A stretch of DNA of 64,000 nt. It comes from Callorhinchus milii. Taxonomy: Eukaryota. This document shows positions 1 through 64,000 of this stretch, piece by piece (the stretch's first letter is position 1; each line of letters begins with the position of its first letter). The notes under the pieces were generated by a model. That model did not search any database. It was not told the origin of the DNA and was given only the letters and a program-made list of their open reading frames with translations. Made by a program: the position numbers and the translations under genes. The stretch lies in NCBI RefSeq assembly GCF_018977255.1, contig NW_024704744.1, forward strand, positions 69,750,001 through 69,814,000. The letters run 5' to 3'.

Positions 1-252
1 ATTACTTGGAAATGAACTAAATGTTTTAGTATCTCATAAACAATGAAATGAGTAGCCAAATGATCAGAATTTTTAAGGTGAATTTAGTTAAGGAGGAAAC
101 ACAAGCCAAGATCCAAGATAATTGGAAGAAAAGCTTTTCTTTAAAATTGTATCAGGTGGGGACCCTTCACTTTTATCACAAGGCAGATGGAGCAAACTAA
201 TGACTTGAGCGAAAGAAGGATGATCTAGAAATAAAGAATATAATAAATAATA

Positions 253-561
253 TAATAACCCTTGGATTTAATATAGCGCTTTTCACGTCTTCTAGATATC
301 TCAAAGTGCTTCACAGAATATGCTGTAAAGTGAATTGACTGTATATTTGTGGGCGAAACGTGGCAGCCAATTGCACACAGCAGTGTCCCACAAACAGTCG
401 TGGATTGAAAATGACCAATTTATTATTGTTTTTGGTTTTGGAGGGATTATTATTAGGTGCGTGGAGTAAGGAAACTTGCCCAAGGTTTCGCGCTGCCTGG
501 AATTTTTCTCAGGTCTCTCGCTTGCAAAGCGAGTGCTCTAACCACTGAGCTACAGGACTCC
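253..561 (-). mobile_element. tRNA-Ala-derived SINE with Deu-like central domain and L2-derived 3' tail (young family)
   Basis: Reverse complement of the element at 1873-2200: head GGAGTCCTGTAGCTCAGTGGTTAGAGCACTCGCTTTGCAAG, core GTGGGACACTGCTGTGTGCAATTGGCTGCC, (TTA)n tail. Confidence 0.85.
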
Positions 562-602
562 CATGTCCTGTACGACTGTATCCAATATGACTATTTAATA
601 TA

Positions 603-770
603 CAGTAAACTCCTGATAACTTGGACCCGGTTTAACTTGTCGCTACCACTTGCGTCATCATGCTATCAATATTCCTGCCAGAATTATTTATACATATGCC
701 TCACTCACCAATGGATAACTCATCACTGAGCCCTTTTCCCTTGAGGTAACAAGTTATCAGGATTTAACTC
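603..770. mobile_element. Non-autonomous Tc1/mariner-superfamily (pogo/Tigger-like) MITE, copy 1
   Basis: TA|CAGTAAACTCCTGATAACTTG ... CAAGTTATCAGGATTTAACTC|TA: imperfect terminal inverted repeats with TA on both sides. Related copies at 35013 and 38405. Confidence 0.65.
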
Positions 771-1047
771 TAGATTAATCCTTACATTTGGTATAGGGCC
801 TTTCACATCAAGAGGATGTCTCAAAGTGCCTCACAGGATATACTGTAAAGTGGATCAACTGTGTGTTTTTAGTATGGCCAACTGTGGCGAACTCTTGATA
901 AAAAAAACATTACAATTGGCTATTTCCATCTCACAAATTGTTAGAATATCTGTCACTCCGCTACAGCTCAGAGTAATATAAGGCACGAAGGCTATCGTTA
1001 CAGAATACAACAGTTAGTAGAGGTGTATATGGAGTAATAATACATAC

Positions 1048-1315
1048 CGGAAGGTATCCATTTCTGACACTTTTCACAGTAATAAGACATTTCCTCTGGC
1101 CAGGACACTTCTGCTTCGTCACCAAGCTCACTGTTCAACGAATCGCCGCTCTGATCATGAGACAAGTCCACCGAGGCCTGGTCCTCAGACTCCACGATCA
1201 GCAGCGTTTCCCCTTCAACCTCTCCTTCTTCCAGGCCCTCAGAAGCCATCATCCTTGGACTTTCTTCCACCAATGGGTGACTGCCCAAGCCTACTACCTC
1301 CCCATTATCTTCCAT
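1048..1315 (-). CDS. KAT14: KAT14/CSRP2BP (ATAC complex acetyltransferase subunit), first coding exon; gene continues beyond window start
   Basis: ATG at 1315. Translation contains SEGLEEGEVEGETLLIVESEDQASVDLSHDQSGDSLNS...YYCEKCQKWIP, matching the recalled vertebrate CSRP2BP N-terminus. Donor G|GTATGT at 1047. Confidence 0.93.
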
Positions 1316-1452
1316 CAAGACAACTCTCTTTGTACTCGAGAGTCAATTCTAACTGTTAGATTTTCCCTATTCCTAATTAACTCTTTCCACCGTTCTGGAG
1401 GAAAAAATATTAATCTATTAAACACTCAAAACAACAAAGAGTTTAAAAAGAA

Positions 1453-1614
1453 TCAAAAATCAGATTTATGCTTCTCAGATTTCTGGATGCTCTCAGATGC
1501 CACTCGATCTGCTTCCAGCTGGTTTGTCAGAATAATTTGTTCTTCCAACAGTCGAAGATTCTTTTTTTTATGCTCTTGTCGTTCAAGATCTCGGAATACT
1601 CCTTCTCGCAATTT
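1453..1614 (-). CDS. PET117: PET117 cytochrome c oxidase assembly factor, coding exon 2
   Basis: Acceptor TTTTCTTTCTGTAG at 1615. KLREGVFRDLERQEHKKKNLRLLEEQIILTNQLEADR...SDF*, similar to human RLRDGVIRDIERQIRKKENIRLLGEQIILTEQLEAER. Phase 0 matches exon 1. Confidence 0.93.
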   Translation of the reverse strand, partial: KLREGVFRDLERQEHKKKNLRLLEEQIILTNQLEADRVASESIQKSEKHKSDF

Positions 1615-1684
1615 CTACAGAAAGAAAATACAATTGGAGGGTTAACGTAATTTTTTAAGTTATAGATGTTCCATAAAAATAGCT

Positions 1685-1825
1685 CCCATGATGGCTCAGT
1701 GACATTATCACATGAACCACTGAACCATTAAGGTCAGAAAGGCTCTACGTTCAGTTCCCAGTCTGTGCCGATTCAGTGATTCTCAGCTGCTGGGGATGTA
1801 GTGGGGCTGCAACTGACTTGACTCT
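1685..1825 (+). mobile_element. Old tRNA-headed SINE-like dispersed repeat (family not named)
   Basis: GATGGCTCAGTG...GTTCAGTTCCCAGTCTGTGC head. Diverged opposite-strand relatives appear near 15160-15360, 23020-23220, 30060-30290, 31870-32110 and 56030-56300. Confidence 0.4.
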
Positions 1826-1872
1826 GTTAATCAAGGAAATTAAATTAAACAGGGTTCCAACTCCTCCTCATC

Positions 1873-2200
1873 GGAGTCCTGTAGCTCAGTGGTTAGAGCA
1901 CTCGCTTTGCAAGTGAGAGACCCGAGTTCAATTCCAGGCAGGTCAGGGCGAAACCTTGGGCAAGTTTCCTTACTCCACACAGAGCCTAATAATAATCCCT
2001 CCAAAACCAAAAACAATAATAAATTGGTCATTTTCAATCTACGACTGTTTGTGGGACATTGCTGTGCGCAATTGGCTGCCGCGTTCGCCCACAAATATAC
2101 AGTCAATTCACTTTACAGTGTGTTCTGTGAAGCGCTTTGGGACGTCCTCCCGACGTGAAAAGCGCTATATCAAATGCAAGGATTATTATTATTATTATTA
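1873..2200 (+). mobile_element. tRNA-Ala-derived Deu-domain SINE, full length
   Basis: Pol III A box (TAGCTCAGTGG) and B box (GTTCAATTCC), TGC anticodon-like loop, Deu-like core TTGTGGGACATTGCTGTGCGCAATTGGCTGCCGCGTT, L2-like tail and (TTA)n. Confidence 0.9.
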
Positions 2201-2224
2201 TCATGACGTGTGAGGGCAAAGTTA

Positions 2225-4159
2225 GGACCATATCAAATCCTACCGCTCCGCCTTCGTCTCTGCTAAATCGTCGTTCTACTCCAAGACAATCTTGGAGGCT
2301 AAGGACAACCCCAAGCTCCTCTTCTCCATCACAAACCGACTCCTCTGCCCACCCTCTCCCGCCTCATCCATCCTCACCTCAAATACCAACTGGGAGACGA
2401 TGCTGAACTTCCTCGAATCCAAAGTCGAGGGAGTCCGCTCAGCTGCCTCTGCCACTGCATCTGCTATACCCTCCCCATCTCCTCCTCCCACCCCTGCCCC
2501 TACCCATCCTTCCCTCCACACCTTTGAACCTATCTCCCCCTCCTCTCTCATCACCACTAAAACCTGCATGTAACCGACCACCTGTTCCCTCGACCCCATC
2601 CCCACCCTTTGCCTTACCTCCCAGCTCCACCTCCTTGTCCTTCTACTCACTGACATCATAAATCTCTCCCCATCTCCGGTATTGTTCCCACCCCATTGAA
2701 AACTGCTGTCATCACTTCTACCTTTAAAAAAACCCTCCCTGGACCCATTTCGAACCTCCCTTTCCTCTCCAAGGTCCTGAAACGAGTTGTTGCTTCCCAG
2801 TTTCGCTCCTTCCTCTCCCATCACTCCCTTCACGGGCCCCTCCAATCCGGTTTCCGTGCCACCCTCAGCACAGAAACAGCTCTGTCAAAGTGACAAATTA
2901 TATTCTGTCCATCTGCGACCAAGCCATCCTCTGCCTCGTCCTCCTTGACCTCTCTGCTGCCTTCGAGACCGTTGAACACTCTATCCTCATCCACCGCCTC
3001 TCCTCTCACCTCAACCTTCACAGCTCTGTCCTTAGTTTTCAGATCGTACCTCTCACACCGCCTCCACTTCATTCCCCACAGTTTCTCCTCTAGCCCCCGC
3101 AACATCTCATACAGCATTCCTCAGGGCTTTGTCCTTGGTCACCTTTACTTCAATATCTATATGCTCCCTCTTGGTGACATCATCTGCAGACATGGGGTCA
3201 ACTTCCACATGTATGCGGATGACACCCAACTCTACCTCTCTGTCTCCACCCTCGACTCCAGGACCACTGCTGTCCCGACAGAATGTCTGTCTGACATCAA
3301 GTCTTGGATGAGAGCTAATTTTCTTCAGTTGAACGTCAATAAGACCGAAGCTCTCCTGATGAGCTCCATTGGCGCCTTCTCACCTCAGGTGCTGACAGAA
3401 TCACCATCCGTGGTTGCACTCTCCACCTCACTGAGCCAGTCCGGAACTTTGGCGTCTTGTTTGACCCTCAACTATCCTTTCTACACATCTGCGTCATGAC
3501 CAATTCTGCCTTCCCCCACCTCCGCAACATCGCCCAGCTTCGCAACTGTCTCACACTGCAGGCTGCCGAAACCCTCATACATGCTTCCTCATACACTGAG
3601 GCTCGACTATGCAAACTCATTACTTGTCAACCTCCCCAACTCCTCCCTCCACAGGCTGCAGATCATCCAGAACTCTGCAGCCGCGTCCTCTCCCACACTA
3701 GGCTCCGTGACCCTATCACCCCCATCCTCGCCCGACTCCATTGGCACAGAGGATACAGTTCAAAATCCTGGTCCTCACCTTGAAAGCTCTCCATAGTCTT
3801 GCTCCCCCCTACCTCTACGACCTTCTAACCCCCCTACCATCCCGCTCGCTCCCTCCACTCAGTGGTCCCTGGCCTGTTTCACGTCCCCCTGCCTCGCTCG
3901 CCCCACTATTGGTGGGTGGGCCTTCTGCCACTCTGCCTCCACGCTCTGGAACGCCATCCTGCAGTCCCTCCACCTCGACTCCTCCTTTGCCTCCTTCAAG
4001 ACCCATCTCAAGACCCTCCTCTTGGACCGTGCTTTTGATCTCCCCCACCCGCCCTCCACCCTTCCCAACCCTGACCCCCAGCTCAGGTACAAAACTCTGT
4101 CTGTCCAGCGCCTTGGGACATCCTTCGAAAGGCGCTATACAAATATAATTTTGTTGTTG
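2225..4159 (+). mobile_element. L2-clade LINE, 5'-truncated and degenerate ORF2 (reverse transcriptase)
   Basis: Fragments PISNLPFLSKV, QSGFR..STETAL, LVLLDLSAAF, FHMYADDTQLY, RLDYANSLL with frameshifts. The 3' tail GGCGCTATACAAAT ends in (TTG)n. Confidence 0.9.
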
Positions 4160-4684
4160 GGCAAAATTTTTGGGGTCCCCTCTCAGAGTCAAACAATCAA
4201 CCATTGCTCGGTCAAGCCACTGAGAGCAGAAATATCAAGCAAGTTATAATCAACAACAACTTGTATTTGTACAGAACCCTTCATGCATAGTAGTGTGTCG
4301 GAGCCCTTAACAATGGCGGAGCCTTGACACCATTGTCAAGCGCTTCGAATCACTACCCTGCGTGAAGGGCGCTGTATAAATTAAACGCAAGTTGTTATTG
4401 GTTATAATCATCCCGCTCACCTAGTTCCTGAAAGTATTAGGGGCAGGTTGGCAAGAACCAAGGCTTGATGACCCCCGAGCGTGTTTTGGGGTATTCATGG
4501 GGTCCTAACGAGCTAAAACCCCAATAGCTTGCCATTGCTATTGCCGACTGGCAAGCTTTCCCGCTGCTTGTACCACCCTACCCTGCCCATTTGGGCTGCG
4601 GCGTGCAGGGCTGGCAGGAGCTGAGCGGGGTGACTGCCTGCCCCCAGTCACTGGTCTGCCCTTCCAGGTCCTGCCGATGAGCCA

Positions 4685-6938
4685 GGTTGGGCTGTGCTGT
4701 GTGTGCTGGGCTGTGTGTGCTGGGCTGGGCTGTGTGTGCTGGGCTGTGTGGGCTGTGCTGGGCTGCGTGTGCTGGGCTGCGTGTGCTGGGCTGTGTGTGC
4801 TGGGCTGGGCTGTGTGTGCTGGGCTGGGTGGGCTGGGCTGTGTGTGCTGGGCTGTGCTGGGCTGTGTGTGCTGGGCTGGGCTGTGTGTGCTGGGCTGGGC
4901 TGTGTGGGCTGGGCTGTGTGTGCTGGGCTGGGCTGTGTGTGCTGGGCTGGGCTGGGCTGTGTGGGCTGTGCTGGGCTGTGTGGGCTGGGCTGTGTGTGCT
5001 GGGCTGTGCTGGGCTGTGTGTGCTGGGCTGTGCTGGGCTGGGCTGTGTGTGCTGGGCTGGGCTGTGTGTGCTGTGCTGGGCTGTGTGTGCTGGGCTGGGC
5101 TGTGTGTGCTGTGCTGGGCTGTGTGTGCTGGGCTGGGCTGTGTGTGCTGGGCTGGGCTGTGTGTGCTGGGCTGTGTGTCCTGGGCTGTGTGTGCTGGGCT
5201 GGGCTGTGCTGGGCTGTGTGTGCTGTGCTGGGCTGTGTGTGCTGGGCTGTGTGTGCTGTGCTGGGCTGTGTGGGCTGTGTGTGCTGTGCTGGGCTGTGTG
5301 GGCTGTGTGTGCTGGGCTGTGTGTGCTGTGCTGGGCTGTGTGTGCTGGGCTGTGTGTGCTGGGCTGGGCTGTGTGTGCTGGGCTGTGTGTGCTGTGCTGG
5401 GCTGTGTGTGCTGGGCTGTGTGTGCTGGGCTGGGCTGTGTGTGCTGGGCTGTGTGTGCTGGGCTGTGTGTGCTGGGCTGTGTGTGCTGGGCTGTGTGTGC
5501 TGTGTGTGCTGTGCTGGGCTGTGTGTGCTGGGCTGTGTGTGCTGGGCTGTGTGTGCTGGGCTGTGTGTGCTGGGCTGGGCTGTGTGTGCTGGGCTGTGTG
5601 TGCTGTGCTGGGCTGTGTGTGCTGGGCTGTGTGTGCTGTGCTGGGCTGTGTGTGCTGTGTGTGCTGTGCTGTGTGTGCTGGGCTGTGTGGGCTGGGCTGT
5701 GTGGGCTGTGTGTGCTGGGCTGTGCTGGGCTGTGTGTGCTGGGCTGTGTGGGCTGTGTGTGCTGGGCTGTGTGGGCTGTGCTGGGCTGTCTGTGCTGGGC
5801 TGTGTGTGCTGTGCTGGGCTGTGTGTGCTGTGCTGGGCTGTGTGTGCTGTGCTGGGCTGTGTGTGCTGGGCTGGGCTGTGCTGGGCTGTGTGTGCTGGGC
5901 TGTGTGTGCTGTGCTGGGCTGTGTGTGCTGGGCTGTGTGTGCTGTGCTGGGCTGTGTGTGCTGTGTGTGCTGTGCTGTGTGTGCTGGGCTGTGTGGGCTG
6001 GGCTGTGTGGGCTGTGTGTGCTGTGTGTGCTGGGCTGTGTGTGCTGGGCTGTGTGTGCTGTGCTGGGCTGTGTGGGCTGTGCTGGGCTGTGTGTGCTGGG
6101 CTGTGTGTGCTGTGCTGGGCTGTGTGTGCTGTGTGTGCTGGGCTGGGCTGTGTGTGCTGTGCTGGGCTGTGTGTGCTGTGTGTGCTGGGCTGGGCTGTGT
6201 GTGCTGGGCTGGGCTGTGTGTGCTGTGTGTGCTGTGCTGGGCTGTGTGTGCTGGGCTGTGTGTGCTGTGCTGGGCTGTGTGTGCTGGGCTGGGCTGTGTG
6301 TGCTGGGCTGTGTGTGCTGTGCTGGGCTGTGTGTGCTGTGCTGGGCTGGGCTGTGTGTGCTGGGCTGTGTGTGCTGGGCTGTGTGTGCTGGGCTGGGCTG
6401 TGTGTGCTGGGCTGGGTGTGCTGTGCTGGGCTGTGTGTGCTGGGCTGGGTGGGCTGTGTGTGCTGTGTGTGCTGGGCTGTGTGTGCTGTGCTGGGCTGTG
6501 TGTGCTGGGCTGGGTGGGCTGTGTGTGCTGTGTGTGCTGGGCTGTGTGTGCTGTGCTGGGCTGTGTGTGCTGGGCTGGGTGGGCTGTGTGTGCTGTGTGT
6601 GCTGGGCTGGGCTGTGTGTGCTGGGCTGGGTGGGCTGTGTGTGCTGTGTGTGCTGGGCTGTGTGGGCTGTGCTGGGCTGTGTGTGCTGTGCTGGGCTGTG
6701 TGGGCTGGGCTGTGTGTGCTGTGTGTGCTGGGCTGGGCTGTGTGTGCTGTGCTGGGCTGTGTGTGCTGGGCTGTGTGGGCTGGGCTGTGTGGGCTGTGTG
6801 TGCTGGGCTGTGTGTGCTGTGTGTGCTGGGCTGTGTGTGCTGGGCTGTGTGTGCTGGGCTGGGCTGTGTGTGCTGTGCTGGGCTGTGTGTGCTGTGTGTG
6901 CTGGGCTGTGTGTGCTGGGCTGGGCTGTGTGGGCTGTC
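4685..6938. repeat. 2.25-kb minisatellite of GCTGG / GCTGT / GCTGTGTGT units in PET117 intron 1
   Basis: Read directly. The plus strand shows no A, which explains the five spurious ~800-aa ORFs in the track. Confidence 0.97.
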
Positions 6939-6939
6939 A

Positions 6940-7680
6940 GCAGCAGTGGCCCGCGGGCCCGCCTGGCTCGGGCACCGGGCCAGAGGCCGCCCACAGAGGG
7001 CTGGCTGGATTCCCACAGCCAGGCATGTCACCTTGGAGCCGGTTCAGCACCAAGGAGACCCCGCCGACCTCCCTCCCCCCCCCACACCCCCGGGCCTCGC
7101 TGACGGGGACACGGGGCGGGGCGGCTGCAGTGACCCCCGGCGGCACATTGACGGATTGGGGCCTAGACCTGCCCCCGCCGGGGATTCCCTGCCACGGTGT
7201 CCGGTGATGGTGGGGTGAGGGGAGAGACTGCAGCCGCGGGTCAGAGCAGCTGCCTCCCTCCCTCCCTCCCTCCCTCCCACCCTCCCTCACCCCACTCGCA
7301 GGCCGCGGGCCTCAGCGCACCGAGCGGCGGCTCCGTGTTCCCGAGGCCGCGACTGGAGGTCGCCGTGCGGCTCACTTTGAGCCGAGGCCTCGGTCGGTGC
7401 CTCCCCCCACCCCACCCCACCCCCGCGGGGAGCCCCAGCACCAACCTCCCTGTCCAGCTGCTGCCTCAGGTGGACCCCGGCCACCGTGCCCGCTGTCACC
7501 GCCACAGAGACGCCGAGGACCACCTTAGAGACGGCGGACATGATGCGAGCCCTGCCCGGTCACCATGGAGACCGGCGGGGGCAGGGCAACCAGGCACCGC
7601 CGCCCAGCGCAGAGACATCGATGCCAGACCCCCACCGCTCCACCGCCGAGCGCAGAGACACTGATGTAGAACTGCACCTC
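6940..7680. promoter_or_regulatory. CpG-island-like promoter / first-exon region of PET117-KAT14
   Basis: Very GC- and CpG-rich around the PET117 start. GC boxes GGGGCGGGGC near 7113. Confidence 0.7.
7446..7541 (-). CDS. PET117: PET117 coding exon 1
   Basis: MSAVSKVVLGVSVAVTAGTVAGVHLRQQLDRE versus human MSRSSKVVLGLSVLLTAATVAGVHVKQQWDQQ. 96 nt, donor GAG|GTTGGT at 7445. Confidence 0.93.
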
Positions 7681-7865
7681 CCAACTTTCTCCACACTTTC
7701 CCTGTGGTGGTAACCCCCATCTCCCCCTCTCCCCCTCTCCATAGATATATATATGTATATATATACATATATAAATAATACGGTCATTCAATCCACCATT
7801 GTTTGTGGGACACTGCTGTGACACGTGATATTGTTCCGCCCACAAAATACCGTCAATTCACTTTA

Positions 7866-9715
7866 CAACAACAACAACAACAACAACAGGATTCCATTTA
7901 TTGAGCGCCTTTCACGTCGGGAGGACGTCCCAAGGCGCTGCACAGTTGGGTCAGGACCTGAGCATTGGGGGGAAATGGTCAGGGTGAGGGGAGGGAGCGA
8001 GGAGGGGGTAGAGAGTTGAGAGGGGAGCTGAAGGCACGGTCAAAGAGAAAGGTCTTGAGACCGGCCTTGAAGGAGGAAAGGGAGGAGGCGGCGAAGGCAC
8101 TGGGGGATGGAGTTCCACAGCCTGGGGGCTGAGAGGCTGAAGGCCCGGCCACCGATGGTAGGGCGGTTGGGGCGGGGGACGTGGAGCAGACCGGAGCCAG
8201 AGGAACGGAGGGTACGGGCAGGTAGGTAGGGGGATAGTAGGTTGGAGAGGTAGGAGGGAGCAAGGCCGTGAATGGCCTTGTAGGTGAGGATGAAGATCTT
8301 GAAGTCAATCCTCTGGGGGATGGGGAGCCAGTGGAGGCGAGCGAGGGTGGGAGTGATATGGTCCCGAAGCCTGGTGCGGGACAGTACACGAGCTGCAGAG
8401 TTCTGAATGACCTGCAGCTTGTGGAAGGAGGTGGCGGGAAGGCCGGCGAGGAGAGAGTTCCCATAGTCCAGCCTTGAGGTGATAAAGGCGTGGACCAGAG
8501 TTTCAGCAGCGTGAGGGGTGAGGTAGTGCCATAGTCTGGTGATGTTTCGGAGGTGATGGAAGGCGGTGCCAGTTGTGGCGCGGATATGAGGGAGAAAGGA
8601 CAGCTCAGGGTCGAACAGAACCCCAAGGTTCCTGATGGCTTTGAGAGGTGGAGAGTGCAGCCTTGGATGCTGATGCTGTCAGTGCCTGAGGTGCGGAGGC
8701 ACTGACGTGAGCCAATCAGGAGGGCCTCAGTTTTGCGCACGTTGAGCTGAAGAAAGTTGTCTCTCGTCCAGGGAGCCCTGGTCGCAGATGGCCAAGATGT
8801 CATTAGTGACCTTGACCAGGGCAGTTTCCATGCTGGAGGGGTTCAAATAGTGAATGGGTGGAGAGGAAAGAGCGCAGCTGGGAGGCGACGACTCTTTCGA
8901 GAACCTTGGACAGGAAGGGGAGGTTGGAGATGGGCCGGTAGCTTTGATAGCTGGGCATCAAGGGAGAGTTTTTTCAGTGTAGGAGTGATGGTGTAGTTTT
9001 GAGGGGAATGGGAACAGAGCCAGAGGAGAGAGACAGGTTAATGGTGTCTGTGAGAAGTGGGGCAAGGAGGTGGAGCTGGGAGATAAGGAGTGGAGTGGGG
9101 ATGGGGTCCAGGGAGCAGGTGGTGGGTTTCAAGGACAAGATGAGGTTGGTGACAGAGGGTGGGGAAACTGGTTCGAAGGTGTGTAGGGGAGGATGGGTAG
9201 GAGTTGGAGTTTGGGAGGGAAGGGGTGGGGGGTGAGTGGAAGTTGGAGGGGCAGTGACCGCGGAGCGGATTCCCTTGATTTTGGATTCAAGGAAATCCAG
9301 CATCTCCTCGCAGTGAAGGTTGGAGGAGATGACCTGCGTGGGGGGGGGGCGGAGGAGTCGGGTTGTGGTAGAGAACAGAAACCTGGGGTTGTTCTTCGCC
9401 TCCAGGATTATCCTGGAGTAGAAGGATGACTTGGCCGAGGCTAGAGTGGAGCAGTAGGTTTTGAGGAGGTCCAGCCAGATTTGCCGATGGACCGTTAGGC
9501 CAGATTTGAGGCAGATTTGAGTTCAACGGCCCGCACCTGGCTCTTCAGCAAGCGGAGGTGGGTGGAGAACCAGGGGGAGAAGCGAGAGTAAGAGACAATG
9601 CGGGAGGTGATGGGGGCAAGAGTGTCGAGTGTGGAGGAGAGGGTGTTGTGGAGGAGGGTGAGAGCAGAAGAGGGGTCAGTGAGGGACGAAGACCAGAGGG
9701 AGAGGAGTTCAGAGG
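7866..9715 (-). mobile_element. L2 LINE fragment with an internal deletion of the RT core
   Basis: (AAC)n tail at 7866. NFLQLNVRKTEALLIGS and LDPIPTPLL motifs. Near 8770 the ICDQG region joins directly to SW.R.NFLQL, so the YADD segment is missing. Confidence 0.88.
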
Positions 9716-12464
9716 AACAGGAACTTTACAGTACATTCTGTGAAGAGCTTTCGGATATCTCAACGATGGGATAATGCGCTATATCAGCAGCAACGATTAT
9801 TATTATTATTGTCGCGGTTTGTAGGACATTGTTGTGAGCAATCGTGTTGCCACATTTGCCTACAAACACAGAGTCACTCCATTTCACAGTAAATCCTGTG
9901 AAGTGTTTTGAGACGACCTGCCGCCAATGACAAGGCATTATACCAAATGCAAAGGAGTATATTATTATATAAATATATAAGTTGTTGTTCTTCAAGTGAA
10001 ACATAAATCCATTTCCTGTCTGCCTGTTCAGATGGTGTTAAAGATGCCATAAAACTACTGTATTTGAAAAGAGAAGGGAGTTTCTTGCAGTGTCCTGGCC
10101 AACAAATCAATCATTGATCAATCAAGCGGCTATTTGTGTGCAAATATGCGAGTGATCACATCAAATATGTAGTGACTGCACTTTAGAGGAATTTCCTGTA
10201 AATTATTTTGAGTAGTTTTAACATTAATGGTGTAATAGCAGATACAAGGAGTATTATTTTACTCAATTACCCAATAAAATATAGTAAGGAACACCCCCCT
10301 TCCCCCATCTTGTGTCCGGGCCAACAATCCCCAAATAAGATTGGGCATTCATGTCTGTTTATGCAACATTTATGCTGTGTTCAAAATAGCTGCTGAATTC
10401 CCCGACAAAATACACTGTCACTACACTTCACAGTAATTCCTGTCAAGAGCTTTGAGGCGACTCAACGATATTTTAAGGCGCTATATCAAATACAAGGATT
10501 ATCTATCTTCTATACTAACGAAACAACAACGTCTATGTGTCAGCCAAGATTTCAATACCTGATTGATGTAGAGACATGATTTATACCTCATCCGAAAGGC
10601 CTTGCATTTGGGGGTGTCATGGATATATTTTTTGGGGGGGATCTTCTATCGTGGGTTATGACCTAAACAAGCTCATCACACACGTATAGCAGGTTTGCGT
10701 TTTGCACTACAGTTATACCTGGTGGATGTGCCGACTCCCAGTGGCGCAGTGGCATTGTGCATCACAGAACACGTACGTACGCACACAGCAAGCACGCACT
10801 CAGACAAAGCCAAGCGGAGGGAACAAAATAAAGATGCCTAGGCAAACATCAAGCCTTTCAAATACAAATAAAAAGGCCGGATGAAAGAAAGGCTGATTAA
10901 ATTAAACTGAAGAACAAAGAACAGAACAGCTTATTGCAATAACTTGAGGACCTGCCAGATCACAAAGTAAACCCCTTAGGTTAGTATAGCTTTGATAAGA
11001 TCTATCTTTCATGAGCTATGTTCCTAAACAAGCTCATCGCACGTGTGTGGCAGTTTTGCTTCAGGTCTGCACACAGTGTTTATGGCATGTTAAATGGTTT
11101 GTGAGTGGTATCACTGTCATCCACATGCCATATTGCATCTTTTGGTTGCAAGCGTAGCTGCAATGGGTACAGCTAGTATATAAATGGGACAGAATACTGG
11201 CAACAGCAGCCTAAAGCTTCCTCAGCCACCTGGGGGAGTTGGATACCAAACTTTGTGACTGAGGCAGAGTACAATATGTTAGTACAGTACCACCTGGTGG
11301 CCTGAACTGAGTGTAACAATATTATCCAGGATGGCCAGCAAGAACTGAGATTGGGTTTGAGAAGTGGGAGAAACACGTTAGAGATCTGAAACGTTTGGTT
11401 GTCTTACAGAGACAACCCACTGAAACTTGAACCTGAATACCCAATGACAGGCATTGCCGCCATAGACCATCACGACTGAAAGAAACCTCTCCCTCTCCCA
11501 AAAAGAGACAAAAGTACCAGAATAACCAACCCTTCCTCGTGCCTCTGCCCCCTAATTTTTGGAATTAAACTAGCAGCCCTCCACTGCACCCTCTTCAGCA
11601 ATGAATATACAATACATTTGACTTTAATTTAATGTATAAGTCAGTTTTGTCACCCATGAAGGTTTTAGGCATTTTCTTGTTATTTACAATTCATTCTAAA
11701 ACTGGTTTGTTTCACCCTCCTCCTCAACCTACTGTTGACGACCAGTTATGCCTCCTTTCTCTGGAACTCCTCAAATCCACTTTACACCTTTCCCTACTAC
11801 TGTCAAAACCCTTTGCTTAACAGTGCCTTTCGTTCATACCCTTGGACTTCCTTTCCTCTGTATAGTGTTCCTTCTAGTCATTGTGAAGCATTCAAGATGC
11901 CATCCTACATGAAAGCTGTTTTGTAAGGGCATAAGCCGCTAAAAAAAGTCAAGATGATCACCCAGCTAACAAAAAGCACTAAAGGAACTAAACATTGCTA
12001 ATTTTGCTGGGACCATGTATTTAGGACTAGGGTTCAATAATGCCCACTGAGAATGTTTGACTGATATTCTGGATTTTTTTATTAATGTCAACATGAATGA
12101 GCAAGGAGGCATTGTTAATAAATAATGTTGCTTTAAATGGAGTAATTAAATTCCCTCAGAGGACTGACTAAACTGTGTAGAGTTCAGGATATTGCAAATT
12201 TACTTGGCCTATTGGTTTGATGTCAGCTTGGCTTATTAGCTTTCATACAAAGTGTCCTTTAGTAACACACAGCAGTAGCACTGTTAGGCATATAAAACCA
12301 CTGATCCATCTAGCCAACTCATCTAATCTTTCAAAAGATTCTTTGATACATCTGTCTCATTATGTAATAAGTCTGAATCCTTCTAATTTCCAAGAATTGT
12401 CCAGTTGAAGGGATTATTGCCTCCAGAAAAGCAATGCACCAATTGATTAATGAACGGGTTCCTA

Positions 12465-12735
12465 CTTACTCATTCTCTCTGTTCCACTATTGGTGGCCAT
12501 GCTTTCAGCCACTACGCCCCAAAACTCTGGAATTCTCTTCCTCAATCCCTCTGCCTTTCCCCCAGCCTCCTCACTTTTAAATCCCGCCTGAAGACTTTTC
12601 ATTTTAATTGTGGTTTCGGTCACCACTCCACTGCCTCTCCCCCTGGCTTGGCGTCAGACTATCAAGCACTATCAAGTGCTCCGGGACACTACCCTGTGTG
12701 AAGGGCACTATATAAATGCAAATTGTTGTTGTTGC
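12465..12735 (+). mobile_element. L2 3' fragment
   Basis: GGHAFSHYAPKLWNSLP...FKSRLKT and tail GGGCACTATATAAATGCAAA(TTG)n. Confidence 0.75.
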
Positions 12736-13023
12736 TAGGTAAACAGAGGTGCGTGGCGTAAAAAGCAAATTAGCTGCCATATTGGTCAAGAAAAATCCAG
12801 TTACTCCTAAGAAGTGCTTATTATCCAGAATTTGCTCCTATCCCAGTACAAAGAATATTACCAATTGCAGACTGTGTCAGGGTCAAACACATTGGTGTTT
12901 ACTGAATTGTGAGTGAGAATGAACATATTCAGCCACAAAAATTAAATAAAACATTACAATATTTTTATAATAACTTATCTTCAGTCACCCATTACTGGTC
13001 ACCTATCAGTTGGTAGTAATATC

Positions 13024-14010
13024 AACAACAACAAGATTACATTTGTATAGCGCCTTTCACGTCAGGAGGATGTCCCAGGGCGCTGGACAGTGTACAGCAT
13101 TTCAGACCCGAGCTAAGGTCGGGGGTGGGCGGGGGAAGGGAGGGGAGAGGAAGGGGGGGTGGCCAATGGCATGGTTGAAGAGGAGGGTTTTGAGGCGGGT
13201 CTTGAAGGAGGTTAAGGAGGGGGGAGGCAGAGTGATTAGGGGATGGAATTCCAGAGGTTGGGGGCAGAGTGGCTGAAGGCCAATGGTGGGGCGGGTGGGT
13301 CGGGGACGTGGAGCAGGTCAGAGCCGGCTGAGCGGATGGAGCGGGCGGGTTGATAGGGGGTTAGGAGGTTGCAGAGGTAGGGTGGGGCGAGGCCATGGAG
13401 GGCTTTGTAGGTGAGGACCAGGAACTTGAACTGCATCCTCTGAAGGATAGGGAGCCATTGGAGTTGGGCGAGAATGGGGGAGATGGGGTCGTGGACTTTG
13501 GTGCGGGAGAGGACACGGGCTGCAGAGTTCTGGATTATCTGCAGTCTGTGGAGGGAGGAGTTGGGAAGGCCGACAAGCAGGGCGTTTGCATAGTCGAGCC
13601 TGGAGGTGATGAAGGCATGAACAAGAGTTTCAGTGGCCTGAGGGGTGAGTAGTGGCGGAGTCGGGCGATGTTACGGAGGTGGGAGAAGGCAGAGCGGGTC
13701 AAGGGTTTGATGTGGGGAAGAAGACAGTTGAGGGTTGAACAAGACACCCAGGTTCCTGACTGGGTTGGTGAGTTGTAGTGACCAGCCATGGAGGTTGATG
13801 CTGCCAGAGCCTGAGGTGCTGAGGCGCTGGTGTGAGCCAATCAGGAGGGCCTCAGTCTTGTTCACATTCAACTGCAGGAAGTTTGCCCTCATCCAGGACT
13901 TGATGTCCGACAGACAGTCTGTCAGGACAGCAGTGGTTCTGGAGTTGAGGGTGGATGCAGAAAGATAGAGTTGGGTGTCATCCGCATACATATGGAAGTT
14001 GACCCCATGT
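13024..14010 (-). mobile_element. L2 LINE 3' fragment
   Basis: HGVNFHMYADDTQLY...NFLQLNVNKTEALLIGS, FKFLVLTYKALHGLAPPYL, and an (AAC)n tail. Confidence 0.9.
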
Positions 14011-14424
14011 ATCGCCTTAAGATTGGATGGTTCTGGATTCAAGCTCCACATCGTGATTTTGAGCTTGCAGTCATAACTCTCCAAAGAGGAGCTACTGAAG
14101 AACAGCATTGTCGGAGGTGGCATTCTTTAGAATGAGATGTTAAATCAAGGTCCCATCTGCCTGTTCTTCAGCTGTATGTTAAAGGTCCCATGGCATTATT
14201 CAAAAAAGAAGGGAGATTCTTCCAGTACACTATTTAACAACCCTCTAAATTACTTAATCATTTACTTCAAGCTGTGAGACCTTGTTGCACATGAAATGGC
14301 TGCTTTTGTTGCATTTACCTACAAAAACAGTCACTAAACTTGACAATGAATTACTGTAAAGGGATTTGAGATGCTACAAAAATGTAAGTTCCCATTGAGA
14401 ACACAATGATTTCTTTAAATATTG

Positions 14425-14691
14425 TACACCTGAGTCTCAGGCGCAATCTCACCTTATCAGGGTGTGCGCAGGTGCACACATGAATGTGATATACATAGGG
14501 GCGACTCCCAATTGTATTAACGGGAGCATCCCCAAAAACATGTGTGCAACCTTGTGCAGTGAAGGAATGTACTGTAAACAATGGATGTTTTCATATCGGG
14601 AGAAAAGGAAAAAATTGTAATAGAAAATGTGATTTTTTTGGATTTCTGTTGTACTAAATATATTTATAAATAAATATATATTTTAAAAAAA
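14425..14691 (+). mobile_element. 3' UTR fragment of a Tx1/L1-like LINE
   Basis: Reverse complement of part of 47693-47970. Ends in AATAAA and an A-tract. Confidence 0.65.
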
Positions 14692-16791
14692 GACAATCTC
14701 TATTATCAAGCTAGTTGTCCTGTATTGTGTATACTTACTCTTTAGTCCTTATTTATGAATTGTCAGGGCGCTCGGAATCACTGATAAACCATTTTCTGAT
14801 CCTGAATAACGCCATTGAATGAAAAGATATCTGAGTGAATCTTATAACTTGTTGTCCTTGTACTTTTCTCTCTGTTTTCCTCCCCTCTTGTGAAGATGCC
14901 GACTTCCTGCTGAGCTACAGTTTTAAGACACAGGAGCTTTTCAACCTCTCCCGTAAAAGGTCATTCTTATGTGTGAGTCCAGATAGGCAGCCTGCTTAGC
15001 GAGAGAAGAAGAGCATCAAAACCAAACCAACTATACTACTACTAATAATAATAAACCTTGCATTTGATGTAGTGCCTTATCACATTGTTGAGATGTATCA
15101 AAGCGCTTCAGAGGATACACTGTAAAGTGAATTGACAGTATATTTTGTGGGCGAGACTATTACCCAATGACTTCACATGTGCATTTAGCAGAAAAGGAGG
15201 GGAGGGGCATGGTGGAGAGGAAACACTGATTCCCTCCTACCTAGGGATGCTGAGGTCAGTTGAAGAACCCTAACAACTCACTTGCATGAGATTAGCTAAC
15301 TCAGCACAGATCAAGGATCACCCCTGAGACCTTAACAATCTATATGTCTCAGTACCACAAGATATTTTTTTGGAGGGGTCTGCCTGATGTCTGATACACA
15401 CAAAGGCATTGCCCTGCTTAAGTGTATCCAAGCCAGAGCGAAGGTTCAACATATGCATGATGCCATGTCATTGACATCCGACAAGTGCAGGTTTCAGCTC
15501 TCACTAGGTGGATGGCAGGTAACACAAAATCTGTGAGCTTCCTGGGGAGCAACACAGCTGAGCATTAAAATGCATGAGAACACTGTCACCACCTTCCTTC
15601 CCACAGTTTGGACAGGTATCCCTACACACTGAGCACTGCTTCCTCCAGTTGGAGGTGCAGTTGTTACATCCTCACGACGTAATATACATAATATAAATGC
15701 AATCTGTTGTTGTTCCAGAGCCCAAACTGGACCCCAGGTAACACTTTCCAGTAGCTCTAGTCCCAAGCCTCCGAGTTTCCTCATTGAATATTCAACGAAC
15801 ATCTGCCTTCAGCATGGTGGGAGAACCTATACAGATTCCTGTGACATGACAGTCACCATGATGTTCTTTGGGCCCAAGTCCAATGTGCTCCAGGCATGCT
15901 CTGTACCAATGATTTAATCCAGATTCTCATGTGGTGAGCTTCGACAAGCAAAAACTGCCAAATAAAATATTATAGAGTTGTATGTTTATTCAATATATCA
16001 GTAACTTGTGCTATATTGACTGATGTATTTAATTCATTTGAAGCAGTCTTTGGGAATTAGTGTCAACACCCTCAGAAACACAAAAGGTCACACCCTTGTT
16101 TTATCCACCTGACTGTTTGGGATGTTTCTCACAGCAAATAATAACTTCCTGCACTGTCATTCTCAGTGGCCATTTCCAAACAAGCAGCCATCTTCAAGCA
16201 GGCACCTTCCAACACACCTTACACCTCTAATTCACTGTGAAACATCTATTTTTTGTAGGTTAAGGGGTGGGAACATTTATTATCTGAACAAGTTAATGCA
16301 GTGTATTGCAATCCTCCGCTTTCCACATAACCCCACCTATAAATAATGACTATTGAAGGTAGTTATTTTGGTGGTGTCCTCATACTGTATCCATTTGTGT
16401 ATATAATTCGTGCTATTAGCTGTATAAGATTCCAGAGAGCTGAGCCTCCCTCCCCTTTGTGGGTGTTTTTGATGATTTCAGATTGATTTATGGAGAACGC
16501 GTTTCTTTTTAAAGTTCTTTGTTTAATCTTTTCTCAATACTGCGCTGAACATTTGCAGGAAATCACTACAAACCGATGACAAACTGCAGCACGATGTTAT
16601 TCTCGCTCCTGTTGCTTAACTTCAATCTGACTAAAATAAAAGGTTCACTTAGCTTTGGATTTTATTGCTTTTGCGTCGCCAATGACTGGAGGACTAAAAC
16701 GTTTAATGGATTCACTGTCTGAAATTGACCAGAAATAACAGGAAAGTCACAGCCTGGATTCTAACTGCCTGTCCAGAACCCTCCAGAAATG

Positions 16792-16877
16792 ACACCAATA
16801 TGTTATTGATGGTCAGTTAGCATTGCATATATATATGTGTCAGCAATGCTAACTGACCATCAATAACATATTGGTGT
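16792..16877. repeat. Perfect 35-bp inverted repeat with 16-nt spacer
   Basis: ACACCAATATGTTATTGATGGTCAGTTAGCATTGC (16792-16826) is the exact reverse complement of 16843-16877. Confidence 0.95.
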
Positions 16878-17591
16878 ATATTGGTATATATATATATCTT
16901 CCCCCAAAGGCAAATCGTGCATTAGTCAATGCCTAAAGTGAACGAAGAACCAAAATGGTTTGAATGATAAAGTGTGCCGAGATGCAAATGGTGATGGGAG
17001 CTGTGGTTTCAAGTGAGTTGGTGAAACCGTTACTAAGCCAAAAAAAAGTGCTGCACGATTTCACACCTTTTACTTCCATAGCCTCAACCAGTGGAGTTAA
17101 ATCTAGATTCAGCAAAAAAAAACACACACACACACACACCGTTCAGATGATGCGAAAGCACTTGAAATTTGCAATTGATATTATTACCATCATCATCATC
17201 ATCCAGAAGTGTGATTTGCAAAAGGAAACTGCGCATATGGGTTGTTAATGTTTTGCCCACAACTAATTGATGGGTACAAGATATCAGGCAAAACCTGGAG
17301 CGATTCGCTAAACAAATGAGCAGGTAGTCAGGCGTGTGTGAGTGAGTGAGTGAGTGAGTGAGTGAGTGAGTGTGTGGCTCCTGGTAGTACAGTGATTAGA
17401 TTAGTACAGGGAGATCGTCTGTGTGTTATTCTAATGATGGGTGCAGCGAGTTTCACTGATATCATCGCGCTGTAACAGAACCTGCCCTTTACAGCGCTCA
17501 GTGTGTGTGTGTGTGTGTGGGGGGGGGGGGGGACCGCTTTGCATAAACCCCAATTGCTGCATTTAAGAAAAACACTGGATCGTTTCAAACG

Positions 17592-17850
17592 NNNNNNNNN
17601 NNNNNNNNNNNNNNNNNNNNNNNNNNNNNNNNNNNNNNNNNNNNNNNNNNNNNNNNNNNNNNNNNNNNNNNNNNNNNNNNNNNNNNNNNNNNNNNNNNNN
17701 NNNNNNNNNNNNNNNNNNNNNNNNNNNNNNNNNNNNNNNNNNNNNNNNNNNNNNNNNNNNNNNNNNNNNNNNNNNNNNNNNNNNNNNNNNNNNNNNNNNN
17801 NNNNNNNNNNNNNNNNNNNNNNNNNNNNNNNNNNNNNNNNNNNNNNNNNN
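17592..17850. other. Assembly gap (N run) about 1.1 kb upstream of the OVOL2 start codon
   Basis: Run of n characters. Confidence 1.
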
Positions 17851-18399
17851 AATCCTTTCCAAGGTAACGGAAGTAAAAGTTTCATCAAGTTTGGAAAAAA
17901 AAAGGTGAACGGATTTGCAGTCAAATCTGTTAAACCGCGAGTGTCGTTAACTCCACAATCACTGCCGACTTTACACAATATATACACTACAACCGTTTCC
18001 ATCCCTTCCAACTTCACGTTGTGTCCACGTTGCACAAACGGTTAAGATCTCAGGTTTCATCCTCTCAGGTAAAGGGGTGTCGAATGTATGCAAAGAGCCT
18101 CCAGGCGTTTTTTTTTTGCACACACACACACACACACACCTTTCTTTTTTTCTCTCTCCAGCAACTGCACACAATCCTAACTACAAGCAATTGGGAAAAA
18201 GAGGAGCAGTGCAATGTTAACACCCGCAGCGTCGAGTTGCAATCACAATTCCCTGGTTGCAAAGCAAACGCGTTTGCCCTTCGATGAGGGTTTTTTTTAA
18301 ATAAAAGAGAGGGGAGTTTGGAAACGTGTTAATTCTCTTTTTTTTTTGGTGGTGGTGGTGGTGGGGAAAAAGGGAGTGGGGATTGAAATCCTTTCTAAT

Positions 18400-18938
18400 C
18401 CTGTACATTCCCCCCTCCAGTGGATTCGTGAGCACCCGGGGCGAGCGGGATGTGTGAAGAGGCATATTCTGTAAGGTTTTGCATAGTTGGGAGTTTTGCA
18501 AACATGGGTTTTTTTTTTCTGCACAAGGGCAGGGACTCAGACAACCTGCACCAACCGGTCGGACAGGTACCAGAACTTGTTGACACCGTTATTTCTCAGC
18601 ACGCATGCGTCCTCCCAAATTTCCTGTTGTATTTTCAATTTCGCTTAAGCAAACTTTTCCTGTTACTCCAAAGGTGGATCTCGAGGTGAGAGGTGCCTCC
18701 CTCCCTCCTCCTCCTCCTCCTCCTCCTCCTCTTTTGCACCCGTTTAAACAGCGCACACAAGGACTTCGGAAGTGCCGCTGAGATCTTCCACGGAGAGCAA
18801 AAAAAAACCACCTGAACCCTCGGGATTGCTCCTGGTGGGGTGGAGGGTGGAGGGTGGAGGAGGATCCGATCCGAGTGCTGGAGGGAGAGGGAGAGAGGGA
18901 GAGGGAGAGGGAGGGGGATCGATCCCCTCTTCCTCACT
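18400..18938 (+). promoter_or_regulatory. OVOL2 proximal promoter / 5' UTR with OVOL, GRHL-like and ZEB-like motifs
   Basis: AACCGGTC at 18553, CAGGTA at 18564, CCGTTA at 18586 and CACCTG near 18809, directly upstream of the ATG at 18939. Confidence 0.5.
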
Positions 18939-19038
18939 ATGCCCAGAGCATTCCTGGTGAAAAGAAAAGAGCCTTATTTAGGAGTTCGCAATTGGGCAGA
19001 GCTGCCGGATGAAGAAAGAGCGGATACCTACATACCAG
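18939..19038 (+). CDS. OVOL2: OVOL2 exon 1 (SNAG domain)
   Basis: MPRAFLVKRKEPYLGVRNWAELPDEERADTYIP; 100 nt; donor G|GTGAAG. OVOL2 is preferred over OVOL1/3 because of synteny with MGME1/SNX5/PET117 and the LKKTSKK C-terminus. Confidence 0.93.
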
Positions 19039-20323
19039 GTGAAGGGCAACCGTTCAAATAAACCAGGGCTGGAGGGGGGGGGAGACACACACACACACAC
19101 ACACACACACAGGGAGAGGAGGGAGAGGAGGGGAGGGAGAGGAGGGAGGGAGGGAGGGTGGGGGGTGGCGTTAACCTTTGCAACTTTGGAGTTAAAAGTT
19201 CCTGGAAGAGGCAAAGGGTGTGCGTACGGGAAAGGTGATATCAGGCGCTCAAAGTTCAGACTGCGCCCTCTCTCCTCTCACTCTCTCTCTCTCTCCACTC
19301 TCTACTCTCTCTCTCTCTTCCTCTACTCTCTCTTCTCTCTCTCTCCCTCTCTCCTGGATCTCACAGCAGTGCCCGGCTCAGACTTGTCAGCCTTTGCTCA
19401 ATGCACCCTCTCCTCGGGGCTGGGTTTGCTCGATTGCAAGGTCCAACCTGTTGTGTGTGTGTGTTGTGTGTGTGTTGTGTGTCTATCTGTCTGTCTGTCT
19501 GTGTTTGTTTTTCTTTTTTTTAAAAAAAATTGCACCTCCTCATCTCTCAGTGTCATTCATTTCAGCGAAGCCCAAAGGGGAACCGATCGATTTATTTCAT
19601 TCCATTCATTCGGGACCTTGGAATTAAAAAAAAACACTTGATTTTTTTTAAAAATAAAAAAAATAAAGAGTGGGGGGGGAGGAGGGGAGGAAGGAGAAGG
19701 GGTTAAAGTAACGTTTTCTGTCTCTTCAAAATCCAGGATGCTCTGTAATATAAATGCAACCTGTCCGTGAAAGGACAGCCTGTGTTTATATCACAGAGAA
19801 CTCTATGTTCTTTGATTCAATCACTTATCAACTTGTTAGAGGGTAACAACCAGACAGAGAATGCTCCACCGACCTTTCCCACGTTAAGGTCGCCTGTGTT
19901 TCTTCTCCCCTCCCCTCCCCTCCCCTATTTCAACGGGTCCAAGTGTGAACATAACGGGAACGGGAGTAACAGACCTTTTTTTTTTTCTCCCCCACCTGCC
20001 AAGGGTTGTAAAGTTTTCCCCAGTGCTGGATTCCTCCCTGGGGTGGGGGGGGGGGGGGGTTGTGATTGAGAGCAGCTTTGAAGCCAGGTAACCCTCAGCC
20101 AAGGTTCAGTTCTCTCCCAGCCATTGTGTGCAGCCCAACCTCTCTGCTTACAAAAGGCACACAACAGCACCAGGGTTTCATTCCAGCGCTAACACCTTTC
20201 GGTTTGCACCGACGGATTCCCTGGGCGATGCATTTACTCACTTACTTACTTACTTACTTATCAGTTTCATTCATTGATTAACTGATTTATTTATTTAGCG
20301 ATTTTAATTTTGTTTTTGCGCAG

Positions 20324-20520
20324 TGAATTTAGGCTGCTTTTCGAATTACGGCGAAGGGGAGATCGAGGAGGCGACAGCTGGGACAGCGCGGTCGGACAGA
20401 TGTGCGAACGCAGCCGATCTGCGCCACGGTTGCAAGGCAGAACCGGACCAGGAGAATGCGGCTGAACGAGTTTTGGAAACGGAGTTGGAAAGGCGTAGTG
20501 TAGGGCGCTCGAAAATCAAG
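20324..20520 (+). CDS. OVOL2: OVOL2 exon 2
   Basis: Acceptor TTTTTGCGCAG. VNLGC...RRSVGRSKIK. Donor AAG|GTAGGC. Phase is consistent. Confidence 0.9.
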
Positions 20521-21267
20521 GTAGGCAACGGAGCGGAGAAAAACCCCCCAGAGCTGAAAACTTGTCAGCTTTGCCCTTCATACCTCAGTTAATAATTATA
20601 GCAGTCAACAGCCACAATAGGTGATGCACAAACCCAACCAACCTCCCTGAACAAGCTCTCCACGTGTACTCAGTATTAGAATAAGATAGAGTAAAATAAA
20701 ACCCGTTCACACGTGTAAATTGAAATGGAACCAAAGTAAGGATGTTGCCAGTGTATTCATGCATCCCAAATGGAGCAAACGAAACGGTGCTCCCCACATC
20801 CCCAGCCCCCCCCCCCCAAAAAAAAGGCATAACCGACAAATGCCCTGTGCTGTGTGTAGGAAGCTTTCTTTGCAACAAACCTTTTGCAGTTTGAAGGGTC
20901 GGCGAGTGCGGCCAATGTGCTTAGTCCATACACACACCAACAAAGACCAGCGGCGCCTCCACACATCACCGTTACACCACCACTGACCGTACACGTGTAG
21001 CGATTAAAACGAATCAACCGATCCACACGCTCTTTATAAACACTCGTGGACACCAGCTTTAATACGTTTCAGTTAAACACAAAATCTTTACATCTAAACC
21101 CCCCCCCACACATAATATTTTAATTATCTTTTAATTACCCCCTCCTGCCTTCCAAAAAAAAGTGGAGCGATTTTCTAAGTCGGTGAAAGGCGTTGCAAAG
21201 TGCAGGGGGGCAGAGGGCTGGGGGTCAGAGGGCTGGATGCGTAACGGTGCCTGCACTCCTCTTGTAA

Positions 21268-21498
<231 letters not shown>

Positions 21499-21951
21499 TA
21501 GTCTGTACCTAGGCAGAGCGGGTGGGGTGGGGGAGAGGGGGGCGTATTGCTTATTGCAAGTCAAGGCCATTAGAGACACCCTGCGGGGAATGTGTAAAGG
21601 CACCAATCGGTAACAGCGGTTGTAGAAGCCGCAAGGTTTCGCGCGTTCTATTCCCTGTCCGCCTTGAGTGTCTTCATTTTCAGCTGGGCAGCGGTCCGGG
21701 CGGTGATCGAAAACTCTGCCGCCTGTACACTCACCCGTGCTAGACTCCGCTCCACCATCAGCACCCGTGGTTTCAGCCACTCCGCCCCGAAACTCTGGAA
21801 CGCTCTTCCTCTATCCCTCCACCTACTCCCTTCCCCGTTTTCAGGTCACGCTTGAAGATCTTCCTATTGGACAGTGCCTAGTCACCTCCCCTTCCTCCCA
21901 GCTTGGAGTCGTGTTCCACCACTGTCAAGCACTCTGGGATACCCTGCGTGA

Positions 21952-22403
<452 letters not shown>

Positions 22404-23735
22404 AACAGAACTGATGGAAAGAAAGCTCATTCACTGGATCAAAAAGAGGCTTTGTTACCAGGTGACCACACCTGCTGGGAAAAGTTAGCCTTCATACTGC
22501 AGAAATGTCACACAATTCACAGAACGAATATTTTTAAAGGGTTAAGGATATTCTGGGATTTTTCCAACTTTTTTTATCAGCTTTATTTCTTTGCAGGTGC
22601 ATGTATTCTGCAAGTTTATTATTTTTGAGCATTGGTGCAGGGTATGTATGCTGCAGACTGGAACATATATTTAATGCCTGTTCTGAAGTGGGAAAAAAAG
22701 GTGCACGTCATGTAAACATCATGAACTGGCAGAGTGCAGTAATGTATCTCTTACTTTGATGTGCAAAATTTGGAAATATTAAATAATGATAATTTAACGC
22801 GTGACATTCCAAATGGGTGTTATGCAACTCTTTTGAACCTTGTAAAAAATACTTTTATATTACTAATTCACATTCATTGTGTATTTTTTTTTAATCTATA
22901 AATGCTTGTTCCCTTGATAATTTATTTTCCTCTCCTTCATAATTTTTTCACATTTCCAGGGGTGGGGGGATTTGTCTTACAGGATCTATTAGTAACATAG
23001 GAACCTCAACCTAATGGCCATTGTTCATGTGTGACTCTTGACAGTGAGTGCTGGCAGACTGAGCTCTATTCTGTCCTCACTCAACATCTACACATTTCAA
23101 CTTTCCAGCAGGGATCACCAAATAGCTATTGGGAGTGGGGAGACCCTGGCTGATTTGATTTTCCACTTGCTAGAAGGCACAGTAAAAAGACTGAGACTGA
23201 CTGAGTCAAAAAAAACTTTGATGGTCAATGCTTTGGAAGACAGAGGAAGAGGCTAATATCCGTAGCAAATTTGCGGAGAAGTGACATTATTTAATGATAA
23301 CAGCCACATGAAGAGAAGCGATGGTGAGAAAGTGAATTGGTACCAATAGATCTATTGCAGAATACAATTGAATGAGTCATGCATAATTATAGGTGAATTA
23401 TGTCAGAGCTAATAATCATCAACTCAAGAATGAGCCAGATTCACTTGTTGGTAATGACATACTCCACCAATAAAGCTTATAATAGGACAAATCAATTGCT
23501 TTAGTTGCAGCCTGCCCAAGGGCGACTGATGGGCTGAGATAGCTGGTCCCACTTAATACTGGTGAGACTATAGTTAAGTCACCATGCTACCATCTTAGGC
23601 AGAGATACTCATTCTCTCCTCTCTTGCTGTATCAGAACTCTACCCTGGACATGACAAAGATGTATTGTTGAAGTAATAACAATCCTTGCACTTGATACAG
23701 CATGTTATCACCATGTCTAAAAACATCTAAAATCT

Positions 23736-24480
23736 CACGGTTCTCACCTCCACCTACCCGACCTCCCCCTAAAACTCCAAACCCGTATGCAACCTAGGCA
23801 TCAGCTTCAAACCCCAATTATCCTTCCTCCCCCACATCCGGTCCCTCACCAGCACCACTTCCACCTCTGATGCATCGCCCGTCTCCGCCAATACCTCTCT
23901 CCGAGTGCCGTTGAAGCCCTGGTCCATGCCTTTGTCACCTCTCGGCTGGACTATTCAAACACCCTCCTTGCCGGCCTCCCCTCCACTACCATTCATAAAA
24001 TCCAGATTATTCAAAACTCTGGCGCCTGCATTCTCACCCGCACCGAACTTCACTCCCCGATTACCCCAGTGCTTGCCAGACTGCACTGGCTGCCTGTCCC
24101 AGAGAGGATCGACTTCAAGATCCTCACCCTTGTCTTCAAATCCCTCCACTCCTCTACACCCCCCTACCTCTCTGATTTCTCCTTAAAACAATGCCTGTTG
24201 CCTTTGTTCCTCCAGTCTGGCCTCCTCCTTGTCCCCCTAGTCCTCTGCTTCACCCTTGCCGGCCGTGCCTTCAGCCACTACGCCCTGAGGCTCTGGAACT
24301 CGCTTCCTCACTCCCTTCGCATCGCCCCATCTCTTCCTATTTTCAGGTCTCTGTTGAAGACCTTTTCGACCACGCCTTTGGTCACCTTTCTCCCCCTCCC
24401 TCGGCCCTGGGATCCGTTACTGTGAAGCGCTCTGAGATGCTGTCCGGCGTGGAGGGCGCTATATAAATCCTTATTGTTGT
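23736..24480 (+). mobile_element. L2 LINE 3' fragment
   Basis: LARLHWLPVPERIDFKILTLVFKSLH...GRAFSHYALRLWNSLP and tail GGCGCTATATAAAT. Confidence 0.85.
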
Positions 24481-24489
24481 CAAAATATC

Positions 24490-24870
24490 TCTGTGTTTCT
24501 CAGGATTTACTGCAGAGTGTAGCATTCTGTATTTGTATGACATGGCAACCAATTTGTGTGCAGCAATGTCCCGCAAACAGCTCTGAAGTGAATGACAATT
24601 TTAACTTGAGAATTGTTGGCAAGTATCCTGGGAGAAACTCCTCTCTTTTTAAATAGTGCCATGGATCTTTAATATCCACCTGACCAGGTAGATAGGACCT
24701 TGATTCAATGTCTTATCCAAAGGATGTCATCGCTAACAATGCAGTACACCCAGTAATGCTGTGGAGTATCAGCTTAGACAATGAAACACTATATGTTCTG
24801 ACATGGGGCTTGAACCATAACCTTCTGACTCAAAGACAACAGCACTACTAACTGAGCTAGGATGACTGAA
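24490..24870 (-). mobile_element. Older long Deu-domain SINE (SacSINE1-like)
   Basis: Reverse complement of ATTAAAGATCCATGGCACTATTT...GAGTTTCTCCCAGGATACTTGCCAAC plus the Deu core. Relatives near 10000, 14030, 26730, 28760, 41220, 46900, 51410 and 54585. Confidence 0.6.
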
Positions 24871-26083
24871 GTAGCAAGATTTTATAGAAAGATTCTGTAC
24901 CAAAACTCCTTTATGTCCTGCCCAGTTTAATCTGCTTCAGTGCAATTTAATGACTATTCAAATCCTTGATCTAATCTGCTTTAGAAACCTGTGATGGTGG
25001 AGCTCTGAAGTTTGGGTGTCTTAACTAACTATATTAAACATTGCACTACTCTGTCCTTGCTGTGAGCCATCAGCATATTGCAAGAGCTCAAGACAAAAAT
25101 TCAGCTAGCCGACCCTGTTGTTTGGGTCAAGCAGTCTGGTCATTGTTGGAGCAAACACCAAATTACTGAGTTAATGGCCACTCCTACTACACATTTGTAC
25201 CTACAAATCAGGCAGATGAGAAGAGTTGAATGGGCAGCGCGAGCCTGAGTTGTGGTTGTCTCATTATTGGAAGCTTGACTGCTCCATACACAACAATGAC
25301 TCATGTGTAGAACAGGCTCCAGGGCCTATGCCTAACTGCTCCCTAACCAAATTGAACATTAGTAACAATCTGCTGACAGGCCAATACTCGCCGTTGCCAG
25401 ATAGGATGTTTCTGAAAGCCAGTTGCTGCTTGACAAGCCAAACTTCTTTAAACGTGCATCCAGATACTTTTTCCAACAATTGACAACTAATGGTTCTCAA
25501 TTTCTCAATGAAAATAAAAATTGAGAAACAAAAAACATTGTTCAATCAACAGTTACCTAAATCTCTGGATTATGATTTCATTTATTTCATAATAAGTTCA
25601 AAATATTCAAACATACTGAAGTGTGATTTCTAGCCAATTAGAGGCTTCAAAATAGCAATGCATCTTGAAATCTGCAGTAAAAGAACATTTTAACTTTTGG
25701 TCTTATACCATTTCTTCCCCCTGCTGGATAGGTTCATAGGTGCTATCTGTGCAACATTTTTGAGAGCAGTTCATTACTCCAGGAGATAATCAAGCCTATG
25801 GTCCAGTAAATCTGATGTATTGAGCATTCTTTGAACTCACAATATGGTCTTACCGTGTTTGCAGATTGAACCTGACCTACCTGCAGACAAGATTTCCTGA
25901 CCACATAATTCATATGGCAGAGCTTACACATTACTACATCCAGACCAAAATCCATGAGCATATGATTTGTGTTGCTTCAGGTAGCCGGGACCCACTGGCC
26001 TAACTGGTACTTCCTGTATCCTTGCCTTTGAAATGCACCATTGTTATAGCAGAACTTTTGCTTGAGCTTTGCACTAGGCACGA

Positions 26084-26272
26084 TTATACTGGGTTGGGTT
26101 GTGATATATTTACAATGTCAGTACTGGGTTCATCCACCACCTGGCAATGTTCCCAGCCTTTATATACTTGAATCACATCCTCGAAAGTTATTTTCCAGCA
26201 ATAACGTTTTAGCAATCTGTTTTTCCTAGAGTCCAGAAACCCTGAGCTGCAACTGAGTCTATGTTCAAGCTC
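26084..26272 (-). pseudogene. Possible degenerate integrase zinc-binding (H2C2) domain relic
   Basis: Stop-bounded frame ELEHRLSCSSGFLDSRKNRLLKRYCWKITFEDVIQVYKGWEHCQ resembles H..GHLG..KT..RYYW...DV..Y...C..CQ, but two of the four ligands are substituted. Confidence 0.25.
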
Positions 26273-27885
26273 CTAACTTGTAAAAATAGCCATTTTGAAG
26301 ATCTGTTAGAGCTTTGAGAACATATCTGGATGACTTCTTCCAGAAAACGCTTGCAAGAATACTCTTTCGACACACTACACCTGATCAAAATGCATGAACA
26401 ATAAAACAATTAAATTATATTCATTGTTGTTGGAGGCATTGAAAGAATTGCAGTCATGATCAAGTTGACATTTTCATTCAAAATGTTTGGAGTCACTTGG
26501 GTGTTGATGGGTATGTCATGTTTTTCAGTGACCACACCCTACCTGTCATGTGCTGAACCTGTAGAATCACTTTGACTATTCCTTGGTATCTTTAGGATGA
26601 TCAACATGCTGATTCTGCCAGTATCTATTTTTCTCATGAAACCTACTTCACTTTTGCTGATGTTATAGACATATAGAATCAACAGACTGCAGATGGAAAG
26701 CAAACAGTTTCTGCCTGTAAGGGGGAGGCTATCCTTGTATTTGGTATATCACCTTATCATGTTGTATCGTCTCAAAGCGCTTCAAAGGATTTTACTATGA
26801 AGTGCAGTGACTGTTTGTAGTGGAACGTGGTAGCGAATATGCACACATCATTGTCCCACAAACAGCTATGAAGTGAATGACCAATTTTCATTTGGGGGGC
26901 TGTTGGCCAGGACACCAAGAGAAACTCCCTTCTCTTTTCAAATAGTGCCATGGGATCCTTAATATCCATCTGAACAGCAAGACATGGGTTTGGTATAACA
27001 TGTCCTCCATGTACATTATGGAGCACGTCATTATCTTAAAATGCAAGCTACTATGTTAAGTTGAGAAGATAAACTCAATAAACCCACCCTGCCTATGGTA
27101 ACTGTCCCTTGTGTTTGAGTACACGCACCTTCACAATTCGGACTTCACACTTCAGAGACACTCGATATCATCCATTTTAGCATATGTAATATAATTGGTT
27201 GTCCAGCAGGAGGAGCTATGACACAGTCTATTGGGAAAACGCTTGCTCTCATTACGAAAACTCGAACAGCAGATAAACTGAATCTTTAGTATATTTAGTA
27301 AGCATAAGCCACCATTTACAGTAACAATTCTATTCTGGTGAGCAGTTAGTTATAGGAACAGTTCAGCACTTGGAAAAAACACAATGCAAGGATCTGTCCA
27401 GTTAAAAACCAAGACAGAATTTGCAACACTATACCTCAGACTGACTTTTACTTTAGAAATGTATCTACAACCACACAAGGTAAGAAAGGCAGTGATTTTC
27501 TTTTATGAGATGTATTTTTCATCCGAATAACCTTGAGGTAAGATGGAACTCACACTCTGGATTCTAAAATATGTGCTTCATTCAGTTGCTTTTGAATTCA
27601 GACATGTAATAATAATATTGGGTTATTAGGTCAGCCCTCATGATCAGCAATGCAGTAAAAGATAACTGCAGCCAGTATTACTATACAAATACTTTATATT
27701 TCGCTTACAGAAATATAAAACCGGCAATTTAAAAAGTACAGTACTAACCAGACTGTTCAAATGAAAATCGCCACTTAAGTCACCGATGTTTAATAAAGCA
27801 ACATGCTTTTGGGATCCAACTGTATTACTAATGTACATGTACAAGACTCTTTCAGCAGATGCTGGTTTCTTGCTTAAACTCCCCA

Positions 27886-28032
27886 TCATAAAGTATTGCT
27901 GATCTTCTCTTTATATTTTTTCAGCCGAAGCAGCCACTTCTGCCAGTACTTGAGGCACAGATCAGAGTCCATAAAGTGGGGGTGCGCTGGGGAACCATCT
28001 TTGTACGCAATTACAATCAGTCCATGCTGAAC
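27886..28032 (-). CDS. MGME1: MGME1 last coding exon
   Basis: VQHGLIVIAYKDGSPAHPHFMDSDLCLKYWQKWLLRLKKY...TL*. Acceptor TCCTTCAG. Confidence 0.93.
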   Translation of the reverse strand, partial: VQHGLIVIAYKDGSPAHPHFMDSDLCLKYWQKWLLRLKKYKEKISNTL

Positions 28033-29261
28033 CTGAAGGATTAAAAACACACCAGTCACTTAGCAATCATTCACCTCTGAGTAAAGGTACAAAACAAAGC
28101 AAAACACAGCAGTAAAAACATACTTAGCTCAAATTAAAATGTTATTTCTTAAGCTCTCCAGGGGCCATGCATCCTCTCTATTCTCTGCCAAAGCCATTTC
28201 AATTCAGTGAGAGCTATGTCTTATACAAATAGTTGCTTCACAAAATAATCTTATGCTGAAATTAAAAACAAATTCCTATAAAGTCGATGTCTCAAAATAT
28301 TTCAGTTAATTGATTTTGAGCGTAGTCACTGCAGGCAAATGCAGCAACCACATTGCATAAACAGATGAACCCTGGCTAGCTGGACTAATGGAGGGGGGGG
28401 TTAGAATCGGTCCAATGAGCCAGAATTTCCAGCTAAGTGTAATTACAATGCTGGTAAAAAGATGCATATGCAGGGCCGATAAATGACTGTAATACATCTA
28501 CTGGCATTTTCTGGCAGTGCATACGCATTTCTACTAATGTATAGAAAAAGTAGTCACTAACCCACACGGCCACCGAATGCCAAAGGAAGGGCAGTGAGGT
28601 GGGAAGCTGTGGGATCACGTTGGCTGCTCAACGCATCGTTGGCACGCATGAGGAGAGATGGGCCAGCAGGAATCTACACACAGGCCCGCAAAAATTTTTG
28701 GCCCTCGGTAATCAAAAAATTTGGGTTTCAGGCCCAGTCCAGCTAGGGTAACCTGCAGGTACCTGTATGTGAAGAAGCTGTCTGTAGATAGATCTTACAA
28801 ACAGTATAAACTGAATGACCAATTTATCTTAAACACTGTCAGCCAGAAAGAAACCCCCTTCTCACTTCAAAAAGTATCATGGGACATTGATAATGTCCAC
28901 CTGAATAGGCAGTTGGGACCTTGTCTTAACACATTGAAGGATGGCATTTCTGAGTGTCAGTCTATACTTTGAGCTCAAGTCTTAGTATAGGGTTTGAACT
29001 GACAAACTTCTGACCCAGAGGCAAGTGAGCTACAAACTGAGCCAAGCACAGACCCTGCTGTTTGAGTTTATTTTCCTCTCTTTCACTTCTTTCTGTGCAT
29101 CAAATCTGGCTAAGAAGAGAACCAAATAAGCTGCCTCAAGATGAGAGTAATGCAGCCAGATACTAGGTTTGCTGGAGGAAGGCCCAAGTTGAAACCCACA
29201 TTTCTCTTCCCCTCAGTAGCAAGGTTGGGACTGGCAACATTAAATTATGTTTTCAAACAGT

Positions 29262-29525
29262 GAAGCCCTGTAGCGTAGTGGTTAGATCACTCGCTTCGCA
29301 AGCAAGAGGAACTGGGTTCAATTCCCAGGCATGGCGAAATGTTCCTTACTCCACACGGCTCTGTTTACCTACCAATAAGTAGGAACCCAGTTGTTAAGTC
29401 GATTGGCGGATCAGTTTTCACCCTGAAAATATGCAGTCAATTCACTTTACAGTATTTTCTGTGAAGCTCTTTGAGATGTGATAATGCACTATATCAAATG
29501 TAGGGATTATTATACTATATTATTA
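29262..29525 (+). mobile_element. Diverged tRNA-derived SINE variant
   Basis: Head CCTGTAGCGTAGTGGTTAGATCACTCGCTTCGCAAG and the shared L2-like tail, with a different central segment. Confidence 0.65.
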
Positions 29526-29835
29526 CTGCTTCACAAAACAGTGCATTGGAAGTTCAAAACCATACATGACTGCACTGCTGCACCTTCCTGCCCTTCAAAC
29601 CAACTAAATCCCCCTCATATTGGGGACACAAGTTTTCTCGTTTATGCATTTTTTTGTACAACTGTTTGTGGGACACTGCTGTGCACAATTGGCTGCCACA
29701 TTTCAACCACAAAATATACAGTTAATCCATTTTACAATATATTCTTGATGGGCTTTGAGACGTTTCAACGACGTGATGAGGTGCTAAATCAAATGCAAGG
29801 ATTATTATATATATATATAGACACACACACTGTAC

Positions 29836-29968
29836 CTGAAAGTCATAGTTGTTGTCATGGTTGAGGGCACCAGTGTATGCAGCCACTTGAATTGGGTTGT
29901 CAAATGTGTTCCTCAAATATGGTTTGGGTTTTTCAGATGTTTTCCAGTCAATTACACATAATTTACCT
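29836..29968 (-). CDS. MGME1: MGME1 coding exon 3 (PD-(D/E)XK nuclease DWK motif)
   Basis: [44 protein letters not shown]; 133 nt; AG/GT boundaries. Confidence 0.95.
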
Positions 29969-31095
29969 CTGGATTTTTAAAAAAAAGTAGAGTTGAGTCC
30001 AAGTCTGCTTTCCCCCCCGTTCCCCTTTTCCTTGTACTCCAGCACCTTGACCAAGTTGTGTGAGCCACAACAGGGAGCGTTGATAGGCTCTTCAACCACA
30101 GGAGTATTGCATGATCCTCTTGTCATTAGTCACTCATACTCTTTCCAGCAAGTGGGGGGTGGGGGGAGTCAATAAGAATGAAATCAGGAATAGGAATACC
30201 AGCGATTTTCCCATTCCTGAACCAGGGTGATGAAGCCAATTGTTGCCCCAACTGCCCTACTGCAACCTTGAGACCATTCTGTTCTTTTTTAGGGGAGGTG
30301 GAGGGATACAGGTGTCACTGGTTGCAAATCAAAATAACTGAATAACCTCGCTGTCACAAGCCCCTGCTTCATTCTCTATGCAATGGCAGTGCAGGTTCCA
30401 GCAGCATTTATGAGACTGTGCCCATTTTCAGAGGTCCTCAAGTTCAACGAGAAACTTCTTTTCCCCTTAAAAATTAATAAGAAAGAAAAAGGATATGTAG
30501 GATCTCACATAAGGGCACCAAGCTATCAGGAGACTGTCACATCACAGAATGGAAAGGGGATGAAAGCTGCCTCATCTCAAATATTCATCATTTCATGGTC
30601 AGGAAGCACTGTTAGCAACCATCCATTTCATATCCATATTAAGAAAAGCATTACCCCGAAAATCATAAGACTCCATGACAAATACATAATATCTGAAATC
30701 TTGTGGGGGGTTCACAGTTTTATAACAGCCATCTGAGCGAGGTACCACAGGGTGACTGATATACATGGTACCTCAGTACCTGGAAGGAATCAAACATCTT
30801 TAGGAGATGAAGAGATGGAGGGAAGGTTTTCCCTGCATCCTGACCTCAGAAAAATACTAAACAAGGAAAACAAATGTTTGCATTTAACTGTAGACAAATG
30901 CAGTTACACAAAGATCTGAGCAGTTAACGGCATTGTGCCTGAATAATTCATTCAAAAACAAAAGTTAGATTACGTTGCTATCCCACTTACTACCAACATC
31001 TTTTCATTAGAAATGAAAGCAAAAAAAGGCAGTGATGTTTAGAATTTGTTTTAAAAGGCTGCAATGTTAAAACATATCAATGTAACTTCAGTTAC

Positions 31096-31309
31096 CTAAA
31101 GTCTGCTACACAGTCCACCATCCCCACATACTGCAATGGCTGGTGATGCACAGCACTCTCCAAAACTTGGACGCGTCTGACATCTTTCAGGACGTGCTCC
31201 ACGCTTTGCAAGTAACCAGCAATCTTCTCACTATCTGATTTTGGAGTTTCTGCTGACTGCAGAGCCACTTCCAGAGCAGCATGGAAGAGCTTTCCTTGAT
31301 TCAGAAGAT
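31096..31309 (-). CDS. MGME1: MGME1 coding exon 2
   Basis: LLNQGKLFHAALE...GYLQSVEHVLKDV...LESAVHHQPLQYVGMVDCVADF; 214 nt; phases 1 and 2 fit the neighbouring exons. Confidence 0.94.
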
Positions 31310-33479
31310 CTGGAAAAAAAGTTAAAATATGTTTTACTGCGTATATTTCAAAAGCTGTCATCTAATGCAGGTAGTTAGCAAAGCCCAGACAATTACCAAA
31401 GGGAAGGAAGCACCTTGTTGGTTGGTTTAGCTTTGGCCCATTTAGGGGAGTGAAGTAAGCGGGGTCTCCTGGGAGCTGAACTGTCTCCCAAGTTGACATG
31501 CTTGGCAATGGAATATTGGAACCTAATGCTTTCCAGAATTATTAAGCAGGATGCTTCCCTCTTGGGATAGTGCAAACTCCATTCAAACAATCTATCTCTA
31601 GAATTTCCATGTGTAAGTGGGATGCATGAAATTTTCAGTTTGGTTCAGATATTCCTGAGCATGGTGATAGGTTTTCGCATGACCGAGAAAAAGTTATCTA
31701 ATCAAGATGGTCAGATATTGTGAAACTGAAAGAACAAAACCAGACTTGTTTGCGACTCACCTCAATCCTGTAACTAATCTTGAAATCACCCGTTAAGATT
31801 TTTGGGGGACAATTTTCACTCTCTTGTCTTGAAGGCTGAGACTCATGAAGGTACATGTCCATGGCCACCCAAGTGCTCATGTGTGAACTGGGTCAGTGAG
31901 TATTGGACTATTTGACTGTGAAGCAGCATCACAGCAGAAATAGAGCATGCCTTCACTCAACATCCACAGATTTGAACTTCCCAGTACAGAGTTTCATATT
32001 CATCACAAGTGGGAACCTTGGCTATTTACTCCTCCCTAACCCAAGGATATAGAGTGCAATAGTAATGCTTCAATTGCTTCCTTGATAATTCAGTGCACAG
32101 CAGAAGCAATGGTTTCCTTACTGCAGGTTCATAATGATGTTGACATCTGCCATTGTTTACAGGGAACGTCTGTGTACAGGAAAGGTTAGAACAACATCAA
32201 ATAGGGCGAACCCATGCAATATTATTTATATCCCACAAATGTGTCACTTGACTTATGGTCAGCATTATGAATGAGAGATCATGGTTTGACAGTAACTCCT
32301 TGTGTATTCTATTTATGTCACATGTGAATAGAAAATATATAACGCTGCTTTAAATCTGTGCTATGTGGATTGGTTTAGATCAAATGAGTCTTTCTTATCC
32401 TCTTCTCACACATTCAGCTTCATAGTTTATCAAAAAATTATGAAAAAATGTTTGATGAAGATTACAGTCACATGTAGTTCAATTAGGAGTGATATTTTTC
32501 TGCATTTCTTTGAACAGTCATTGGATCATTGGTCGAACAAATTGGTTGGAAATACAATGAAGCATGTTACTGGGGGAATCCACCATTTTAGGGAGAGAAA
32601 ACATCCAGAAAATCACGTTTATTATGCAAATAATTTTGCAATACAATATGATTCTTGAGATATATTGTAAAGCAGTTGGAAAACAGCTGGAAAAAGCTTA
32701 ACTTCTACCTTTATAGGGAGACAATACCCTTTAAACATAATTATATAGTTTAAGATATTAATAACTATGGGAGCAGGGAGGGGAAGTCCACTTTAAGGTG
32801 AACAGGCTCCAGGGTGACATGTTTGGTAATGGAATGCTGGAATTGAATCAAGTCTCCTTAATGGTCTCGGTAATCCAATTCCTAAATCAAGCGGATCCAC
32901 AGCAGCATCAGGGCACTACTGCTGACAGACCAGCCAACCTGGCTGATATGCTGGAAATGGAGAGGTAGGTGCACTCACTAGGAGCAGTGATTCTTCTCAT
33001 TCAGTTTCTATTAACCTAAAAGCTAGAGCCCTAATGGATAGGGTGACTGGGAGTGGCAGAAGCTTGCCATATAGTGCTCCCAATGGCAAGCTCTGCGATT
33101 TTAGCTGGTTAAACTCCAGCAGCAGTCTAATGCACACTCTGGGGACTCCAAACCTTAGCTCTTGGCAACCTGTGTCTAATTCTCTCTGGAATTAAGTAAG
33201 AAGAATGCATCCCTCCAGGGAAAGAGGGTGCATTCAATCCCAGACACATGGTACTCTCATTTTGATTTGGATACTCTTTAAGTATGGTGATGGGTTTCCT
33301 CATGCATCACCAAGACATCCAGATGATCAATAAGAAACAATAACGATTAGATTTAGGACATAAAGACTTTTCAATATCTCAAAATGAATTGAAGAATATC
33401 TACTTTAAACAGCCAGATCAGGTCCATAGGTGGCCACTTTCCCAGAAGGCTGTACTTCAGTACCAGACAACACACTTAC

Positions 33480-34032
33480 TATTATTGTACTCTTTAAATC
33501 CCTCTTCTCCCAGCTCGGTTATCATTCTGCGTTTCCACCTCTCCAAGTAAAATGCTTGCTCCAAGGACATCGTCAGCTGCAGGACGCGCGTCACACTAGG
33601 CAGGCTTGCCTTTGAATAGACCCTCCTCAAAGCAATCTGGAGTGGTTGTTTTAATGCAGTCTCCTGTGTCAAGCCAGCACTGTGACCAGTGTTCAAGGGA
33701 GCTGACATCTTTGGGATTTCAGCTTTTGAGTCATCTGTGGTTGGCTTTGATTTAATGACTGGGCCGTATAACAGATCATCCTCACCAAACAGCGTTTCAG
33801 GGGTCTGAGGGCTGGTCTTCGCTGAAACAACAGAGCGAACTAAAGAGGCATATTTCTGTTGATCAACCTGCTCATATTGACTCAGGTTCCTTTTCCGATT
33901 ATTAAAGGAACAGGAGGTAGAAAAGTAATGACTACAGTAGATCAGGTTTTCCGGTAGCAGTCTCCAGTGCTGCTTGAAGGGTTTTCTCAGTCCTCTGCAG
34001 ATTGCAGTGTTTAAGAAACCAAAGTAATGCAT
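33480..34032 (-). CDS. MGME1: MGME1 mitochondrial genome maintenance exonuclease 1, coding exon 1
   Basis: Basic N-terminus, YEQVDQQKYASLVRSV, LPSVTRVLQLTMSLEQAFYLERWKRRMITELGEEGFKEY. Donor A|GTAAGT at 33479; acceptor at 34115. Confidence 0.93.
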
Positions 34033-35012
34033 TCCCTGGGGTGATGCTTAAGAATACAGGTCAATCCTTTTTCACTCCACTACAGTATGCCTGATTTATA
34101 ATGGTCCTGGTCATCTGAAATGAAAGCATATTATACACATAATTTTGTTTCTAATGTTTCTGGAACTGCCTTCCTCACTCCCTTCGCCTCACCCCCTCTC
34201 TTCCTACTTTCAGGTCTCTGCTGAAGACCTTTCTTTTCTACCGCGCCTTTGGTCACCTTCCTCCCCTCCCCCTGGCTCAGCCCCAGGATCCGTTACTGTG
34301 AAGTGCTCTGAGACGCCGTCCAGCGTGGAGAGCGCTATATAAATCAAAGTTGTTGTTATTGTAAATCTTGCAAAATTTTATATCAGTCTTCTTGTAAAAT
34401 TAAGAACAATTGGGGGCTGAGGGGAAACAGGAAGAAATTATCCCTTCCTTTTTGAATAGTGTTATGAGTTCCTTAATGCTGACCTCAACAGACAGACTTG
34501 GACCACAGTTTAACATCTCACCCAAAATCAGGATTCCTCCAACCAAGCAGCTGAGAACACAAAATTCAATGGTTGGCTACAGTGAAACAATAAAGATTAT
34601 CTTGGTTTGTGTTCAGGATGGCCAAGCGGAGGCTGTTATCATTGCTTGGCTGAGAAAGTGAGACACCCATTAGTCTTTGTTTGCCGAGAAGTACAACTTG
34701 TGAGTTAGCGAAGAAAATAATGGATAAGTTTCTTCTCCTGATTGCTGTTCAGTGACCCCTGCAGGAAAGAACTCCAAGGTAGCTATTGCCATATCAAACC
34801 CAAACTTGTTTCTCCCATATTATTAATGCTTCTCCAAACTTTCAATGTAGTTCTTCAAATACATTGCCCTATGCTTACTTTGTCATCTTTGCCTGTTCAC
34901 AGTGTTGAAAGTGCACTACTCATTGGACTATTTTCTACTTTCGACTTATTCTTTGCCAAGACCACAAGTTTGCAGAACTCTTTACTTTCGACATATATAC
35001 TGCATATTAGTA

Positions 35013-35295
35013 CAGTAAACTCCTAATAACTCGATCCTGGCTTAACTCGTCACTACCACTTAAGTCATCATGCTGAAAATATCCTGACCCCATTTATTGA
35101 TGTATTTATACACAAATATACAGTCAATTAACTTTACAGTATATTCTGTGAAGCGCTTTGAGACGTCTGCAAGACGTGAAAAGCGCTATATCAAATGCAA
35201 GGTTTATTATTATACAAATGCCTAACTGACACTTGTGATAACTCGTCACTGCCCCTTTTCTTTTGGAGTGACGAGTTATCAGTAAGGTATAACTG
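35013..35295. mobile_element. MITE copy 2, interrupted by a SINE 3' tail
   Basis: TA|CAGTAAACTCCTAATAACTCG and internal sequence collinear with 603-770. A SINE tail is inserted at about 35110-35210. Confidence 0.6.
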
Positions 35296-36036
35296 CACTA
35301 CCCTTTTCTCCAACAGTGGTAAAACTATTGATGGTAATTATTAACAGTTTGTTTACCACATTTTTATCTCTCAGGGTTACAGTAATCTTACATGAATACG
35401 ATCTATGTGTTATGTGTGCCATAGAAAATAGGACAGTGAATCATTTGCTTTTGAACCGGACTCTTGGATGCAAAATAATACTTGTGAGTGTGGTGGTTGT
35501 GTTACACTCCCACCCGTTCCTTGTACTCCATAAAATACCATGCATTTGTTGAAAACTTCTGAAGAAATTGCAAGATTTATGCATCCAGGGTGAAAACCGA
35601 ATGACACAATAAATGGGATCACTTGGTAGGTAGATGACTAATCCCAATTTGCTCTTCAGATGTACAGTCTTATTATGAATACATTTTATCACAGAAACAG
35701 GCTTCACCTTTTTTTTCTCTACAATCACAAGGTGGAAACTTTGACTCTTGACTTATGCGATAAACAAAAATGTTGAAAAGCTTGAATAGTTTTCATATAA
35801 TCCCAAACTTTTTATTTGCAATGACATGTGACAACTGGGGTTGCGAGTAAAAAATTTCAAAGAGGAAGGCAAAATATTTGAGAATAAAATACATCCATAG
35901 ATATTGAGCAACTAGAAACAGAGTTTTTTTTAGGTATTTTGTGCATTACAGTAAAGTTCACATAGGTCGTCATATCAGTCAGAACCGTAACATTTAATAT
36001 GACTGACATGAAGTCCGAGTTGCAGGCAAACTGTAT

Positions 36037-37398
36037 AACAACAAAATAATATTTGTATAGCGCCTTTCATGTCGGGAGGACGTCCCAAGGCGCTGGACAG
36101 TCAGTGTTTCGGACCCAAGCTGGGGATCGGGAGGGTGGATGGCAGTGTGGGGAAGCAGGGAGATCAAAAGCACGGTCGAAGAGGAGCATCTTGAGATCTG
36201 TCTTGAAGGAGTTAAGGGAGGGGGCGAGGCGGAGGGACTGCAGGAAGGTGTTCCAGAGGGTGGGGGCAGAGTGGCAGAAGGGCCACTCGCCAATAGTGGG
36301 GCGAATGAGGTGGGGGACGTGAAGCAGGCCGGGGTCCACTGAGCGGAGGGAGCGAGTGGGATAGTCGGGGATTAGGAGGTCGCAGACATAGGGGGGAGCA
36401 AGACCATAGAGGGCTTTGAAGGTGAGGACCAGGATCTTGAACTGGATCCTCTGTTTGATGGGAAACCAGTGGAGTCGGGTGAGGATTGGGGTGATAGGAT
36501 TACAGAGCCTGGTGCGGGAGAGGATATGGGCTACAGAGTTCTAGATGATCTGCAGCCTATGGAGGAAGGAGTTGGGGAGGCCAACAAGCAAAGCGTTTGC
36601 ATAGTCAAGCCTCGATGTAATAAAAGAATGTATGAGGGTTTTGGCGGCCTGCGGTGTGAGACAGTGGTGGAACCAGGTGATGTTGCGGAGATGGGGGAAG
36701 GCAAAGCGGATCATGGCACAGATGTGGGGCAGAAAGGATAGTTGAAATTCCAGACTGGCTGAACAAGGTGGAGAGTGCAACCATGGATGGTGATGCTGTC
36801 AGCGCCTGAGGTGAGAAGGCTCTGATAGAAGCCAATCAGGAGAGCCTCGGTCTTGCTGATGTTCAACTGAAGAAAATTAGTTCTCATCCAGGACTTGATG
36901 TGGGACAGACATTCTGTCAGGGCAGCAGTGGTCCTGGAGTCAAGGGGGAGACGTAAAGGTAGAGTTGGGTGTCATCCGCATACATGTGGATGTTGACCCC
37001 ACATCTGCGGATGATGTCACTAAGAGGGAGCATATAGATATTGAAGAGGAAGGGACCAAGAACAGAGCCCTGAGGAACGCTGCACGAGACAGTGCGGGGG
37101 CTGGAGAAGAAACCGTTTGTGGAGATGAAGTGGAGGCGATGTGAGAAGCGTGATCTGACCCAGTCAAGGATACAGCCATGAAAGTTGAGGTGAGGGAGGC
37201 AGTGGATGAGGATAGAGTGGTCGACAGTGTCGAATGCAGCAGAGAGGTCAAGGAGGACGAGGAGGCAGAGGGAGCCCTGGTCGCAGATGGATAGACTTTC
37301 ATTTGTCACTTTGACCAGAGCTGTTTCTGTGCTGTGGGCGGCACGGAAACCCGATTGGAGGGGTTCATAAAGGGAGTGGCGCGAGAGAAAGGAGCGAT
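36037..37398 (-). mobile_element. L2 LINE fragment (RT domain to 3' end)
   Basis: LVLLDLSAAFDTVDHSIL, VPQGSVLGPFLFNIYM, HMYADDTQLY, SRLDYANALL. Confidence 0.92.
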
Positions 37399-38404
37399 GT
37401 TACGAGTTAGGAGGCGATTATTAAGAATAGTGCAAAATCTAAGTGATTTTGATAGGAAATTGAATGGGATTTGGGTGAATGTATGACATAGGTGATTATC
37501 TGATTTATAAAGATAAGACTTATGCGAGTTTTACTGTATATTATTGGGAAAGAAGACATTTACAGAAGTTCAGGGAAAATGGTCTGTAGATTTCAATAAA
37601 AATTCCCATGGCATTTTGCAGCTTCACCAAAATATTCCACACCATCACTGTCCTGCTGGTAAGTGAATACAGTATTCCTGTCAAATGAATAGCCATTAAG
37701 AATCCTAAACGAATTACCAAAATTCACTGTATTCATTCACTATAAAACTGAATAAATATTGACATTTAAGTTATCTTTTGCACAGGATTGCAGTTTTTTC
37801 AATAATCTACCAAATAAAATAGCAAACACTTAACATTTTGGAAATCTCTATTTAAAAATATGGAAAAACTGTACAATGGAAGCAAATGTAAGATTTCACT
37901 ACAAATCCGTGATTTTTCCATGATTCAATAATAAAACTAAATAAACAACTGCATGATTAAACAGTTGTTCACTTAAAAAAATTGTCAGCATTAAATGGAT
38001 GTGTTGTTTACAGTGGCTTCACAACAGGTTATCTGTGTGGTGTTGGTTATATAAATCCATTCATCTAAAATAGTTGGGAGTTTCTGCTGTGCTCAGCTGG
38101 GCTCACGTGGTACAAGTGAGCCTTTCACCATGGGAAAAAGAGGCAGGGGAATAAAACAAAAAAGGACACTCCCATCAGATGATCCAAAGAAAATATTGAC
38201 AAGGGTTGAACTGCTCACAAAAACAAGAAGTTGTGTGGAAAGAAGTGTGCGTTTAAAAGATAACAAAAAATAGGATGTTAAATAAATCTAAATGCCTGCA
38301 GTTTTTTTAAAAAAATTAAATACAGGACAATAAAACTAAAAAAACTCTGGCCCCATTTACAAGATGACAAAGACTACTCGTGACAAAAGATAAATTGTCA
38401 TATA

Positions 38405-38896
38405 CAGTAAACTCCTGATAATTTGATACTGGGAGTTCCCTCCCCCACTATTTAAGTTGTCATAGTGTCAATATCACAACAGCTTCCCATGCAAAATGTT
38501 AATAAGCGGCTCTGCTTTACTTGTGGCTCCTTTTAATACATAACTAGTTGCATTCTAGAAATTCTTGCCCTAACCTGTGATGGTACAAGTGCTCAACAGA
38601 GGTTGGTCTTGCATGCTCAGATGCACTGGAGAGATCTTTGGTCTCATGGATGTCATGGCTTCTCGTCCTGCCTCCCACCCTATCCTGTGACAGAATACGG
38701 CAGGAGGCCATGGCCCTCCATTGGACCAGAGGCCTCTGCAGTGCATCTGAGCATTTGCGTCCAACCTCTGCAGAGTGCCCGCAGCAGTCACAATGCCCCC
38801 TTGTATCTCGGGAGAACTGATGCCCAACTTGCCACTCCGGATAACTCATTGCTGAGCTCTTTTCCCTTAGAATGACGAGTTATCCAGAGTTTACTG
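38405..38896. mobile_element. MITE copy 3, longer version
   Basis: TA|CAGTAAACTC ... GAGTTTACTG|TA. Subterminal sequence shared with 603-770 plus about 330 bp of extra internal DNA. Confidence 0.7.
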
Positions 38897-38954
38897 TACA
38901 ATTCATCCCCCCAGTCAATGCATCATACATACGTCAATCATGGAATATTATAGC

Positions 38955-39800
38955 AGAGGGTTAGCAGGTCACAGAGGTAGGAAGGAGCAAGGCCGTGAAG
39001 TGGGATGGGAGCCAGGGGAGCCGGGCGAGGGTGGTGGTGATTGGGAGAGGGCATGAGCTGCAGAGTTCTAAATGATCTGCAGCTTGTGGAGGGAAGAATT
39101 GGAAAGACCAACAAAAAGGTAGTGAAGAGTAGTCGAGTCTAGATGTAATAAACGTGTGAATGAGGGTTTGGGCAACCTGAGGTAGTAGCGGAGCCAGGCG
39201 ATGTTGCAGAGGTAGGGGGAGTCAGAGCGGGTCGTGGCACGGATGTGGGGTAGAAAGGACAGTTGAGGGTCAAACAAGACGTCAAGGTTCCAGATTGGCT
39301 CAGTGAGGTGGAGTGTACGTCCATGGATGGTGATGCTGCCAGTACCTGAGGTGTGGACGCGCTAACGGGAGCCAATCAGGAGGACCTCAATCTTGTTAAC
39401 AAAAATTGTTATACAAATTTTCCAGGTTTGTGCCACTGGTAGTGTTGCACTGGCTTTGTCGTGACGAGTGTATAACCACCAACAACAACTTGCATTTATA
39501 TAGTGCCTTTCATGTTGCGGACGTCCCAAAGTGCTGGAAAATTAAGGGTTTACACCTGAACTAGGGATTGGAATCAAGAGGGGTGGAGGGCAATGGGGTG
39601 GCAGTGGGAGGATTACCGAAGATACAATCAAGGAGGAAGGGAGTGCACGAGGCGGGGGCTCCAGGATGGAGTTCCTGAGGTTGGGGGCAGAAAGGCAAAA
39701 GGCTTGGCCACCTAAGGGGGGACATGAAGCTGAGGCTGAGCAGAGGGAGCGGGCAGATTGGTAAGTAGTTCCCAGAGGTAGGGAGGAGCAAGACGGTGGA
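38955..39800 (-). mobile_element. Degenerate L2 fragments
   Basis: FDPQLSFLPHI...SSLHKLQII, and a second 3' tail segment with (AAC)n at 39480. Confidence 0.7.
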
Positions 39801-39907
39801 GGCATTAAAATTTCAAAAAACGTTTGAGTCGTCTGAGAGATAACAGTCTGCTGGTTCTTCATTAAACATTAAAATGTCCCAGGCATTCAGATCCTGCTTA
39901 GAAAAAA

Positions 39908-40176
39908 ATAATAATCCTTGCATATGATATACCGCTTTTCACATCTTCTAGACGTCTCAAAGCTCTTCACAGAATATACTGTAAAGTGAATTGACTATAT
40001 TTTGTGAGCGAAACACGGCAGCCAATTGCACACAGCAGTGTCCTACAAACAGTTGTGGATTGAAAATGACCAATTTATTATTGTTTTGTTTTTTGGAGGG
40101 ATTATTATTAGACGTGTGGAGTAAGGAAACTTGCCCAAGGTTTCACTTTGCCTGGAATTGAACCCAGATCTCTCGC
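39908..40176 (-). mobile_element. tRNA/Deu SINE, 5'-truncated
   Basis: Reverse complement of the family sequence from the B box to the tail. Confidence 0.8.
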
Positions 40177-40903
40177 TTAAATAAATGTGCATGTGTCTAA
40201 TAATATTATTGTTATTATTATGTGTCTAAGTGCATAATGTTAGAATAACAAAGGTGCTTGCAACATTCTACTACAAATACAATTTTGGCCTGATACAGTA
40301 TCCACACTAGAAGAAGTCCACATGGTTTCTGATTTGATTGTAGTTCCCAAGTGAAGGAAGCAACTTAGGAGGATAATTGTAGCAATTGCTCTTTTTAAAA
40401 TTTGTAACAAATACAGGTAAGACATAGACACATTGGTTAAATATTTGGGCTTGCTTAGCCCCTTGTTTAATAGAAAACCATACAAGGTATCTTTCCCCAC
40501 GCAGTACAGAATTAAGGAAGAAAAATGAACAATGTAGGCAACTCGAAAGTATGCAATACTAAACTCCTTTGATTCATGATTGACAAGCTGATTAGTCAAT
40601 TGGCACGACAAGTTGCTGAAAGCACCGCATTAATTTTGTCAAATAATCCAAAAGATTTTTAAATAATTGCATATCAAACATACTAAATGATCAAATTACA
40701 TGCCAGGATTTAGAAGAATAAAGTATTTGTGTCAGCACTCCCAAAACTGATAGATTCAATTAGAGTTATGCCTTAGGCACTGTGTTATTTATGTAAACAG
40801 GATCCAAAATATGAAAGAACTTGCATTTTTATAGCATTGAAACATCGCAAATGTCTTGTGGAAATGTATCATTACGTTGAAACATTTCAAAGCACTTCAA
40901 GAA

Positions 40904-41213
40904 GTCCTGTAGCTCAGTGGTTAGAGCACTCGCTTTGCAAGCGAGAGACCGGAGTTCAATTCCCGGCAGAGCGAAACCTTGGGCAAGTTTCCTTACTCCA
41001 CTCAGAGCCTAATAATAATCCCTCCAAAAAAACCCAATAATAAACTGGTCATTTTCAATCCATATGACTGTTTGTGGGACATTGCTGTGCGCAATTGGCT
41101 GCCGCGTTCGCCCACAAATATACAGTCAATTCACTTTACAGTGTGATGCGCTTTGGGACGTCCTCCCGACGTGAAAAGCGCTATATCAAATGCAAGGATT
41201 ATTATTATTATTA
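40904..41213 (+). mobile_element. tRNA-Ala/Deu SINE, full length
   Basis: Collinear with 1873-2200. Confidence 0.88.
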
Positions 41214-42289
41214 CTCTGAAAAGTAGAGCGACAGTGTTTGTAGGCAACAGTGGCAACCATTTTGCACATAGCAGATCCCATAAATAGTCTTGAGACAAAT
41301 GCCAATTTTGTCCAGAAGATTATTATTCAGGATACCAGGAGAAATTCCCTTCACTTTTCGAATAGTGTCATGGCAACTGTAACATAACATCCACCTGAAG
41401 AGAGGCAGAATATATCCTGGTGAGATACCTTACCCAAAAGAGAATACCTCTGACAATGCAAGGTTTATCCAGTATGGCATTAATACAAGTGGTGTTAACG
41501 TCTCCATCCTCCTAAATTGTCTCTCCTGCCTCAGCCACCAGCAAAAGACCACACTCTCTTTTTTCCAATTCCACTTTGACCCAACACATCCACCTCGGTT
41601 CCTCCTTCCCCACGTTATCATCTGGGAAGTACCTCACAGCTCTATCCTTTGTCCCTCCTTTTCCTCGTCTTGATGCTCCCCTTAATGACATCATCCGCAG
41701 CACAGGGTTAACTTCCACATGTACGCGTATGATACTCAAAATATACTTCGCCACTTTTACTGTTCATTCCAGATCCACTGATATTCTGTCCGTTTACCTG
41801 AACCTCAATTTCTTGCAGTTTACCATGGACACGACAGACGTCATCTTCTCAATGTCTCCTTACTTCCAACATTGATCTCCTTAATTTCAATGGTTTGATC
41901 CTCAGTTCTCCTTTCTTCCTCATATTCGGTCTCTGACCAAGATCACTACTTTACCGTCTCTCTTGCTTGATATGCAACCCCGAACTTTGTGAACTGATCC
42001 AAGACAGTATCCTATTTGAAGGGCACTATATAAATGCATGTTGTCAGTGTTGAAATGTCTGCCTGGATTATGAACCCCCAACCAGACTGAGCACAGCTAA
42101 CACCAAAACAACTGCTTATCTCGCAAACTGTACAGCATTACGCACAGAATATAGCAACGAGGCGATTACACACAGTGTACTACAATTGCGAGGTTCATTG
42201 TGGAAATGCTTACCAAACATTGCGGGGAAAGAAATCTGGCAAATTTATTGGCGAACTTTGCTCGTTGTGAAAGCGTAACCTCTTTTAAT

Positions 42290-42510
42290 AATAACAACAA
42301 CAACAACAACAACCCTTGCATTTGATATGGAGCTTTTCTCGTCTTCTCGACGTCTCAAAGCGCTTCACAGAATAGGCTGCAAAGTGAACTGACCGTATAT
42401 TTGTGGGCGAAACGCGGCAGCCAATTGCGCGCAGCAGTGCCCCACAAACAGCGGTGGATTGAAAGTGACCGATTTATTATTGTTTTGTTTTGGAGGGATG
42501 ATCGTTAGCG
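42290..42510 (-). mobile_element. tRNA/Deu SINE 3' part
   Basis: Deu core and tail in reverse, with an (AAC)n/(AAT)n end. Confidence 0.75.
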
Positions 42511-42779
42511 GCGGTTACTTCCATTCCACCTCTGGTTGGGAGAAGTAACCGCTTATATGTTTCACTGGAGTTTACTGTCAGCCTTCACTGCTAACACCTA
42601 CACCCCCGATGTTGACAGACCGTGTGAATCGGGGCCCAGTGTCTCTCTCTCTCTCTGTCTGTCTCTCTCTCTCTCCTCCGCGTTAGTCACAACACCGGCG
42701 CTGACCCCTGAACCGCCAGCGGTTGTGGGGGGGGGGGGGGGCGGCAGCAGCTTCATTCACTGCATAAATAAATGAACGG

Positions 42780-43790
42780 CACTCAGCGCGAGGCGAAAGC
42801 ACCGGAGGTTTAAAAAAAAAGGCGGCGGCGGCGGCGGCGGCCCCGAGCACACACGTGAGCCCCGCGCGCCACCGCTTCTTACCCGCCTCCGCCCGGCAAG
42901 AGGCCTACAACCCGGAGCGGGGGGTGTGGGGGTGTGGGTCAGGGCCCGAGCATGTGGAGGGTGAGCTACACACTGCCTCCCTCCCTCCCGGCCGACCGAC
43001 ACAGTCGGGCCTCCGCCTCCTCCTCCCGCCCGCCCTGAGCAGCTGAAGGCACCGGCGCTGAGGTACTTACCGGCTCGCCGGTCGCCGTCACTCGGCCGCA
43101 AGAGCGCGCCCAACGGCCGCGGATGGGGCGAGCGAGCCGTGCATTCTGGGACTGGGCGGGGGCCGGGGGGGGGGGGGGGAGACGCACTACAGTTCCCAGA
43201 ATGCACAGCGAGAGGGATTGTGGGGCGGGCGGGGGGGGGGGTGGGCTCATTGCTGTCATTCCTTCTCCCCCCTCCCCCACGCCCCGCCCACTCCCTCCCT
43301 CCCTCCCTCCCTCCCTCGCTCGCTCGCAGCATGTGACTGCCGGAACGTGGCGGGTGACGTGCGTCGGGGCTGATGGACGGGCGGCGGGGGCGGGGCTCGC
43401 TTTCGAAGGCGAGCCCGGATTGTGACGGACGAGCGGCCCGCGCGGCCAATAGCAGGGCCGGCGACGCGTCGGGCGCTGACCGACGCCGCCAATTGGGAGA
43501 CGGTAAAGGCGGGACATTTGAGTTGCAGAGGGAGCAGCGCAGGAGGTGGGTGAGATGCGGGTGGGGAGGGAGGGAGGGAGGAAAGGTTGCAGCAACTTTA
43601 TTTGACCCAGTTAAGCGCCGTGCTCTCTCTCTCTCTTACGTACAGACCCCGCTTCTACCTCCCACTCTTTTCTGCAAGAGGAACATGATGTCCGAAGGTA
43701 CCGCCGACAGCAGTAAGGTAAGGGGAGAGAGGGGGAGGTGTGGTGTGGTGCCAGACCCAGACTCAGACCAGACCCAGACCCGACCCCGAC
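42780..43790. promoter_or_regulatory. Bidirectional CpG-island promoter of MGME1 (-) and SNX5 (+)
   Basis: ZNF143/SBS motif ACTACAGTTCCCAGAATGCAC at 43186-43206 with an inverted core at 43139-43153. GC boxes, TGACGT near 43355, CCAAT near 43446 and 43489. A minus-strand donor CCG|GTAAGT at 43070 probably ends a non-coding MGME1 exon 1. Confidence 0.85.
43685..43717 (+). CDS. SNX5: SNX5 sorting nexin 5, coding exon 1
   Basis: AACATGATG..., MMSEGTADSSK, donor AAG|GTAAGG, phase 0 into exon 2. Short and poorly conserved, so less certain than the other exons. Confidence 0.75.
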
Positions 43791-44338
43791 CCGAGTAGTT
43801 CCTGTTTTGTTAGACAGCAACGTTTTGGAAAAGTTTTGTAAACAAAAAAAGGGGGTGTCGCGAAAAGATGTTGCCAATGGCATTTAGTTGCAATGGAAAA
43901 ACTGGGAATGTATCGACGTGTTACTAAATGCGTTTTTTTTTAAAAACACAAAAAAAGTCCCATAAGAAAATAACGTTTAATGGCATTGTATATCGATAGG
44001 GGTCAGTTATACAACGCTCGGGTCAAGCTGGGGGTCTGACACAATATATCACCATGGCTTAAGGGTCTCCCTAGCTGAGAATTCCAAACAACCCACATGG
44101 AAATTCCAGAGATATTCATTGAAATGGAAACTGCACACTCCCTGGAGGGACACATACTGCTTAGCGAATTCCAGAAAGTATTGGGCTCTTAGGGACCCTG
44201 GGGGTGGGGGAGCGGGGTGGGGTGGGGAATTGCTGGAGTTTAGCCACCCAAAACTGTATTGCTTGCCCAGTGTGGGCATTGGCTGGCAAGCTTTCTCACT
44301 GCTTGTCCAGCGAGGACCATCCTACCTGCTAAGGCTTT

Positions 44339-44662
44339 GGAGTCCTGTAGCTCAGTGGTTAGAGCGCTCGCTTTGCAAGTGAGAGACCTGAGTTCAATTC
44401 CAGGCAGAGGGCGAAACCTTGGGCAAGTTTCCTTACTCCACACAGAGCCTAATAATAATCCCTCCAAATCCAAAAACAATAATAAATTGGTCATTTTCAA
44501 TCTACGACTGTTTGTGGGACACTGCTGTGCGCAATTGGCTGCCGAGTTCGCCCACAAATATACAGTCAATTCACTTTACAGTGTGTTCTGTGAAGCGCTT
44601 TGGGATGTCCTCCCGACGTGAAAAGCGCTATATCAAATACAAGGATTATTATTATTATTATT
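44339..44662 (+). mobile_element. tRNA-Ala/Deu SINE, full length
   Basis: Near-identical to 1873-2200 and 58437-58754. Confidence 0.9.
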
Positions 44663-45331
44663 AAGGCTTTGGCTTCCAGGGTTAACAGGAGCTGAGTGGG
44701 ATAACTCCTTGCCCCAGTTGCTGCAGCTGCAGACCTGGCTGGCTTGGGAACTGGAGGCTGGTCCTGTGAGCCTGGCAAGCCTTCCTGGTGGGCACAACAC
44801 AGACTTTCTGTGTGCCACTTGTAATTAATAACTATCCCAATTTCATGTGGTTTCACCATTGGGGAAATAATTGTGTTTGTCGTTTTCAAAAAACCTCCTG
44901 ACAACAACCACCTGACTTGTAGGAATATAGAAATATTTGAATTACATAATTTGTGGCATATTGTTTGTAGATTGACTGTTTCCCAACAAAATGCAGTCAC
45001 TACATTTTGTTGTAAATCCTGCTTTGATATGTACTCTTGATATGAAAGGTGCTATATCAGTTTAAGGATTGTTATAATTTTGAATTGTAACATGACTGGC
45101 CTGTATTGATTTGAATGGGACTTAAAAATTCAAATTGGTATTGTATTTACTTGCTTAGTTTTGCTTTACTTGAAGCTAAATTTTCATTGTGACCTATTTC
45201 CTTTTGATGCATTTTACGCACAAAATATACAATTAATCCACTTTATAAAACAATCACATTTTTTTATTATGTTACTTTGCTATGTAATGGCATTTTTGCA
45301 ATGTGAATGCATTATGTAGGTTTAATTGTAG

Positions 45332-45935
45332 GAGGCCCGTAGCTCAGTGGTTAGATCACTCGCCTCGCAAGCGAGAGACCTGGGTTTGATTCCAGGCAGG
45401 ACGATACCTTGAGCAAGTTTCTTTACTCCGCACACCTAATAAAAATCCTTCCAAGAAAAAAAAATAAAATTGGTCACTTCAATCCACGACTGTTTGTGGG
45501 ACACTGCTTTGTGCAATTGGCTGCTGCCTCTCACCTCCATATATACAGTCAATTCACTTTACAGTATATTCTGTGAAGTGCTTTGGATGTCTAGAAGGCA
45601 CGAAAAGCGCTATATCAAATGCAAGGATTATTATTAATAATAATATTTGCATTTTGGTATTATAATAATAATAATCCTTGCATTTGATATAGTGCTTTTC
45701 ACGTCGGGAGGACGTCCCAAAGCGCTTCACAGAACACACTGTAAAGTGAATTGACTGTATATTTGTGGGCGAACGCGGCAGCCAATTGCGCACAGCAATG
45801 TCCCACAAACAGTCGTAGATTGAAAATGACCAATTTATTATTGTTTTTGGTTTTGGAGGATTATTATTAGGCGTGTGGAGTAAGGAAACTTGCCCAAGGT
45901 TTCGCCCTGCCGGGAATTGAACTCAGGTCTCTCAC
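45332..45935. mobile_element. Tail-to-tail inverted pair of SINEs (+ 45332-45640; - 45661-45935)
   Basis: A plus copy ends in a TTA/TAA tail, followed about 20 nt later by a minus copy. Confidence 0.85.
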
Positions 45936-46147
45936 TTTATAGTGCCTTATCACATCAGAAGGATGTCTCAAAGCATTTGACAGGAGTTACTGTGCATTGG
46001 AGTGACTGTATTTGTGGGCTAATACAGCAGAACAACTTTGCACAGCAATTTCCCACAAACAGCCATTCGGTGAGTGACCAATTGTAATTGGGGGATTGTT
46101 GGTGAGGACACTGGGAGAAATTCTCTTCTCTTTTTGAATAGTGGATC

Positions 46148-46380
46148 AGTTGAGGAGAATTTTTTTCACAGAGCGAGTTTGGATCTGGAATGCATTGCCT
46201 GAAAGGGTCGTGGAGACCGATTCAATAACTTTTAAGAGAGAAGTAGATAATTATTTGGCGAGGACAAGTTTGTAGGGCTGTGGGGAGAGAGTGGGGGAGT
46301 GGGATTGAATTGGATAGCTCTTTTCAAAGAGCCAGCATGGACACGGTGGGCCAAATGTGCTGTATAATTCTATGATTCTA
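46148..46380 (+). mobile_element. CR1 LINE 3' end
   Basis: RRIFF..R..WNALPERVVE..S...FKREVDNYL-like remnant, then a 3' UTR ending in ATTCTATGATTCTA, the CR1-type terminal repeat. Confidence 0.8.
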
Positions 46381-47397
46381 GGTGAGGTCCAAGCATGTGT
46401 TGTCCATTTCTTGCCTTTCTCTTCAATTTCTTGTGGTCTCACTAGTAATTTCTATATTTAGTGGTGTTTTTGCATACTTCCTGCTTTGTCATATTTTTCT
46501 CAGCTCCCTTCTAAAATAAAGCTTGCTTCTGTATAGACTTGTCCCATGTTCAGTAGTCACCTTCAGTTTTTCCGTGTAAACTTTGTAATCCTCAAGTGAT
46601 CCCATTGAGAATATTATATATATTATATAAATGATTTGACCCCCTTCCACTTGGACGTACATTTTGTCTGCATGCCCCACATATTTTTGTTGTATCTGCA
46701 TGTTCTACATATTTTTGAAGGGTATTCATTTATCTTTGCCAGATTTATTCTTGAGGGGTGCATCTTTTTCTGTCACAAACCAGCCCTTATACACCTAAAG
46801 TTTGTCCTAATTTTTATACTGTCGTTTGGCTGCTTCCTGGTGTCTCCCAAGACATATTTTTCTTTATTGTGCAATTGGCATTCTCATGTATAGTTTAGGG
46901 TCAGCCCACTCATTTAGTTGTCTTTTTGTCTCTTGGTCAAAGGGTTGTGGGCTCAAATATTGAGATTTTTGAAGCTCCGATGCAGTGCTAGGGGGAGATA
47001 TTGCATTGTCAGAGATGTCAACCTTTGCATGAGACGTTAAACTGAAGTCACGTCTGTTTGTTCAGGGTAAGGTTAAAGATCCCAAAGGATTATTCAAAAC
47101 GAGAAGCTTATCTTGGTCAACAATCAATACTTCAAATAAATTAGTTACTCACTTTGTAGCTGTTTGTGGGGACATTGTTATGTGGAAACGGGCTGTTGTT
47201 TTTGCCTACAAATACAGTCATTGCATTACATTTTGCAGAAAATAAAGTGATTTGAGTTTTGACATTGTAGGTGTTTTATCAAATATTATTCATAGTCTGA
47301 TAAATATTTAAATTATAATATCAATTAATATCAAAATCAATTTAAATTTAGCATTGTTCCATTAAAGTGTTAACTCTTTCCTTTTTTTTTATTGCAG

Positions 47398-47496
47398 CCA
47401 GAATCTGTATCAATGGATGTAGAACCCGCAGTGCTGGTTGAAATTCCTGATGCCCTCAGCGAAAGAGATAAAGTTAAATTCACAGTTCACACCAAG
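47398..47496 (+). CDS. SNX5: SNX5 exon 2 (start of PX domain)
   Basis: [33 protein letters not shown] with AG/GT boundaries. Confidence 0.95.
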
Positions 47497-47692
47497 GTGG
47501 GTGTATCCTTCAGAACTAAATACGAGAAACAACATCTGCTTGCCTAGATGTAGTAGGGCAGCATAATAAACTGCAAGTTTTATGAAAGTTTGGGGTGACT
47601 TGCTATATAATATATGCCCATTTTAGGCGTACAGCAGTGTTCAAATTTAATTCTTTTGAGTGTGGAATAAGTGCACCTCAATTATGTTTACT

Positions 47693-48470
47693 TTTTTTGA
47701 AAATATACATTTATTTATAAATATAATATTTGGTACAACAGAAATCTAAAACAAACAACATACAACATCTTGTGTTACAATTTTTTCCTTTTCTCCCAAT
47801 ACAAAAAACATTCCGTTGTTTATGGTACATTCCTTCAACGCACGTAGGTTGTGCACATGTTTTTTGGGATGCTCCTGTTAATACAGTTAGGAGTTGCCCC
47901 TATCTACACCACATTCATGTGCACACCCACGCACACCCTGATAAGGCGAGATTGTGCCTGAGACTCAGTCTGGAGTCACCCCTGTGAACACCACATCCTT
48001 GCACACACCCTGATCGCTGCACTTGCCACTTTTGGAAGGTGCCCCGATGAGCACCGTACGTGCACATGTTTACCATACAAACATTTTTGGGACGTTACAT
48101 CTCGAGTGTCCTTCTGTACCCTTACTTCAGTCAGTTTTGGGTGCTCTCATAGACTACGCGGTGGGTGCACCCTGAGCAGTTTATGCCAGAGCAGCTTGTG
48201 CCAGGGTCAGGCCCCATCTGCCGTTTGCCGTTGTTGAGCCGAACTTCGTCTTGTCCCTCAGTACACAGTCCCTGATCCTAGCATGCGCGAGCCTGAGACA
48301 GGCCCTCACTGTCCCCTCATTCTGCCAGAACTATACCTGGTTTTGGAAGTACCAAAAGTCCTCCTTTACCGAGTTTATGATCTTCCAGGCACACTCAATG
48401 TGGGTTTACTGCCTATGATGTTTGGAAACTCACTCTTCATAGATTTTTTTTTGTTGCTTTTCCTGCTAGC
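47693..48470 (-). mobile_element. Tx1/L1-like LINE 3' end (ORF2 C-terminus, 3' UTR, poly-A)
   Basis: Minus translation CAWKIINSVKEDFW...CLRLAHARIRDCVLRD..KFG..TANGRWG resembles recalled Tx1-type ORF2 ends. AATAAA and an A-tract lie at the 47693 end. Confidence 0.7.
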
Positions 48471-48489
48471 CTGAAGGTGTTCACTCAAA

Positions 48490-49812
48490 CAAAATTACAT
48501 TTGTATAGCGCCTTTCACATCAGGAGGACTTCCCAAGGCACTGGACAGACAGAGTTTCGGACCCAAACTGGGCTCGGGGTAGGTGGCGGCCGGGGGGGAA
48601 GCAGGGTGATCGAAAGCACGGTCGAAGAGGAGGCCTTGAGATGGGTCTCGAAGGAGGCAAGGGAAGGATCGAGGCGGAGGGACTGCGGGATGGAGTTCCA
48701 GAGGGTGGGGGCAGAGTGGCCAATATTGGGGCGAGCAAGGCGGGGGACATGAAGCAGGCCGGAGCTTGCTCAGTGGAGGGAGTGGGCAGGTGGTAGGGGG
48801 TTAGGAGGTCGCAGAGGTAGGTGAGAGCAAGACCATAGAGGGCTTTGAAGGTGAGGACCAGGATCTTGAACTGTATCTTCTGTGTGATGGGAAGCCAGTG
48901 GAGTTGGGCAAGGATGGGGGTGATAGGGTCACAGAGCCTGGTGCAGGCGAGGGCATGGGCTGCAGAGTTCTAGATGATCTGCAGCCTTGGAGGGAGGAGT
49001 TGGGGAGGCCGACAAGCAATGAGTTTGCATAGTCGAGCCTCGATGTAATGAAAGCGTGTATGAGGGTTTCAGCAGTCTGCGGTGTGAGACAGTGGTGGAG
49101 TCGGGCAATGTTGTGGAAGTGGGGGAAAGCAGAGCGGGTCATGGTGCAAATGTGGGGTAGAAAGGATAGTTGAGGGTCAAACAAAACGCCAAGGTTCCGG
49201 ACTGGCTTAGCAAGGTGGCGTGTGCGTGATGATGTTGATGGATGGTGATGCTGTCAGCGTTTGAGGTGAGGAGGCGCTGACGGGAGCCAATCAGGAGGAC
49301 CTCGGTCTTGTTGACGTTCAGCTGAAGAAAGTTAGTTCTCATCCAGGACTTGATGTCAGACAGACATTCTGTCAGGGCAGCAGTGGAGGTTGGAGGCAGA
49401 GAGATAGAGTTGGGTGTCATCCGCATACATTGGAAGTTGAACCCCATGTCTGTGGATGATGTCATCACGAGGGAGCATATAGATATTTGAAGAGGAGGGG
49501 ACCAAGGACGGAGCCCCAAGGAATGCCACACAAGATGGTGCGGGGGCTAGAGGAGAAGCCACTTGTGGAGATGAAGTGGCGGCGGTTTGAGAGGTACGAT
49601 CTGAACCAGTCAAGGACAGAGCCGTGAAAGTTGAGGTGAGTGGAGAAGCGGTGGATGACGATAGAGTGGTTGACGGTATCGAAGGCAGCAGAGAGGTCAA
49701 GGAGGACGAGGAGGCAGAGGGAGCCCTGGTCGCAGATGGACAGAAAGTCATTGTCACGTTGACCAGGGCTGTTTCTCTGCTGTGGGCGGCACAGAAACCC
49801 GATTGAAGGGCT
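48490..49812 (-). mobile_element. L2 LINE fragment
   Basis: QSGF..AHS.ETAL, LVLLDLSAAFDTVNHS, MYADDTQLY, SRLDYANSLL. Confidence 0.9.
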
Positions 49813-50020
49813 TTTCGTGCCGCCCACACTCTCTGTTAAGGTATATCTTTTTGGTGAAATGAAATGCTCCTTCAGAATCACCTGATTTATGTGGCTGAGA
49901 TGTGCTTTCCTGTGGGAAGTGAGTGATTTATTTTTCTTTTCTCACTGAAGTTGCTCTTGTATTTGCAATGAACTCTGGCAAAATCCAGCACATGGAGCCT
50001 TCTCCTTCCCAACCTTCCCC

Positions 50021-50125
50021 AGTTCTGACGAAGGGTCGTCAACCTGAAACGTTGATTCACTTTCCTTTCTTCATAGTTGCTGTCTGACCTGCTGAGTATT
50101 CCCAGCGACTTCTGTTTTTGTTTTC
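50021..50125 (+). ncRNA. Degenerate minimal hammerhead ribozyme motif in a Penelope-like repeat fragment
   Basis: AGTT-CTGACGA-AGGGTCGTCAACCT-GAAAC-GTT-GATT: both catalytic boxes, a stem II with one mismatch, a palindromic ACGT stem III and a wobble stem I. Confidence 0.55.
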
Positions 50126-51409
50126 TTTATTAGCTGGGTTCAATTATCATCAAAATCTGGCCAACCTACTCAGTTTATCTGTGTTTTTAAAATGTCCAAC
50201 AATGTATTTATACATAATCTGCTCACGAGTGTCTATTTAATGGCTTTCATCCTGTTTCATCATTATCGCTTTTGCTTGTAAATTGGTCTCCAATCTGCTT
50301 GTGCACATCTGCTCTCTGCTTCCTTCTGTGCGATCTGAGTGACTCTCTGACATTCTTTCCTTTCCGCTGACCAAGCTTTCAAAAATGCACCTCTTTTAAA
50401 TTGTGAGAATAAATAATCATTGTATTTGAAATGGTGCCTTTCAGGTCAAGGGGCTGCCCCAGAGTGCTTCACTGGATATACTGTAAAGTTCAGTCACTTT
50501 TTTTTATTAATAACAATCCTTGCATTTGATATTCATTGAGATGTCTTAAGGTGCTTCACAAAATATATTGTAAAGTGGATTGACTGTGTATTTTGTGGGC
50601 AAAACATATTTGTGTACTTTTGCAAGTAAGCATTAGAGCTTTGTAGGAAAATATAGTTAAGAACCTCTTCGAAAACTATTGGAACTAAAATCTCCTTGTA
50701 TTTATATCCTGGCACTTGTATTGAATTAAAATGCTGTAATTCAGGTGATTGCTTTAAGACAATTAAGTTGTAAATGTTAGCAGAATTTCAAGTAGCCTTG
50801 AGATCATGCAGACGAGCAAGTGTAGCAATTCAAAGTGTTGGGAATGTTCTGTTAGTTCTGAGGAAAGCTTAAGAAAATCTGCTCTCTTTGCCTTGGAAAG
50901 GAGGTGACTTAATTGAAATTCTCAAGCATGTCCACGTGATTGGCAATACTAATTTCAGGCAAATCCTTCCTTTTTTTAAAAAAAGGTTCACAAATTGGAG
51001 AAGACAACAGATTTTAAAGAATAAGGAAGCTGTAAGCAAGAAAGGAAGTTGAGCAGCACCCATTTTACGCAAAGGGTAATGGGTTTGTGGTTTCCAATTG
51101 TACACTTGCTGTTTTTTCACACTTAAAGTTTTATTTTTGTTCTAAACTTTGGTCTAGAGAAATTGTTTTGATCTGCAATTTAAAGCGATCTGATGAAATA
51201 CAGGCCTGTTAGCAATTGGAAGGAGTACTCTTAAGGAAAGGAAGCAAGCATGTTGGCATTGAATTTTGTTTGCATCACTAAACATATCAAGTGACAACAC
51301 TATGGAATAAGAATCTGGGAATCTTTGAAATGGATAGTGCAAAATCTTTGAAAAGGTAACTGGATGCATATTCTAAAGAGGAATCGGGATTGGTATATTG
51401 CCTGATTCA

Positions 51410-51810
51410 GTTGACGAGGTTCTCGTTGCTGAGTCAAAAGGTTGTGGATTCAAGCCCCATATCTGGACTTTGAACTCATTGAATCTAGGCTGACACTCCA
51501 ATCCAGTGTTGTGGATTTGCTTCATTTTTGGAGATGCACCTTTCAGCTGAGACTTTAATCCTGTCAGCTTGAAGGATGAATGTTAAAGATCCCATAGCAC
51601 TCCTTTGAAAAGTGAAGGGAGTTCCTTCTGGTATCCTGGCCAACCACACCCGAGGTACAATTGTTCATTCACTTATTGGTGTTTGGAGGACATTGCTGTA
51701 TTCAAATTGGCTGCTGTGTTCACCTACAAAATAGTCACTAATCTTCATAGTAAAATCCTGTGAAGTGTTTAAGACATTCTGTTGATGTGAAAGGTGCAAT
51801 ATCAAATATT
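51410..51810 (+). mobile_element. Older long Deu-domain SINE (SacSINE1-like)
   Basis: tRNA-like head, then GTTAAAGATCCCATAGCAC...GGGGAGTTCC...CCTGGCCAAC, Deu core and L2-like tail. Confidence 0.65.
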
Positions 51811-51920
51811 ATTTATTATATGCAAGAGAGAGGATTGAAAAGTTTGGTGTAGCTGAAATGATGGAAAAAGGGATAGAGCCTAATTCACTCTTTCTACTCT
51901 TAACTCGAACTTTACTCGAA

Positions 51921-52350
51921 TTCAAGATCCTCACCCTCACCTACAAGGCCATTCACGGCCTTGCTCCCTCCTACCTCTCCGACCTACTATCCCTCTACCT
52001 ACCTGCCCGTACCCTCCGTTCCTCTGGCTCTGGTCTGCTCCACATCCCCCGCCCCAACCGCCCTACCATCAGTGGCCGAGCCTCTCAGCCCCCAGGCTCT
52101 GGAACTCTATCCCCCAGTGCCTTCGCCGCCTCCTCCCTTTCCTCCTTCAAGGGCGGTCTCAAGACCTTTCTCTTTGACTGTGCCTTCAGCTCCCCTCTCG
52201 ACTCTCTACCCCCTCCTCGCTCCCACCCTTCCCTCCCCTCACCCTGACCATTTCCCCCTGCTCGGGTCCTGACCTAACTGTACAGCCCCTTGGGACGTCC
52301 TCCCGACGTGAAAGGCGCTCTATAAATGGAATGTTGTTGTTGTTGTTGTT
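51921..52350 (+). mobile_element. L2 3' fragment
   Basis: FKILTLTYKAIHGLAPSYLSDLL. Near-identical to the reverse complement of 7866-8300, with a (TTG)n tail. Confidence 0.9.
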
Positions 52351-52630
52351 AACTCCTGTGCCTGGATTGCAGTGCTGACCTCACTATCTCTATGCACAAT
52401 GTCCTGTTTGCACAAGATTTTACAATGAAGTACTTTTGGAATTTTGGGTGCAGTCTCTCTAAGATCTGAATCTTTTGTACCCTTCTAGAAGTTTTGTTGG
52501 ATGACAGAAAGCTGCTCTCTTCATACATTTGTACTTCCTCTTCTTGCTTTGGGTTTAAATCTGACTAGACACCAAATCTGGTGCTACAATTTTAAGTGAA
52601 TTTCCCAATTCCGTTTCACGTGCCCAAATA

Positions 52631-52725
52631 CTGTAGAGTAGTTCAGAGGCAGCTCCACCTGAACTGGTTGTGAAGTAGCCTGACGCTATGAGTTCTAGTG
52701 GAGCTGACTCTGAACTACTCTACAG
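52631..52725. repeat. 35-bp imperfect inverted repeat with 25-nt loop
   Basis: CTGTAGAGTAGTTCAGAGGCAGCTCCACCTGAACT pairs with AGTTCTAGTGGAGCTGACTCTGAACTACTCTACAG with 3 mismatches. Confidence 0.9.
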
Positions 52726-54022
52726 CAGTAAACTCCCATTTACTCTGGAGTTTTTTTTTAAATGACAGCAATGTGGAAATGCTTGCGTGTGTCAACTTGT
52801 TAGTTGTCTCCAAGTGTTGATTATTTTTTTTTCTTTGACCACATTTTCTTTTCCCAATAGACCAGGAAAGGCTTCAGGCAAGACATGTAGAGGCTGGTAG
52901 TGTCAAAGCAACTGGCTGAGCTGTTATATCTCCCTACTGAGAACATCATGGTATCTCGCCCCCCAGTGGGCAATATGGTGTATTATGTGGTGGTCTCTTG
53001 GACACCATCGCTGTTCTCATTGAGAAGATATGGAAGTTATTATTGGCTGCTGCTTCTTTTAGAAAATCCACAAAATACAATTGCAGCAATTTTATTAGCC
53101 CTGGTGGTCTGCTCGCCGTGTGAAGTCTTGATGACATGAAAAGTTCTATATCAAATGAAAGGGTTGTTTATCAACAGTGGTATCTAAGATTGGGTTGCTG
53201 TAGTCCTTCAATATAGACATAGCATAAGTGACAAAGTAATTGGGGCTGAAATGGGATATCTAGAGTGTTGCCATTTTCTTCAGTGCAGTCAGGTTTTTAG
53301 TGCATATAATCTATGAAAGTACTGCATAACTAATCATTCACTGTTCAATGATAGTGTTGAGCCTGGTTTGACTTGTTTTTTAATAATGTTTTATATATAT
53401 ATATATAGGGTGTGTGCGTATTTATTATATATGTTATATGTCCTAGACTTATGTTGTAAATAGCTTTCAATATATAATGCAACTGGAATTATACAATGCA
53501 ACTGGACTAAGGTTGCATTTGCCTGGAATTCTAGGCCTCATTTGTTCTGCAAGAGGATGGAAGGTCCAAACTGTTTTGTAGTTTGGATTCGTAACAGCTG
53601 GATAATGTGTTGCCAGCTGTCAGCCTGTATATTGAAGATGCTCTTCCCTTTTTGATAAATTGGAACAGTAATGGATGACTTCAGACAATTGTTCAGAGCA
53701 GCTATTTGTAATATCCTTTACTCCTACAAATGCAGTCCATACACTTCACAGTACACCGTGTGAAGCATTTTGAGATGTCCTGGTGTGGGGAAGAAATTAT
53801 GTTACAACCCAATTAATTTTGAATGAAGAAATGAAGCACTGGTTCAATTTGATTCAAATCGGTTTTGAATTCTCATGATTGTTTGGTGCTGTCTTGAGTA
53901 CTATTGTACTTTGAGGCTGAAGTGAAGACCTATTGCTCTGAACCTGGATTTTCAGGGAGGAAGAAAGAGCAAGGAAGCTAATTTATCAGTTGAGAAATAT
54001 TTTTTTTAATTTACACTTTCAG

Positions 54023-54133
54023 ACTAAGGTACCTACCTTCAAGAAGTCAGAGTTCTCAGTGATTCGGCAACATGAAGATTTCATTTGGTTACATGATACC
54101 CTGGTTGAAAGTGAAGAATATGCAGGAATAATT
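54023..54133 (+). CDS. SNX5: SNX5 exon 3
   Basis: [37 protein letters not shown]; 111 nt. Confidence 0.95.
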
Positions 54134-55111
54134 GTGAGTAATAGAACTAGGTCTTTGATCATAACATCCCATGTATAATGGGAAAGCGAAAAAGAATATC
54201 TGTTTGTGTCTGGCATTGCTAAAGAGTCACCCTGTTCAAATGTGCCCTTGCGTTAAACATGTGTTTGAGAGTGGGTTCAGTGTTGTTGTGAGCCAGCACT
54301 ATAATTGTTGTGAACCAGCTTCCTGTGCTTAAGTAAAAAATGGTCACCTTTTCGGTTGAGGTGTTGCTGAATTCATTCACAGGAAATGTTGCTGGTGGGA
54401 TTGGATAAAGACTTTGGGACATGCACATAAATATATGTATGCAGAAAATAGTGTCAGTTGTGAGCTGGCAATCTTTTTTGCAGACCTGTTGAATTTTTTG
54501 AATCTGAGATGCTGTGTTACAACGGTGTTATCCTGCATTTGCCCAAGTATTAATTTTGCTTAAAAATGTCTTTATATATGTTTATAATAATAATCCTTGC
54601 ATTTGATATAGGGCCTTTTCACTTTGTTGAAATATCTCAAAGCGCTTCACACGATACACTGTGTGACTGCATTTGTTTGGTGAAATGCGGCAGCCAATTG
54701 CCCACTGCATTGTCCCACAAACACTCGTGGAGTGAGCAAACAATGTTATTTGGTGGCCAAGACACCGGGAGGGAGAGAGAAAAACGCCCTTCTCTTTGGA
54801 ATAGTTCCACGGGCGGTCTTTAATGTCCACCTGAACAGGGCATATATGTGTGATTTAACTTCTTATCCAAAGAGATGAGACGTTAAATCTCAAGATGATT
54901 GTTCATTCCCAAAAGCCTCCCCCCCCCCCCCATCCCAGCGCTGCACTAGAGTGTCAGCTTACACAATGTGATTCCAAGTTCGATTTTCACACAAAAAGAA
55001 ATATTAAACCCAATTTCAGTGCTTTTCTATTGTAGTAGGGGCACTGCAAGATTTGTTAAACTGCTAACAAAATAATGTTTATAGATTTATTTTTCTCTCC
55101 CTCCTTGCTAG

Positions 55112-55233
55112 ATTCCTCCAGTACCTCCGAAACCGGATTTTGATGCTGCCAGGGAAAAAATGCAAAAGCTGGGAGAAGGAGAAGGCTCCATGTCTAAAGA
55201 TGAATTTCACAAAATGAAGCAGGAGCTTGAAGC
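55112..55233 (+). CDS. SNX5: SNX5 exon 4
   Basis: [41 protein letters not shown]; 122 nt. Confidence 0.95.
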
Positions 55234-56385
55234 GTGAGCTCATTTTTTTTTTTTTCTGGCTTCCAAATAGCCTTGAGTTACACTCATCTCGGGCTTTTGC
55301 GGGGTCTGATAGGGATGTATGATGTGTGCATGATGTGGTGTTTTACTTTGAAGTTAGCATAGGAATAAAATAATTTTGTATTCTATATAGCATCTTTTAT
55401 GTTGGGAGGATGCTTTCAAATGTTTCATAGATTTTACTTCAAAGAATAGAAGGAGCCATACGTGGCCGGAGTTGAGAGGTCGATTTTAATGAATAAATCG
55501 CACTTTGGATATCTTGACTAATCTTTTGAATTTTCTTGAGGGCACTAGGTGATTTACAATTCCTCTGAGCTACAGTTCTATAGGTGCTGGTTTGCTCTCT
55601 GGTATCTCGTCCAAATGGTCATTCTTCAAGACTTGAGGCTGTACGGTTAGTCAGTCAGCTGTTTTAGATGTGAAGTATTTATGCTGAACACGATTCTGCC
55701 CTCACCCATGTATTAAACCATCAAGATAGCAATTGGGAGTTGGAGAACAAGGGCTGAATTTCTGAGTTTTATATAGTATGGTACAAATTACCATATTTTT
55801 ATATTGAGGTCTTATGGCTCCAAACTACCCTGTTTAGGAGATCTGATTTTGAGATTTCAAATTGTAGTGATTGAATACAGCCTTCTTAGCCATGTATGTG
55901 ACTCGCACCCTCAGCTTAAAATAAACTACTTTCAGCTTGTTCATTCCCGAAAGCTCCAATTATCCACAGAGTATAATCCTGTGGACACTGGCTACCTTCC
56001 TGTACTGTGGCTGCTTTTTTAAATCTGTGAAGTCAGGTTGTGGCCAGTCAATTCTGCAAAGGGAGAAGGTGATTGGAAGCAAAGGATGAGACTGAACCTG
56101 TCCTTGCCAGGGTCCCATACTTTCTCTTCAGCAATAACTTGATAAATTATAAATGGGACCAATCTTGCATTCTTTCCCCACCCGAAGCCTCGGACACTGG
56201 CACCAATTGTAGCATCACCACATTTGGACTCCTCTAACTTGCTGCAGAGAGGGCTTGCGCCCTGGAACTTCCCAGCCTGTGAAGTTTAACTCCACAACTA
56301 GCTGTTGCTTATACTGCTGGAAATAAATCCTCAGTGATGCAAATCATATTTATACTTTGTATTTGATTTTGCCCCTCTTGTTTAG

Positions 56386-56509
56386 TGAGTATTTGGCCAT
56401 CTTTAAGAAAACTGTCTCTATCCATGAAGTCTTCCTGCAGAGGGTTACAGAACATCCTGTACTTGGAAAAGACCTTAACTTCCATGTTTTCCTAGAATAT
56501 GATCAGGAT
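56386..56509 (+). CDS. SNX5: SNX5 exon 5
   Basis: [41 protein letters not shown]; 124 nt. Confidence 0.95.
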
Positions 56510-57420
56510 GTAAGTACAACCAGGATGTAAAGATGCTTTGTTTTTCACTTCATTTAAATAGTCAGGAAGGATGTATTCCCTTGAGTCTTAGTTCCTGGCT
56601 TTCAGCAAAGGGGGATGAAAGTGGAAAAAGCTTATGCAGCAGTTGCTTGATGGCTTCAGTTATTTTGTTGATCAAGTGAGGTTCAATGTCTATGTACAGC
56701 ATCTTTCAGCATATTGGGAGCAAAAGTGCTTCATCTGAAAAGCAAAGAAAATTCCAAAAAGTAATTGGTGTTTAAGGGATGCTTATTCAGTGCAAATGTT
56801 TGTGCTGCTTTGTGGAACCTCATTAGCCTTGCTTCCTCTACAGCCTGTCAATTTTTAATATGATTGCCACCATAACAATATTTTACAGAAAAGGCATGCA
56901 TGAATACAGTACCTTTGTTTTTCTGAACGCCACATTACTTAAACACTTCTACTGAACCAAGTTTCTTCAGTTGATTAGGCTTGGATCAAGATACCAGGTT
57001 TCTAGTTTAAGTTATATACTTTTTTTTTTAAAAAAATCATTCATCATATGGTATTCTGTTTGGAGGATCTGCAGTTAAAGTTAAAGAAGTTTTTTTTAGC
57101 TTTCCTTTGGTATTTTCTAATTTTTTTTGTCCATGATATTTCTCAATGTTTTATAGCCATCAATACTTTACGAATGTTTGGAGTGGTTTAAGTAAGTGGG
57201 CTGGATTGTTGCTATGTAAACAGATTGGTTTACAGTAAATCTTGTAAAATTATATGAGGATGGGTGTCTGATTGGTTAACTAGCTCAAAGAGGACCTTGA
57301 TGAAGTTTATGCAGTGGATTACTTAAGGGTGGATGTTTCACAGAACATCTCCCAACTGATCTGGAATTCTGTCTGAAGTAGCTTTTCACGCAGTTCATCT
57401 AACTGAATTTTGTATTTTAG

Positions 57421-57516
57421 TTGAGTGTCCGGAGGAAGAACACAAAGGAGATGTTTGGCGGCTTTTTTAAGAGCATGATGAAGAGTGCTGATGAAGTGCT
57501 TATCTCTGGAGCTAAG
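57421..57516 (+). CDS. SNX5: SNX5 exon 6
   Basis: LSVRRKNTKEMFGGFFKSMMKSADEVLISGAK; 96 nt. KNTKEMFGGFFKS is SNX5-like rather than SNX6-like. Confidence 0.95.
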
Positions 57517-58052
57517 GTAATTTCAATAACTTTATTTGTAGAATAGAACAAAGAGAGGAGCAAGTCAATGGGAGTTATGTTCATTGTGTCTAATGCTACT
57601 CAAGATTTTGCCTAACTTTAAAGCTTTTAATTTTTTTTATAATGCGGGGCTTTTTCTTGGTATACCTTTTCCCTTTTGTTAGACTCTATTCCACTTGTAG
57701 TGTCTGGAGTCCAGTTTTTTTCGAAAGGAGCACAAATGCTCCATTTCAGAGAGAACATTTCTTAGAACAGAAGGGCACTGTGTTGAAGCTATCTGTTTTA
57801 ATGCCATTAGTTGAGTTATTCTTTTGCATAACCAGGGACAATAATCTGCTTTATTAGATGATTATCTACTTATTCTCTAGAATAACGAGGGACATCCAAT
57901 AATAATTTGAATTTTATATAGCACTTCCACGTTGGGAGGAATGTCTAAAAACGCTTCACAGGATTTGCTTTAAAGTGTAGTGACTGTATTTTGTAGGCAA
58001 AAGTATAGCTATTTGTTTAGCCCAGCAGCCTTTCCCTAGCTTTTTCTGTTGA

Positions 58053-58754
58053 ATAATAATAATAATAATCCTTGCATTTGATATAGCGCTTTTCACGTCA
58101 GGAGGACGTCCCAAAGCGCTTCACAGAACACACTGTAAAGTGAATTGACTGTATATTTGTTGGCGAACGCAGCAGCCAATTGTGCACAGCAATGTCCCAC
58201 AAACAGTCGTAGATTGAAAATGACCAATTTATTATTGTTTTTGGATTTGGAGGCTATTATTATTAGGCTCTGTGTGGAGAAAGGAAACTTGCCCAAGGTT
58301 TCGCCCTCTGCCTGGAATTGAACTCAGGTCTCTCACTTGCAAAGCGAGTGCTCTAACCACTGAGCTACAGGACTCCACAATCTTGTCTTCCAAAATCAAT
58401 CAATAATTCCAATTATGGAATTCCAATTCCAATTGTGGAGTCCTGTAGCTCAGTGGTTAGAGCACTCGCTTTGCAAGTGAGAGACCTGAGTTCAATTCCA
58501 GGCAGAGGGCGAAACCTTGGGCAAGTTTCCTTACTCCACACAGAGCCTAATAATAATCCCTCCAAAAACCAAAAACAATAATAAATTGGTCATTTTCAAT
58601 CTACGACTGTTTGTGGGACATTGCTGTGCGCAATTGGCTGCCGCGTTCGCTCACAAATATACAGTCAATTCACTTTACAGTGTGTTCTGTGAAGCGCTTT
58701 GGGACGTCCTCCTGACGTGAAAAGCGCTATATCAAATGCAAGGATTATTATTAA
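58053..58754. mobile_element. Head-to-head inverted pair of near-identical full-length SINEs (- 58053-58376; + 58437-58754)
   Basis: Two copies of about 320 bp in opposite orientation with a spacer of about 60 nt. Confidence 0.92.
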
Positions 58755-58779
58755 TATTTTGCGCTCATCAGATAGGGCG

Positions 58780-58990
58780 CTTCATGTGTGAACTGAAGCC
58801 CCTTCCCATTTTGGCATCAGACAGTCTGGTCAGAAATTAATTATTTTTTTTGCTCTGGCCAACAGGACCTTCATCTAAACCAATGTGTCTCTCTCTCTTC
58901 CCCCCTCCTCCCCGATTGCCAACTACCCTTTGGCCTTTCTAGTGAACCATGTCCACTAGGAACGGGACTAAAGCTGCCCAAATAAAACCC
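58780..58990 (-). mobile_element. Possible LF-SINE-like relic
   Basis: Minus strand shows AGTCCCGTTCCTAGTGGACA, GAAAGGCCAAAGG, GACACATTGG and GGGCTTCAGT, in the same order as blocks recalled from the LF-SINE consensus. Confidence 0.45.
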
Positions 58991-59114
58991 AGCCAAACAA
59001 AGGAAACCAATATTGCTATCTTCAAATTGGAGGAGCTTTCAGTGTTGCAGGTTTTAGATTTTTTTTTGTTTTCTTTTAGAGATGTTTAAAAAAATATATT
59101 TCCCTTCCCTGCAG

Positions 59115-59220
59115 GATGTAGATGAATTCTTTGAACATGAAAAGATGTTTCTCGTTGAGTATGGCAACAAAATTAAAGACTCGACAACAAAGGTGGAAAA
59201 AATGACGAGATCTCTCAAAA
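59115..59220 (+). CDS. SNX5: SNX5 exon 7 (BAR domain)
   Basis: DVDEFFEHEKMFLVEYGNKIKDSTTKVEKMTRSLK; 106 nt. Confidence 0.95.
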
Positions 59221-59513
59221 GTATGTGCACATTACTGTGAATCTATATCGCTATTTATATCCACTAGACGTGCATTTCAGTGAAGAAGCAAGGGCGCAAT
59301 GTATTTTGAATATCTTAAAATTAGATAGACCAAACTGCCCCAGCTGCTTCCTCTGCTCAGCAAATACTGCCGTTCCCACCATCAGTGGACAAACATTCAG
59401 CCATTCTGCTCTCAGTCTTGGGGATGATATCCCAAAGTCCCTCCACCAAGCCCCTTCTCCGCCTCAAACTGGGGATTATTTGCACACTAAAATATGGACT
59501 TTTTATCTTTCAG

Positions 59514-59589
59514 ATGTTTCTGATGATTATATTCATTTATCCGCCTGCTTGGATGACCTTGTGATACAAGAAAAATCTCCATTAAATCC
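59514..59589 (+). CDS. SNX5: SNX5 exon 8
   Basis: NVSDDYIHLSACLDDLVIQEKSPLNP; 76 nt; phases fit. Confidence 0.92.
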
Positions 59590-60519
59590 GTGAGTCCTTT
59601 TAGCTAGGCAAATTGTCTTGCTTTTTAAATTAAAGTGTGCTTGTGATCGCCTGTATATTGTACTGAGTGTTTGTGAACCTTTCATATCTATTTCATTATA
59701 AAAATCTATTGCTATTCAATTTTTTCTGCTCAAAGGTGTTGGGTTGCATGTGGTGAAATATTGGAGACCCATTGATGAGCAGAGGAAAAAGGAAGTTGGT
59801 GTTAATGTGCATAAATTTGTTTACTAATTTCCATTGAAATCCGCTGGTCACTGATGCCAATCATAGCACAAAGAAATCTGGAGGGTGCGAGAGTGTGTGC
59901 TTTGAAAATTATTGTTAGCTATCATTTTATATACGGGTTAGTTCAAGAGAATATTACCATGACATGCTTATCTATGAAATATGTTACGCTTAGTCATATT
60001 AAGGCAGTTAATGATTGTGGGATACAAATGTTTTAATCTACACTTTTTCATTGTCTTAAGGGAGTTTCAAGACTCCTTTTGGAATCCTATTGAGTGGTAG
60101 AGTATAACAAGATTACTCATTTTTCTTGCAACAGGATTATTATAACATCAGTGTGCCAGAGTTGGAACAAGCATCCAGAATGGTGGCACAAGCCTTTTGA
60201 AAGATACAATATGTGGTCTAGTGATTCTTTAGGTGTGCAAGTGTGGTTCTGCTTTAAATTTAACTATGGACAAATATTGGGGTTAACGCATCTTGAGGCA
60301 GTGCCATAAAAATTGTCAACTGCTTTACTTGCATGTTTAATGCATTTAATACAGCAACGTGTTAAAATACATAATTGTTTTGTTTCTGAATCAATACATT
60401 TGTTCACAATATCTTTATGGGACATAGTAAAAATATGAATGGAAAATGAGCTGTACCTGTTTTATAAAAAAAAGTGGTGAAGGGTTTTGATTAACTAGAC
60501 TATTTGTGACTTTTTTCAG

Positions 60520-60559
60520 CTACTATATAAAGATTTCTGAGCTGTTTGAGAAACTTCGA
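60520..60559 (+). CDS. SNX5: SNX5 exon 9
   Basis: YYIKISELFEKLR; 40 nt; TTTTTTCAG acceptor and GTAAG donor. Confidence 0.92.
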
Positions 60560-60651
60560 GTAAGTTTTTTTTACTGCACTTAATGAAATTTGTATGCAAT
60601 TTTTTCAATGGTTCTGTTTCTTATCTAATCAACATAAGGAGAGAGTGGTTA

Positions 60652-60969
60652 TATAATCCTTGCATTTGATATAGCGCCTTATTATGTCTTATAGACGTCT
60701 CAAAGCGCTTCATGGAATATACTGCAAAGTTAACTGACTGTATATTTTGTGGACAAAAGGCGGATGCCAATTGCGCACAGCAGTGTCCCACAAACGGTCG
60801 TGGATTGAAGTGACCGATTTATTATTTTTTTTTGGAAGGATTCACTTTCCCTGGAAAAGCAATTCGCCAATCGACTAACAGCCAGGTTCCTACTTACTGA
60901 TAGGTAAAAAGAGACGTGTGGAGTAAGGAAACTTGCCCAACATTTCACCCTGCCGGGAATTGAACCCAG
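60652..60969 (-). mobile_element. tRNA/Deu SINE variant
   Basis: Reverse tail, Deu core and B box, with an extra internal segment. Confidence 0.75.
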
Positions 60970-61631
60970 GTTAGAACCCAGGTTCTAAATGTTTCAATTC
61001 TGTTTTCTTTTTGAAAGTTTGTATGATTTCTTAGTGCTGCTTGTAGTTTTGAGCTCTGTCAGCAAATCTCTACATAAGCTGCAGACTATCCACCACTCTG
61101 CAGCCTGTATCCCCAGGCTTCATGAGCTCATAGCCCCAATCTCATTCGGCTCCCCATCACTCAGTGGATCAGATTCAAAATTCTCATCTTTTAAATGCCT
61201 CCATAGTTTTGATCCACCTTACTTCTGTGACCTAGTACTTTGGCTACACCTTCCGTTCAGTAAATACCAGCCTGCCTTGCGTTCCCCCACTTCCATTGCC
61301 CCAACATCAGTGAACAAGCTTTTAACTATTCTGCCGCTATTCTCTGGAACTCATTCCCAAGGTTCCTCCACCTTGTCCCTGCCCAGTCCACGTTGTGCTA
61401 TTTCATTGACCACCAATTACTCCCTAGCTTTATCTCCCAATTATCTGTGTGAAGCTCTTTGAGACATCGTCCTGACATGAATAGCACTACAAAAATGTCT
61501 ATTTTACTGTGATGAGTAGATGAAACTGCTGGAACATGTTGCACCTAACCTGCCTTGGCGCTGTTTAATTGCACAATAGATATCCCAACTCATTGTTGTG
61601 AGTTGCTGATAGTTTGTTCCTCTTCTGTTAG

Positions 61632-61718
61632 AAAGTGGAAGGAAGAGTAGCAAGTGACGAAGACTTGAAGTTGACGGAACTGCTAAAATACTACCTGAGA
61701 GATATACAGGCTGCAAAG
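61632..61718 (+). CDS. SNX5: SNX5 exon 10
   Basis: KVEGRVASDEDLKLTELLKYYLRDIQAAK; 87 nt. Confidence 0.95.
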
Positions 61719-62796
61719 GTAATACAGGAATTTTAGGACTTTTGCAGTGTTAAGCATGGTTTCTCGGTGAACACTAATCTTTTATTTTAATATGTCAGCA
61801 TTGGAATTTGGGTTTAACAATGCGTTTAAATTTGTTAATAGCCAGCTTGCATGGTAGGTGATCTGTGTATGTTCATTTTGTAGGGTTAGCATAGGACAGC
61901 CTTGTAATGAACTCTCAAGCATCACCTTTGATGGTTATATTCCAACTTACTAGCTTGTAGCTTTCGATCTATGCCATTACAGCTTCCTCCAGGGGTGGGT
62001 GAAAGCGGGAGGGAGGAGTAGCGGAGAATCTGCTTGGAATTGAGATGACAGAATTATGTCAATCCTCTGTGGTGGGCAGTGAAGTCTGGTTCCTGAGGCA
62101 GCAGGTCTGTAGACTTGAGGGGACTTGTGGATGAGCACAGCCAACCTGATTCATCGGTAGGAAGGGCAGACCAGTCATTTTTAAGGGGCATAAACTCCAA
62201 GCTAAACCCTGTTAACATTACAGATCAAAGCTGTAATGGATAGATTGGTCCTACCTGGATAAGTGGTAGATGTTTTCTGGACAGTATTCTCAATGGTAAG
62301 CTATGTAATTTATAGCTAATTAAACTTCTGCAGTACTCTGACCTGCACTCTTGGGTCCCCAAGTCTCTACTCGTGTCGACCTGTACCTAATGCTCTCTGT
62401 AAGTAGGTTAGCAGGGTGGTTCCTACCAGGCGAAAATGTACATTCTATTCGAGATGCCGGGTTATTTCTGTGTGTTGGTGCACTGTATATCTAGCATGAT
62501 GATGGGTTTTCACACTTGGTTTCTCATGAGGTTATGATCCTCATTATCTATTGATCTCAAACCTTAGCGATTTTACCATCTTGACTGAAGTGTCTATGAT
62601 AGAAGATCAATGTTAAAGAATCAAGAACTTGCCAAAGGTAGGTAATGTAGCTTATAGTTTGATTTACAAGCCCCATAATACTGTACAGCATTGATTTGAT
62701 ACATAATTTTGGAATTTGATTTCAAACAATCTTTATTTTAAAAAAGTGCATCAATCAATGTTATCTATAATCTGCAATATTGTTTTTTTATTGCAG

Positions 62797-62956
62797 GATC
62801 TTTTATACAGGAGAGCCCGAGCTCTGGTTGACTATGAAAATGCAAACAAAGCTCTTGACAAGGCTCGGATGAAGAGTAAAGATGTGAAGCTGGCAGAAAC
62901 ACAGCAGCAACTGTCCTGCCAGAAGTTTGAAAAACTTTCAGCTTCTGCAAAACAAG
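62797..62956 (+). CDS. SNX5: SNX5 exon 11
   Basis: DLLYRRARALVDYENANKALDKARMKSKDVKLAE...FEKLSASAKQ; 160 nt. Confidence 0.95.
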
Positions 62957-63369
62957 GTACGAGTTCCTCATTCCACATCTCCAGCAGAGAAATCAAAGCT
63001 GCTATTCGGGAGTCGAGGTAGTTGGTTGCCTTAGTTCCTTCCTTCCTTGTTTTGATAAATAATCCTTACATTTGGTATAGGGTTAATTAAGTAGGGGATT
63101 TTTATCATGTTAAAAGTTATTGCAATAACAAGTAGCTTGTGAAATGTCATGGAACTATCAAGTAGTAATGTTACTAGCACAACAGTGGAGCTGAGGTGCC
63201 CACCAATAGCATTTAATAGCCTTTAACATCGAACTTGAGGGAATTCCTGTGAAATGCAGCAACTGTGTAATTGTCTGATTTCCTCCCCCCCATCGACATT
63301 GTTTGATTTAGCTTTACATGTTTATTTTTTTCTTTTATTTCCTCCCCTGTTGCTCCTCCCTCAATTCAG

Positions 63370-63455
63370 AGCTAACTGCTTTCAAGGACAGACGAGTGGC
63401 AGCATTCCGTAAAAATCTGGTTGAAATGACTGAGCTGGAGCTAAAACATGCCAAA
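63370..63455 (+). CDS. SNX5: SNX5 exon 12
   Basis: ELTAFKDRRVAAFRKNLVEMTELELKHAK; 86 nt. Confidence 0.95.
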
Positions 63456-63804
63456 GTGAGTAAGCGTATGTCACGGGGTGTTCTGTAAATCAAGTGGTAT
63501 GTTCGGTTCCTTTCAAAACTGCCTGAACTATTATAAGTGGTGTGTGTACACAGTGATTTTGAGGTGGAGGATAGAGATGTGGCATATAGATAAAATGGTG
63601 CTCATGGTTCTCTTCTGCTAATAGTTGCTGATGAAAACTATATTGTCGTGGATTATATTTACACTGCACGCCAGAGGGCGATGTTGCACTTTGTTTGCCG
63701 AACGTGAAGTGTCGGGTCTCATCAAAGCAGGTTCAGTTTGGGTGAATGTTGTGGCTGGTGTTATAAAATGTCACATTAATCTAGTTCATTCCTTTACCTT
63801 TCAG

Positions 63805-63852
63805 AACAAAGCCCAGATGTTACAATGCTGCCTTGATGCATTGAACAATTAG
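63805..63852 (+). CDS. SNX5: SNX5 last coding exon
   Basis: NKAQMLQCCLDALNN* versus human NNVSLLQSCIDLFKNN. The 13 exons sum to 1188 nt. Confidence 0.92.
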   Translation, partial: NKAQMLQCCLDALNN

Positions 63853-64000
63853 TGCCCATGCTGAACTTGGCCCGGCTTCCTCTGAGCGCTGGTATTTGAC
63901 CTGGTGAAGACCGACATGTCACCTGCAGCCAAACTGTTGCACAATGAGCTGCTCAACCGGAACTTTAGTAGCAGGAATAGGTGTGCCTGTATCTATTGTG

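Follow-up and report, generated by a model that had tools for sequence, protein, structure and literature searches.

PET117 and KAT14 on one spliced RNA assembly in Callorhinchus milii, with KAT14 likely reached by leaky scanning

How are two proteins made from a locus in which one exon ends the first and begins the second? The window analysed here, a stretch of 64,000 nucleotides from Callorhinchus milii, raises this question on its minus strand. According to a sequence-only reading, PET117 and KAT14 (CSRP2BP) there share an exon and a transcript, and the path between their start codons has no AUG. On recheck in the window, the shared exon (1614-1048), the two start codons (PET117 ATG 7541, KAT14 ATG 1315), the PET117 stop (TGA, 1455-1453) and the spacer of 137 nt between stop and start are all correct. 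The splice signals are a GT donor after 7446, an AG acceptor before 1614 and a GT donor after 1048.

Table 1. Features of the PET117-KAT14 locus, in window coordinates
Feature	Positions	Strand	Remarks
5' leader, transcribed	7542-7602	-	At least 61 nt, 75% G+C; contigs of runs X7 and X2 reach 7602 and 7597; start taken from contig ends
uORF	7525-7566	-	Candidate ORF of 13 codons; AUG at 7566; out of frame with PET117
PET117 coding exon 1	7446-7541	-	96 nt, 32 codons, hydrophobic N-terminal part; Pfam PF15786, E 2e-9
Intron 1	1615-7445	-	5831 nt, GT-AG
Shared exon 2	1048-1614	-	567 nt; holds the last part of PET117, the spacer and the first part of KAT14
PET117 coding part of exon 2	1453-1614	-	53 codons and TGA; Pfam PF15786, E 3e-7
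Intercistronic spacer	1316-1452	-	137 nt, A/U-rich, without ATG
KAT14/CSRP2BP first coding part	1048-1315	-	89 codons and 1 nt; nine further coding exons left of the window

Both PET117 exons exceed the Pfam cut-off for PF15786 (37.7 and 31.1 bits, against a cut-off of 27), and when joined they are 100% identical to the NCBI Callorhinchus milii PET117 (P0001), which places the upstream ORF in the PET117 family. Its product is a complex IV assembly factor of 85 aa, and a genome search finds one locus only. The downstream ORF is the N-terminal start of the 795-aa KAT14 record (100% identity to P0121, and 60-83% between KAT14 and its vertebrate orthologues). All ten coding exons of this gene were mapped, and the GNAT domain (E 5e-12) identifies it as KAT14/CSRP2BP, the ATAC subunit. 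An origin of KAT14 by retroposition was rejected on account of these ten exons. A genuine PET117-KAT14 fusion protein was also rejected: the two ORFs are in different reading frames in Callorhinchus milii, and the fused gene models found (5/120 KAT14 hits) differ at the junction. Gene predictors wrongly fuse the two ORFs in several genomes. Intron 1 holds a tandem array of 2.25 kb (4688-6937) together with LINE- and SINE-like pieces, these class names being given by inspection. Positions 62707-63018 of the window gave no Pfam match.

PET117 and KAT14 are on one spliced RNA assembly in Callorhinchus. None of the 15 listed runs is recorded as RNA; five were taken to be RNA from the GT-AG splicing of their contigs. 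In three of three runs (2475 nt in X2, 2630 nt in X7, 1170 nt in X4), PET117 exon 1 is connected to KAT14 exon 6 by a single spliced contig, so that two conserved ORFs, separate from each other, lie along the same spliced transcript path. These are assembled contigs and not molecules: a pair of overlapping transcripts would give the same assembly, and isoforms of low abundance would be lost. The spanning contigs for PET117 and KAT14 are of equal length and depth, with GT-AG joints, and runs X1 and X3 are concordant. In four of four runs, from two studies, the shared exon lies whole within a single contig and is joined to KAT14 exon 3.

The sequence-only reading had seen neither an AATAAA signal nor any sign of an intron between the two ORFs. 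This holds for AATAAA in the reference, but an allele at 1415, carried by one run, creates AATAAA in the spacer. Two polymorphic signals lie there: a variant poly(A) hexamer (1419-1414) and, ending at 1395, a candidate splice acceptor (polypyrimidine-AG). The allele and the acceptor had been overlooked, as had an uAUG in the leader, at 7566. With such signals, most KAT14 or PET117 might come from separate isoforms, made by an internal promoter, splicing to 1395 or polyadenylation in the spacer, the exon being merely an overlap; distinct PET117 and KAT14 accessions in the databases would agree with this. However, exon 1 is spliced solely to 1614 in four of four runs, the contigs are unbroken across the spacer in the same number, the run with the AATAAA allele included, and the 1395 acceptor is weaker in the allele present in three of the four. 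In human, ENST00000688188/NM_001392073 carries both ORFs, and 179 of 195 long reads (92%) contain the two together as given in PMC13303939, so that the shared transcript, which the sequence-only reading had stated for human, is in print. We regard separate isoforms as a very improbable main source.

The arrangement is also old. PET117 and KAT14 locus tags are consecutive in Conger, Hymenochirus, Ascaphus and Hirundo, the longest contigs of the two proteins are equal in size in eight species, and 14 of the 15 PET117 records with Logan-only contigs are on contigs of 2.6-3.5 kb. The five fused gene models are a further sign of linkage. A comparison of PET117 with KAT14 records by Logan contig size gave no identical pair. 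Taken together, the evidence supports linkage across jawed vertebrates and an origin before the split between cartilaginous and bony vertebrates, as the sequence-only reading had proposed.

How, then, is KAT14 reached by ribosomes? The 392 nt from the PET117 start to the KAT14 start contain no ATG, where shuffles lead one to expect 5.6-8.2 (P for none 0.0002-0.0006, over four shuffle types), in agreement with the earlier statement that several would occur by chance. The only other trinucleotides missing are TCA (expected 5-7) and CCC. Genomic windows of 392 nt lack ATG in 2-4% of cases (51/1260, 52/1260, 26/986, 16/985). The following 1108 nt of KAT14 contain 15 ATGs, giving P 0.011 for zero in the first part, and the absence of ATG from the spacer is by itself weak (P 0.03-0.24). 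Within the PET117 coding part of Callorhinchus the absence is dictated wholly by the amino-acid sequence: all 20,000 synonymous recodings of each of three types have no ATG. The codon-shuffled control that had been proposed was run and is uninformative, because no synonymous recoding yields ATG. The missing ATGs could therefore be a by-product, in a bicistron that is real, of a conserved Met-poor protein and of a G+C-rich exon 1, G+C richness by itself lowering ATG. Against this, an AUG-capable residue pair is absent from just 0.8% of residue-order shuffles, and in KAT14 orthologues Mets are common right after the start.

In the PET117 core (residues 2-69), Met makes up 11 of the 10,064 residues from 148 vertebrates (ten of which have a core Met), against 57 of 3,602 in 53 non-vertebrate-like homologues. 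The latter are the full-length, vertebrate-distant sequences kept by eye from 150 representatives, four more of which were used as amniotes; three carry species names (starfish, termite and snail). Three of 120 vertebrate hits (alternative C-termini or a duplicate isoform) and one 245-aa cluster member were left out of the PET117 counts, and 56 of 120 hits, outside 755-800 aa, were dropped from the KAT14 set. On trees built from 68 columns, which are poorly resolved and whose change counts are blind to gain versus loss, 8 changes involve Met, where 58.5 would be expected on the basis of KAT14 and 24.3 on that of non-vertebrate PET117. In columns of Leu, Ile and Val, these residues interchange freely in vertebrate PET117 (157 changes) but rarely with Met (3), whereas the ratio of Met to other hydrophobic residues is 24:181 (P 0.0002) and 109:287 in the comparison sets. 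This counts against a by-product. That explanation draws some strength from the Met-less cores of 18 of the 53 non-vertebrate-like homologues and from the depletion of further residues (Cys, Pro, Asp and Ser relative to KAT14; Phe, Tyr, Ser and Glu relative to non-vertebrates). It is also helped by a tree-free test, where Met occurs in 2 of 15 variable Leu/Ile/Val columns, against 8 of 18 in non-vertebrate PET117 (P 0.07) and 39 of 85 in a second comparison (P 0.02). On balance we find it rather unlikely. AUG depletion upstream of the second ORF, a mark of leaky scanning, is found in the DNA of Callorhinchus and, as in-frame Met, in vertebrates. The protein comparisons support selection as its probable source, more weakly in the tree-free test (P 0.02-0.07), and PET117 likely avoids Met in order to let ribosomes that miss its start scan onward to KAT14.

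The depletion is not uniform. All 14 chondrichthyan cores are without Met, Cys, Trp or a [YHND][VADEG] pair, and therefore ATG is impossible in any frame. Bony fish and amniote PET117s, compared at the protein level, retain AUG-capable residue pairs, and 23 of the 31 amniote PET117s contain a Met beyond the start, in most cases 6-16 residues ahead of the stop. The proposal that selection removes AUGs thus survives as regards in-frame Met, but the path is not AUG-free everywhere. The amniote Mets in the last few codons are probably tolerated because very short ORFs allow reinitiation. A metagenome scan for PET117 DNA gave 537 pattern matches, none of them confirmed.

In textbook leaky scanning a weak context at ORF1 is followed by a stronger one at ORF2. 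Here the bases at -3 show the opposite order: PET117 has A, a fairly good context, and KAT14 has T. At +4, PET117 has T and KAT14 has G. The PET117 bases had been read correctly by the earlier reading, but the U at +4 is no sign of tuning, since residue 2 is near-fixed as Ser in all lineages (147/148 vertebrates and 51/53 non-vertebrate-like homologues). In 61 of the 64 KAT14 orthologues compared, residue 2 is Asp, Glu or Ala, giving G at +4, a point in favour of leaky scanning. Beyond the KAT14 start, further AUGs follow at 1305 (out of frame, 3 codons), 1252 and 1249 (both in frame).

Given the A at -3, most ribosomes should start at PET117, and KAT14 might then be made mainly by termination and reinitiation, the 40S subunit staying on after the PET117 stop and scanning the spacer. 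PET117 is just 85 codons long, and the spacer is ATG-free (if weakly so in statistical terms) and little structured. Yet this would leave unexplained why Met is scarce 20-80 codons before the stop; reinitiation after the stop would not need such a shortage, and leaky scanning is therefore favoured. The human ribosome signal is also higher on KAT14 than on PET117 (119.6 vs 77.3; PMC13303939), so that reinitiation after PET117 alone would be insufficient if elongation rates are alike. A second human dataset has 168 reads over 782 codons for KAT14 and 11 over 82 for PET117, just 11 PET117 reads (PMC4383229). We judge this route unlikely to be the main one.

The uAUG at 7566 suggests another path. 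It is the first AUG of the transcribed leader and lies inside the contigs of two of four runs. Its ORF is short, spans the PET117 start and terminates within PET117 codons 5-6, with its stop 378 nt before the KAT14 AUG. Reinitiation over these 378 nt might be the main route to KAT14 in Callorhinchus, and would equally require an AUG-free PET117 coding region. The weak context of the uAUG (T at -3, G at +4) speaks against this, as does its position 31-36 nt from the contig ends, by which it would be missing from transcripts starting further down. As a main route it is most improbable.

The reading that we consider likely is that, on the one spliced RNA assembly, most KAT14 arises by leaky scanning through the AUG-free PET117 and spacer. 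Ribosomes initiating at 7541 would make the 85-aa assembly factor, and those missing this start would scan the PET117 coding region and spacer as far as the KAT14 start. The 7566 uORF may offer a second bypass here, with ribosomes starting there, stopping past the PET117 AUG and resuming scanning. Met codons in PET117 would be selected against because scanning subunits cross its coding sequence. Gene anatomy, splicing, contig continuity, the lack of ATG and the scarcity of Met are observed; scanning as the route, a part for the uORF and selection as the cause are our inferences. A broader version is tentative, and possible rather than probable: the need for scanning may have shaped PET117 for the roughly 450 million years since cartilaginous and bony vertebrates diverged. 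The jawed-vertebrate core would then be Met-avoiding and cartilaginous PET117 incapable of AUG whatever its codons, AUG-creating variants would cut the dose of KAT14 (ATAC) in cis, and in chimaeras the overlapping uORF would set the protein ratio.

Since the bicistronic arrangement is already published for human, the surprise is limited. What is new is the transcript evidence in Callorhinchus, the jawed-vertebrate linkage and the Met shortage of the PET117 core. They indicate how old the arrangement is, since cartilaginous and bony vertebrates share it, and provide a measurable trace of translation in a protein's amino-acid sequence and a testable mechanism for the pair. RNA knock-down of either gene would be expected to deplete both proteins, and KAT14 output could change with variants in the complex IV disease gene PET117 (PMC5429353). 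The suggestion that complex IV assembly is thereby coupled to ATAC found nothing in its favour beyond co-expression.

In the openly accessible literature searched, nothing was found on how PET117-KAT14 is translated or how deeply the pair is conserved. The available part of PMC13303939 proposes no mechanism for the pair, and neither PET117, KAT14 nor Callorhinchus figures among the rows of its evolutionary dataset, which covers seven pairs. Neither gene appears in the available text of PMC7619398, supplement of PMC8789081, or text and 12 supplements of PMC4528330.

The human pair is one of 14 high-confidence bicistronic pairs (Guo et al. 2026, PMC13303939, Dataset EV1), both ORFs being PhyloCSF- and Ribo-seq-positive. 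The Callorhinchus pair resembles it in its orthologous genes, their order and strand, the 96-nt first exon, the shared second exon, and ten KAT14 coding exons with matching phases and lengths (259/119/122/182/417 in human, 268/122/122/182/417 here). The spacer differs (303 nt in human, 137 nt in Callorhinchus), and many amniote PET117s, in a comparison made without the human sequence, differ from that of Callorhinchus in holding a Met near the C-terminus.

In the vertebrate bicistrons STREMI-SLC35A4, MIURF-MIEF1, PYURF-PIGY, ASDURF-ASNSD1, MOCS2 and SNURF-SNRPN (PMC13303939), too, the first ORF is small, conserved and often mitochondrial, the second is larger and unrelated to it, and, as here, older independent genes are joined in one transcript. 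The retroposition model for SLC35A4 is unfit for KAT14 because KAT14 has many introns, and the stronger downstream ribosome signal of the human pair is the opposite of that in SLC35A4, PIGY and ASNSD1. Unlike the stress-switched uORF type (ATF4, SLC35A4), human KAT14 is not arsenite-resistant (CSRP2BP translation efficiency 0.19-fold, Z 0.04; PMC4383229 source data). A stress switch was rejected on this published human table, which does not show the downstream ORF resisting eIF2 repression.

AUG depletion before ORF2 and a short first ORF are features that PET117-KAT14 shares with bicistrons of Drosophila and green algae. The Drosophila dicistrons of Wall et al., from 2005, reportedly have no in-frame AUG in cistron 1. 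For the algae, leaky scanning was shown by AUG depletion before ORF2 together with Kozak mutants (Duenas et al. 2025, PMC11892635). The algal mechanism is thus mutation-tested, whereas that of PET117-KAT14 is deduced, for a PET117 context that, with A at -3, is not clearly weak.

The two genes lie on the minus strand, as the sequence-only reading had placed them between 7541 and 1048, and its coordinates hold throughout. Both exon parts of the PET117 reading frame score above the Pfam PET117 cut-off, and their product matches NCBI's Callorhinchus milii PET117 at every residue, a genome search giving this locus only. The second reading frame is the N-terminal start of a 795-aa KAT14/CSRP2BP record; its 10 coding exons were mapped to L002 and L003, two DNA stretches to the left of the window, and the GNAT domain is at the C-terminal end.

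Features of the PET117-KAT14 locus (window positions)
Feature	Position	Strand	Details
Predicted uORF	AUG 7566	minus	13 codons, weak context; overlaps PET117 start; stop 378 nt before KAT14 AUG
PET117 coding exon 1	7541-7446	minus	96 nt; ATG 7541; GT donor after 7446
Intron 1	between 7446 and 1614	minus	5831 nt
Shared exon (exon 2)	1614-1048	minus	567 nt; PET117 end, 137 nt, second ORF start
PET117 stop TGA	1455-1453	minus	closes 85-aa ORF
KAT14 ATG	1315	minus	second ORF; frame differs from PET117

The shared exon is contained in 15 public runs, none of them on record as RNA, of which five were examined. In 4/4 runs, from two studies, the whole exon lies within one contig and is GT-AG-spliced to KAT14 exons 3-6, and in 4/4 PET117 exon 1 is joined to it from 7446 to 1614, with no other joint. 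For the runs X2, X7 and X4, analyses with exon 1 and with the shared exon give a contig equal in size and depth, and there is therefore one assembled path linking the leader of PET117 with KAT14 exon 6. Since a contig does not stand for a single molecule and rare isoforms are lost from it, it is the path that is demonstrated and not its share. We are highly confident that PET117 and KAT14 are carried on a shared mRNA. The contigs reach 7597 (X2) and 7602 (X7) at the 5' end, which puts the uORF start inside the transcribed leader.

Four alleles were found in the shared exon among four runs, none creating an ATG. One at 1415 (1/4 runs) changes the spacer hexamer 1419-1414 to AATAAA, with the contig unbroken, and another at 1397 (3/4 runs) weakens a candidate 3' splice acceptor at 1397-1395 on the minus strand. 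Either of these two alleles could lead to minor isoforms, with PET117 only or with PET117 truncated.

The absence of AUG over the 392 nt between the two starts, noticed in the sequence-only reading, is confirmed: there is no ATG, where four kinds of shuffle predict 5.6-8.2 and reach zero in 0.02-0.06% of 20,000 trials, a result tempered by the absence of TCA and CCC from the same 392 nt, by a lack of ATG in 2-4% of genomic 392-nt windows, and by a P of 0.03-0.24 for the 137-nt spacer taken alone. The 1108 coding nt of KAT14 that come next contain 15 ATG. The signal is mostly within the PET117 coding sequence. Internal Met, Cys and Trp are all missing from this PET117, as is any Tyr, His, Asn or Asp followed by Val, Ala, Asp, Glu or Gly, and because of this ATG is impossible in any frame under any codon choice. 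Shuffling the residue order gives a pair-free protein in 0.8% of cases.

Across 148 jawed vertebrates, the PET117 core (residues 2-69) has 11 Met in 10,064 residues, and 138 cores have none; the figures for 53 non-vertebrate-like homologues are 57 in 3,602, and 18. Cores unable to spell ATG are found in 14/14 chondrichthyans, 10/134 other vertebrates and 2/53 non-vertebrates. Kinship was allowed for by counting the fewest label changes on trees, which are short. This gave 8 changes involving Met in PET117, the expectation being 58.5 with KAT14 of these clades as the reference and 24.3 with non-vertebrate PET117, a control set of protein sequences. In Leu/Ile/Val columns, Met and other hydrophobic changes stand at 3:157, versus 24:181 (P 0.0002) and 109:287 in the controls. 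The tree-free count is weak (Met in 2/15 columns, versus 8/18, P 0.07, and 39/85, P 0.02), and residues besides Met are likewise low in PET117 against one or other control. Position in the hit list does not bias the number of Mets (the top 58 have 5, the lower 59 have 4). The AUG-free path stands for Callorhinchus and is not an absolute rule, since 23/31 amniote PET117s have an internal Met; 24/25 of these Mets are at most 16 residues from the stop.

The start contexts are not textbook, with A at -3 for PET117 and T at -3 for KAT14. The U at +4 of PET117 is uninformative as to tuning because residue 2 is Ser almost throughout, inside and outside the vertebrates. In 61/64 KAT14 orthologues, the second residue calls for G at +4.

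AUG avoidance deep in PET117 makes a difference only where scanning subunits pass through it; this speaks for leaky scanning or bypass by way of the uORF, and not for reinitiation after the PET117 stop. We consider it likely that leaky scanning is the main route to KAT14, with selection against AUG. Scanning subunits would miss the PET117 start, cross its AUG-free coding sequence and reach the KAT14 start; alternatively, the uORF would provide the bypass of the PET117 start. Short uORFs permit reinitiation, and the late amniote Mets would open ORFs short enough for this. Agreeing with leaky scanning, the human ribosome signal is greater for KAT14 than for PET117 in two datasets (PMC13303939, PMC4383229), one of them resting on 11 reads. 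The further suggestion of a functional coupling of complex IV assembly to ATAC is unsupported. Human KAT14 translation under arsenite drops in line with bulk in the data of PMC4383229.

At 10 nt past the KAT14 start, an out-of-frame AUG in strong context begins a 3-codon ORF (1305-1294, minus strand); AUGs in the KAT14 frame follow at 1252 and 1249, and these in-frame AUGs could catch ribosomes missing 1315. Many KAT14 orthologues have extra Mets among their first 28 residues.

The locus tags of PET117 and KAT14 directly follow one another in the conger eel, in two frogs and in a swallow, and in 8 species, ranging from rays to frogs, the records of the two genes have a longest contig of the same size. 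PET117 is fused to KAT14 in the gene models of 5/120 KAT14 matches listed (four teleosts, one lizard). More circumstantially, 14/15 PET117 records with Logan-only contigs are on contigs of 2.6-3.5 kb, the size expected for both ORFs. Together with the human data, this linkage implies an arrangement older than the divergence of cartilaginous from bony vertebrates, as had been proposed. Fused public models from fishes and a lizard (protein records P0144, P0170, P0211, P0227, P0230 and P0248) have unlike junctions, and in such models the shared exon has probably misled the annotation. In one turtle record (P0207) and one whitefish record (P0233), the KAT14 N-terminus is joined to an amino-acid transporter and an elongation-factor type domain, respectively; these are likely assembly or annotation chimeras. 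In its annotation, whale shark PET117 (P0009) begins at an upstream Met that adds 27 aa in frame, and upstream AUGs may be present in the leaders of other cartilaginous fishes.

A large share of PET117 intron 1 is a 2.25-kb tandem array (4688-6937), G+C-rich and almost CpG-free, with units of 5, 14, 19 and 33 nt and open frames of >800 codons on both strands. The plus strand carries a C2H2 zinc-finger exon at 21952-22284 and a helical exon at 62707-63018, the latter with no Pfam match; by human gene order, the two are likely OVOL2 and SNX5. Mouse OVOL2 is head-to-head with Kat14, whose start is likewise in exon 2 (PMC13594194).

The feature is real, and the chimaera locus is orthologous to a human gene already published as bicistronic. 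Guo et al. (2026, PMC13303939) count PET117-KAT14 as one of 14 high-confidence bicistronic pairs in human, with both ORFs on 179/195 long reads and positive PhyloCSF and Ribo-seq for both. A name search finds neither gene in the main text of that paper, and its evolutionary dataset of seven pairs has no match for PET117, KAT14 or Callorhinchus. The human exon structure agrees with that of the chimaera, whereas the human spacer is 303 nt by the coordinates of PMC13303939, compared to 137 here. PET117 is described as a two-exon gene for a mitochondrial complex IV assembly factor in PMC3334569 and PMC5429353, the available text of which does not mention a transcript shared with KAT14. Our searches turned up no publication that treats the mechanism of the pair or how deeply it is conserved; what is new here is further evidence of how old it is, and a constraint from leaky scanning that the PET117 protein sequence likely carries. 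A Drosophila precedent was reportedly described by Wall et al. in 2005. In algal bicistrons, a depletion of AUG ahead of ORF2 and leaky scanning have been demonstrated by mutation (PMC11892635).
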